Source of the DNA: Selaginella moellendorffii | Taxonomy: Eukaryota; Plantae; Lycopodiophyta | DNA length: 64,000 nucleotides | Direction: 5' to 3' | Assembly: GCF_000143415.4 (NCBI RefSeq) | Contig: NW_003314424.1 | Span: 99,194-163,193 of the forward strand | Shown here: one piece after another, positions 1 to 64,000 of the stretch | Layout: each line of letters starts with the position of its first letter | Position numbering within the stretch: the stretch's first letter is position 1 | Notes under the pieces: model-generated | Seen by the model: the letters and a program-made list of their open reading frames with translations, nothing else | Database searches by the model: none | Told to the model about the DNA's origin: nothing | Made by a program: the position numbers and the translations under genes

Positions 1-810
1 AAGTAGAAGTGGTTGTGGTCATCTCTTATGGATCATGTTGATATCCAAACATAGAACAGAGTGGTTGGAGGGGGGGCACTGCTAGTGGATCTCACCATCA
101 ACCACTCTGTATAGGAGCCATCTGTTCCTCCACTCTTTTAGTGAACTGGTTTTTACTTGTTCTTTTAGGATGGTGTAATGAAAGTGCATAGTTGCAAGAG
201 TAAATTTCCACCACAAAGACACTATAGTATCCTCATTTGTTCATCAAAGTGATAGTGGTTATGTGCCTCCCAAAGTGCTTGCACTCTTGTTGCTCTCCAT
301 ACTGCTTAGTCCTCATAGCCAAACCGACATACCAAATTCAGCTCCTATTACATCCCACCAGATTCGCATTCCACCATGTTGTCCTTGACACCACATATGT
401 CTCCAAGCCAGACTTGTGGTTGGACCTCTTGCTCCTTTGAACCATTGAGCCACATTACAATCCCAAAGTATGTGTCACATTGTTTCTATCTCTCCACACT
501 CTTTGCATTGCTAGCATACTTCATTCTGAAAAGGCTGTCCTATTGGCAGCCTATTGTTTGCCACTAACTAAGAGGTAACCATAACCTTCTTTTGCATTGG
601 TAATTTTTAGAAGGTGAGCATATTTTCCACCACTTGACTTGCTTCAACTCCTTGCTCAATTCACCTCCCCCATAACTTTGGGATCCCCCACGGACCTCCT
701 CCTTACTTGTTAGGAGACTATCTCACACGTCTTTAACCTCAAACGTGAAAAAGCTCCTTGCTCTTTGTTTCCATACTGTAGGATCCCAGTCTGATGAGAA
801 CTAGTAATAA
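1..810 (-). mobile_element. Decayed 3' part of L1-type LINE (same family as 26.5-35.2 kb)
   Basis: Colinear similarity to 26836-27790 and 43940-44210 (e.g. AAGTAGAAGTGG..GGATCATGTTGATATCC; TGCCTCCCAAAGTGCTTGCACTCTTGTT). Confidence 0.7.
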
Positions 811-2829
811 TAGCCACTTTACCAAAGAATAATGTCTGATTTCATTATGTAGGCAAGGTCTAAATGGCAAAATCATATGGTTAGTTTGAAGGATATATAT
901 CCTTTTTTTGTAAACACAGTCAACATATATTCCCCCTCAAGTAAGATATTGGGATTTTGATTGCTATCAATGCTTATTTGTGCTGGTATAGGATGAAAAG
1001 AGCTTTGATGAATGGAAGCAGCAACTTGAGTACGACAAGACAATATACACATCTAGATAACTACACTAGAAAGGTTCTGCTTTGGATCCATGACAATAGA
1101 AGCCTATAGAACCAGAAACTTTGTCATTTCAAGAGAAAAGTAATAGTTAAATTAATAATACAAGACTACAGCAAAGTCTTGCTATTGCAGGTGAGAATCT
1201 TTTTTTAATAAACCTTTAGAGAAAATGGCCCTAGATGAATTTTGTAGCACTTCTAGGGACATAGTCACTGATAAGATGCTCCATTTGCCAGCTCTGGAGA
1301 GTGGCCTTGTCTCTAACAATGTCGCCAGCAGCTTGGTGATGCTCAAGAAGTGTTTGGGATGAGATCTTCACTATGAACCTCTTTGACTGCAAAGCTGGGA
1401 ATGAGAACAGCCATCTCCAATGTTGTCTTCGACAATGGACTAGTCACATAGCAGATACAGTAGCTATAAAATGGACCCATTTGAGACTTGAGCTCCTTAC
1501 TAGCAGTGTTAGGCACCAGCTTTGACCACGTTGTCAACATGGGTCAAAGGGAAACTAAAGGGTATATTAAGGCATGTTAGCGTAAAGAACTTAACCTAGG
1601 GCTCACAGTGGGAGTGGTAGCATAATGGAGCTTTTGAGGTAGTTTGGGGGTGGTTTGGTGGTGAAGAACCTCAAGAAGTGGCATAGTGTAGTCTAAGGAG
1701 ACTAGATCTTTGTATTTTTGCACCGGATTATAACATCTTTGTCTTTTTGCGCTGGATCATAACAAACAATGTTGAGCCCTCATTTTGATGTAGATCAGAT
1801 ACCCAACTATCAACCTCCTGGCAAATGGCAAACTTCCCCAGTGATGAGTACCTTGTGAGAACAGATTAATGATCCCTTCATTAAAGAAAATAAAAAGGCT
1901 AAAGTGGTCAATGATATAGAAAAGGGATGGACATGCAGACTGCAATGTTTCTGGCCCAACTTGGCTATGGGGAAGAATGTCTAAAGGGGATTTTAATGTT
2001 GAAGGATGAGTTCAATAAGTGAGTGTCGATGCCAAGTCAAAAGATGATTTGGGCTTGCTTCTTTGCCTAGGGAGAGAGGGTAATGTCATGGCTGTACTCT
2101 GTTCTTCAATTATGAAGGTCACTCCAACTATGAGCTAGTTTGGTCATGGGATAACATTAGCATGCACTACAGAGTGTCAAAATGATGTTGAAAGTTTGTT
2201 TGTTGAGGTTGCAAGAGGGAGTGCCATGCAAGTATTCATGGGAGATTTTGAAGCTGTCTGCAAAAGGTAGCTAGAGAATGAGAGTTGAAGATGCTCCAGC
2301 AAGAACCAATTGATGCATTGGTTTCATGGAGCAAAGTGTTTGAGAGAGAAGCTGCAAGGAATGCTGTTTCAAATTTTGAACATTGTCTCAAGGCTTGTGT
2401 AGTGTTTGAGACTTTGGTGATGATGTTCCCAAGTCATTTGCTACTTATGAAGGCTAGCCTTCCATTTGTTGATCAAGCTATTGAGCATTTCAAACAAGAG
2501 CTAATCCAAATGAAGGTATTAATAGATCATTCCCAGGGGTTATGAAGATGTTTTCTAGAAGAAACTAATAAAACTATATGTGAAAATTGGACTAATTATT
2601 GTTCTTCAATGAGGTTTGAACCATACCTCTTCCTAAGCCATTTTATTCTTCAAAGAAAGGTAGTTTTAATTAACCTTTCAAAAGAAATGCTAAAATTTTG
2701 AGTAACCTTTCAATTTTGTGGTAGAATTTTTAATGGTAATATAAATGTTTTAGATTTATATTAATTAATATTTAATTAATTAATTTTGTGAGTGCTTAAG
2801 GGAATATAGAAAATGTGCATATCAATTAA

Positions 2830-3566
2830 CCCAAAACCCTAGCTTATATACAGGAGCAAGTGGTCCAGATTGAAACCAATCCGACGGCTACCAAATCCTA
2901 CTACGCTAAGATTAGTATACGGCATCGTAGCCGTACACTTGGCCCTCACATCATCCCCTCCTCTCGGAATAATGGAAGACCATCAAGGTTCTTTTGTAGA
3001 CGAGCCAGGATCTAGAAGAACGTCAGGAGGAGGCATCGGCGGATCTGTAGGTGGTATTAACTACTCCTGATCCCTTTGTATGAAGCATTTCAACCCCTGC
3101 ACATGCACAATCTCTAGAGGATCGGCTTGCTGGACGTTATGCCGAACCTCATAAACTTGTGGTCCAACTTGCCACAACACCCAATACGGTCCTTTCCACT
3201 ATGCAAGGAGCCCCTTAGATAAACCATATACCATAAGATGTGGAAAACGGACTAACACCAAATCATCCACTTTGTACTCTGCAGGTGGACGGTGATGGGA
3301 ATTGTACCGCTGTTGTTGTCCTACTTGTACACGGCCTAAGTGTTTGGCACACTCCGCTCGGACAAGTGGAAGAATGCTCATCAAATACTGATCCCATAAC
3401 CTAGCATCCATAGTTCGTGGCAATCGCGAAGGTAAACCTAGCTCCATTGGTAATATTGGATAATGACCATATAGGAGTTTATATGATGAAGCACCAACAG
3501 AACTCTACACCACTATGACATATGCATATTGAAGAGACGACAAATAACCATCCCAATCTCGGAGGG
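2830..3566 (-). mobile_element. Ty3/Gypsy integrase C-terminal part, polypurine tract and start of 3' LTR
   Basis: Minus frame LRDWDGYLSSLQYAY..SSVGASSYKLLYG..YKVDDLVLVR..WKGPY; purine tract GAGAGGAGGGGA followed by TGATGTGAGG near 2950-2966. Confidence 0.75.
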
Positions 3567-5225
3567 GACGTGGGAAGAGCACGTTCGTGATGTTTGTAAA
3601 GTGTTGGATCAGCTATGCGACATTGGTTTAAAGCTGAAGTGGTTGGGTCCAAGGATACAACTTATCTTGGGTACCGTATTTTTTATGAGGGTTTGCAAGT
3701 TGATCTTGACAAATTTGTGGCTCTTCTAAAGTTTCCTACTCTGAAGTGTGTGAATGATGTGCAACATTTCTTGGGCAAGGTGCAGTATCTCGATTATTTT
3801 GTGGATCATCTTTCTGATCGCACTGCACCATTGCAAACATTACTAAAGTCATCAACATCATCTTTCATCTGGTCTCTGGATTGTGAGCGGGCGTTCAGGG
3901 ATCTCAAAGAGCTATTGACAACTCCTCCAGTTTTGGCATATCCTGATTACACTCGACCTTTTATTTTGCACGTGGATGCTTCTAACATTGGTCTTGGAGG
4001 TGTGTTGATGCAAGAGAGCTCGAGTGTGCTTGGTTAGCACCATCCCATTGCGTATGTAAGCCGTACATTACAACCAGCGGAAATGAACTACTCTACAACA
4101 GAGAGTGTTTAGCAGCAGTTTGGGGTTTCGAGAAACTTCATGCATATCTACATGGTTCTTGGACGTTACTTGAAGGTGATCATGCTGCTGTTACTTCGTT
4201 ATTGAAGCGAAAGAACTTAGTTGATCATACTGCTCAATGGGCTTTAAAGCTTCAGATATATGATTTTGATGTTGTTCATCGCTCAGGGAGTTTTATGGCT
4301 GATGCTGATGCCCTTTCTCAAGCTCCTCTTCCTTCTCCATTCTCTTCTCATGTTTCTGATGAGCCTGTTGTTCCAGCCTCTGTGGATTTTTTAAACGAGG
4401 ATTTTGTGCCGTCAGCGGTTGCTGTCCTTGATGTTCAGTGTCCACAAGGCGCCGAGCAAGATCTACTTTCTCTTGATGAGGTTTGAGAGGCTCAAAAGAT
4501 TGAGCTGTGGATTCGAAGGCTTCGAGATGGGTTTGAGAATCCTGCATCACTGGCTGATGACTTGCATTTTCGGCATTTATATTCTCAATATCGCCTTGAA
4601 GACGGCCTTCTTTATTTTGTGGGGATGGATCCTGATGATCATTTACCTTATGGTGCTTTCTATCTTTATTCCGCGGTTTTTCCATGCCTACCATGATTCT
4701 CCTGTTCTAGGTGGGCATATGGGACATCGTCGTGTAACCAAGAAGCTGCGCAAGTCTTTTTATTGGCCGGAGATGCGATGTGATATTATCCAGTATGTGC
4801 GTAGCTTGGTGCCAAGCTCGTAATACTCCCCCTCGGGCTGTGGAAGGATGGTTGGAGTCAATTGTAGTTTCCCATCCATTTGAGTTGGTGGTATTTGATC
4901 TTATGGGACCTTTTCCACGATCAACTGTTGGCAATGAGTATGTTATTATTGCCTCTGACTACTTGACTCGTTGGGTGGAAGTTGGTGCTCTTGCTAGCGC
5001 CTTTGCAACTGCTATTGGATACTTCCTCCTCAATCAAGTGGTGTTCCAGTATTCTTGTCCAGAGTAGATTCTTTTGAATAATGGTCCCGCATTTATGGCT
5101 GAGGCATTTCATGTTTTGACATCTCGGTTGGGAATACGCCACACTTTCACGAGGGCTTATCATCCACAATCAAACAGTCTAGTGGAACGGCTCGTTCGGA
5201 CATTCAAGGGGATGATTGTGATGTG
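3567..5225 (+). mobile_element. Ty3/Gypsy pol fragment (RT C-term, RNase H, integrase core), frameshifted
   Basis: TWEEHVRD, FILHVDASNIGLGGVL, ADALS, HDSPVLGGHMG, FDLMGPFP, DYLTRWVE, AYHPQSN motifs. Confidence 0.9.
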
Positions 5226-5229
5226 AACT

Positions 5230-8200
5230 TTCAGCATTTGTCTAGCAAGATGATGCAGCCACAGCAGCAGTAGTACTACAAGGTTAAGGCTAGTTGCGCC
5301 TTAACTCATAAGACTGTGAGTCAGTCGAGAGAGCCAGCAATTCGAAGCTTTATGGAGAAGCTTACTCAACATATCAAGGGAGGAGGCAAGTAGCCAATTA
5401 ACGAGCCAATGTAGTTGGTAGAAGACAAAGAAACAAAATACTACACATAGGTCTTGAGCTACCTCAAGACAATCACTAAGAAAGTGGATGGAGTCATGGG
5501 CGAGCAGAATCATCAACACCACATAATCCAAGGACTCAAGTGTGCAATCTTGGCTTCCATAAATGCAGAGTGTATCAATTGCTAGGACTAGTGTATCGCA
5601 ATGCTCAACCAGGAAAATCAAATGATGTATCAAGAACTCAACAATCTACGCCAAAGCGTTAAGCTTATCACTGTGAAGACCAAGCTCAACAATCTGGAGC
5701 AGGATTTGGAGAATCCAACTGCTTGAGGATAAACAATAGCTTTATCATGGAGGAGTGATGAAGAGGTAAATGTTTTATCTTTTAGCACTTAGACATGCTA
5801 AAAAAAGAACCACCACTCGCTATTATATGCATGTGCATTGAATTAACTATCTTTTCTCCCGCTTATGACTATTTATACAAAATAAAGTTAAGAGAGTAAT
5901 ATATACTTATCTTTACTCACACATTTGGGGTTCAAGGCTGATTTCTATTCTCTTTTTATTCTTCTTCTCTTCTCTTTTTCTCTATATTTTTTTTTCTATT
6001 TGTTTGTCATTATTTTGCAAGTAGGCATTAATCATCCCATCAACAAAGAGATGCATAATCTCTATCAAAGAAATAATCCACCATTTTGAAGAACAACAAA
6101 TCATTCTATATCAACAATAATCAAGCAAAACTTTTGATAAGGATAATCACCTATCCTAAATGATAATCAATCATCACCAATGATTACTAAATGCAAATAC
6201 TAACTTCAACATTAAAGCTAATGAGCCAAAATACTTCCCCAACAACTCCTAACAAATGGAACAATGAGCATAAAACTCAAAGAATCAAAAGCTTGAAAAT
6301 ATCTATAGCTAAGTCTCACCTAATAATGATCATAAGTCTTACATGAAGTAATGTTAATATTAAAGAAAAAATTATAGTACAATCCATAATATCTTCTTTT
6401 AACACATCCAAAAGCTAAACTTTATAATGCAAATGGTAATGAAGAGTATGTTAAGCAAAATGAAGTTATACTTAACAAGTGATCATCAAACAATCCTCCA
6501 TGAATCCATCTTCTATAATAAAATGTAACTCACTTTATAACAAGCACAAAAAAATTCATCAATGATTGATATATCCTCAACTCAAATCTAACAAGGAACC
6601 AATGACTTCAATATCAATCACTAACTCTTTCTCTCTTAAAGTTAACATAGTCCAATGTGTTGAATCTCAGAATGAAATATAAAAATTATTGGATGAGACT
6701 CACATTGGACAAGCCGGTTGAGACATTATAGAAGAAATCACAACTAAGAAAATCTTGCAAGTTGGCTTATAGTGGCCCATATTATGGAAAGGTTGTGTTC
6801 AATTTTGTTGTGAATGTGACACATGCCAAAGATTCAATTCCACTAAAGAAACAAAGCCAATAACTCACTCCAACAATGGCATTAGATAGGGATTGGATTT
6901 TGTAAGTCCCCTCACAACGAAAACACATATGTTTTGGTACTAATAGATTACATGACCTAGTGGGTAGAAGCCCAATTAATGAAGAAAGCAATTGCTAAAA
7001 ACACTACAAAGTATTTTAAAGGTAGATTTCTCTACCACCCATTAATGATTGCCCTTCCATATTATTGCTACTAGGGTTTAGTGTGGGGACTAGGTTAAGT
7101 AAGAGCCTAGCCACTAGGATATACTCTTCAACACAGCAAGTGCAACCTACTAAGGTATGTTCAACTTGCATTCACATTTTAACCTAGCTAATATTTTGTG
7201 TTATAGAGCATTGATAGAAGTAGTGATAATAAGAGCTTTGAGTAAAGCTTCCCATAAATTCACCTTAGTGAAGGATTGGGAACTAGTAGATGTTGTGGAG
7301 TGGCTGGTCTCTCTTTTTGGTGGGCATGCCAAGCTAATCAAGTTTGCAAAATGACATCTACAAAGTATTAGTCTTCAAGATGATGGGGATGGAGTGCTTG
7401 GCAAAGGGCATTATTGAATCTTTCTTAAGAACCATAAATAACTCTTTCATAGCAGCTAGTTGTTCTATATTTTTTCTACTTAAAAACCTTTAAAAGAATG
7501 CCAAAATCTTCCTCACCAAGATTATCAAAGCCAATGAGAAGTTTATTGATGCCTTGCACTCCCCCAAACTTTAGACAAAATCTTTCTTTGCTAGACAAGT
7601 GACTCGTGGCATCTAAAATGTAGCCCAGTGTTATTCCAGTAGAGTTATTTAATCTAAAAGCCAAGCACGATTAAGCTATACTCAATAAGTGATTAATAAA
7701 CTAATTCCTCTATGAATCCATCTTCTATGTCAAAACATAACTAACTTCATAACAAATGCAATAAGAATCATCAATGATCAATATAATCCCCTCAAATGCA
7801 ATAAGAATCTTACAACTCCAATTGATTATTAACTCTTCCTTATATAAAGTAAGAATAGTTTATGACTAAATCACTTTTCAAGGAAAAACCAAAACTCAAA
7901 CCCCTACTAAGCAATCTTGTCTAGAATATGGATAACCCAACTTACCATTTAGCTTGTATAAATGCCAATATAGTTGCTAACTAGGAAAATGTATGAATGT
8001 TGACATCATAAAGGTAAAGCCAAACAATTAATACCATCTTTATTGAAACTAAAAAAACAAAATATCACTTTCTAATGACCCCCAATCACTATCCATTTCA
8101 TAGTATACTACTTATAAGACCACCATAACCATCAAGGTACGGCTCCTAATGGTATAATATAAATATGAGCAATGAGATTATACCTCATTATAAATCATCT

Positions 8201-9700
8201 TTTTAAGGAAGAGAAGGTGATTTATGTGTTTAATCCTCCATCCCTAATGACTCTCTTTTTTGTTTCAACTTTAATTAAACCTCAAATTTGCATTTGCACT
8301 ACCTTCAGACCAATCTAAGAGAAATTTATGAGTGTGATAATGATTATCTGAACCAATAGACTAATCCTAATATCTTAATTGATCATGCCTAAGAAGAATC
8401 CACTAGTGTTATACTAAATAATTACAGACTAGCCTATTCATCACTCCTAAGGGAATGCTTACTTTTACCTATCGTAACATACATAGTGACCATTAGTAGG
8501 TTAATATTGATTCTTCTAACTCAAAGTATGACCTTAAGTTGCTAATATACTTAATTCACAAGCCTAAATATAATGAGTGAGTGTTTAATGAGTGTAAACA
8601 AAAGCTTATACAACATAGTATAAAATGGTACTCTACCCAAGAGAAGTATGCAAAGCCATAGCAACCAAATATGTATCCACTTAAATCATCATTTTTATCT
8701 CTGCATACACAACAAGATTAATTACCCTATCTCATTATATAGTACTTATTAAAACTCATCCTCTAATACTAAATATACCACATCACTCTATACCTTACAA
8801 TGATTACTATATGATAACTACATAGAGGAATTTAACACTTGGACATATGAGCCAAAGATGTTAAAAGGGGACTTGAGTTTTAGGGCCTTAGACCATTGAA
8901 CAAAGGGACGGAACCAAAATCCCTAACATATACCTAGGAGTGAAGGAATTGGAGCATAAAACAACTCTCGAACATACAACCAAGGAGTGAAAGGACAGAA
9001 GTATAGAGTAATATTGAAATAGTCTTATAGCATCTAGCATCTCAATACCAAGATTAGTATACAAAACATAGCTAAACAAAGTTTGGCACTATTTTAACAT
9101 ACTGGTGGTTTAATATGAGGATATAAATACTCCACCAACTAACATACATAGAACAAAGACAAACACACTTAGTAAAGAATGAAATAATGTCATGCACCTC
9201 TAATATGGGTTTAGGGTAAACAACCCTAAACCTTATCCCTTAACCCCCAACACTTTGGGCTAAAGTTAAGTCTTTAGTCTTTTTGAATAATCTCAAAAAC
9301 TTACTAAAATAGAATGGTGATAAATTGCAAATCTAAATATAAGAACACCACTGTTTACATTCCATAGATATGCTCAATTGGTAGATCTAGGCACTTTCTA
9401 TCAAAACCAACAAGCAGACATAGTAAACTATCATTTAGCAAATATTAAAGTATTAAGGTTAATATCACGAGGGTTCTTAATACTAGTAAATGCAAACTAA
9501 TATATGAGTTTCTCATTCCGAGCTAAGCATACTCGACAAAAAATATATAGAAGTTTCTACCTTATATTTCTCCAATCCAAGTGCACATTTGATGATTAAT
9601 TTCTCAATTAGCTTGGGCAAATATTGATAAAAGGACCTAACAATACCAATCACCTACCATTATGGTAGTAAAAGAAGAATATCCAAAATAACTCATTGAT
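5230..9700. mobile_element. Heavily decayed AT-rich retroelement debris (integrase-like remnant near 6700-7010; about 190 bp duplicated at 6480-6650 and 7690-7860)
   Basis: CpG-poor, no long ORF; remnant motifs KKILQVGL*WP and DYMT*WVEA; local duplication visible. Confidence 0.45.
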
Positions 9701-9899
9701 AGGTAATTTTTTATACTTGTAATCACATTTATGACAGTTAGCAAGTGGTCATTATCAAAATAAAAAATTTAAAAATCAACTAAAGAGAGAGATAGAGGAG
9801 TTACAGTACTTGCAATTCATCCATACACACAATAGATAGCAATTTTCTCTCATTCATTCACCAAAGTTGGAGAGAATTAAATTGGATTAGACTCTCCTC

Positions 9900-11547
9900 C
9901 CTATGGCTTTGCTACATGGAAGCAAAGCCTGATAAACCTTTGGGAACCATAGTTGAAAATATCAAGCAGCACAATGGCTTTAAAATCCAGGCAATAGAAC
10001 TTCCAAAAAACATTCCAAATGAGAGAGAGGCTTGTAAGGCCTGATAAGAGTAGCCACTTTTAACCTTAAAATTTGCAGGTTAGAGAGCAGCATGAGGCCA
10101 GCAGCTTTTGCACACAAACTGTTTGTGTAAGGCTCTCATAACACAAAGCCTTCTAGATTGTCAGGCCCCTCAAAGTCTTAAGTTTGGTCATCTTTGTGCT
10201 TACTCGGTTATGAAAGACCTCTCTTTCCAATTCAAAATACATATTGATGTCTTCTCTTGAGTTCACTGTAAAGCTCCAGGTGTTGTATTGGACTGTAGAA
10301 GTTCCAAAAGATGGAAACCAGATTTGCAAAGAGTTGATTGTGTGCAATTACAAACTCCACTCTTGATGATAAGCATACACTTCCTTAGGAGACATAACAG
10401 AGCTTGCATCTTCCACCAGCTCAGAGGTGGTCAGCTCTCTCATCAAGTCCATATAAAGCTAAGTGACTTGAAATGTAGTTGTGCTCTATAATTTGTATCC
10501 ACTTATCTAATGTCTAAATACAATATATTTAGTAGAAACCTTATATTAAATCTTTAGAACAAAATAGGCTCTAGATGAACGTGAATTTCACAGTTCTTTT
10601 TGTGGAGAGACCAGAAACACTTTGTCCCCAACTTGGTTATGTGAGTCATTGGTTATTTTGTTTGTACCTGAGATTGCTGCTGAGTGTGTTGTCTCATGAG
10701 GAAGTATGCATGCTGACAGACTCAAGCCCAGTGTCAATGAATGCTTTAATGGCACTAGTCTTCTTTTCCAAGTGGACGATGGAATTCATGACATCAATGT
10801 AGTCAACTGTTGTAAATCTGAGAAACTTGTAGCTTTTGTGCAGGATTTGCCACGTTTGTATGATGGAACATGCTACTTACATTTCAAATCTCAAAGTGGC
10901 AGTGGAGGAGGGCTGCAAGTTGGAGGATGGTTGTGGACCATAGTCTGCAAAACATAGAAAAGAAAACCCATCACTACAAACAAACGAATAAAGAAAAAAA
11001 AAGCGAGCAGAAAAAAACATACGTGATCAGCAAAGCTCTTTGAGATCAATTAGGTCCTATACCGTCGATATACACATGCGCCTGGGATCCTTGAGGAGCT
11101 GTTCCACATACAGGCTCTGGCTAAAGATAACGATTCTAATATATTCTCTGCAGGTTATAGTTAAAAATTGCACCTAAGAGAAGGAAAAAGCTTGTCAAGC
11201 GAAGGAATAAAGGTCATAAGCTTACCTCCAGCTCCCGTTAATCCAGTTGAGCCATGGGGCCTCAGCACGGCGCATGCCCACCATCAGATGTTCATACTCA
11301 TGACTGAAGAACCGCTCCCAAAGTTTCCTTGGAGTCCAGTGCTGCACTTGCTGGCCAATCAGGATGTGCAGCCAACTCGAGTACAACTTGAGCACTCCCA
11401 CTGAGATGGCTGCAGAGCCACTTTCAAAGCTCAGCATCCCCCATGCCTGTTCAAGGCATCAGACTTGAAACACGAAGCTCTGCTAACTTAAAAGCTTACC
11501 TTTAGTACAGTAGTAAAACCGGCCAATAGGGTACAAGCCATCCGGAA
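9900..11547 (-). pseudogene. 3' exons of an unknown multi-exon gene split by the DNA transposon
   Basis: GTAAGC donors near 11225 and 11498; exon encoding ..LKLYSSWLHILIGQQVQHWTPRKLWERFF..; appears to join the exon at 23905-24100 across the TTAA site. Left limit approximate. Confidence 0.45.
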
Positions 11548-11551
11548 TTAA

Positions 11552-11573
11552 GCTCTATTTCGTTAAAGTGGGA
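11552..11573 (+). repeat. Left terminal inverted repeat
   Basis: GCTCTATTTCGTTAAAGTGGGA, exact reverse complement of 23879-23900. Confidence 0.95.
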
Positions 11574-11991
11574 ATTGTCATTATCCCACTTGTAAAATAA
11601 GGTTTCCAAACCTTTATATAGTATATAAATATAACAAAATTCAACTGCATTGAGGCACATGCCATTTTATTTTAAACAAGGAAATGTCTACTCAATCACT
11701 TCTCCTCCCCCTGCCACTGCTTCACCTCTCTCTTCTCCTTGTCATCGTCGTCCAATTTCTTTCCATCCTTTTAATATTAGCTCAGTTGCTCCAAGTCTAG
11801 GTGGAGCCCAAGTCCCCATTCAATCTTTACTTTCCCCTTATTAATAAAACAACTTTGTAGACTTCCAATAACATGCTGTAACACTTCTAGTATAATGCAA
11901 ATCCTCTCAAAGAATTGTCTTTTAATATTAATACAATGGCATGGAACCCCATGCCATAATAAGTTACATTTTTAAATAAATACATGCCATC

Positions 11992-14900
11992 TCAGACTGT
12001 TATTTTTTGCCTCCAACGCCTATACAATAATCTTGGAATTTCATCACTCTCCACACTATCAGGATTTAAACCCAATAGTAATGCCATCTCTTCTCTAATA
12101 CGTCCACGCTCATGTTCAGTGGTCGAAGAACCCATCCGGTTGAGCAGATTATGGAGATGCGGATAGTGCTTGGCTAGACAATATACATGCCATAAATGAT
12201 GACTGGTGTCTGTCCGATCAAATGGCTTCTGATATACCGTTCCATCTGCCATTTGGTTGATTTCTGCAGCCACCTCCTGGACTGGCCGGTTCTCTATCAC
12301 CATCGCTCCAAGCCGTTTTGCAAGGTCCCCCAGAACATACGGTTTCTTCTCCCTAGTTTCCATACTGCAAGAGATGGGGTGCACTGCATATGTGTGCGTG
12401 TTCGCTGCAGTTTTAATCGGTGAGTCATCGATGATGAGGATTTCACTTGAGCTAGCAGTCCGGTTCATCACTACAGCCTCTGGCTTGACGAAGATGGGCT
12501 TGCTACCCCTCACATGGACCATAGTCAAGCAATCCTCCTGCGTTAGGAGAAAGTCAAATGGTAATATTACTCGCGTCTGATCGTGCATCATCTGAAGCAA
12601 CGTTAATGCATTGTGGCGCATCATGGATGTCCAAACTCCCAATTGCAAATTGAACCCAGCCCTCTGTTTTAAGTGTCGCATGGTCATTATTAGATCCCGC
12701 AGTTTCTCTCGTGTGATTAATGTGAATCTGTCTCTTTTGACCAACTTGCGACCGCAGGCTTTGGAGGGTGCACTGACATTCGAGGACGAGCCACGCTCAT
12801 GGGAGAAAAGGACACCGTTCAGATCAAAAACGATACAGTACCTTCGCCGTGACTCTGAAATGAAATGCGTCAGCATAAAAAATGGTACAAGTCAATTTTA
12901 CCATCTACAATATTAGCGAATGGTGCTCCCGATGGTCGTTGAGAGGGTTTTGGTCGAGGAAACGTGAAGGGCGGAAATACTCTCCTCTGCAATGTGGGGT
13001 CAATCGCATCCGATGGCGTGTGGGCATATGCCATTTCAGCTGTAGACTCTGGTACAACTGGCTCAACAGTGGCATGGGGTGGTTCCGATGGCGTGTGATC
13101 ACACGCCATTTCAGCTGGTGCCTCCGTTGGCAAAGTGGACATGACCGAACAGGCAGCAGGGGCGGTGTAGGGAGGTTCCAACGGCGCGTAGTCAGACGAT
13201 TGGGCACATGTTGAGTCCGTTGGAAATGAGGATACGACCGGCTCGGCAGCTGGGGCGGCCTCATGTGGGTCCAATGGCGCCTGGTCACTGTCAGTTGGAT
13301 ACGTGGACAAGATTGACTCAGTGGTATGGGCAGCATCAAGTGGAGCGTGGTCAGCTTGCTTGGCGTTGATATGGATAGTAGCCTCCACCAACTCTGATGA
13401 CTCTTGCAGCCAAGTAGAGTCCACTAGCGGATCCATATGCATGTCCAAATATCTCCCTTCGATTGAGATGGTATCCTCCCGTGCTACTAAAAACAAACTC
13501 ATTAGCACATTGAATTGACTATACTGTATTTACCATCAACTGCTATTGAGGAACTAGGACCGATATCACTTGGGCGCACTGCTGATTCTGAAGGATTGGA
13601 CATACGTTTCGACCCTTGCTTGGCACTATCCTTCCTCGACACTAAAGGCTAGAGTTTGTAAATTCAACTGAATAATCTCTACTTACCATTTGCTCTGCGA
13701 CCTACATGGACAATGTTAGAAATGGTAAAAGGTTAGGAATGGATGTACTATTATTTACCTGATGGTTTGTCTTGTATGACCTTCCTCCGCTGCTCTTTGG
13801 CCACCTCAGGCTGGCCATCGTCGTCATCATCGTCGTCGTCGTTATTGTGATCGTCACCATTGTGAGGACCATCCAAGTCCTCTTCGTCCTCCTCTTCTTT
13901 GTCCTCCTCTTCGTCCTTCTGCTCTTCCTGCTCATTATCTTTCTCTGGCTCCTCATCCCCCTCCTGCATTTCTTCCATAGGCTGCTCAGGCTGGATGGCT
14001 TGTTCTTCCAGGACCATCTTGGGAAAATCATCTGGCCGAGTCTCCATCTCAAAATACAAGACATCCATAGCCTATTTTAGTGCGTGACCTAGGACCGTAT
14101 CCTCACCCGACTGTCTTAACATGGTTTCTGCACGTTCTTGCACCCTTCGAAGACGACGAGATGAGAAAAACGTGGCCCTGACTTGAAAAGCTTCCCTCAT
14201 CCATTGTACCTCTCCATTGAGATTGGGGAAGGGGAGTCCGCCATAGGAATCTGAGTCATGAGGTGGTGACTGCCTGCTTTCACTCAGCCCTTGATCTGCA
14301 ATGAATGGCATGAGCACACATGCCATAACCGCGAGGCATTACCTATCATCTTTTCGTTGCCCTTCTTCCTTTTCGAATCAAACGCCTCTGATCTCGACGA
14401 CTGTCCAACATGCTTTCGCTTTTTATGACCACTGTCAGTTTGAGCTTGGCTGGTGCTTGCCTGTTTTGCCTTTGAAGAAGTTTCTCCTGTAAGGAATGGC
14501 ATGAGACCACACGCCATTGCAAATATAATTTGTACCTCCTTTTTTCCTATTGCTTGTCTGTTTGTCCTTCTTCGATGCGCCACCAGTGCGCTTTTCAGTC
14601 CTCGTGTCTGAATATTCACAACGATCTATAATCAAAATGGCGTGAGGCCTCACGTGACCTTACCTTGTGCAGGTTGTGAGCTCGGCCCAACATGGGTATC
14701 TTCAATAGTAGCTATTAACGCCGTTTCAGCATCTGGGGGTGGCCACGCTCCTGCATACAGAGCTTGTGAGATAACATTTAAACTTAAAGTGTGTACTCAC
14801 CAGGTTCGCAGAGAAGATACTGTTTTTCTTTGGCAACTGTAATTATATGCTCCATTGAAGTCACCTCTTCAATGGAGTTTGTCACCGCAACACACGGGAC

Positions 14901-17357
14901 ACCCTTGAGTAGTGCGGCTCGAAAGAATAGTCCGCCGCAGTTGTACTGGACAATGCATTTGCCCTTGGAGTCGGAAGCAGGTGACCCACCCGCTATTGCG
15001 TTGAAGACCCAACTGAGCATTTCCCATGCTGCACCTGGAGCTTTCTTTGGATTCGAAAGCTCCATAGCCGTCTTCAGTTCCTCAGGCACGGGTAAATTGA
15101 CCTCCCTCAGATCAATTCGATTGGCCTTGTCGAACGAAGCGGGGAAGTCACTCCAGTTCCACTCTGCTGCAGGACCAATAACAAGGGCGAGTGTGAAGAT
15201 GCGGACATTCGTCGGTATCTTCTTCTTAGCCATTATCCCATGGATCTCCTGCATCTCCTTGCCTTTCAACCGAGCCTTCACCTCGTTCAAGGCCTTCCAG
15301 AACTTGTGATAGGATTCGGAGTCGTAGATCATATAGTGGACTGAAGATTCCACCTCCGCAAGTCCCACCATTAAGTCAATGATGGAGCTGATTTCGTCTG
15401 CATGAGTGATCTCCTCATTTGTGAAGTCCATCACACAAAAGATGTTCTTGACCTGCTCATCTCCGCGGGAAACGATGCTCCTCCACCTTTGATCCTCATC
15501 CGAATTCAAGTATACCCGGTAAGGTTCTCGATAGGCCTCTGCTGCGGGGTCGAGCTATTTCTGAAGCCGGCGGTCGACATCAATCTTAATGAAATTTGGA
15601 TACTAATCCAACTTCTTAGCTTTACATTTCATGGCATCCCGCAGCAGATCGATGAACTTGGGGGCCCCCTTCACGTACTCGTCGATGTCTTCATTTGACA
15701 ACTCCAGCGCTTCCATCATCTCTTGCGTGGTGTCGATGCTCACCCTCTCCACGGCCACTTGCTCGAAGATCCAATCCTTCAATAGCGCACGAGCTCTCAG
15801 AGTCGTGCACAAGTCCTCGTATGTCACAATATGGCCGGGAGTCATTTTGGTCTTGTTGAAGACTACCTCACCACGTAGAAGAGCATTAGCCACTGTCAAA
15901 AGGTCGTCGTCGTCTAGAGACCGCGAGAAACGCAAGGCGTTGAGCTTCAAATCATTGGGCTTCCGGCCATCCTCCACACCCATTGAGTTTGGCAACTCCC
16001 CGTCATGGTACCTCCTCAGCACATCTACCCATTTGTCAAAAACAACTTTTGTCGCGAGTAGAATGTTATGGATGCTGAGTGTGTCATTGACCCCCAGTGT
16101 TTTCGAGAGAAGACTCGAGAATTCCTGCAATGGAAATGGCGTGAGGCCACATGCTATGCCACATGCAATGAGGCTTACCTGCCAGGCGCTAGTTGCTAGT
16201 GCACGTCCTTGTCCTGGTTTTTGTGGCTTCTTCAGTTGAACCCAGAGCTTCCGTGTTCGTGCCAATGTCTCGTGCAGACCCAATTTGTAGCACGTTTCTT
16301 GCTTGACATTCTGCGCGTGGGAGATGTATATGATAGATCGGAGGGGCGAGTTGCCTTTTATCAGGCGGACAACTCTTGTCTTGAAGACTTTCTTCACCTC
16401 CTCGCCCACCATAATATCCACAACTATCTCTTGCATCGCCAAGCTAGAATGCTGCCCGGAGACGGCATAGAACCGGATGTTCTGATCGTCCAACACCTTC
16501 CTATTGATCAAGTCTGGAAACCTCGTCTCACCCTTCATTGTTCGGTAGTAGGGGATCACGTCTGCGATGTCGGGTGTTACTGGACTTGCCAGCATCTTCT
16601 GCTTCAGTTTCTCCACCCACTCATCAAATACTAGCCTGTGGTTGTATTTGCTTTGGATGTCGATACGGCTCACGTCGATTGTATATACTTTGTTGGAATA
16701 GTAACAAGTATTATTATTTGCGACGATTTTTGCTGCCTCTTCTTGCTCTTTCTGCTCTTTGCGGCTCTTCTTTTTGGTGGGTGTAGTGTTCGAACCCGAG
16801 GCAATGGCATCACCGAGTAACTTCTTTTTTGGAGCAGGAAAGTCGGATGTCGGCTTGAGCTTGACCACCCTTTTCTGCTTCGGGGTAGTTTCTAGATCGA
16901 CCCCCTTCCCCTTCACTTCGCGAACTGGAGGCACTCTCAACGGCTCAATGTTGGAATATAGTTTTTGAACATCGCCGTAGGTGAGGTCCGTGGATTCCAT
17001 GTGATCTTCATAGACCCGCAGCGTCTTTGAAATTGTGGGCCTCCTGGACAACCTCTCCCTAGCTCCCTCTAGGAATTCCTCATAGCCGCTGCCCCCCTCC
17101 GGGAAGCCGCTAGGATGTGCAAGGTGGATCTTGAAGGCAGACGCTGTCTCTACCACAAGTGCCAGTCCATATTCTTGCATGGAACTGCATGGAGTGTCTG
17201 TCACTTGGATGAGGATCCCCATGCATTCTTTTCTCCCACCATCTGTGTTGTACAGCCTCAGATCCTCGCCTTCCATCCCGAAAGTCCAACTGGTGAGCTC
17301 CTCCCCCTTCTCTGCATCCACATTGACAGTGGCTGGAAGAAGAACGCAATTCCTCGC
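11992..17357 (-). pseudogene. Multi-exon transposon cargo gene: ParB/Srx-like + degenerate N6/N4-MTase-like + acidic linker + FCP1/NIF HAD phosphatase (at least 1,637 codons, 3 in-frame TAG stops, 5' exon(s) unresolved)
   Basis: Exons 17357-16179, 16124-14801, 14750-14664, 14607-14536, 14486-14343, 14295-13759, 13701-13687, 13641-13534, 13486-12902, 12854-11992 joined by nine 45-57 nt GT-AG introns keep one frame (4914 nt). Motifs FYAVSGQHS, CIVQYNCGGLFFRAALLKGVPCVAV, IVFDLNGVL, VWTS, IIDDSPIK. Confidence 0.75.
13010..13370 (-). repeat. About five degenerate ~75-nt coding tandem repeats in a cargo-gene exon
   Basis: Peptide units DHAPLDA, DQAPLDP, DYAPLEP, DHTPSEP, AHTPSDA; two units contain the 22-bp palindrome. 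Confidence 0.7.
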
Positions 17358-17599
17358 CTGTTCAGAAATGCACAACAATTAGAGCTGACAGATGAAAAGC
17401 TAGTAGCTGGAAATAACGTGAGGCCACACGCCATTCACCACTGCATCAGATGTCTTGAGGCTGCATCCTAAGATGGCGTGAGGCTACACGCCATCTGTAA
17501 CCGGACTGCACTCGAGAGCCCAATCGGTGCATGCCAATGTTGCTACTGAATGGCATGTGGCCTCATGCCATTTTCTACTTGGCCTAAAAGACTTACCAT

Positions 17600-20144
17600 T
17601 TGAAGCCGAATGGAGGCGTGACAACCGGACTCGCTGGCGAATGTGCACTGTGTGTGCAGCGGATCGTAGCAGCAAGGCTACTCTGCCACTTACAGTTGGA
17701 GAGTGGCACTGAAATCTCCCGGATGCCAAGTGGGCTGCGTGTGGGTGGCGGAGTGGGCGGCGGAGTTGGCGGCGAAGTTACAAACTGGGTGTGTCTTGAA
17801 GTGGATGCCGATGCACACGAGCGCGATGCGAGCGCGAGTGTGATGCAAGCGCGAGTGGACGCCAATGCACACGAGAAACCTGTAGAGAAGTGGGAGCGCG
17901 AGTGGGAGCGCGATGCGAGCACGAGTACGAAGCAAAATGCAAAACCTAACCTCACACGCGCGAAATGTCACGATGGTTGGTAATCCCGCCACGTCATCAT
18001 TCCTCGGACTTGGGCGCCACCATTAATTTCTGGATCGGCGCGCGCATGCGTGAAATCCAAAAGAAATCCGCAACGTCATCATTCCTCGGACTGCATGCAT
18101 GCGAAATCCAAAAGAAAGATCATGATTGGGATATCATTTAATACCCTCGCTATATTTATACCATGCATGATTGAATATTCCAAAGCATCTTGTATTTCCA
18201 AAAATGCCAAATGTTCAGCTAAATAAATTGTCAGAGGATTTGATGTGACGTTCAAGCGTGTGGGCTCATGCAATTTTGATCCCAAAAAATGCACCAAAAA
18301 ATGCTCGGTGTCATCTGGCGTTATCTCTTGAATGGCGTGGGGCCGCATGCCATTTTCAGGAGCACATAGGAGTATATTCCTAGAATATTCTGACACGCGC
18401 GAGATTGTTTTGAGTTTCCTGGAGATCCAACTGTTAGATCGCAACTAGATTTTACAGAATGGTATACAATGTCCTTCTTGATGACCCTGCAAAGAAGCAT
18501 CTCGATCGGACACCACATGAGACCACACGAGCCTTACAATGTTTCAGGGGCATTTGCCATAGATCCAACCGTTATTTTGCTCCAAGATTCTACAGTTTGG
18601 TGTGCATTAACCTTTCCATCGACACTGCAAAGGGACATCACAATCAGATGCGGGATCACAAGAAACCAACTTCACTAACTCTGGTTTCACCAAGATCTAC
18701 GTAAGGAGTTATGAAATGAAAGGACCCTCTCTATTGAAATGTGTTTATGGTCTTAGGGGCATTGTGACATATCAAAGGATTTTGCATTAAGTTCTGTATT
18801 TGCATGTTTATCAAGCTACTGAATTGCTAAACCCTAAACCCTAAACCCTAACCCTAAACATGTGGCAAATGCTGCGTGAAGAAAGATGCCCTTTCTGGGC
18901 AAATGCTGTAAGAGGCAGATTCCGAGCAGATGTATCTCAGGCTAGCGAAGGGGACAAACGAAAGCTAGCTATAAACATGACGGGATGCAAATAGATTACT
19001 AGGCTGGTCCTGCGAAAATCAAAAACCATAATTGAAAACATTGAAAATGCAAAAAGAAAGGTTTATAATATTTTTGAATTTTAAGCAACCAAATGAATGT
19101 AAGTAGGGCATGTGTTTGTAAGTTTAAAAATGCCTCAACCACTTAAATTCCCAAGTAAATAAAGTTGTTTCTATTTTTGGTACAGGTAAACTTTATAGCG
19201 TGTGGGCTCATGCAATTTTGAACCCAAAAATGCACCAAAAAATGCTCGACTAGCATTATTCTTTGAATGGCGTGTGGCCTTATATTGCCATAAATGGACG
19301 TACACACACAGCATAATTATTCCTTTACACGGCAAATAATCTTGGCGCGGATCGCTGACATGGCATGGCAAAGTTCGAATCACTGACATGGCACAGTTGG
19401 ATCGAGGCAAGGACATGATGTGACAAAGTTCAACCTCCGACAGCAAAGTCTAGAAGCTACTCAGTTTGAAATTTGTCAGAGGACTCATAAGATCTGGTTT
19501 GTCAGAGGATTTGATGTGACGTTCAAGCGTGTGTTATTTTTGAATTCTCGAACTCATTCCTAGGTCTATCATTTTTGTGCGCCGTGTTCTTGGTTCCGCT
19601 GAGCGTAGTGAGCGCTGCTTGTGTAAGCGGCGTTGTGAGCTGTGGTTTATGCGTCTACAAGCGGTTGTGGCATTGCGAGCGCCATTGCGAGCGGCAATTT
19701 ATGCGAGTGGCAGTTTGTGCGAGTGGTGCTACGAGCAGTTGCGGTGTTGCGAGCGGCGCTATGAGTAGTTGCGGTGTTGCGAGCGGCACTGTCTTTGGTG
19801 TGGCTACCGCTTCCTCTTGATATTCGGCACTTGTGCTTCCTAGTATGTTCACCATGGAATGGTTTAGGACCACATTTAGAAATGGCATGAGGCCACATGC
19901 CATCTTGGGCCCTTGCAATTTCATGGCTAGCGTATTGTCATGTATGTTTTTACTTGCCTGCAGCTGTGTGTATATCAAGATGGCATGAGGCCTCATGCCA
20001 ATTTTGTGAATGCGAAATTTCACGTGGGTGTCAATAGCATGTTTGAATAATGGCATGTGGCCTCATGCTATTTGGTATGTTATGATTTAGGCCATTCTCC
20101 AATCATTTTTTGTATGGTCTTAACTTCTTTTCTGCACTTTCAGA
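17600..20144. promoter_or_regulatory. Divergent promoter/leader region between cargo gene and transposase, with CpG-rich tracts and direct repeats
   Basis: CG-rich low-complexity tracts 17740-18100 and 19580-19800; direct repeats at 17991/18074 and 18231-18307 vs 19197-19248 and 19502-19533; 7 palindrome copies. Confidence 0.55.
18827..18859 (+). repeat. Plant telomere-type (CCCTAAA)n / telobox array
   Basis: CTAAACCCTAAACCCTAAACCCTAACCCTAAAC. Confidence 0.85.
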
Positions 20145-23100
20145 ATGGCCTTCAGGGTTGGGGAAAAGGTTTACATTTTGAATGGTGGGAAGAGAGTTGC
20201 AAAAGGGACCTTTGTGTCTATGGATCGGAACTTTGTTATACACTGTCAAAGGCTTGGGGAAGGCAATGCTGCTGTATCAGTAGAGACTGTCTTCGATGGG
20301 AATGTGGTCGCTATTGAACGAGGAGAGATGGTCGTCGGGGTAAATGTTGTTGTTGCCTTGAAAAATCTGCAGAAGAAAACAGATGTTGGGGACAGCGCAA
20401 GTGCGACGCATGTTCCCTCTGTGGATCTTAAGAACCGTGCTACATGGATTCAGGCAAAGGTGTTTCTAAACAACCCCGAGGGGGAGGTGGTAGCTGAGGG
20501 CTTAGCCACAGTTGTCGATCCAAGAGATGCGGTTGCTAATCAAGAATTGGGCTGGGATGATATTGGAGTTGCGATTTTAGAGGTTGTTGACACAGAAGAA
20601 AACAGTCTGACTATTGGAAGCATTGTGCAGTGGAAATTGAGGCATTTAGTGTTTGAGAATGTGAAGGATTCACAATCAAACACCACTACAACTGATGACA
20701 GAACATCTCTTCATGGGAAAAGAAAGTACACCTTCCTACAGCGCAGCCAAAGGGATCTGAGCAACGAACCGAAAAGGCAAAAAATGGCGATGGAGGTTCG
20801 AATGGTCTCGACAGTTGCTTGTTGCAAGAGGAGGTGCTGTCAACATGCTGATTGGGGTGCTATTGAAGAGGAGAGAGCAAGATACAAGACATTGTCCTGG
20901 AAGGCAGCTCGCAATTTTGTGTATGAGGCATTATGGTCATCTGTTGATGCTTCAGAACATCAGGTGGGGGGCATGGTCTTCCAGAGGGGTTTGGTCTGCA
21001 TGAAGGCATGGAGAATCATTTATGGAGTCCCTCGAAGCACATTCTACAGAATCAAAACTGAGTTCGAGGAACAAAGGGTTCAACAGGCAGTCCATGGGAA
21101 CGACGGTACGCACAAAACCAGGGGTCATGTTGTATATGGAGAGGCAATCTTCAAGAGGTTTGTCGAGACATGTAGCGAGCAGCAACCACATAAAACCCGC
21201 CTCTTGGAAGATGGAACACGAGACACCCAACGAGTTCTCCCTTCCATGTATACCAAGGGGGCCATATTGGAAGATATGAATCGGGAACTCTAGAGTAATG
21301 GCTACAGGAAGCTGAGCCAATCTAGATTTAGTAGATTGTGGAGCAACAGGTTTAGGGATGTGAGTATAGGAAAGTACTCCAGCTTTTCAAAGTGTGACGA
21401 GTGCACTGCTATCAAAATGGCTTTGTCGAAGAATTCTTGCAGCGCTCAAGAGCGAGAGACGTTGGTTAGAAGGCGGCTCGACCACAACATCGAGAAGAGA
21501 AGCTGTAGGACTGCATATTATCATAACAAGATTCTCTCCATGGAGAGACCTGACTCTTACCTCTGCATCATCCACGACAAAATGGACCAGAAAAAGACGT
21601 GCTTATCTCGACTCAATCCTGCCCCCAAGGCAATCTCTTCATCCATGCAGCTGCTTGTGTCTCTGTTTGGCATAATCGCTCATGGGCATGGTGCCCAGAA
21701 CTATGGGAACTTCTTTGTACCTCTATGGGGTGGCGGGGGTGCAAACATGATGATTGCGTCCCTAGCAAAACACTTAAGGTCTCTGCAAAGTGCGCAGACT
21801 GAGCTGAACGGCCAACCCTTGCATAAGGCCCTTGTCGATTGAACCCCATACAGGGTTCAGCTGGAGGAGGAGCAAAGGCTTGCAGTATCGCATGGGGCCC
21901 CATGCCATCCCAGTGAATATGTTGGCCGTCAGATTGTAGGGTTATCACGTGAGGCCTCATGCCATTCCGACGAGGCTGGTCGCCCGGTGAATGCACAGCC
22001 TCATCCAAACGAAGCAGAATCTCAAGGAAGTTCTTGCGGCCGATGTGGCCTTCCACCCCATCTTCTGCTCCAAACAGACAATGCTGGCAGTGAGAACAAA
22101 AACATGTACGTCTTCGCGTACTTGGCGATGCTTGTTGCCAAAGGCATATTTGAAACGGTTACACTTGGCTTTCTCATGGTTGGGCACACTCATGAAGACA
22201 TCGATGCCATGTTCAGTCACCTGGCAGAGTCCCTCCGGCGATCCAATGTCCTCACCCTCCCACAACTCTACGATGAATTCCAAAATTGCATCAAAGGCAC
22301 TGTTGAAGCTGCACTTGTGACAGAGGTTCCAGACTTTAAGGGGTTTGTAAGAGGCTACATCAGGGACGGATCCGAAACGCTGATTGGCCACTCCAAGCCT
22401 CTTCAGTTTCATTTCAGCATGCGTGACGGTGCTCCAGTGATGAGGTACAAGATGAGAGAATGGGACACAGTGTGGCTGCCAGTGGATGGCATTGAACTCT
22501 TCAAGAGAGATCCCATAACTGGGGAACCTATGATTCCTCAAGGTTCCCCACGGCCGATGCACCCGGATGGACTCAAAGACCAGGAAAGTATAGTGGCCGG
22601 GATTAGACAGCATATTGCCTTCTGGAAGAGGGGGTTGGTGTTTGGTGGAGAATCCTATTTTAAGAGGTGCAAGCCTTTGCTCGAATACTGGGAGAAGATT
22701 ATATCTGCTATCCAAAATGGGCCGGTTGTATATGAAGAATTGGAAGAGTCCTTTTGGCCAGAACCCAGAGCACCAGATAGTAGCGGAACAATGTCCTCTG
22801 GAAATGCAGTGACAGATAACGATGTTGAGGATCACTATTGTGGGCCGAGGAACAAGAAGCCAGATTCCGCATTCAATCCAGTACAGGTCTGCAAAGGAAT
22901 GGTCGTGCTTGTCAGACCCAGTAATAAAAAACAAATGATATGGGTGGGGCGCTGCATCACTGATGCAGAGGAGGATGCGGAAACTAACTCCTTCAATGTA
23001 ACTATGGAGTGGTTCAAGCCAAGTTCCAGATATACGAAGGATTGCCTAGAAAAGAGATGGGTGCTGAATCCAAGGGATCCCAGCATGAGCATATCGGTGG

Positions 23101-23286
23101 ATAATGTTGTGCATGGTTGGATGCGGAAGTAGAGTGCCACCATCACCTTGCCAGACCATGCAAGAGATGCAGCAAGAGCATTCATAACCCGGGTTCAAGG
23201 TGAGATTCATTAATATTCCTTTACTAAGTTTCTAATGTATTTTATTTCAAGGTGAACAATCCGAATCTGAATCAGAGGAGGCGTGA
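20145..23286 (+). pseudogene. Sola-like DDD transposase, about 1030 codons, 3 in-frame stops, probable intron 23200-23251
   Basis: ORFs at 20145, 21336 and 21987 share one frame, with stops at 21291, 21840 and 23130. Motifs CCKRRCC, CDEC, IHDKMDQ, LQTDNAGSENKN, FLMVGHTHEDIDAMFS. Confidence 0.85.
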
Positions 23287-23878
23287 TGGCATGTGGCCCT
23301 TTGCACTAGTATATCTTAATACCGGTCTGAGAAATAGAATGGCATGTGCCCTCAAGCCTTTTACTAAATCACCTTTGAAAGAAATGCAAGCCTCTATGTC
23401 GTAAAAAAAAGGTACTAGAGAAATTCCTTAATAATATGAATGTTATTTAGTTTCATGAAAATACACTAAGGGTCAAATGAGTTAAATGACTTCTCCAGAC
23501 TAGCAATGCCTCTTGCTACACCTTCACAATTAGATTCGTTAGAAAAAGATAACATTGAATAATATCTAAATGTTCTCACCATTAAGTTATATGTCTGGCT
23601 AATAGGAATGACGTTCATCTTGGAAAGCTCACCACACGCTCAATGAACAAACAAATAGTGTGTGCGCGCATGCCATTGCTCTTCTTTAGCTTCAGATTCG
23701 GCTTGTTCACCTTGACAATGAGATTTATTATACAACCAGATGGACTCAGTCTGGACACAAAGTCACCGCGCTAGTCACCATGCCCCAGATATGTCTAGCC
23801 CCTGGACAAAAAACATATAATTTCACGTCATTTTCAAATACTTGAAAATTTGTACCTAGTCCCATTTTACTGAATAAA

Positions 23879-23900
23879 TCCCACTTTAACGAAATAGAGC
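23879..23900 (-). repeat. Right terminal inverted repeat
   Basis: TCCCACTTTAACGAAATAGAGC followed by TTAA. Confidence 0.95.
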
Positions 23901-23904
23901 TTAA

Positions 23905-25010
23905 TTGTAATGTCCTCCGATAACAAGGATGCTCTCTAGGCTGTAAACTTCTCCTGAACTTCCTGCTTGGTGAAGGCACGTGTGAACTCTTCCGAGATCG
24001 GCTCTCTGGGTGAGTCAGGGAACGAATGCAGAGAGGCTTCAACCAGGTGGTTTCCCTTGACCTGCACATATCCATCGATCTCAGAAACCTCATGTCCATG
24101 GCTGCACAAAACAAACAGAAAACTGTCTTCAAAACACGAAACTAGAAACACTCGTGAAGATATGTTGGAGGTCTTGTTTGCTTCCCTAAGCTGGCAGTGC
24201 CTTTGGTGTGGCCATCCATACATACCTGTAGCAGAGTCTTCACATCAATTCCCAATCTTAGTGTATGCACATCCAGGATCGACGTGGTGAACGCTAGAAT
24301 GTCTGAATGCCAATCCTTAAAGGAGGTGACGTATTCATCCATATCCAGGTCTGATTCGTTATTAGGCTCAACGTCATCGTACTCCAGGTTCAGAAAACGG
24401 CTTCCTCATCCAGGTCCTGCTCCTGTGCCTCCTCATCCTCCTCCGACTCCCCCTCTAAGCCCATCTGTAACTGGAACTCTTCCCACTCAGGTTCCTGCTC
24501 ATTGTGCTTACACTCTGCCCTGTACCGCATGAAAAGGGCGAACGAACACAATAGCCTAGAGAAAATGCTTGATCCTGCCGTCTCTTGTCTTGGAAAACCA
24601 AGGTGGCGAGCTGAAATGCACACATCTTTGAGAACGCAGACTCCAACTACACGCACGACCCTCTCCCTTACTGGAAACATCTTTCGATTAAACCTGGAAC
24701 ACCGAGACACTTAGACACAAAACGAGGTGGTCAAGAATACCTACCGATCATAGGGAGGCATGGCATCTGGGATCTGTTCGATCAGCCCGTACCTCTTCTT
24801 AAATTGCTCCATAGTGATCTTGCTGTGACCATCTTCGTTCACTCTCATGTGTTCCAGAATCCAGAGAACTCCAAGATTGCTTGCAACCAAAACGTGCATC
24901 GTCTGCATCCCTCTGGTTCTTATGAGCTGCCTCCGGTGGCTCTGCCCTCCACCTGGTGCTGATGACGGTGCTCGTCGACCCATCGCCCCATTCCTAGGCG
25001 CCGCAGCCAT
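23905..25010 (-). pseudogene. 5' exons of the unknown gene interrupted by the DNA transposon
   Basis: Exon-like ORFs 24741-25010, 24390-24530 (acidic), 24142-24342 and 23936-24100 with short GT-AG gaps, stops and a frameshift. Confidence 0.5.
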
Positions 25011-25153
25011 TGCTCTTCCAGATATTTCACATAACGATGCGATGACGAAGGGATTCACTTAAAAAGCCTTGTCCATAAATTAAAAGGCATTAAATATATT
25101 TCCCTCCAATAGAGCCGTGCTTCTCGCCCGGGATAAATCTATTCATACAAAAA

Positions 25154-26000
<847 letters not shown>

Positions 26001-27818
26001 CATGTTCCCCTGGAAATACATCACCCCATGATAACCATAACTTTTGACATGGAACTACTAGGGCCTTAGTTCCATAGACAGCAAGCTCCACAAAAAAGTG
26101 CAGCTTAAGTTGCATGTAAGGAAGCTAGGACTTGAAAGTGGGATTGAATTTTTATGCCTCTAGGGAAGCTGAACCAAACTACAACTTAGGTATGAGAGGG
26201 AAAATTTAGTCTAACACAGTAGTAACAGTGTGAACCAAACCAAGAGGGGAATAGTGAAAGTCTTCACCAAATGGTTGGTGCAAACATGAGGTGTTAGTGG
26301 CTAGTCCTCAACCTCCACTATGGTATGCACCCCAACAATGAGAGCCCTTTTTTGGGAATGGCTGTGATTGCCACACTTAACCCCACTTAATCACTCTAAG
26401 CACAACTGTTAGCTAGTTTAACCCATAAACCTAATAAATTTAACTAAGATGAAATATTTAACAAAAGCATAAACATAAATTCATAAAAATAAATCCTTGG
26501 GTTGATAAATGTATATGTACATTCCACCCTCTAATGGAACTCTGGAATACCAGTGGAGAAGGTATATTCCACCCATAGGGAATAGTACAAAAATTGGGTA
26601 TGTCACCCTCTACCTCTCCCTTGTCCAAAGCGATTCTAAGTCTGGAGTAGAAGTGGCTACAGTTGCCTCCGAATCCAAATCCATGTCCCCCCTTCATATG
26701 AATCTCAAAATCAATTTGGTAAATATGTATGTGCATTCTTTATATCCCAATGGGACTAATACAAAAACTAAGCATGCCACCCTCTCAATGAATTGTCTTA
26801 CATGATCCTCTTATGTTGCAATTGGACCTAGTTCTGAAGTAGAAGTGGATATGGCTGTCTCCTTTGGATCATATTGATGTCTAAGTCCCCCCTTATAGAA
26901 TAGAGTCCAAGGGGCACCACTGCCAATAGATCTTGCATTCTGCCGAAACATGGGAGCCACCTAATCCTCCACTCCTCTAGCCATCTTGGTTTCACCCTCT
27001 CTTTCAGGATGGTGTGATGAAGGCTCACCGCTACAAAAGTGAGTCTCCACCACAATGCCACCACCATTGATATCCTCACTTGTTGCCCATTGAAGTGACA
27101 ATGATTTCGTGCCTCCCAAAGTGCTTGCACTCTTGTTACTCTTTAGATAGACCAATGCTCATGGCCCATTGCCTCTTAGACTGACATCTTGACTTCAGCC
27201 CCTATCATGTCCCATCGCATTCACATACTCTATCCATGTCATCCTTGACACTAAATAAATCTCCAAACCAGACCAGTGGCTGGACCTTTAGCTCCCTCAA
27301 ACTAGTGGAGAATATCCCTACTCCAAACCTCGAGCTCTGGAATATCTCTTAATTCTTGCGTCACTTTGAGAATTTGTCACCATACTCTCTCACCACATCA
27401 TAATTCCACAGAGCATGTCGCATTATCTCTAGTTTGCCACACTCCTTGCATCATTGACATGCTTCCTCTTGGAAGCACTATCCCACTGGTAACCTATTGG
27501 TTGCCACCAACCAAAAAGTGGCCATGACTTTCTTTTGTACTAGTAATTTCTAGAATGCGAACATGTTATTTACCACTTAGTTTGCTTCAACTCTTTGCTC
27601 GATCCATTTCTTCCAGAGCTTGGGGATCTCCCCTTGGGCTTCCTCCCTACTAGTCAAGAGGCCATCTTGTGCTTTCTTGACTTTAAATGAGAAGAAGCTC
27701 CTCGCTCCTCATTTCCATGCTACTGGGTCCCAATCCAAATCTTCAATAAGCTGTTGTCACCACCATCTGAAAATGCCATCCCCCTCTAGTGAGGCCTCCA
27801 ATTGAACCACCACCAAAA

Positions 27819-29643
27819 TGTGAGACACAAATCCCTAAGCCCCAAAATGGAGCCGAAAGTGTGCCATGTGGTAGTGGCCGAAGTGAAAGCCAAATGAGCA
27901 TAACACGTTTGGACTAAAAGCTCCGACATGAAAGGTCGAGAGCGGGAGTGCAACTCCCAAAGAAGGGCTTGAGAAACAAGCATGAAGCGAGCAATAAGTG
28001 AGTCTCTAGAAAAGGGACACGAAAGGACCAACACATGACATGTGGAAGTGTCCAAGATGGAGTCCGAGATGAACCCGAGATGGAGTCCAAGATGGACCAA
28101 GATGGAGTCCACGATGGAGTCTGAGATGGACCCAAGATAGAGTCTGAGATGGACCCGAGATGGAATCTGAGATGGAGTCTGAAAAGGATCTGAGATGGAG
28201 TCTGAGATGGACCCGAGATGGAGTCCGAGATGGAGCCCGAGAAGGACCCGAGATGGAGTCCAAGATGGACCCGAGATGGAGTCTGAGATGGACCCGAGAT
28301 GGAATCCGAGATGGAGTCCGAAGTCGAGACCGAGACTAAGACTGGGACTGAGACCGAGACCAAGACCGAGGCCGAGACCGAGACTGAGCCCAAGCCTGAG
28401 TCCGAATCCGAGTCCGAGTCCGAGTCCGAGTTCGAGTCTGAGAGGGTGAAAGCCCAAAGCGTTCATCTCCCAGACCTTGGGGGGTTTGGTGAGCTCCAAA
28501 AGTATAGTAAAGGGGAGGACTCTAGTGGAGCCAGTTTGGCCAGGAAAGGCTAGTTTGGCCCAGAAAGGCTATACCTAAGTGTTGGGTGATGAGGTAACCA
28601 CTGGGAGGTCCAAGGCTAGAGTGAATATGGACTATCAAGCGGGGTATCTTGGTGAAGTGTTCAAGGGCTGGCTCTAGTTCCCTCGAGAGATTAAATGGTC
28701 GATGCTCCGAGTTTGAGTGTGGGTGGCACTACCTACTTGGATACCTGGTGTGGCTCAACAAAACCTCGCTCTAAGCCTATGGTTAGAGCACCCAAAGGCG
28801 GAAAGTGGGGAGAGTACCCATGAAGCTCGCGTAAGGCCACAGTATTCTGAAATGTTGTCCCAAAGTCCTAGATTGTAGAATGGAAGAGGAGCAGTCCTCT
28901 AGTGTGGTGACCAAGGATATGGTCATGTGGTGAGAAAGTCCCAGAGGACAGTGGGACTTAGTGGTTGGGCCTGTGGGCCTTGTCCCAGTGGCAGAGTAGG
29001 CAAACTCGGCCATAGACAGAAAAGGGACTTGGTGGGGACTGTAAAAGGGATATTGGGGAAGGTGGTTCCCCCTGTCTATGGGCATCTTAAAGATGCTAAG
29101 GAGTGGATATTAGATGGTCACTCCTAGACGGATGGCCCAGTCGTTGAGAGATAGGACTGTGATGCAAGTGGTGTTGGACCACCGGTGGTACCAAAGTGAA
29201 TGGGCATGGCCTTAGCATAACGGGCTGGGATGTTAGTGGTACCTTGGGGTGTCGGTCTTGGGACCGGACACATGGAGCACTTGGATCAAGTGCAAAGGAT
29301 GAGTGGTATGGATGCCATTCTCAAGGCTAGCAAGTCCTAAGTCCTGAATTGGACTTAAGGAGGTTGTGAATGAGACTCCTCCAAGTGGTTGAAGGTGTGG
29401 TTAAGTGACTAAAGTAGGATGGAAAAATTAGTTGCCTACACAAAAGTTTTAGGGCCTATTGTACTATTTATATCCTACCCCTTGACTTCATTATCTATCA
29501 CCATTGGCATGACCTGTTTGTCTTCTGCTGGCAGCAGCATATTGCCTCTCATAACCTGAAAAGGATGACCAACGTTATGTTCAGGGGACACAACAAACCA
29601 CACCTCCACTTCGCCTCCCAAGTTGGTGTTGGGGCTGTAAACA
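27819..29643 (+). mobile_element. LTR-like insertion related to the 35.2-36.05 kb LTR, opposite orientation; ends approximate
   Basis: Shares GGGTGAAAGCCCAAA, CAAAAGTATAGTA and a hexamer array with the reverse complement of 35600-35970; starts TG; no TSD seen. Confidence 0.55.
28054..28442 (+). repeat. Tandem 12-mer/6-mer array (GAGATGGAGTCC, GAGACC, GAGTCC)
   Basis: Directly visible. Confidence 0.95.
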
Positions 29644-32600
29644 CCTGTGTCTAGGTTCCTAGACTGACTCGTTCCCTGTCTGGCTCCACCTCTCATTGTA
29701 GAGCCACAAAGTCTCCAAGTTTGAGGCATCACCTAAGCTAGAGTTGCCCCTTCTTCGCCTCATTCACTGCTTTAATGATGCGATGAAGATTGAGGTGAAC
29801 CTTTCTCCACCATCTTGGGTTGAAGACTTGCATGCACTTTGTAGTCTTTCTCATATCTTTATCCAACACTCCCACTAGTTGTTGAGAGTTCAGAAGCCTC
29901 CTCTATCCAACGTCTTGTCACCCACTTTGAAGAGATTATTGAAGAACAAGGGCTGGTTTAGCCAATCCTCCACTTGCCCTAGCATCTCTCTACTGATTGG
30001 AAATTTGCTCCACAACTTGAGAATCCCTTGCACTAGCATACCACCCTTGACTACTTGCTTCGGCCTTTCAGCAAAGAGCCAATATGGATCCTCCTCCCAT
30101 AGTCTTGCAGTGTTATGCCTAGGCCTGATTGCTAACAAACTCTGCCTGAATATGAGTCTCCAAGGTTGGTTACCTCATTGAAGGCCCATTAGGAGGATTT
30201 TGTATTGTAGCACCTTTACCATGTCTCTCATATTGATAACTCCAAGTCCTCTCAAGACTTGTGGACGTGTTGTGGATTGCCATGTGACCTTTGCCATGAT
30301 TCTCCCTAACAAGCTCCTCACCACACATACTTACATACCATCGTGTGTACCATTTTGAAAGTGTGTTCAAGGACATGCCAAATCGAGAGGTGGTACCAAA
30401 TGCTGGGCAAGATGATGCTCCTAGCTACAACCACTCTTGCTGGCAAACTAAGTTCCTAGGAGCCCACTTCTAGATTGACATTCATATCCTTTGGAGCAAG
30501 GTGCCACCTTGAAGCACTATGCTGAACCTGGTACCAACTTGAATCCCCAAGTACCTGGTGTCTTTTCTTGGTTTAAGCCACTAAAAGCTTATGTCTTGTC
30601 CCCAAGACTCAATGCCTGGTCACCCCTAGTTTATACCCACTGATTTATTCCAGTTAATTGCTGCGCTAGCAGCAAGGTTGAAAGCCTCTAATGCCTTCTT
30701 GGCTGTGTCTAAGTTCTCCTTAGTCTCAAGTAGAAACATGGCCATGTCATCCATGAATGCTCTATCTTGGAGTTCTTGAGTCACACTTGCCATTCCTGGA
30801 AGTTGTTGTCTTGCAGTTGGCAGGGTGAGTCCCTCAATGCACCTGCCTTCCACTAGAAATGTGCCCACATTCTCAGCCACAATCAGAAAGAGATATGGTG
30901 CTAGTGGACACCCTTGGCATACCAAACATCCCAGCTGTAAACTTAGCCCCATCTCACAATTTACCATGACTCTACTTGTGGCTCCATGGTATAGTAATGA
31001 GATCCTTGTGACCATCTCTTCCGGGATGCCAATCTTGTGCATACACTCCTCCAGAAACCTCCAGTCCACATGGTTGTAGGCATTCTTGAAGTCTAGTAAC
31101 CATGTTGCAATTTGTTGGTTGGAGATCTCTACCCATCTCTAAGCCAGCAGGTATGTCCAAATATTTTCTGCTATTTGTTGCCCTAGAACAAGACTTGTTT
31201 GCTGTTCCTAGATGATTAGCAGCATTGCAGGTTGGATTTTGAAAATCATTTCTTTAGCATAGACCTTGTAAGACGTGTTGAGTATGGTGATTAGCCTCTA
31301 GTTCCTCAACTCTTGCAAGTCCCCCCTCTTTGGGATAAGTGCAATCTAGCCCTTGAGAATCTTGTGAGGCATAGCCCCATTGAGTTGAGCATTTTACCAT
31401 GCTTGCAGTAGCAATGGGCCTATAATTTCCTAGTGCTCCTCAAAAAAAGTAGGAAAGAGGCTATCAATGCCTGGCTGTTTGTTGTTACTGAGCTTCTCGA
31501 CTGCTTCCTGAAGCTCCTCCAATGTGAAGTCCATCCTTAGTGAGTCATGCCACTTGTGAGGGACATGCCAGAGAAGGGATGTTAGCAATTCCTCTACTGC
31601 ACTTTCCCTTCCTAGAGTCCACTACGAGGCTGTGTATAACACTTGGTAGAACTCCTAGGAAAGTTATTGCATCCCCTATTGGTCCTCAATGACCCTCCCA
31701 TCTCTGTGCTTCAGTCCTAGGATGGGAGGAGAATTAGTCACCAGCCTCATTCCTATAAAGAAAGCCTTATTGAGAAGGTGTTTGTTTAAGGCCCATCCAT
31801 CCTCTATGGCCCAGATACCCTTGCTCCACTAGGTCTTGTAGCTCAACTACCCATTCATCCAATACTACTTGCCACTTGTTCTTGTTTTGTCTGCTCAGCA
31901 ATATCCTCCGTGCTTTTGCCACCTTCTGCCTAGCCAATCTTTTGTCCTTCATCATTGCTCCTTTGAGATCCCTTTGGCACACCTATAGCTTCTAAGAGCA
32001 AATCAAGAGCATTGGGACTAGTCCCAATTTGTCCTGTGTGAGGGTGTCCCGTATTTGCCCAATCACCACTAATTCTAGTAGCATTACTCTCATGATTGAT
32101 CGTTGGACTACTATTCCTTTATCCCTTTGGAGCTTGATCACATAATGGAGAGGGTCATGATCTGAGAAGGAGGTGAAGCCAAGCCATGTTTGAAGGCTTC
32201 TACCATCCTACTGTATGCGAGTTGAGGCATACACCTAGGCTAATCTCAGTTGGGAGGTCACTATCGACTGGGAGGTCACTGCCACCTTGTAAAAGGGTGA
32301 CCATGATCCCCAATACATCCACAAGCTGACTCCATTTCTCCCGCTCACGTGGCTGAATTCATTCCCTTGCAATTGTAGACATCCTCAACCATGTTGAAGT
32401 CTCCCAAGACTAGCCATTCATCCATTTCACCCTGGGCAGATTGCAGCATGCTCAGCTAGAATTCCGCTCGTCTCCCTTTTCTCATTGGCCCATATACACT
32501 GATTATCCCCACCTGTTCGAAGTGGAGATGAAGGAAGAGCAATTGAGCCTTGTTAGGAACCAAGATTATGTGATTTCATACCTAAGTAGACCATTTTATT

Positions 32601-35208
32601 GAGACCACCATGGCTGTGCCACCTCCTAGTCTGGCCACTACTTGCATGGCTGGGTTTCACCAAAGCCATCCCCTCATACCAAAGTTGAAGTCTGGGGCCT
32701 CTGCCATTTTGTGCTCCTACAGACACAGGATGTTGATGCCTCCTTCTAAGCCAATCTCACAGATGTGGGACTTGAGTTGCACCCTTTTGTTGAGCTGATT
32801 GCTAGTGCAACTAAGTCCTTGACAATTCCAAGTGATGATCGTGAGTGGTCATGGAGCCATATACTTCCAAGAAAATGACGTGTTGGGGGGACTTGCCCTC
32901 CATTCTATGGTGATGGTCCACACCATAGTCATCTTCCCCTGTACTTTGTCCACAAGAAGACCCAAACAATGTATTTTGCAAAGCCTATCCATTCAATGAT
33001 GATACTCTCCATACGTGTCTGGTAGTTGCCAATGGTGATGACCTCCAGGAAGACTGTGCTCCTGTGGCACATCAACCAATCCCCTACCTCCATGGGACTT
33101 AATTCCCACTTAGGCAGAATCCACCTGACTGCCATTCCTACTATACAAGGGAGGACTGGCTGGAAGCCATCACCTTCGATGTCTGTGATAGGTCACTCAA
33201 ATAGTTTGGGCTGCAAGGAAGAGCCCAAGAGTGGTGGGCCAACTAAGAAGCGAATGTGGGGAGCTTGGTCGGGAGGGCATGCCTTCAAGATCTTCTCCTA
33301 CTCTTTCGATAGCTCAAAAGGCTTCTATGATGCCAGCCTATCCCGCTTAACTGAGCAAGCCTCCTCTTGGTGTCCAGTGCGCTGGCAAAAGTTGCATCTA
33401 GATTTTGAGTTCTTTTTTTGGATCCTGATGTACTGGCCCAGCACTAAAATCTCACTTAGGATTTCAACTGGGGCCAAAACAAAAACTTTGAGTTGGATGG
33501 GGCCGAGAACACCCTCTGCTTCTACAGATTCTAGACCAGCTACTATCTATCTAATACTCCCTTCAACCAGCTCCTGAATCACCATTGTAATCCGCATTTC
33601 CATGGGAACATCCCACAGTGCGATATTCACTAGAAAGCTCTTGCCCTTGAGATGCACCTGGTCCTCTACCGTGAACCTCAGGATCCATGGGTGGAATAAC
33701 ACCACCCAATTCTCATCAATAAGACCATGCATGGCCTCTGCCTAAGACCATGCCTCCTCCTTCTCAAAGACTACTATGTAGCAGCCTTTCCTGTGTGACA
33801 ACATCTTCCTCTACCCTAGCATTGCATTCATCCAGTCATTTGCCATGTGACCTGTTGGAAACTTCCCCTTGAATACAGCAATCAATGCTTTCTTGCGGAG
33901 TTCCTCTTCCTTCTCCACTATTGCTCTTTGCATAGTCTTAGCCAGCTTAACAGGAATAGCCTTCCCTCTCATGTCTGCATGGATCAAGTCTCTTTCTCCT
34001 GCAGCCTCCTTATTCACTTATGCATGTCCAAGTGTTTGCCCGTTCACATTGTGTGAAGTGTTCTTTGTGTTGAATTCACTGTTGGAGCGCAGCACTTCCA
34101 CCACCTTTTTGCAGCCTCGGGCCTTCCCTGCTCTTGACTAAGCCTTCACCACTTGCATAGTCATGTCATCCTCCTAGTGCTGGTCCTCCCATGTGCCTGT
34201 TCTCTTGTCTATGAGGGCCTGCTCCTCCTCTAGAAATGCTTCAATTGTGTTTGTCCAAGACAGGCCCTCCTTAGCAAGTCCTAGAGTTTTAAGTTTCTGC
34301 TGCATTGCTCGCTTCACTTCTTCTTATCATATTTGGTCTTCCTCTTGTTGAAGGCATCACATTCCTGAATTTGAAGTAGGCAATCTGACTATTCATCTAG
34401 TGAGTGCTCCATCTTTGTCTCTATTTTTGACTCCCCATACCTTGTGTCAATTGTTGGTATTGGCATGGCATCTAGGTTGCCTCCTTGCTCATGAGCCCAT
34501 GTGTCAAAGAGATCTGCTTGTCCACTGCCTTTGTGACTAGTTCCTGATGTAGGTCCTAACACAAGTTCCTCTCCCAATGGGTTCAAGTTCAGCTCTTTGA
34601 TCATACACATTAGAGTAGATTGGAGTTCTTTATGTACTAGAAGCAAAGTCTTTTGAATCCTTTCCTCAAAGTGGTGAGGGTCCTAAACCAACATCCCTGC
34701 CTTGTCAAGTTTAGGAAGTGGAGAAGGGAGCAGCTCCTTCTGCTCCTCGTGCAGTGTGGTAGGAGAGTCTAGGTCTGATTTTCTCAATTGTTGCTGATGT
34801 TCAAGGTTCTCTTGGCATGCTTCCTCCTAAAATTTTGCACGTATTGGATTAGGGCAAGCTTGTTCCCTTCCTCAAGAGTCTATGAGTGGTTCCCACCAGC
34901 TGGATGTGAGCTTGTCACGTGTAAGCCACAAAATTTTTCCTTTCCAATTTGCCAGCTTACCTCGTCTATCCGACCAACTCTGCCTTGGCTTGTGCTAAGT
35001 TCCCTCGCCAAGGTTCTTGCCTATGGTACCAGCTCCTACTTGGTCCTACTTGGTTTCAGCTACTCACTGCACGAGCAACGGAGTGTTAGCCATCCATCTA
35101 CAGATTCCCAAATCTCTCCCAATCCCCCTCCCCGGTTAGACTAGACTTAAGGTTCGGCTACACTCCCCGCAGGCACAAGCAGCCAAGCACACCAAGCCTC
35201 CAGATTCC

Positions 35209-36054
35209 TAACACCCCTTGGTACCACAAGACTTGATCATGGGACCCTCTAAATCCCAAGCCTTGGGTGCAGCACTTGCTTCGGGACGTCGGGGTGAAAA
35301 AACGTGGCCTAACGGCCCGGTATGGGTACTTCTACCCCCCCCCTTCCATCCCGAAGGGAAGGCCCAAGCCCCTAGGAAGGGCGAGGACCAATGAGCCACA
35401 AGGTACTTAAGTGGGGCACCACTCCACATGAGCCGGAAGCACCATAGTCGGTTTCCCTTTCGGGAGTGGGAGCTGCTCTTGAGCACTTCCCTGGGTGGCC
35501 CCTCCGGCACCACCCAAGCCCATGCTCACTCCCACCCAAGGCCCCTCGGCCCCAGTCTCAACCTCAAGTCAGTTTGGAAGCACCACTGGAGAGTTCCTTC
35601 AAGACTGGTTCCTGGACCTCACTATCCCTACTATACTTTTGAAACCCCCTACAGCCCCCCCCCCCCCCCCCCGACACACGTTTTGGGCTTTCACCCCTTG
35701 AGCTGTATTAGTATGTGGACTTAGTCTCAGAATCGATCTCAGACTCGATCTCGGACCCGACTTCGGACTCGGTCTCGAACTCGATCTCGGACTCCATCTC
35801 AGACCCGATCTCGGACTCAGTCTCGGACCCGATTTGGATCTCAGACTCCGTCTCGAACTCGGTCTCGAACTCGGTCTCGATCTCGGTCTCCGATTCGGCC
35901 TCGACTCGATCCCGGACTCTATCTCGAACTCGGTCTCAAAGTCGGTCTTGGACTCGATCTTCGACTCGGTCCCATCCAATGAACTCTTTGTCATTTCGGT
36001 CAAGCTTTCGGGGATCCTTTAGCCTACAACATCTCGGGGAGTCGGTTCCTTACA
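35209..36054 (-). repeat. 3' LTR (about 845 bp) with internal hexamer array 35722-35970
   Basis: Starts TGTAAGGAACCGACTCCCC right after purine-rich GGGTGGTGGAG; first 63 nt repeated at 41229-41291. Confidence 0.8.
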
Positions 36055-36441
36055 ACTCCACCACCCATAGAAGAAGTTCGATGCCCACATCGAACGTCTC
36101 TTTTTATCCTATGACTTGTTAACCATGTCTCCGGGGGCATCCCCCCACTTAGCGGTGTGCCTAAGTTAGCCTATGACAACGGAATATAGGTGTCCCTATC
36201 CCCCTCACCTCACCACGCCCTAGTATGGGGTCGGGACTTGAACCCAGCCTTGCTTTACTAGGGGGTTGGGACTCGAACCCAACCTCCGTAGAATACGTCT
36301 ACGGATTCGACATCCCCGCGGGGAGTCGGGCGTAGTGCCCTACGCCTGGTTGACCTATCCAACCCATGCTAATTAGCTTACCTTCGACGCACCTTCGGGT
36401 CCCAACATATGCCACTTGCTCAACTTTGCAAATTGATATTT

Positions 36442-39400
36442 TTAATTGAACTTTGCATAAGTACATAGAGTTCTGCCTTGCAAAAATTCCTCCACTAGAT
36501 CTCGCGCGTTCGCTAGGTTCTTCTCCGGTTCCCATGTTGCTTCGCAGTGTGGAAATCCTTTCCACTTCACATGGAACTCTCTCACCTCGCGTCCTTGTCG
36601 CTTGCTCTTACACGCATTGAGGATGGCCTCGACTTCGTATTCCTCTTCCCCTTGGATAACCTTAGGTAAAGGTCTCACTTGGTCCTTGCGAATCGGATCC
36701 TCAAAGTATGGCTTGAGTAAGTTCACGTGGAACACTGGGTGCATCTTCCCCATCTCTTGAGGAAGTTGGAGACGGTAAGCCACTTTACCGATTCGTGCCT
36801 CAATCTCGTAAGGCCCCGCGAACCTGCTTAAGGAACTCAAGATCAATTCATTTACAGGAATACATGCATCTTTACCTTTGGGTCAACTTTCGGCTGATCC
36901 CACTTGGTAGTCTGAGGTTCTTGGTGTTCAGCCACACCTTCTCCCCAGCTTGGAACTCTACATCCCGACGCTTCTGGTTCGCGTATTTGGTTTGCCTTTG
37001 TTGAGCCCGTTCCAAGGAATCCCTCACTAGATTCCAAATGCTGAGTCTTTCCGCCGTGAATGCCTCCACTGCGGGCAACTCTCCATGATACTCGGCCACG
37101 CCGAGTTCCACAGGACCTTCAATAGCTCGCCCATTGATGACTTCCCATGGGCTCACCTTGATACTCGAATGTGGTGAGTTGTTATAACACATTTCCGCAA
37201 GTCCCAAATGACTTACCCAATTGGTCTGGTCTCCCGAGACATAGCATCGCTAATAATCCTCCAGCTGCCTATTCACCCTTTTCGTTTGTCCGTCTGTCAA
37301 GAAGTGTTAGTGCCAACAACTTGACTTAATACCCCATACCTGTCTGTGGGTGATAGGCTGTGCTGAATTTCAACTTGGTGCGATACTGTTCCAGGAGAGT
37401 CCTCCAGAACCTATTGGTGAAGATCTTATCTCGATCTGAAATGATCTCTTCCGGTCTTCCCCGCACTCGAACCACTTGTTCGAAGAATAGCTTCGCCACA
37501 CCTTCCGCATCCACCTCCGTTGTGGTGGGTATGAAATGTGCCATTTTCGAAAATCGGTCCACCACCACGAATATCGCATCAAACCCCTCGCTTGGGGGGA
37601 GTCCCGTGATGAAGTCCATCGTAAGACATTTCCACCGACGATCTGGAATTGGGATGCTTTGCAACAAGCCCCCACTAGCCTTAGTCACGGCTTTTACCTG
37701 CTGACATGTTGGACATGTCTTTACATAGTCTTGGACGTCCTTAGCCATATCTGGCCAATGGTACTTCCTCTTGAGTAAGCCCATCGTCTTGGGCACTCCG
37801 CCGTGTCCCGCAAAAGGTCCGTCATGACACTCTTCTAAGGCTACCTTCCTTAGTTCCCCTTCTGGAACATACACCCTCGTTTGCTTGTAATAGATGAGTC
37901 CGTTGTGTTTCGTATAGCCCATTTTCTCTTCCGTTGGCAGCTCACCTCTCTAGTGAGCTTCCCGTGCCTCTAGATTCCTCAGCAACACTTCTTGTGCTAG
38001 ACCATCGTTCTCATATGCTGTCCGCACATCGTCCCAGAAGGTTGCTGTTGCACTGGATATTGCCAACCTCAAGCTCGCTTTTCGACTTAGCGCATCCGCC
38101 ACGATGTTGCTCTTCCCAGGCTTGTACAGAATTTCACAATCAAACTCGGCCAAGGCATTGGCCCACCGACCTTGTTTCCCTCTCAGGTCAGGCTGCGACA
38201 AGAAGTGTTTTGTTGCCACATTGTCCGTATAAACCTTGAAGTGTCTCCCAAGGTAGTGTCGCCACTCCTTGAGCACCTTGACCACCACAAACAATTCCTT
38301 CTCGTGGGCAGGCCACTTCCGTTGAGCCTTGTCCAACTTCTTCGAGAAGAACGCTACCGGATGGTTGTCTTGCTTCAAAACTACGCCCAACACAAAGTCC
38401 GAAGCATCCGTTTCTACCTCAAAGTCCTTACCAAGGTCTGGTAATGCCAATACGGGAGCCTTCCTCAACTTCCCTTTGAGGTGGATGAATGCCGCCTCGC
38501 ATTCCACTATTCATACCATCTTCCCTTTTCCTATTTGGTCTGTTAAGGGCAGGGTTACTCTCGAATAGTGTCTGATAAACTTTCGATAGTAGTTGCATAG
38601 CCCAAGGAATGCCCTCAACTCGTGTACATTCGATGGTCACTCCCATTCCTGGATCGCTTGGACCTTCTCCGGGTCCACCTTGAGCCCATCCTGGCCCACC
38701 ACATGCCCGAGAAACTTTACCTCTTGTTGAGCAAAGTCACATTTGCTCTCTTTAGCATACAGTTTATGTTCCCTTAGTTTCTCAAACACCTTCGCCAAGT
38801 GTTCGGCATGCTCCTCTAGCATCTCGCTATAGATCAGAATGTCATCGATATAGACGACCATGAAGTGATCCAGATAAGGTACAAAGATGTGGTTCATCAG
38901 TGCCGAAAATATTGCCGGCGCATTGCATAGCCTGAAGGGCATCACCAGAAACTCAAAGCTCCCATACCTCGTTCGACAGGTTGTCTTCTCGACATCTTCC
39001 TCGGCTACCCTGATCTGGTAGTATCCTGACCTTAGGTCAATCCTCGAGAAGTATTTTGCCTTTCCCAACCTATCGAACAGGTCCTCAATCCTTGGCAAAG
39101 GGTACTTGTTCTTCTTTGTATACTTGTTGAGCAACTAGTAGTCCATGCATATGCGCATAGATTCATCTTTCTTTTTCACAAATAACACTAGCGCCCCATA
39201 CGGCGACTTGCTCAACCTAACATACCCTTTGTCCACCAACTCCTCTAGTTGGCACTTGAGCTCCTTGAGTTCTTTTTCGTTCAAACGATAAGGGGGATGA
39301 ACCACCGCCTCAGCACCCTCGACCAGCTCAATCTTATGTTCTATCGGTCGTGCTGGGGGCAACCCCACCGGTAGCTCCTCTGGCATGGTATCCTGGAATT

Positions 39401-41213
39401 GGTCCAACACCCGCTAGATCACTAAAGGTACTTCTTCCGTTCCTATCTTTTTGTCACTCTTCACCAAGAGTAAGCACAAAAAGGCTGCCTTAGTTCCTTT
39501 AGTGAGTTGTCCTCTCGTGGACACCAGGTTTAAGCAGGAGTCTTTGGCCTTGCTTTTCCCTACCTTTAGATCTTGGGCCTCCACCCTAGATCTTCTTCCT
39601 TGGGCATTCGCCAGTACCACAAGGTTTCTACCTTGTCCATGCAGGGCTACCACGAACCGATTGAACCAATCCATTCCGAAGATCACGTCAAATCCCGCCA
39701 TGTCCAACACAGTGAAATCCATGTCCACCTTCCAAGTCCCCACTTCGATTCTCGCTTGTCAAAGTACCTCATTGGTGCTTTGGCTACCTTGAACAAACTC
39801 TATAGTCCTTGGTTTGCCTAGCCGCTATACCGTTAGTCCGGCTTGCCGGACTATGTCTGCAGCCACAAAATTATCCGAAGCACCCGTGTCAATAAGGATC
39901 TTAACAAAGATACCTCCGAGCTTCCCTCGGAGGGCTAGTAGATGTCGCAAACGACTCTCTACCAAAGTTGCTCGTGTAATGAGGAACTTTGAGTTAGGGA
40001 CTGGATCACATACCTCAGTTTGGCCTTCACCCGACTTGATGGTTATATTGGCTCTAGCCTTCTTCGGGTAGGGACATTCCCTCGAAAAGTGTCCCGCTTC
40101 ACCGTAGTTGTAGCATACGTTGTTTCCCACGCTGCTATACTATTTGACCTTCTTATCCGTGGGTTTGTCTCTTTTCGCTTGACTCCCCCACGTACTCGCT
40201 CGTTAGCCACCGGATTTGCCTTTCCAGAACCCCGAGGACTCATTCTTAGAGAAACTCTTCTTGAATTTCCCTCGGCTATACGTTCCCCTTGGTTTGGCCC
40301 CTTTGCTAAACATGGACCCCGACCCCGTCGTGTTTCCCTTTCGCAGGTTATCGTTGAAATGCACCTTGATGGCCGCATTCAACGCTTCCTTGTAGTTGGT
40401 CGGGTTCCACCGCATCACCTCACCGTGAGCCTAGGTTTTCAAACTTGATATGAAGGCATGGAACGCATCCATATCCCCCATGTCTGTGACAAGTATCCTC
40501 TTTGCCATAAACCCATTCACATACTCCTGAATGGTTCCGGTCTGCTTTAGCCTACTCAGCTCGTCTCTTAGATGTAGAGTAGCATTCGGAGGAACGTAAG
40601 TCGCACGGATCCTCGCCTTCATCATTTCCCAAGTGGCCACCGGTCCTTCGTTGGCATCTGTCGTTCTCCACCAAGACTTGGCATTATCTGCCAAGTATGG
40701 TTTTGCACATGGGACTTTCTCCGAGCTTGGTAACCGCAATGCGCAGAAGTAGTCCTCCATATCATAAAACCAATCCTCCACCACCTTATAGTCATTCACT
40801 CCCTTGAAAACTGGTGGGGGCTTTGGTTTGTACTTGGGAACTGCCTGAGGGACTGATTCCACTTCGGTCTGTTCAACTTTGTTTGGTCCTGCCTCAGTCC
40901 CTACCGAGGGGTCCGCACCCTCTGCGCTGCCAGCATCCTCAGTCTTTCACTTTTTCTTCCGCTTCTCGTCACGCTTTAACTTGCGTACGAGAGTCTCTAG
41001 CAGGGCATTGGTTTGTGCCAATTGTCCTTCTAGAACGTCCAATCGAGCCTTGGACGACCGAACCTCACCACTAGACTCCTGTTTGGAAGTTGCCTCACTG
41101 GAGTCCTCCTCATGCAAGGATTCCTCATCCATAGCCTCCTGTTCGACCGGAGGCTCCAGCTCTGGAGGAGGTTCCGTCTCTGCTTGGGTTCGCTTATGTC
41201 CTGCCCTTGCCAT
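36442..41213 (-). pseudogene. Chromovirus gag-pol with multiple in-frame stops and two putative introns (37294-37339, 36824-36875)
   Basis: Consecutive ORFs are separated by single stops; removing the GT..AG inserts restores HPQTDGQT and KLTQRFAGPY. Confidence 0.85.
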
Positions 41214-41228
41214 CTCCCAGAAATCCGG

Positions 41229-41291
41229 CATTTCGGTCAAGCTTTTGGGGATCCTTTAGCCTATGACATCTCGGGGAGTCGGTTCCTTACA
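41229..41291 (-). repeat. 63-bp remnant of 5' LTR
   Basis: Matches 35992-36054 with 3 mismatches, then joins the gag region directly. Confidence 0.85.
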
Positions 41292-41419
41292 ACACGTTCC
41301 CATGAACTGGAAGTGTGCTAGTCGCCCAGTCCTTCCGTGTCTTGAGGTTCTCAAGATCGATTTCAGGGGGTGCCACCTCTAGCAAATCTCCTTCTTGTCC
41401 ACAAAACATAGTAACCTAG

Positions 41420-43050
41420 GTCACTAGGTCAATGAAATGTGTATATATATTTCTAATATCCTGTGGGGACTAATACAAAAACTAAGTGTGCCACCCTCTA
41501 ATGAAGCTACCTAAAAAACTCTTTTGCATCCCACATGTGGGCCTAGCCCTATAAAAGAAGAAGCTGTAATCTCCTCCTCCATGCCATGTCGAAGTTGACA
41601 TCTCCCTTCCATGCAGCTCTTAGGATTGACACTGGGGGACACCACCTCCATTGGCCCTCTACTCTAAAGCACAAGAGCCAAGCCTTTTGCCACTTCACCA
41701 TCCTTGACAGCTTCCCGTTATCCTTAAGAATAACATATTGTAGCCAAATTGCTACGAGCGTGAGTCACCACCATTCTGCCATCACCACCATTCTGCCATC
41801 ACCACTGACACTCTAGCTTATAGTCTATCAAAGTGGGACTTATTGCGTGCTTCCCATAATGCCTAAACTCCCATCACACACCAAATGGCCAACCTAGCAT
41901 AGCCCATTGCCACACCCAACTCCACTCTAGATGTGTCCTAGCACACATGAATCCTCCATCCATGTCAACCCCTACATCTAATACACCTCCAAGCTGGGCC
42001 CCTAGCCCCCTCAAACTAGTGCAGTACATCTCCATTACGTGCCTCTAAATCTTGTGTAACCCTAAGTTCCTTCTTAGCTTTGAGGATCTGCTATCACATT
42101 CCCATAGGGCTTGCATGACTGTCTTGATCTCGTCACACTCTTTGCATCTCCTATCCACATCCTCTTGGAATCATTGGCTTGCTGGGAGGCCATTGTTGGC
42201 CACCAGCCAAGATGTGACCTTCACTTTCTCCTACACTGGCAACTTTTAAAATTCCATTGTGTTGTCGACCATCTATTCCATGTGCACTCCTTGTTTTATC
42301 CACTTCCACCACAGATTTGGGATCTTCTCTAGATATCAACAAATCATTCAGTGCTCCTTTCACTTCGTATGAAAAGAAGTCATTTGCTCCTCTTCACCAT
42401 GCTGCATGGTCCCAGTCCAAATCCTCTAGTGGCTGTTTCTGCCACCATATCAATAGCCTATTGCCCTCCAGAAGACTCTCTAACTCAACCACTTCCAGCT
42501 GCTTGGGTGTCTGTCATAGCACTCAAATTCTTCCTCTAACTTCATTGTTCATGACCTGCAGCACCATTTGTGCTTCTCCCACCTAGTGGGAGGAGAGTAT
42601 CCCCCTCATAACTTGAAAGGGCCACCCTATATTGTCTCTTCGAGAGACCACAAACCATACCTCCACATCTCCTTTTGAATAGGCTGCAGTGGGAGCTGTG
42701 AATGCCCAAATCCAAGATCCTAGTGGGAAGCAGGTCCATACCCTACTCCTCCCACTATGAGTCCCTCTATACTATTATAAAGTCCCTAGCTTCGAGGCAC
42801 TATTTTGGCCATCCTCCTCCTCCTTTTGCCTTGTTCACCAGATGCAAAAGTTGCAGTATATCTAGCTGGAGGTTTTGCCTCCTCCACTGGCCAAACACCT
42901 TTAGCCACCTCACCATTTTCCTGGGTCCTTGTCCAACACCCCTACTAGGTTCTTCAGGGTCTAGAAGCTACTAACATGGAGTTTCCTCTAGATGGTGCAA
43001 TGTGCCTCTCTACCTATATCCTCTCTTTAGTCTTGAATAGTGCATTAAAG
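41420..43050 (-). mobile_element. Decayed LINE 3' fragment, related family
   Basis: GGGACTAATACAAAAACTAAG..GCCACCCTCT block shared with 26750 and 43855; further similarity to 26900-27700. Confidence 0.65.
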
Positions 43051-43065
43051 AATTAACCTAGTTTT

Positions 43066-43250
43066 CTAGTCGCCCACGAACATCAAATTCGTGTGGAAAC
43101 TCCTCACAGTCACGTACTCCCGGTAGACTCTGGCCTTGATGTGGATCACGTATCTCCGTGGGTTCATCCGTGGGGCGGCGTTGATCGCATCCTGGATCCA
43201 CCCAAACTGCCCCGACCCGTCCTGCACCACCACCGCGTCCACGATATTTT
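43066..43250 (-). pseudogene. Pectin methylesterase N-terminal catalytic-domain fragment
   Basis: DAVVVQDGSGQFGWIQDAINAAP..RYVIHIKARVYREYVTV..TNLMFVGD matches the plant PME N-terminal consensus. Confidence 0.85.
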
Positions 43251-43809
43251 GGCAAAGCTTGTTGGCAATGCACCTCATGTTTGGGAGGTGGACCCACACT
43301 GGATGTTTGCAGAGGGGCCAATACATGGTTAAGGGTGGCAATCTTATACAAGGCATCTATAGATTGTGGAAAGCATTCCCACTATAGCAAGTGGCATTGG
43401 AAAAGGTATAAGCTGCCAAGGTTGCCTACCCAGCTAGAGGCCCATGAGGATGATCTTATACCTTGTCGCCATTGCCATGTTGCTTAGGTCTATGATGCCT
43501 AGTCCACCCAGAATATGTGGCCAAGCTATCAATTGCCATGCCACCTTAGCCATTGTGTGCCTTGTGACCAGCACACCATGCCATACATATGTTCAAAGGA
43601 TCCATAACGTGATTTAGAAGTGGGCCTTAAGGAAATTTGGGATCCCAGCAAGGATTGTGGTAGCCAAGTGCATAGTGCTACCCATCATCTTGCAATATGG
43701 CCAAAGAAGTATTGGGACTTGGAGTCCACTTTGAAGAAGGTGAGAGCTATAGCGCTGAGTAGGATGTCATCTGACATTGTAGCGTTAAATTCCATTACTA
43801 CCTAGATGC

Positions 43810-44210
43810 TAGGTCCTTGGGTCAATAAACATGTATGTACATTCCTATGTCCCAATGAGACTAATACAAAAACTAGGCATGCCACCCTCTCAACAAGTTA
43901 CTATACATAATAGTCTTGTATCCCAACTGAACTTAGTCTTGAAGTAGAAATAGTCATGGTTATCTCATTTGGATCATGTTGATATCCAAATCTCCCCTTC
44001 TAGCCAAATGTAGAATAGAGTTAAGGGGGTGCCACTACTAGTGGATCACTCTACCAAAACATGAGAGTATCTGTTCCTCCACTTTTCTAGTCAACTGGGT
44101 TTCACCCATTCTTTCAAAATGGCATAATGGAGGTGCATTGTTGCAAGAGTAAGTCTCCACCATGAGGCTATCACCATAGATATCCTCACTTGTTGTCTAT
44201 TGAAATGACT
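43810..44210 (-). mobile_element. 5'-truncated LINE 3' end
   Basis: Colinear with 26720-27100 and 1-250. Confidence 0.75.
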
Positions 44211-46059
44211 TTTCTTTTTTACACTTATGCCAACTTTAGAAATAGACTGCAAGAAAATATATACCACATTATAATGGTAGGGTACACGTTAGCACACTAG
44301 CATTCTCTTGTATGAGAATGCTTTTCAGTCTTGGAAATGTTTTAAATAGACTTAATTATTTGACGTGATTACTTTTGAGTGTTTTGAATTTTATTTCTAT
44401 TTTATTATTCATAAATGACTCCCGAAAACTTTTAATGGGGATTCATTGTGTAAATATACCTTGCTCTTCTCATATGGGAGGATTGGGATATAATCAAGCA
44501 AGCAAAGTTTTTTATAAGAAGTATTATATAAATCTCAAATGCTATGGAAAGCTATGGAGTATATTTATTAGTGCTATCTGCCATGCTATTTATTTCTTAA
44601 TTTCTTTTGCTCCGAACTATTGTTTTGGAAGTAGCTTGAGCATTTTTATCAATGGTGACAGTGGTTTCCACATTTTCAGGAAATATCATTGAAACTGGAT
44701 GAATAAGGCAACAACCAGATACGGCAGGTCAAGGAAAATGAAATGTATGTTTTTATTTTGCAAGCTCACATTTCATACAGGAAGAAGTGAAAGCACAAGC
44801 TTATACCGAGAAAATTTCACAGCTGCTGTTAACAGCTGTGTTTGCAGCTGGTGCTCTACAGTGACAAGTTTGAGCAGTTTCAGGTATTGTTCGAAATCCT
44901 ATGTTTAACTAAAACAGATTTGGCTTTGAGCAGGACACGCTGACTAAGAGTAATGAGGTGTTTGCGTCCTTTAAATCCAGCATTACCGTTCTCCTTCCCT
45001 AGAGCCAAAGGTATGTGGGATTTCGACCTCTGGTAGATGGTACAACGCTTTCGTTTTCGTTATGTAGATGGTACAGGATCCTGGGATGTGAGAAGATCCA
45101 CCTGGGGAGAGAGGTCACGCTCCTCACAAGCACAATGCCAGCAAGAAAGAAGAAGAGATACATTGCCCCAAGGTATGGCTGAGCAAAACACTTGGTAACT
45201 GGACTGATTGTAGCTTTATTCTTTGGGTGTGGCAGCTGGCTATTTTGGAAATAAGTCTGCCCGCTTCCAGCAATTATTCTGGTGAAAGCCAACAACTTGG
45301 AGGCCCCCTCCCCTTGTGAAACCCGGTTGCTTCTGAGCAAAGGCACCACAGAGGTCTGGACAGGAACTTTTTTGCCTTGAGAATGTTTGGATTGAGTAGT
45401 AGAGCTGCATGTCTCTGTCTTTAGGAAGCTAAGCAGGACAGTGACAAAAATCCTTGAATGCCCTCACTAATGCCTCTCATTGTGTTGTGACAGAAGTCCA
45501 GAGAAAATGGCTTGGCTGGCCGGGATGGAGATTGGAAGGGGAGCTACAAAAAACTCCAGAGCAAGGCTGGGATCTTCCTGGAAGTTTGAGACGAAGAACG
45601 TGTTACAACCCCAAGTAAGCTTTGCTTTCAGCACAGTTTTAAATGAAATTGATCTCTTGTGCAAATTGCAAGATCATGGAATATGATTGCCATGATGTTT
45701 GTTCCGGTGCTAGTTAAAAAGTACGAAGAGCTCTAGCATGAGACAAGACCGTGAAGCTTAGAAAAAAGCAAAGCAAGAAAGTATGTGGTGGCTGGATATT
45801 TTGGAAGTAAGGAGTATTTCCATTGCCCATTGCATTTCATGGTAATGAAAATTTTCCTATAAAACATTTTTAACTATATAATGTGTAGAGAGTTGTGAAA
45901 TTATTAAGTTTGTCATAACCTTATTATTTTAAAATTTATAATATTTATATTAAATTACAATTGAAAATTGAGTTAAACTTATGAACTAAACTTTTCAGCT
46001 CATGAACTCAAGAGTCTACACTCCCAAGAACCATGTCAAGTCAAGGGGGAAGGGTAAAA

Positions 46060-47358
46060 GGAGAGGGACAGTAGAGACCCACCTTTGATCCAACAATAAT
46101 CTTCACTTGCACATGAATCCTTTGTCCACCACTGCACTCCTCCTCCGGCTCTGTCCGCATGACAAACGCTTCCAGCTACACAGTAGTACCGAGCTTGGCC
46201 TGGACGCACAGAGGATTAGCACCAGGAAGGAACAACGTCAAGCTCACTCACCCCCTCCAAGGACTTGACGTGATATATCATATATGTGCTTGAGCCCTGA
46301 TCTCCTGGGGCCGTGGCCAAAGTGCGCAGCAAAGCCATGTGCAGTACATGGCCAACCCACAAGCTTCAGCCAAGAGCTCGTCCCCCAAACACTGATCCCT
46401 GCGAGTTGAGCTGCTGAGGCTCCACCATAAAACACGTTTGGTGTCGAGTGCTCTGGATCAAGACAGCACTAGCATCATCCTTGCTTCCTGATGCCAGCAG
46501 TTGCCGCCCCTCGTCGAGCATGCATCCCACACGTTTCTGCCAGCCATCAGCGGCCTGGGGAGCTCCAAGCGCGGCGTGATGATCGTGACGATCATCCACA
46601 TCCACGCGTCTGGCTTCAAGAGCATTCACCCGCGCTGGCTTGCCAGTTATCCTGTCGCGGGCCACGAAGACGAGGCCAGCCTCCAGGGCAGTAGCTTGGT
46701 GCTGCAGAGCTTGGACGTGTACGTGGAGGGAGCTGCGGCCGGCTCGTTGAACCGTTCCACGTCCACATCGAACAGCAGCGGCTTGTGGATGACCAGGCCG
46801 TCCAAGAGTACCGTCAAGAACATGAGCGGCCTCGAGGCACCTTGTCTCCGAGGCAATGCTGTAGCATAAGCAAATTATCATCGTTAGATATGGCGATTTC
46901 ACCTTGCGGCAGACGTGCTCTCCCAGGCAATCCATATCCTTGAGCAGCCTCGCCATGCTAATCTCCTGCATGTGGTCCTGGTAGTGGAGCTGGAGGAGCC
47001 TGTCCGTGGCCAAGAGGAAGTGGACGCTCACACGCCCGTCTTGCACTGATCGCTGCGGCAACGAGAGCTGGGAGGCGGCCAGCGAGTCGAGGCGAGTGAA
47101 AGAACCGTCGCCTCCTTCCCCGCCACCCCAGCAGGCCAGTTGATGAGTCCCAGGGAGTCGCAAGCTGCGGGGCTCGAAGCCAGCCACTTCCACTGCTCCA
47201 CGGTCACGGGGGATACGTACAGACTGCCTGGGAACAGCGCCATCGGCATCTTCTGCTGCCGTGGCGGCGGTGGCGGCGGGGGCACCAACACTCATGTATC
47301 CTCCCCACCATCGCCGATTTAGGGCCGACCTTACACGATGGAAGGGCTTTGCTGCCAT
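46060..47358 (-). pseudogene. Acyl-CoA thioesterase (ACOT9-like double HotDog), apparently frameshifted
   Basis: ISMARLLKDMDCLG, RPLMFLTVLLD, GRSSLHV, FVARDRITGKPARVN, EPQQLNSQGSVFGG; the RPLMFLTV..DVD block lies in another frame. Confidence 0.65.
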
Positions 47359-48160
47359 GTCTGTGGATTGTGTTTGAGATTAAGGTTTTGAGACTTGCTT
47401 GAAATTCGTCATCGCCGCTCTTTCTTGGCCCCGTTGAAACACAAACAAATCAGAAACTGTTAGTATTCATGCAGAAACCAAATGGTCTAAAAGGTGGATT
47501 TTCACTTATATTTTTAAATGCATTAATTCGTTCAAGTGTAGTTTTTTAAAAAAAATGCAAAGGTAATGACTCTTTCGAGTCTTTATTTTTGTTCTTATTT
47601 GATTGGTCTATCTCCACTCTGGTGCAAGTTTCTGGATGAACACATTGGCATCCTGCCCACAACTGCAACCTCTTGGACAATGGAGAGCGATGGCCTCCAG
47701 GAACCTAGTTGCATTTGCCTTTTCACGTGTAACTAGGTAACCCTGCTAATCTCCTTTTCACGTCTAACTAGGTGCCTCGTGTCCACAAACCAATCCTTGC
47801 TACACAGTAGTGAGCACATCGTCTCCCCTCACCCAGAGACAGCCCTGCTCTCCGGGGTAAAGCTTCACACATTGAACTTATCCCTGGAAGAAAGTAGCCC
47901 CCCATGGAAATCTGGCCGTACTCCGTCATCCCATATTGCTGTACCAGCCAACGGGTGCCAAGTGTCGCTCAATAGATCAAAAGAACTGAGGAACAAGAAG
48001 GAACATCCTGGGAACACATATTTGCAGCCTTCAGTTCCTCTGGAAGGAATAGCTGCGTGGAAGTGAAGCAGTAGCATGCACGTCGAGTTGGCCGGCGTGG
48101 CTGCAGCACCTTAACTCCTCTTAAACTTGCTTTAATTGCTAGTCGGCCACTCATAGGTGG

Positions 48161-48984
48161 TCAATGTTTAAAGAAACCTACATAAATCATAGTGGCAACA
48201 GACACAAGGATGGCAAAGAGATCAAACGCAAGTGCTGTCTGTTGCTGGTCGCTCAGCTTGAGATTCTTCCCGTCGAGCACTTCAATTGGGTCTAGCTTGG
48301 GCTGCCACTCGGTTTTCCATTTTGGAGGCTTGCTGCTTTCTCTGCGCTGGCTTCTATCCACTTCGTAAGGCCAGATGAATCTGCCCCCTCTCGCTTTGGA
48401 TGCCTCCTGCGCCAAGTGCCAATCGTAGAGCTTCCTGTCGTCCTCGCTGCTCAACACGTTGTACGCTTCCTTGAGACGGAGAAATTTCTTTCCCGCTACC
48501 TCTAGAGGGAGTGTGGTGGAGTCAGGATGGTACTGCTTAGACAGCTTCCTATAAGCCACTTTGATTTCCTCTGTGTCAGCTTCAGGTGTGATCCCCAAGA
48601 ACCTGTGGATCCACAAGCGAAACCGCAAGATCACACACAGTCAATGGTGGGCTTCGTTTTTACTCACTCGTAATGTGTTCCCGATACGTGTGCTATGAGA
48701 TCCGTAATGGTGTCGTCCAGTCCAGCTTGATCGTCTTTGCCCTCTTGTGTTGCTGCTGCTGCTTCAGCTGCTGCCCTTCCTCCTCCTTGGCCCTCCTTAT
48801 CCGGATCATCATCTTTGTCAAATCGGATCCATCCTTCGTCCGGAGAGCTCCATTCAATCATTCTGTTGGCTCGTTTGTTGGGAGCGTTGGGCACAGCGGA
48901 GCATTTGATGGGCGAGGAGGATCCCACCTTGAGCTGAGGACGCGGACGGCCATGGCAAGAAGAAGAAGAGCGGCTCAGCAGCAT
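48161..48984 (-). CDS. NdhT: Chloroplast NDH complex subunit T (J-domain, C-terminal TM); intron 48603-48667
   Basis: Ser-rich transit peptide, WSSPDEGW, HYEFLG, YHPD J-domain, LSDQQQTALAFD plus TM helix. Confidence 0.85.
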
Positions 48985-49097
48985 GATAAAAACTGGAATG
49001 TATGGCTGGGACAAGATAAGTACCTAGGAAGCCCTAAGTAGAGAGTCAATTTAACTCTTGTTGAAGCTCAGAGAGAGAGTGAGAGAGAGAGAGAGAG

Positions 49098-49644
49098 ATG
49101 AGTGCCTCTTTAACGATCGCTGGTTTGGCATCACTTGCGGCCCGGCGAGATGCCCAGAGGAGACGGGTGTGTCGGCTCTACAGGAAGGCGCTCCACCATA
49201 CCCTTGATTGGGTCATATTCCGGGAGCCCTTCTACAAGGAGGTGAGGAGGCGTGTTGCGATCCAAGCGCGCATTCTTCTTCTTGTGTGCTTGTGCAGGCA
49301 TCTAAGCTGAGAGCCAGATTCGATGTCAACAAGGATGTGGTAGATGTGGATGCAATAGAGAGGCTCATTGTCAAGGGAGAGGCCGAGTTCAAGAAGTTCC
49401 AGCATCCAGAGCCATACGCAGGTTTGTTTTTCTCATCGCATAAGGCAATGTTTGTGTGCTCACCAACATTTCGTCCAATCTACAGTTCCTTGGTCCCCTG
49501 AAGGCGTAACGTATGCAAGAAACCCACCTCTTCCAGCCGAGGTTTGTATCTTTTATATTCAGATCTTGCAACTCTTTTTATTCGGGCTTTGATCAGGTTG
49601 TGGTTGTAAAAGATTGGGGGAGGGAAGACTGGAGCACTCACTAG
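49098..49644 (+). CDS. NDUFB9: Mitochondrial complex I subunit B22 (LYR family), 4 exons
   Basis: RVCRLYRKAL..LDW, LRARFD, QHPEPY-VPW.P.G..Y.RNP; three short GT-AG introns. Confidence 0.9.
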
Positions 49645-49666
49645 AGGGCCTTTTTTGAGAATAAGT

Positions 49667-50089
49667 TTAGTCTTCTCTCCACCGGAACGAGCAGTTTGGA
49701 TTGCCGCACCTGTAAAAGGCTGTGCTTGGCTCGTCCGCCGATCTGATCTGGACCAGCATAAAGTAAGCATGCCCATAGTTGCACTTGGCACAGGTAACTG
49801 TCCAGCCCCACGGTTGTAAGAAGCTCAGAGCTCATTCACACACACATACCTGGTGTGCGATCGCAATTCTTCCATGCGTCTTCTCCCCCCATAACGTCGT
49901 CAACCTCCTTGTTCTTGAGAGGGATCGGCTTGCTGATCTGAGAAGGAAGAGGCGTGAACGAGGAGAGAAAGCAGGAGAGCAAACCTTGAGGTCCACGCCG
50001 AAAATGTATGCACAGGTGGGGCAAAAGTATCTCAGCCTGCCAGCGTGCTCCACCAGCAGCAGGCTTGAGCATGTCGGGCAAAACTCCAT
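49667..50089 (-). CDS. NRPC11: RNA polymerase III subunit RPC10/C11, 3 exons
   Basis: MEFCPTC..FCPTC, KEVDDVMGG..W, CAKC..QIRSADEP..FYRC..C. Confidence 0.92.
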
Positions 50090-50130
50090 CGGGGAACCCT
50101 AAACAGGATCCCTAAGAAGCTCTAGTGTGT
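50090..50130. promoter_or_regulatory. 41-bp spacer between divergent start codons, with a telobox-like AACCCTAAA
   Basis: ATG at 50089 (-) and 50131 (+); AACCCTAAA at 50095-50103. Confidence 0.6.
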
Positions 50131-52124
50131 ATGGCAGCGGCGGCGGCGGTGCCCAGCTTTGGGGAGCTGGGCGTGCGCGAGGAGCTTGTAGACGCCTGCA
50201 CCAAGCTCGGATGGAAGGCACCCACGCCCATCCAGGTGGAGGCGCTCCCGCTGGCTCTGCAAGGTTTGTGTGTGTCCTGTTCGTGCGCGTGTGTGTTCCA
50301 ATCTCTCCACGCTTGTTGCTGACAGGCCGGGACTTGATCGGCCTCGCGCAGACTGGATCCGGGAAGACAGCGGCTTTCGCGCTGCCTATACTTCAAGCGC
50401 TGTTCCAGCAGTGCCACCCATTCTTTGCGTGCGTCCTGTCTCCCACCAGGTAAGAGAGCACAGGCGAGGAGAACTAATTACCTGGATGGATCATCAAATG
50501 CAGGGAGCTGGCCATCCAGATATCGGAGCAGTTTGAAGCGCTAGGATCACAAATCGGCGTCAGGAGCGTGGCTGTAAGAGTTGCTCTATCACCTGTTTTC
50601 GTCAGTTCCTTGTTGCGTGCTTGCGCGTGGACAGATTGTTGGAGGTGTCTCTATGGTAGATCAGGCTGTTGCGCTGGGCAAGAACCCGCATATTGTGGTA
50701 TGTTCTCTGCACGCAAGCACCGAGCTTTTTTACGACATTCCTCTTTCCACCAGGTAGCCACACCTGGAAGGCTGCTGGATCACCTCACAAACACAAAAGG
50801 CTTTAGCTTGCGAAACGTCAAGTACCTGGTAAAGATGACATGACACACCTCTTCTTCCCTTAAGGTCCGTGCTTCTTTGTGATCAGGTGCTTGATGAAGC
50901 GGACAAGATCCTGCACAACGATTTCGAGAAGGAGGTCGATGAGATCCTCAAGGTTGTCCCTCGGGAGAGGAAGACGTTCCTCTTCTCTGCTACAATGACA
51001 AACAAGGTGCGCTTTGTCTCCTGCTTTTTTCTCGTTCCGTTCATGTTCAACGTACGAGCAGGTGGCAAAACTTCAACGAGCCTGTCTTCGAAATCCGACA
51101 AAGGTTTGTGTTGCCTGTTTGCGGTTGCCAGATACTTGAGACAAGTGCATTGCAGGTGGAAGTCTCCTCCAAATACACTACCGCTCTTACCCTGAAACAA
51201 GAGTATGTCTTTGTTCCTGCCAAGCACAAGGTTTGCACCCGTGTTCTTGCTGTTTGAGTTTTGTCTCTCGTCCACATTGGCCAGGACTGTTACTTTGTAT
51301 TCCTGCTAAACGAGATGGCGGGGAGTACGGCAATGGTTTTCACAAGAACCTGTGACAGCACGAGGCGGCTGGCATTGATTCTCCGTAGCCTTGGATTCGG
51401 TGCTATCCCCATCAGCGGCCAGATGAGCCAGGTAAGGGGTCTTGGTTCGTCTATCCAACCAAACAGAGATGAGCTCACAGGTTTCCCCTTGTGCAGTCCA
51501 AGCGCTCGGGTGCCTTGTTGAAGTTTAAAGCTGGCGACAGAAACCTGCTCATATGTACTGACGTCGCCAGTCGTGGCCTCGACATCCCATCTGTGGATGT
51601 GGTCATCAACTACGACATACCAACAAACTCCAAGGCAAGTTTCATAAGACATTATCAGCTGCTCCTGACTCTCCCTTTCTCTCCCCTGGCTTTTGCAGGA
51701 TTACATACATCGCGTAGGAAGAACGGCCCGAGCTGGGAGGTCCGGGCGTGCAATATCCATTGTCACCCAGTACGACGTGGACCTGTACAAGAGGATAGAG
51801 GACTTGATTGGTAAGTGATCATGGACCTCTTGTTCGTTCTAACACTACTTGTCAGGCATGACTCTCCCCGAGTTTCCAGCAAAGGCGGACGAGGTCTTGT
51901 TACTCGAGGAGCGCGTCAGTGAGGCGCAGAGACTAGCTGCAATGGTTTGTACTCTTCTTTATTCTATGTACTGGTTAGTTGGATTACATTTTCTTGTGTG
52001 TGTGCAGCACATCCGAGAGAAGGACGCGTCCAAGAAATCCAAGAAGCGGCGGAACGGCGACGACGATGAGGCAGACGATGGTGGCTATATGGCTGGAAAG
52101 AGGAAGCAGTCGAAGAAGCGCTAG
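50131..52124 (+). CDS. RH10: DEAD-box RNA helicase of DDX47/Rrp3 type, many short introns
   Basis: [60 protein letters not shown]. Confidence 0.92.
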
Positions 52125-52594
52125 AAGGAACACGTCCTGGTGAAGTACTGGCGCTGGGGAGGCAGGGTGGCCACAAGCCTCTTGCTGCGCAAGTCGATCT
52201 CTCGGGCCTCTTGACAGAAGGCGCAGGGGAAGCACAGGCAGTGGACGCAGCAGTCACAGAGAGGAGACTCTGGGAGGTGGAACACGGATCGCAGCTTGCG
52301 CCTGTACCAGCACGAGTATGCGCATCCGCACAGGCACGGCTGGAGGAGGAACCAGAGCAGACAGGCAGCCACGCACGAAGTCTGGCCCCCGTCGAGAATC
52401 TCCACGTTCCTTCCCAGCGCCACACAGGGGCACAAACAGCCCAAGACACAAGTGGGGATGTCTGTCAAGCAATCGCACAAACCCGACTGCCACCCCTCCT
52501 CGTCGCCGCCATCACCACCACCGCCGGACACAAACCCCGCCTCCGCGTATCGTTGATAGGCAGCCGCATAGGCCTCGTCGCCACTGGAAGCCAT
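52121..52594 (-). CDS. PLAC8 / cell number regulator / plant cadmium resistance family protein
   Basis: WQSGLCDC, CLCPCVALG, YRRKLR, DCCVHCLCFPCAFCQEAREI. Confidence 0.92.
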   Translation of the reverse strand: MASSGDEAYAAAYQRYAEAGFVSGGGGDGGDEEGWQSGLCDCLTDIPTCVLGCLCPCVALGRNVEILDGGQTSCVAACLLWFLLQPCLCGCAYSCWYRRKLRSVFHLPESPLCDCCVHCLCFPCAFCQEAREIDLRSKRLVATLPPQRQYFTRTCSF

Positions 52595-52959
52595 CGCCGA
52601 TCGCCAAATAGTATCAACCCTAGCTTAAATTAAATCCCTTTGAAGACCATTTACGCGGCTGGAGCTCCGCGTCCGTGACCTGGTGCGGTTGCCGTGCGAC
52701 TCCGGCAAGCTTCACTGCCCTGTTTCGAATGTGAACCGGCACGGCTCGAAGCTCGTCTGTCCATCCGGCCCTGGCATCAGCACGGGAAGGGAAGCAGTGC
52801 ATCGTAAGTTTCCTTCCATTGCAGTATAATTGCCACAGTGCCCAAGAGCAAGTCATCTGCTTTCTGTTGAGGAATGCGAAACCAAACACAGCTTGGTCAC
52901 AAAGACTTATTGTCACTTTCTATTGCCAGAAGCAGCACACTTGCTTAAAAATCCGCTGC

Positions 52960-53400
52960 ACCACCTCCAGGGAACCGGTTTGGACTCGGACACCGCCTTC
53001 AGCACCTCCCCACTGAGTACAGGTAGCTGGAGGAACGAACAAAGTCAGCGGAGAGAAGATAGCTAGCCACGTCTCCTCCATTAAATGTGGCTCCGACTGC
53101 TCCTTCATCCTACTCCTCTGGAGATTTCATGCGAGTTAGACTGGCGAGAATCCTATCAATCAGCTGCTGGCCATGTGTAGCACTTCAATCTGGGATGTCT
53201 GCCTGTAAACCCGATCTTGAGAAAGGACACGTATAGTCAGCTCTCTTATGGTTCTTGACAGCAAGGGACAGCATGCCAGAGCTCTCTAGCAAAGGGAAGA
53301 GATCGATTTACCCTGGGCCAGTTTTTCATGAGCGTCCTGCTGGCTTGCAAGAAGTGCAAAGAGCCACATAGGCAGCCAATTTGCGTACATACCACTTAAA
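52960..53400 (-). pseudogene. Decayed, internally deleted copy of the P-loop NTPase gene at 61.05-62.4 kb
   Basis: Near-identical blocks to 61400-61800 (MKEQSEPH) and 62180-62290. Confidence 0.8.
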
Positions 53401-53559
53401 CATCGTGCACAAGAACCCGACGATGGGGATGGCGTGGGAGTTTGACATCATACCCCAACACGGCATTATTGGAGTATAGATTTAAAATAGTGATTAAATC
53501 AAATTCTCATTGCGGATGGGCGATAATAATTCAAATAAACGTCTGCGAATCACCCCCTT

Positions 53560-54720
53560 CACTCATGCCTTCTTCTTAAGAATGTGCGCCCCAAGTCTTG
53601 GTTGCCTACTGTAGCTACATCCTTGTTCCATCCTTGTTCTCCCGTTACAAGCGGCTAAAACCTCACGCACAAAAGAGGATGGATATCTTACCGTAGGGGG
53701 TCTTTACTCTTCTGCGATTTCGAAGTTCCTTGTGTTGCCAGCTACTTGCACTGAAATCGGTAAAGCGCATTAGGACGACAAGTGTTTTAGACTAATTACC
53801 TTGTGAGTTGTACAGATCGCCATTCATCACAGACTGTGACGCTTCCCGCTGTTTCTTCTTTTTCCTTCGACTGGCTGTCGCCTCGGGGTTCACTACCTTC
53901 ACTCTCTTCCAGTTGCCTCTTCTTCCCAACTGTCAGTTCTGCTTGGTCCACATCTGCTACTGGCACTTTGTCCCTCGCCACCCTGAGAAATGCATGGTTC
54001 CCAGCTGCAAATCGTTTTTGGACAAAGCGGACATGGCTTCCCCAACCTTTTGTGAAGGTTGCTGCTCTGACATCTTTAGGTCCTCCTTTAGCTTCCTCTG
54101 CCTCTCTGCTTCTTGCAATGCTTGCCTTTTCGCCTGCAAAGCTTCTTGTTGCTCCTCCAGCTTCTCCATCTAAACTTGTAACTCATGTATATTCTCGCTC
54201 CTCTGCTTGCTTCTTCACCCCCACTTTCTTGGCCATGTTCAATTATGTGCCGCAGATCAACATCACTGATCAGCTCTTCCCCTCCCTTTCGAGCCTAGAC
54301 AAAATCACCTCTCTAGTATGCAGCTTCCCTTTCAAGTGCCAAGGTCTCCATTTCCCTGTCCACCCACTCACGGAGCTCTCGCTTTTCCTGCTTAGCCGTT
54401 TCGCCTCGTCATGCAGCCACTTCATTGACTGCTTTTTACTCAATTTCCTTCGTAAGCCTGTCCTTCCTTTCATTGAGACTCCGACTTCTCCTAGTTCCTA
54501 AGCTCGTCAGATTCAGTCATTAAGTCTTGTTGACATGCCCGGAAATCGTTTATACCTCTTTCAATCAGCTGAACCTTGAGAAGAACTTCCCTCTCATTCT
54601 TGATCACATCAAGTAATTCTCCTCCTGAATCACCTTGAACCCCTCGAGTTCATCTTTCTCGGACGCGAACGCCAGAGGAAGCTCCTCCTCAACTTTCTCA
54701 TCCAGGGTGCAGAAAATTAG
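53560..54720 (-). pseudogene. Decayed duplicate of the NMCP/CRWN 3' region
   Basis: DKVPVADVDQAELTVGKKR and EAERQRKLKEDLK shared with 63094-63999; frameshifts and deletions. Confidence 0.85.
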
Positions 54721-55126
54721 CTTTGACATGGCCCACAAAAACAGCTGTCAAATATAGAGGAACTAGTTCAGTCCGTTCCTTTTCTTATACCAGGTTGTTA
54801 GAGAATGCCCAGAAGAATGTAAAGCGGAAAATAAGCTTTATTTACGCATGCTGTCCCTCTTGCAGCAAACAATTTCAGTGATTAAGTTGGCAATCCAACA
54901 TCTCTCGAACTGCACTAAACCTGCTCTACCTTTGACTTGGGCAATTTAAAATAATTCAAAATGTCCCCTCGTCTCCTTATGAAATGATCTTCCATTTTAA
55001 AATATGCTGTGCACAATTGCATAAGAGCATTAAGAAGTTTTTCATGCACAAAAATATAAAAATGAGCTATCCAAACATGTTTATATCCACTTACCCCAAG
55101 AAATAAATATGCAAATTTGAGTAAAA

Positions 55127-55949
55127 TCAACACTCTACCGTCTTCTGAAATTTTGACTGATGACTTCTTACATCCTCCCAAATGCATGTAGATGGCAATT
55201 CCATGACAACTTGCCTCTTCTTTCGAGATGGCTCCCCCTGATGACTTTCATTCTCATCACTGTCATTTTCTTTATCTCTATATGTTGAATCCTTGAGTTT
55301 GTCATGATCGTCATCATCTTCAGCACGCAGACTCTGCTGTTTCATTTTCGTGCAGCTATGCACAGGACTATGGGGAACTTCATCCGGATCCACGTCCATG
55401 TGTTGGAGCAGTCCCTTGCCAGCCTCAGGGAGGACCTGTGGAACTTGGCAGGGGCTGGCTTCTGGACCATGGCTAGAGATGACTCCTGGAACCGGAGCCT
55501 GGCTGGAGCTGGCTTCTGAAACCGGAGCTTCCCCCCTGCAATGAACACTGGTGATTAAAAGCGAGTGAGAAAGAGAGCATACTCCAATGCAGCCTTGGCA
55601 AGCTTTTGAGTGTTCACAGAGTAGGTGTCTCTGATTCGAATCTGAACCCGGCTCGCATTCTGTCATCACGAAGCTCATACATCTCATCTGGCCCTGGCAT
55701 CAGCACAGGAAGCAGTGCATCCTACGCTTCCTGGTTCCGTTGCGGTATGATCGCCACACTGACCAGAAAGCATAAGAGCAAGTCTTCCTTGGTGATCTGC
55801 TTTCTGTTGAGGATGATGAAGCGGTTGAAGCAGACAAGCCCTTTTACTTCCAGCGGTTTCCCACACAGCTTGGTCACAAAGCCCCGGAGCTTGACAGTGT
55901 ACTCAGAACATTCCGCAATTTTCCAGGTGATGTATTTTCTTTCCTCCAA
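55127..55949 (-). pseudogene. Unknown gene fragment, partly duplicated at 52765-52925
   Basis: Shared block GGCCCTGGCATCAGCAC..GAAGCAGTGCATC..ATCTGCTTTCTGTTGAGGA..CACAGCTTGGTCACAAAG; in-frame stop at 55722. Confidence 0.4.
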
Positions 55950-56077
55950 CAGTGCTTGTTTCTAACATTCAACCATGCGTATTTCAGTGCATTCAGGGGC
56001 TTCCAGAGGGCGAAATGCATAGGATTTCTCTCATCGTTATACTTTACCAATCCAAACTGAACTTCTCTTTAAAAATC

Positions 56078-56940
56078 AGGGCTGGCCAGTGAAAAGGCTC
56101 AAGGACGTCAAACCATCAGATGCACTGAAACATCCAAACTTAAGTATAGGAAAGAAAATTACAGTGGATTCGGCAACCTTGATGAACAAGGTATAAAAAA
56201 CTTTTTTATAAGCTGATATTTTGTCTGCTGAACTAACATCTTCTGCTGGCAGGGACTCGAGGTCATTGAAGCTCACTATTTGTTTGGAGCTGACTATGAT
56301 GACATTGACATTGTTATCCATCCCCAATCGATTATACCCTCCATAATCAAGCCATAGGTAATATTAGTTGAATGCTGCGTCAACACACAACTAACACAAC
56401 TAGTCAAATACAGGATTCCTCCATTCTGGTGCAATTGGGGTGGCCTGACATGCGACTACCTATTCTTTACACACTCTCTTGGCCGGATAGGATTCCATGC
56501 TCAGAAATCACCTGGCCAAGGCTTGATTTTGTCAAGTAAGCTTCACATTTTATCACCTTGTCCTTTGGAAACATTTATTCACACCGGAGCTTTGAAACAG
56601 GACTGGATCGCTAACGTTCAAAGCCCCCGACTGAGCAAAGGATCCATCCATGGACATATCCTATGCAGCTGGAAGAATGGGAGGAACCATGACAGGAGTC
56701 ATGAGCGCGGCCAACGAGAAAGCAGTGGAGCTCTTCCTAGACGAGAAGTAAGCAAAATAGTTGGTTTCCAAGGATTCTTTTCTCATGATTGGTTATTTCG
56801 ACATCATCAGATTGATCGAGAAGACTTGCGAAACGCACAAGTGAGATTTTGTCAAGGAGCCAAGCCTGGATGTTATCCTCGCATCCGACCAATGGGCCCG
56901 GATTTACGCTGCGGAAGTCGCGGCACGGGCCTCTCTGGTA
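56078..56940 (+). pseudogene. DXR: 1-deoxy-D-xylulose-5-phosphate reductoisomerase, C-terminal half, with introns and stops
   Basis: [57 protein letters not shown]. Confidence 0.88.
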
Positions 56941-57597
56941 TGAGAATATATATACACCTCTGTTCTTTGAACTAAAAGCTCTTGTTGCTTGCGGTTCTCG
57001 ATCGACTTAATTCGTAAAACGTTTCTTCCAGCTTCGTAGTCAGGGACAGGGTCCAAGAATGTACGCTGGAGGTCTCAAAGTCAGTGGATCTTTCTTGTTA
57101 TCACGCGAGGAAGAATGGTGGTTGCTGGCAACCGAGTCGTAACCATGAGCACCAGCAGCAGCAGGATGATCGCAATGAGCGTGCACTTCCGGGAGCTCCT
57201 CTGGTGCTGCTTGGCATAGTGGCTGCGAGTTCCCTGTCCACGTAGTTGGCCGCCATGCAATCATATCTCAAGGAGCTTCCACCAGCACAGCCATGTCGAG
57301 AAAAATCTGGTGGAGTTCCAGCAAGTTTTTCTTGATCTCCTTTCCCTCTCCCGGATCTCCTCATACTGGATCGCCCTCTGGACGAACACCGGTCTCGACT
57401 CTTGATGGTCTTGTGCTGCACCGTCCAATAGACAAGATCTGACAGACAAACTTGAACATGTCACTCGCCTCTCAAACTTGATCATCCAAAATGTAAATGT
57501 AAATGTGGCAAACTCATGTATGCCCGAAGTTCATCCAACTTTCACGAGTTGGATTTCAATCTAAACAACAAGCATTATCATGCTATTGCATCAAAAG

Positions 57598-58449
57598 TCA
57601 TGCAGAAGAAATGGGCGGTAGCTGCAGAAGTACACGATCTTGAGCCCACACTACATTGAAGGTGGTAGCCTCCAAATCACCAAGCTCTGGAGCGCGGTTG
57701 CACACAACAACATTTGGAATACCAAATCCAGAATCAGCATGCATGGTGTGGTAATGCCACTGCCTCTCCTCCAAGTCGTAGACCACAATGAAGCGACCAG
57801 AGTCTACATCCGGATAGCTTATATTCCCCTGAGATATGCAAGCGTAGCGACCACCTGCCGTAAACCAAAACAAGTTACCACCTAATCTGTCAACCCCATC
57901 CTGGTATATGGGATGTGTAGCAACTTTTTGCCACCCTTCTTCACCACCCTGCCAGCTGAAGACCTGAAACTCTTCAAAAGGTATGCAAGACATCATGTAG
58001 AAGCTGCCCTCGTGCCAGTGGAAACCCTTAGGACGAACATTATCTGGCGCCGCCGGCAAGCCCTTGTATGATCGATTCTTGGGGTTGTAGTGGACGGATG
58101 GAATGTACGTATTTCCAATCTCCCTCACCTCTTGAGCATCCATTAACTCAAGCTCGACGTCTTCTTTCCCTTCAACATCTAACAGAGGCTGCCAGCTCCC
58201 GGTGGAGGAGACGTAGAGAAAGCAACCGTGGATTGCCATGTACGCAACGTAGAGCTGATCATGATATCTGTCGAGCAGCAAAGAGAATGGACCCATTTCG
58301 TGGCAGGAAGGGGCCAAGCGTAGGCCATGGCTTCCAATTAACTGCTCCGGGATCATGAGACGTTCTCCATCACACGGGCTCCATGCTAATGTGCAATCGT
58401 CTGTGCCATTGCCTCTGTGAACGAGGACCCAGGTTTTTGAATCATCCAT
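57598..58449 (-). CDS. Intronless 283-aa ORF, possibly beta-propeller (F-box-associated/kelch-like)
   Basis: Long ORF with W-spaced motifs (SSTGSWQPL, GWQKVAT, VVYDLEERQW); family call weak. Confidence 0.45.
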   Translation of the reverse strand: MDDSKTWVLVHRGNGTDDCTLAWSPCDGERLMIPEQLIGSHGLRLAPSCHEMGPFSLLLDRYHDQLYVAYMAIHGCFLYVSSTGSWQPLLDVEGKEDVELELMDAQEVREIGNTYIPSVHYNPKNRSYKGLPAAPDNVRPKGFHWHEGSFYMMSCIPFEEFQVFSWQGGEEGWQKVATHPIYQDGVDRLGGNLFWFTAGGRYACISQGNISYPDVDSGRFIVVYDLEERQWHYHTMHADSGFGIPNVVVCNRAPELGDLEATTFNVVWAQDRVLLQLPPISSA

Positions 58450-59479
58450 CTCCTCTATCCTATTTGCTACTTTAACCGCTGAACCTTTAGCCGATGGAAA
58501 CAGCTCCAGCCCTGGATCAGAGACAATCTCCCACTCACCATCATCACCCGGTAACCATGCTCAAGACCTCAACCTAATTATCTAGGGTTCATCTGGATCT
58601 ATGGCTTACACTCTCATGCGCGAGGAGCTCTTGGACTTTGTGCTATCCGAGAAGCTGCTTGGTATTGATTGGCATAGTTCATTTTTCGTCTCTCACTGCT
58701 TACAGCTACTACAGTACAGGCTTTCAATTTTGACGATTGATACAAGGAGTGGTATATAGACCACGGATCCCAGGAGAACAATGTTCACGTGCTCGAAACA
58801 ATGGCTTTTCCTGCCGAATTTTTTCCAAATGGCATCCAGCCATACAAAGGTATGGGAGTTAGAATACACCATACCTTGACTGGTGTGATTTACCACAAGG
58901 ACGGCTACTTTTGCTCTACCCACCATAGATGCTTGGCGGATGAGAAAATGATGAAGACTCACAAAGCTAAGGAGATTCCAGGATACCATGTATGTTACAC
59001 TGCTACTTTGAGAGGTATGTTTTCTGTGTTTTATTGCTTTCTATTTATTCAGCATTGAATTTTAAGAGACATTATCCCACTTGAAATGGTGCTGATCTTT
59101 GGTGGACTTGGAAGTATTCCAAAATCACATGGCCACGGTATTCTATCATCACAAGCTGGGTTCCACAAGTTGGGTTTCATGAGTGGCCTTTTGTATCATT
59201 TTGTGATCACGAAGTATTTGATTTATAGATGATATTTTTTTTACAACATTTATTTTTCTATTTTCTCAGTATCAAAGACATAGAATGGATCATGGAGGGC
59301 ACGGACTGGACTTTCAAGATCACCTGCATCAATTGTAAAAAGTAGATCCTACAGTGGTGAAAGGAGTTGTGACTGTACACAAAGAAGGTTGAGTTAAAAA
59401 CTCAGGGAGAGCGCCTCGAATGTCTAACCGTAATCCATCCCTGCCAAGAACAAAAAGAATAAAGCAAAAACCCGTCTAC

Positions 59480-59760
59480 CTATAGCATATGTTGGTGTTT
59501 CCTTCAAAACGTTCGCCAGCATCACGTAAGGCAAGTGCTTCCCCAGACTTTTGGAGTGAGTCGTCTCTAAACATTCTCCACTCCCTCGACTCCGGAGCTA
59601 ATGCCATCCGAGTGTGTGATGCAAGCTCCAACGAAGGATGTCCAGCCGATAGCTCCAGGCCTGAGAGGCATCGAATTCAGCAACTCATGAGCCTCCGTTA
59701 ACTTCCCAACTCTTCCCAGGATGTCAGCCAGTAGTGCTAACTTTAGGGCTCTTGGTTTGT
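59480..59760 (-). pseudogene. PLS-class PPR protein C-terminal (E-domain) fragment
   Basis: LADILGRVGKLTEAHELLNSMPLRPGAIGWTSFVGACITH. Confidence 0.8.
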
Positions 59761-60059
59761 ATGCATTGCCGCTGCGATATTCCGAGCGATTGACCGCGCG
59801 TCTAGTGATTTCTGGGAGCTGCCGATGGCTTTGGAGGCTGTCTTTAGCAAATGCTTTTCTGGAGCTGGGATTTCTCATGGATGTGGAAATTTCTTTCTAG
59901 GGGGATTTGCAGCAGCTGAGCTCGAGCTCCAGGTCGTGTTTCACGGGAAGGAAATTGGCAGTAACAGGTGCGTGAGACACGTTTTCGACAGCGACAGTGC
60001 TCATTCGTGCATGTTTGCGGGCGCTCAATGTGGTACCTCCTCCAGTACGCAGGAGTACC

Positions 60060-60540
60060 CAAGAAATGCTGGTTCCTCTAAGATACGCTGCTCGTCAAAT
60101 GATCCTCCCTCAGCTTGGCCAGAGCAATGGTGGATGGAGCTAGGAAAAAATCCTGGGATGGACCAAAGCCCATTTCACTTCTTGGATCCACGGGCTCCAT
60201 CGGCACACAGGTTAGAATCCCTGTTTTCCTTCGTTTCCTATGCAAGCGATGAGGATGCTAACGTGGTGTTGTGCCACACACTTGACATCATCTCGGAAAA
60301 CCCTGACAGATTCGAAGTTGTTGGCCTGGCTTCTGGCTCAAACGTTACACTTGTTGCTGATCAGGTAAACTACGAATTGGTCAGCCGTCGTATCTGTTTA
60401 TACGAGCTTACACTGCCAATCAACAGGTCAGGAGATTCAAACCAAGCATGGTTGGGATTCGAGACCGAATTAAAAGAAGCCATTGCTGATCTTGACGAAA
60501 ATCCAGAGATTGTCGTTGGGGACGAAGGAATTGTACAGGT
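60060..60540 (+). pseudogene. DXR: DXR N-terminal part, frameshifted and 3'-truncated
   Basis: [25 protein letters not shown] (alternative frame), TLDIISENPDRFEVVGLASGSNVTLVADQ, PEIVVGDEGIVQ. Confidence 0.88.
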
Positions 60541-61052
60541 ACTTCAATTTGCTCAGTTGTTTTTTCTCATATTTTTTTTCTCTTGTGTTTGCTTTTTTTT
60601 GCTCTTCAGATAGCGTGTCATCCAGAGGCAGTAGAAGTTGTGGCATATTGGCGGAGGCAGCCGCGCGCATACCGGACAACAAAGATCAGTTGAATGCGGT
60701 GCTGGAGGTGGCGCAGCGAGTTTTCAAGCAAGCGTACGTTGTGGAGGGGCCTCGAGGGGAAATAGTTACATGCCTGTTGCAAGCACGTCGTTGAAGACTA
60801 AGTTTACTCAGCCGGCAGTCCATATGTTCTACCTCTTGCAAAGAAACACGGAATCAACATCCTACCTGCGGGAGATTTTCCTTGTTGGCTAGAGCAATAT
60901 CCTTTCCAGCTGCTATTGCTGCTACTGTAGGCTGCAAAGAATATTATTGTACATGTCTAAGTGCTTGAAGAACAAACTTTCGTGTACGCTTACCTTGAGG
61001 CTAGCACAACCAACCATTCCTAGGCTTGAACGTGTCCGCGGTGAAGACCCAG

Positions 61053-62400
61053 TCACGGTTGGTCGGATCCTTTCTTCAGCTGCAAGGACATTAGCTTCTT
61101 TGCCTGCTCGAAGTCCCACCACAAGCTCCCCACCACCCAGATCGGCTCAAAGAACCTGGTCGAAGAGGAGCTGCGCTCTTGCATTTGCGGAGGGATGACG
61201 AGGCCGAGCTTTCCGGCAGTATCTGCTACCAGTCCGAACACCTTTAAGTTGCGCGGAATGCACGAAAAAAACCTCCTGCAGGTCAGGAATGAACCGGCTA
61301 CCTGTCCAAACCATGAAGACACCTTGTCCATGCAGACAATGATCTTCTTATCCGGTACGAAAGTCTTGTTGGCCGTCTTCCGGATCCAGTGAGTTAGCTT
61401 CACACCATCCCAGTCCTGTCCTGGACCCGGCTTGGACACACGCACCTCCTCCAGCACCTCCCCACGGAGTTTAAGGTAGCTGGAGGAAAGAGCACCAGCA
61501 GCACAAAGTCAGCAAGCAAAAAGAGAAGATAGGAGAAGATAGTCGCGTACCTTTTAGCCACGGGTTCGCCAAAGTGTGGCTCCGACTGCTCCTTCATCCA
61601 CTCCTCCGGAGATTTCTCTTTGATCTGAGTTAAAATGGCGAGAACCCATGCTGCCACGGCGTGTGGATCGTTGCTCATTTTGCTACTAATCAGCTGCTGC
61701 GCCACAGCACTTCGATCCGGGATGCCTGTAGACCCGATCTTGAGAAAGGAGACGTACACTACGTAGAAGCCCTTGGTGGCCAGCTCTCGCATGGTTCTTG
61801 ACTTTCCCCACCCAGAGCTCTGCAGCACCATCGTCCATGCTGCAAGCTGCCCCATATCGTTGTGCCACTCGTCAAACAAGCCATTGATAACCTCTGCAAC
61901 GTAGTCCAACACTTTGCAAGGATCCTGGTAAGGGCGATCCCAGGCCACCTGTAGCGCCTCCTTGACACTCAGTGGGTAGTCAACTTTTGGACGTACTGTG
62001 GTTGGAGATGCATACTCAAGCACGGCCAAGACGAGTCCCCGGCGTTTTGAATCGCTGTGAGCAGCCCTTCCATCCATTCCTGATTTCAACAGTAGAGGAT
62101 CGTCCCAAGGGACGACGGTGGTGAGCCATGTGAAGAGGTTATCCGAGATATTGGCAGTGATGGATCAAACGGGGGCATACCCCGGGCCAGTTTCTCAAGA
62201 GCGTCGCGCTGGCTTGCAGGAAGTGCTGGGTGAGAGAGGCATGAGACACAAGATAGGCAGCGTCATATTGCGTACATACCACAAACATACACGTCGCGTG
62301 AGGGCGCAAGAGTGCGTCGCCATGCTCCTTGTTCAGCTCCTCCGCCGAGACAGTGTTAGGAACCGCAAGATTCGCACCGTCAAACTCCCATCGCACTCCG
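61053..62400 (-). pseudogene. P-loop NTPase with QSSGxGKSR Walker A, likely disrupted
   Basis: VLQSSGWGKSRTMREL, YVVYVSF..STGIPDRS, Walker-B-like IIVCMDK in the next frame. Confidence 0.6.
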
Positions 62401-62494
62401 CCATCCCTAGTTCTACCAGGGTTTCCTACAAAACCTGATGTTGGAGACTGACTAAATCAAATTCCATTCTATAAGGATATACATACAACCCAAA

Positions 62495-64000
62495 CTACGT
62501 CGTCATAAACGTCCATAGTTTCTTTCTCAAGGGCTGAGAATCACCACTGTCGCCATCGCCTTCACTCATGCCTTCTTCGTCATCATCCACTTCTTCATCC
62601 ATCTCCATTTCCTCCTCCTCCTCCTCCTCCTCCTCTTCTTCTGCCTCCTCATTGTCCTCGTCGTCTCCTCCTTGTGCTACTTCCTCCAGGCCCCCGTTCT
62701 CCACCTCTTCTGTCACCACCTCCACAGCCACGAACTCCTCGATGAGGCTAACAGTTTGTGCGCCCTCGCCCTCCCCTCCTTCCAAACCTCGCAAGTCTTG
62801 GTTGCCTACTGTAGTTGCATTGACTTCCTGGTCCGCGTCTCCTGTGGTCGGTCCATCCTCGCTCACACCGTTACAAGCGCCACCGTCGTGGCTCTGCAAA
62901 ACAAAACCAACCAAACCAAAAAGTCACCTCATCACGCACGCACAGAAGAGGATGGGTATCTTACAGTAGCCGGGTCTTCACTCTTTTGCGATTTCTTGGT
63001 CGCCGAAGCTCCATGCGTTCCTCCTTGTGTCGCCAGCATACTTGCACTGAAATCGGTAAAGCGCATTAGGACGTGATACAAGTGTTTCTAGACTTACATT
63101 GTGGAGTCCCTGAAGTTGTACCGAGGGGTAGAGTCGCCATTCATCGCAGACTGTGACGCCTCCCGCTGTTTCCTCTTTTTCCTTCCACTGGCTGTCGCCT
63201 CCGGGTTCACTGCAGCACCCTCGCTCTCTTCCAGCCGCCTCTTCTTCCCAACTGTCAGTTCTGCTTGGTCCACGTCTGCTACTGGCACCTTGTCCTCCTC
63301 GCCACCCTGAGAAATGCTTTTCGGAAATATTCTGGACGCACAAGTTCGCAGCCATGACAATCGGCTCGGAGTGATGGTTCGACTTGGAGTAGAGCTTGGA
63401 AGGGGCTGCAACTCGTTCTCGGACGAAATCCTCCTGGCGGACATAACTTCCCCATCGTTGGCGTTCTTCTGTGAAGGTTGTTGCTCTGACATCCTTAAGC
63501 TGTCCTCGAGTTCCTTCAGGTCCTCCTTTAGCTTCCTCTGCCTCTCTGCTTCTTGCAGTACTTCTTGCCTTTCCGCCCGCAAAGCTTCTCGTTGCTCCTT
63601 CAGCTTCTCCCTCTGGACTTGTAACTCGTGTATATCCTTCTTTATTTCTTCCCATTCAGCTTCAGCAAGCTCGCGCTGTCCAATTATCGCCAACCGCTCC
63701 TTCTCAAGACTCCGCTTCTCGGACTCCACGCCATCCAAATCCTTTCTAGCTTTTTCACTTATCTGTGCCACCTCTTGGCGCTCCTTCTGAACTTGTGACA
63801 GTAAGCGAGCTTCCCGCTCCTCTGCTTGCTTCTCCATCTCCTCCACTTTCTTGGCCATGTTCCGTTCAAGCTCAGCATGCCGCAGATCAACATCACGGAT
63901 CAGCTCTTCCCTCTCCCTTTCGAGCCTAGACAAAATCTCAGCTTTCTCCAGCTCTGCAGTTCGCGCCAGAGCTTCCCTTTCAAGTGCCAAGGTCTCCATT
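62495..64000 (-). CDS. NMCP1: Nuclear matrix constituent protein (NMCP1/CRWN), 3' part; introns 63047-63097 and 62894-62964; continues beyond the window
   Basis: Coiled coil, SWLRTCASRIF, RYNFR, acidic stretch and terminal KKLWTFMTT, all NMCP hallmarks. Confidence 0.9.

What the first reader, a model, noticed from the sequence alone, without database searches (positions are those of the whole stretch)
11552..23900. 12.35-kb TTAA-targeting Sola-like transposon carrying a ParB/MTase-like/phosphatase gene and its own palindrome array: candidate new system
Seen: TTAA duplication, perfect 22-bp TIRs, a DDD-type transposase (DN..ENKN, GHTHEDID) on +, a divergent gene of at least 1,637 codons on -, and more than 20 copies of one palindrome confined between the TIRs. 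Known: Sola3 and piggyBac target TTAA, and these motifs are Sola-like rather than piggyBac-like. Arabidopsis VANDAL transposons encode VANC anti-silencing proteins that bind short motifs enriched in their own non-coding DNA. Inference: an autonomous-type element encoding a chromatin or transcription effector plus its cognate sites, possibly an independently evolved anti-silencing or self-marking module. I do not know of a described element with this architecture.
Basis: partly seen in the sequence, partly recalled or inferred. Interest (0 to 1): 0.93.

Follow-up and report, generated by a model that had tools for sequence, protein, structure and literature searches.

The report
Sola1 transposon with private palindromes
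This is a real but mutated copy of a large Sola1-type "jumping gene" in a plant genome. Besides its transposase it carries a big second gene with a bacterial ParB-like domain and 22 copies of its own palindrome. That looks like a built-in protein-plus-docking-site module, a design first noted in algal transposons in 2025.

Summary
A 12,349-bp element (11552-23900) has perfect 22-bp inverted ends and a TTAA duplication, with a transposase on + and a roughly 1,600-codon gene on -. It holds 22 copies of a 24-bp palindrome (AATGGCRTG-N-GGCC-N-CAYGCCATT); none lies in the other 52 kb.

The transposase is Sola1: it hits Pfam DUF7869 and shares about 50% of a 58-residue core with the curated Ectocarpus Sola1-1 transposase. 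The second gene has a confirmed ParB/Srx-fold domain, a weakly supported degenerate methylase-like part and a NIF phosphatase domain.

This copy is dead. It has one in-frame TAG in the transposase and two in the second gene, and its changes against the family majority are mostly C>T at CG/CHG.

Twenty of the 22 palindromes lie in non-coding slots, including tiny introns. A relative in another plant assembly has the same two-gene layout with 34 copies of a different palindrome.

The likeliest reading is that an element-encoded protein docks on these sites. Whether that protein is the ParB-like one or the transposase is open.

The idea is not new. ParB-type accessory genes with inverted repeats were reported in brown and red algal transposons in 2025, and this scan has already found the same family on other DNA of this genome. 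I rate it a new variant of a known kind.

The parts
11548..11551 (.). Left target-site duplication, TTAA
   Evidence: Read directly
11552..11573 (+). Left terminal inverted repeat, 22 bp
   Evidence: Exact match, only two copies in the window, 0 expected
23879..23900 (-). Right terminal inverted repeat, 22 bp, perfect complement of the left one
23901..23904 (.). Right target-site duplication, TTAA
20145..23132 (+). Sola1 transposase gene. Three ORF pieces share one frame. It is broken by an in-frame TAG at 21291-21293. A gap at 21834-21998 is probably an intron.
21291..21293 (+). In-frame TAG in the transposase. It aligns to Q in the uninterrupted ORF of relative L005.
22050..22460 (+). Transposase catalytic core (Pfam DUF7869) with DNAGSENKN and GHTHEDID
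   Evidence: E 1.6e-40. By eye, 29 of 58 residues are identical to Sola1-1_Ec32_tpase as printed.
21834..21998 (+). Candidate 165-nt intron of the transposase gene, holding two palindromes (21886, 21943)
   Evidence: Frame and GT..AG reading. No RNA evidence.
11992..17599 (-). Accessory (cargo) gene of about 1,600 codons, multi-exon and divergent from the transposase
16290..16691 (-). ParB/Srx-fold domain of the accessory protein. Its motif is AVSGQHS where ParB has GERR.
   Evidence: AlphaFold model with pLDDT 74.8. The top Foldseek hits are all ParB/Noc/KorB/Srx. VIA-align gives Z 11.3, rmsd 2.0 A over 95 residues to ParB.
15555..15605 (-). Two in-frame TAG codons (15603-15605 and 15555-15557) split what is one long exon in the family majority. 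At both, nearly all other copies read CAG.
   Evidence: table 3 (places 15605 and 15557, A read as G), with frame arithmetic
14801..15541 (-). Methylase-like region. Its motif-I-like stretch is IVQYNCGG. There is no (D/N/S)PP(Y/F) motif.
   Evidence: No Pfam or PDB sequence hit. The fold model was too poor to use. Atlas features point to PF01555 at 0.86-0.88. The homologous ORF in L008 gets PF01555 at E 0.0011, below the cut-off.
11992..12854 (-). C-terminal NIF/FCP1-like phosphatase domain. Its active-site motif reads DLNGV in this copy.
   Evidence: Pfam NIF at E 3.3e-6, 27.3 bits against a cut-off of 21.8. The relative L008 has NIF at E 7e-11.
16125..16178 (-). 54-nt GT..AG intron holding one palindrome
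   Evidence: Removing it gives ...AWQ|EFSS..., which matches P0001 (...EWQASEFES...) and the spliced P0015 and P0009. L008 has an intron at the same place with two of its own palindromes.
14296..14342 (-). 47-nt GT..AG intron holding one palindrome. It is needed to keep the reading frame.
14504..14555 (-). Candidate 52-nt intron holding one palindrome
   Evidence: Reading through it also stays open, so this is uncertain.
14608..14663 (-). Candidate short intron holding one palindrome (site at 14636). Its exact borders are uncertain.
17358..17596 (-). First intron or 5' leader of the accessory gene, holding three palindromes
17600..20144 (.). Central region between the two divergent genes. It holds six palindromes (18252, 18331, 19194, 19881, 19979, 20049), internal direct repeats and a short TTTAGGG-type run (about 18826-18860).
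11643..23677 (.). The 22 palindrome sites start at 11643, 11935, 13012, 13087, 14304, 14495, 14636, 16135, 17412, 17472, 17549, 18252, 18331, 19194, 19881, 19979, 20049, 21886, 21943, 23285, 23338 and 23654.

Best explanation
What it is. This is a recently inserted but mutationally dead copy of a high-copy Sola1 cut-and-paste transposon. It has two divergently transcribed genes around a roughly 2.5-kb control region. One is the transposase. The other is a large accessory gene: an unknown N-terminal part, a ParB/Srx-fold domain, a helical domain, a degenerate N6/N4-methylase-like region, acidic and proline-rich linkers, and a NIF/FCP1-type phosphatase domain.

The palindromes. The element's non-coding DNA carries 22 copies of a family-specific 24-bp palindrome: in the subterminal regions, the central region, the 5' leader and several tiny introns. 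No point of the element lies more than about 0.9 kb from a site.

Proposed mechanism (inferred). The palindromes are docking sites for a dimer of an element-encoded protein. The ParB-like accessory protein is the more likely binder (about 45%), and the transposase is second (about 25%). The model is how ParB, Noc and KorB use dispersed palindromes. Docking would mark the whole element as 'self' and bring the attached domains (pseudo-methylase, CTD-phosphatase-like) to act on its transcription or silencing.

Shown here: the element's anatomy, Sola1 identity, the ParB/Srx fold, the NIF domain, confinement of the palindromes to the element and to non-coding slots, conservation of the layout with a different palindrome in a relative, and the decay of this copy.

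Inferred: binding, which protein binds, and the effect on the element.
For: - Anatomy.
- Sola1 identity: Pfam DUF7869 at E 1.6e-40. The core DN..ENKN...MVGHTH..ID..FS matches the curated Sola1-1_Ec32 transposase at 29 of 58 positions. Sola1 has a 4-bp duplication in that curation.
- ParB/Srx fold.
- NIF domain.
- Palindromes: 22 of 22 inside the element and 8 strict hits against 0.02 expected. Only 2 of 22 fall in the 62% of the element that codes, binomial P about 3e-7.
- Relative L008 has the transposase on - and ParB...methylase-like...NIF on +, with 34 copies of TCGGGACGCGTCCCGA. All lie between its 36-nt inverted ends, and two lie in the intron homologous to 16125-16178.
- Relative L001 has the cargo gene plus 13 copies of ACCTCACGC-N4-GCGTGAGGT.
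- The palindromes are mutually private.
- All three loci with the cargo gene have a private palindrome. The transposase-only locus L007 has none.
- Published precedent for the idea: PMC12477816 and bioRxiv 10.1101/2025.02.11.637652.
Against: - Only the N-terminal ParB/Srx domain is matched. The helix-turn-helix that reads parS in true ParB proteins was not found (one search aligns only ParB residues of about 37-140). The GERR nucleotide-binding arginines are replaced by QHS.
- Two relatives show palindromes beside a Sola1 transposase without a visible cargo gene. L005 has 23 copies upstream, although the contig ends 4.4 kb upstream. L006 has 3 copies and no cargo gene within 10 kb.
- There is no RNA, binding or methylation evidence.
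- This copy is methylation-decayed, so any protective function did not save it.
- The methylase-like and phosphatase active-site motifs look inactive.
Confidence: 0.55

Rival explanations
1. The transposase, not the ParB-like protein, binds the palindromes. They would be internal and subterminal transposase-binding or autoregulatory sites, and the accessory gene would be unrelated cargo.
For: - L005 has 23 palindromes directly upstream of a Sola1 transposase with no cargo gene in view, and L006 has 3.
- The window has sites within 91-383 bp of the left end and 222-590 bp of the right end.
- Contigs of other copies join at palindromes: rc(21967-21996) to 14636, and 20019-20048 to 17549. This could reflect aberrant cleavage or recombination there.
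Against: - The densest clusters are central and intronic, not terminal.
- The palindrome has no similarity to the terminal repeats.
- L007 has the transposase but no palindromes.
- The L005 contig ends before a cargo gene could appear.
- All three cargo-bearing loci have palindromes.
Confidence: 0.25
2. The palindromes act as RNA hairpins in introns and leaders. They could aid splicing of tiny introns or feed small-RNA pathways, and would not be protein docking sites on DNA.
For: Up to ten of the 22 sites lie in probable introns or the leader of the two genes. Each can form a 9-11-bp stem.
Against: - Eleven or more sites lie in subterminal and intergenic DNA.
- The stems are too short for Dicer substrates.
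- The two central variable positions are often not complementary.
- Seven or so introns of the same gene have no palindrome.
- The L001 intron at the homologous place lacks one.
Confidence: 0.07
3. The palindromes are host transcription-factor sites, or small selfish or recombination-prone repeats that spread inside the element, with no cognate element-encoded partner.
For: Rearrangement junctions lie exactly at palindromes. In L005 and L008 many copies lie in 110-530-bp tandem repeats, which can multiply a motif without selection.
Against: - Each family has a different palindrome and none occurs outside its element. That is hard to square with a host factor.
- No target duplications flank the palindromes.
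- In the window most sites are dispersed singletons in unrelated flanks.
Confidence: 0.1

Closest known systems
Sola1-1_Ec32 of Ectocarpus (Genome Biol 2025, PMC12477816)
   Same: It belongs to the same transposase superfamily, with about 50% identity over the catalytic core. It has a 4-bp target duplication and is a giant element. It has a gene on the strand opposite the transposase that encodes a ParB-like domain plus a DNA-methylase domain. The authors propose that this protein binds and modifies its own transposon.
   Different: - Ectocarpus: 21.5 kb, 282-bp imperfect inverted ends, a 1,104-aa protein with a predicted active N4/N6 methylase. No phosphatase and no palindrome array are reported; the paper does not contain the word palindrome.
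- Here: 12.3 kb, 22-bp ends, TTAA, a degenerate methylase-like part, an added NIF phosphatase domain, and 22 dispersed palindromes in a land-plant genome.
Plavaka accessory gene PAG3 of Bostrychia and other red algae (bioRxiv 10.1101/2025.02.11.637652; Curr Biol 2025)
   Same: It is a transposon-encoded protein with an N-terminal ParB-like domain, found only by remote homology. It is accompanied by arrays of inverted repeats in the same element. Self-binding and self-modification are proposed.
   Different: It belongs to a different transposon superfamily (EnSpm/Plavaka). Its effector is a 2OG oxygenase. Its repeats are tandem arrays next to the gene, not sites spread over the whole element and its introns.
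VANDAL21 / VANC of Arabidopsis
   Same: It is a DNA transposon encoding an accessory protein that recognises short motifs accumulated in its own non-coding DNA. The motifs differ between related families. This rests on general knowledge and is cited as the analogue in the Bostrychia paper.
   Different: It is a Mutator-type element with an unrelated protein, and its motifs are non-palindromic and lie in tandem repeats. Its function is shown experimentally, whereas nothing is shown here.
Bacterial ParB/parS, Noc/NBS and KorB/OB of plasmid RK2
   Same: They share the N-terminal domain fold (Z 9-11). They are dimeric proteins that use 16-bp-class palindromes dispersed over a replicon. KorB uses them to regulate promoters across the plasmid (general knowledge).
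   Different: The GERR CTP-binding motif is absent (SGQHS instead) and no helix-turn-helix was detected. The protein is eukaryotic, intron-containing and fused to other domains.
piggyBac
   Same: Both duplicate a TTAA target.
   Different: There is no DDE_Tnp_1_7 domain, the transposase core is Sola1 (DUF7869), and the ends do not begin with CCC.

Membership tests
Sola1 DNA transposons | Transposase catalytic core homologous to curated Sola1 transposases | tested here: met
   Pfam DUF7869 at E 1.6e-40. The stretch from DN..ENKN to GHTH..ID..FS is identical at 29 of 58 positions, by eye, to Sola1-1_Ec32_tpase printed from the paper's supplement. That entry was itself classified by best blastp to the Repbase entry Sola1-1_PPa.
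Sola1 DNA transposons | 4-bp target-site duplication and terminal inverted repeats | tested here: met
   TTAA on both sides and perfect 22-bp ends. The curated Ectocarpus table lists a TSD of 4 for Sola-1.
Sola1 DNA transposons | DDD catalytic triad | tested here: inconclusive
   Candidate aspartates lie in IIHDKMDQ, TDNAGSENKN and GHTHEDID. They are assigned by motif only, with no structural or alignment proof.
piggyBac | DDE_Tnp_1_7 transposase domain | tested here: not met
   No such Pfam hit in any transposase piece. Only the TTAA target is shared.
ParB/Srx superfamily | ParB N-terminal domain fold | tested here: met
   Model pLDDT 74.8. Foldseek's top 48 hits are all ParB/Noc/KorB/PadC/Srx/SbnI, best E 2e-4. 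VIA-align gives Z 11.3, rmsd 2.0 A over 95 residues to M. xanthus ParB. No sequence-level hit in Pfam, NCBIfam or PDB.
Canonical ParB (CTP-dependent DNA clamp) | GERRxR nucleotide-binding motif and an adjacent helix-turn-helix that reads parS | tested here: not met
   The motif is (A/I)SGQHS, with G and H invariant in 10 relatives. Structural matches cover only about ParB residues 37-140, which excludes the DNA-binding domain. The downstream helical domain gives only chance-level DndB leads.
N6/N4 DNA methyltransferases (PF01555) | Family profile match, catalytic motif (D/N/S)PP(Y/F) and AdoMet motif FxGxG | tested here: inconclusive
   - Window: no Pfam or PDB hit, and the fold model was unusable at pLDDT 39.5.
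- Leads: atlas features at 0.86-0.88, and the L008 homologue at PF01555 E 0.0011, below the cut-off, which aligns to the window's IVQYNCGG stretch.
- No PPY-type motif in the window, P0001, P0009 or L008.
NIF / FCP1-SCP phosphatases (PF03031) | Family profile match above the curated cut-off | tested here: met
   27.3 bits against a cut-off of 21.8, E 3.3e-6. The relative L008 scores E 7e-11.
NIF / FCP1-SCP phosphatases (PF03031) | Catalytic DxDx(T/V) motif | tested here: not met
   This copy reads FDLNGVL, with N in place of the second D. The place lies outside the stretch compared with other copies, so I cannot tell whether this is private decay.
Transposon-encoded ParB-type accessory protein with cognate inverted repeats (algal Sola1 / Plavaka PAG3 type) | ParB-like accessory gene inside the element, plus multiple inverted-repeat units inside the same element | tested here: met
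   for the window; for L008. Binding itself is not testable with these tools.

The most novel reading that the evidence does not exclude
Non-seed land plants would host a family of Sola1 transposons with a ParB-derived protein that loads on private palindromes. These are planted about every 0.1-1.8 kb, and even inside purpose-kept tiny introns. The protein would coat the whole element and use a tethered CTD-phosphatase-like domain (with a pseudo-methylase scaffold) to steer Pol II transcription or evade RNA-directed DNA methylation. That would be an anti-silencing or self-marking system evolved independently of VANDAL/VANC. Protein-site specificity would diversify between families, partly by rearranging a conserved half-site: GCGTGAGG is inverted in this family and everted in L001.
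Probability: 0.25. Interest if true: 0.85.

Novelty: new variant of a known kind. Interest (0 to 1): 0.5.

Why it matters
If the palindromes are docking sites for an element-encoded protein, this family is a clean natural experiment in how a transposon recognises itself. It offers about 20-34 sites per element, a different site in each family, and a conserved protein architecture reaching from brown algae to land plants.

It would also extend the only experimentally known self-binding transposon system (VANDAL/VANC) to a different superfamily, protein fold and plant lineage.

The hypothesis is directly testable: in-vitro binding with swapped palindromes, and methylation or expression of copies with intact versus broken accessory genes.

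As it stands, it is an annotated example of a design already proposed for algae in 2025, and the scan has seen it repeatedly in this genome.

Tried and rejected
- Word-indexed protein search with the 591-aa ParB-containing ORF found nothing.
- An exhaustive HMMER search of 1.84 billion proteins gave only 15 weak hits, best E 3e-9.
- Pfam, NCBIfam and PDB sequence searches of the ParB and methylase-like parts found no family.
- The fold prediction of the methylase-like region failed at pLDDT 39.5, so no fold search was made with it.
- Read laying gave no spliced RNA. The one run guessed to be RNA (X20) holds unspliced pieces across intron 14296-14342, so splicing is unproven.
- My first gene model treated 15542-15625 as an intron. 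I rejected it because the two TAGs there are CAG in almost all other copies and both ORFs share one frame.
- I first read the palindrome-bearing gap in the L008 transposase as an intron homologous to 21834-21998. I rejected this because L008 breaks earlier, lacks the DN..ENKN/GHTH block, and the gap is a 110-bp tandem repeat.
- No TSD could be read for L008; its flanks are CGGG and ATAC.
- Palindromes as mini-transposons: no flanking duplications.
- piggyBac and Sola3 readings: there is no piggyBac domain, and the core matches Sola1.
- One literature search and two look-ups for the original Sola paper found nothing usable.
Full report
**1. Observation**

The 22-bp sequence GCTCTATTTCGTTAAAGTGGGA occurs exactly twice in the 64-kb window, at 11552-11573 on + and 23879-23900 on -, with none expected by chance. 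Both ends abut TTAA, at 11548-11551 and 23901-23904. The element is 12,349 bp.

The + strand carries three ORF pieces in one frame: 20145-21293, 21336-21842 and 21987-23132. They contain the motifs DNAGSENKN and GHTHEDID. The - strand carries a chain of ORFs from about 17599 to 11992.

The palindrome is real and confined:
- The strict pattern with up to 2 mismatches gives 8 hits against 0.02 expected.
- A looser search gives 19 hits.
- A symmetrised weight matrix gives 22 sites of at least 10 bits. All lie between 11643 and 23654, and none lies in the remaining 51.6 kb.

The matrix was trained on in-element sites. The unbiased figures are therefore the 8-of-8 result and the absence of any outside hit at a low threshold.

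**2. Transposase**

The last ORF piece hits Pfam DUF7869 at E 1.6e-40. Atlas neighbours and 24 database relatives all carry DUF7869.

The link to a named superfamily comes from the Ectocarpus transposon paper. Its supplement prints the curated Sola1-1_Ec32 transposase, which was classified by best blastp to the Repbase entry Sola1-1_PPa and has a 4-bp duplication. The printed core...VDNTVAENKN...MVGHTHIQIDQIFS..., matches the window's ...TDNAGSENKN...MVGHTHEDIDAMFS... at 29 of 58 positions by eye. So the element is Sola1. It is neither Sola3 nor piggyBac, since there is no DDE_Tnp_1_7 hit.

The gene is broken. The first two pieces are separated only by an in-frame TAG at 21291-21293. In relative L005 the same stretch is an uninterrupted ORF with Q at that position.

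Between the second and third pieces, a 165-nt GT..AG segment (21834-21998) keeps the frame and holds two palindromes. It is probably an intron, but I have no RNA evidence.

**3. Accessory gene**

Part of that path is an artefact.

The 591-aa and 241-aa ORFs are in the same frame and are separated by two TAG codons, at 15603-15605 and 15555-15557. At both places about 99% of the laid contig depth from other copies reads G where the window has A, which is CAG on the coding strand (table 3). The family majority therefore has one long exon here, and this copy has two nonsense mutations.

Domains:
- **ParB/Srx domain.** Residues about 230-363 of the 591-aa ORF (window 16290-16691) fold as a ParB/Srx N-terminal domain.
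  - The model, built from an alignment of 10 relatives, has pLDDT 74.8.
  - Foldseek's top 48 hits are all ParB, Noc, KorB, PadC, sulfiredoxin or SbnI.
  - VIA-align gives Z 11.3, rmsd 2.0 A over 95 residues.
  - No sequence method sees the domain.
  - The nucleotide-binding GERR motif is replaced by SGQHS.
  - Only the N-terminal domain is matched. The helix-turn-helix that reads parS was not detected, so DNA binding by this protein is an inference.
- **Methylase-like region (14801-15541).** This label is weak.
  - There are no profile hits and the fold model is unusable.
  - Atlas features point to PF01555 clusters at 0.86-0.88.
  - The homologous ORF in relative L008 gets PF01555 at E 0.0011, below the cut-off. 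It aligns to the window's IVQYNCGG stretch.
  - None of the four homologues has a (D/N/S)PP(Y/F) motif. If this is a methylase fold, it is probably inactive.
- **NIF phosphatase domain.** The last exon has a NIF/FCP1-type domain above Pfam's cut-off. It is conserved in L008 at E 7e-11. In this copy the active-site motif reads DLNGV.

**4. State and age of the copy**

The family is very abundant in DNA runs of the source organism: 27,681 and 69,549 contigs were laid from two runs. A 5.2-kb sibling contig differs at 58 letters and 25 gap positions over 4.8 kb.

Window-versus-majority differences are dominated by T-for-C and A-for-G. Of the 31 transitions of that kind (window T for majority C, or A for G) among the places listed, 20 are at CG and 8 at CHG. 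That is the signature of deamination of methylated cytosine in plants.

The palindrome's own CG positions show the same decay, GCGTG to GCATG. At one site the family majority can be read directly, and there it has CACGCC where this copy has CATGCC (14321).

So this is a young insertion with intact ends and duplication. It has been methylated and has lost both reading frames.

**5. Where the palindromes sit**

| Location | Sites |
|---|---|
| Left subterminal region | 11643, 11935 |
| Proline-rich linker exon | 13012, 13087 |
| Short GT..AG segments of the accessory gene | 14304, 14495, 14636, 16135 |
| First intron or leader of the accessory gene | 17412, 17472, 17549 |
| Region between the two genes | 18252, 18331, 19194, 19881, 19979, 20049 |
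| Transposase gap | 21886, 21943 |
| Right subterminal region | 23285, 23338, 23654 |

Only 2 of the 22 sites fall in the 62% of the element that codes (P about 3e-7). The largest gap between sites is 1.84 kb.

The intron at 16125-16178 is supported by homology. Removing it gives ...AWQ|EFSS.... This matches P0001 (...EWQASEFES...) and the spliced gene products P0015 and P0009.

At least seven other candidate introns have no palindrome. The palindromes therefore do not define the introns. Rather, introns are among the few places where the sites are tolerated.

**6. Relatives**

| Locus | Source | Transposase | Cargo gene | Palindrome |
|---|---|---|---|---|
| L008 | Assembly GCA_046195345.1; organism not given by the tools, earlier notes of this scan say a liverwort | Remnant on - | ParB...methylase-like...NIF on + | 34 copies of TCGGGACGCGTCCCGA, all between its 36-nt inverted ends (317-352 and 17091-17126), two of them in the intron homologous to 16125-16178 |
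| L001 | Same assembly | Not found | Present | 13 copies of ACCTCACGC-N4-GCGTGAGGT |
| L005 | Environmental contig | Sola1, 37% identical | Not in view; the contig ends 4.4 kb upstream | 23 copies of AGCTTGGTCYTARGACCAAGCT, all upstream of the gene |
| L006 | Environmental contig | Present | None within 10 kb | Three palindromes |
| L007 | Environmental contig | Present | None | None |

The L001 half-site GCGTGAGG is the same as the window's, but the two halves face outward instead of inward.

The palindromes are mutually private. A family-specific palindrome is thus a recurrent trait of this clade. It accompanies the cargo gene in all three cargo-bearing loci, but I cannot exclude that it goes with the transposase.

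**7. Mechanism**

The best-supported reading is a self-recognition module. A dimer of an element-encoded protein docks on the palindromes spread over the element's non-coding DNA.

I put about 45% on the ParB-like accessory protein as the binder. The reasons are the fold, the ParB/Noc/KorB precedent for dispersed palindromes, and co-occurrence in three of three loci. I put about 25% on the transposase, because of L005 and L006, the subterminal sites, and the rearrangement junctions at palindromes in other copies. The rest goes to RNA-level, host-factor or selfish-repeat readings.

What docking achieves is inferred only from the attached domains and from published analogues. Candidates are transcriptional control through a CTD-phosphatase-like domain, protection from silencing, or autoregulation at the bidirectional control region.

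**8. Comparison with what is known**

The Ectocarpus paper describes Sola1-1_Ec32. It is 21.5 kb with an opposite-strand 1,104-aa ParB-plus-N4/N6-methylase gene. The authors suggest such proteins bind and modify their own transposon, and they cite green and red algal cases.

The Bostrychia paper describes the Plavaka gene PAG3 (ParB-like plus 2OG oxygenase). [quoted passage not shown]

The concept and the Sola1/ParB pairing are therefore published. Relative to those reports, the following are new:
- a land-plant host;
- the NIF phosphatase fusion;
- an apparently dead methylase part;
- element-wide, intron-embedded sites instead of a tandem array;
- direct evidence that related families carry different palindromes.

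The same family was already noted and followed up on other pieces of this genome by this scan. Those notes reach the same classification. I re-derived it independently here.

**9. Verdict**

I rate it a new variant of a known kind, with moderate interest.

Noticed in passing
window 14636, 17549, 20019-20048, 21967-21996 (contigs of run X3): Contigs from another sample of the same organism join rc(21967-21996) directly to the palindrome at 14636. They also join 20019-20048 directly to the palindrome at 17549. So other copies of the family are rearranged, by inversion-type and duplication-type junctions, exactly at palindromes.
   Followed up: partly
window ~18826-18860; also between 17137 and 17224 in other copies: A short run of plant-type telomere repeats (TTTAGGG on the - strand) sits in the central region between the two genes. 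One contig of another copy has a telomere-like insert replacing 17138-17223 (table 5c).
   Followed up: no
window 18230-18310, 19195-19260, 19473-19563: The central region contains internal direct repeats (for example ...gcatgagcccacacgcttgaacgtcacatcaaatcctctgacaa...). Other copies join 18262 straight to 19534, so the length of this region varies among copies.
   Followed up: partly
L004 10001-11425 (assembly GCA_000143415.2, scaffold GL377575.1): The best database relative of the accessory protein (P0001, 451 aa) has the helical middle domain and the methylase-like part but no ParB domain. It sits among ordinary host genes (SCAR, ArfGAP, VQ) with no palindromes nearby. It may be a domesticated or stranded fragment. 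From memory, this accession is Selaginella moellendorffii.
   Followed up: partly
window palindromes versus L001 503-12971: The window's palindrome is GCGTGAGG followed by its complement. L001's is the complement first, then 4 bases, then GCGTGAGG. The two families share an 8-base half-site in opposite arrangement.
   Followed up: partly
L006 1-9000: An environmental contig with a Sola1-type (DUF7869) transposase also carries an IS110-type transposase and bacterial-looking genes (Metallophos, SBP56) within 10 kb. The origin of this contig is unclear.
   Followed up: no
window 20145-20700: The N-terminal 190 residues of the transposase contain two similar small beta-rich modules. One has a weak, sub-threshold resemblance to the TNP1/En-Spm family (Pfam Transposase_23, E 0.085).
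   Followed up: no
window 23936-24223 (-) and 59825-60613 (+): A 95-codon minus-strand ORF ends 32 bp from the right TTAA, so the element may sit just downstream of a gene or gene fragment. Farther away there is a fragment with a DXP reductoisomerase domain (E 3e-6).
   Followed up: partly
L008 4572-5024: In the relative, the transposase is interrupted by four tandem ~110-bp units, each carrying one palindrome. The DN..ENKN/GHTH catalytic block is missing, so that copy is also defective.
   Followed up: yes
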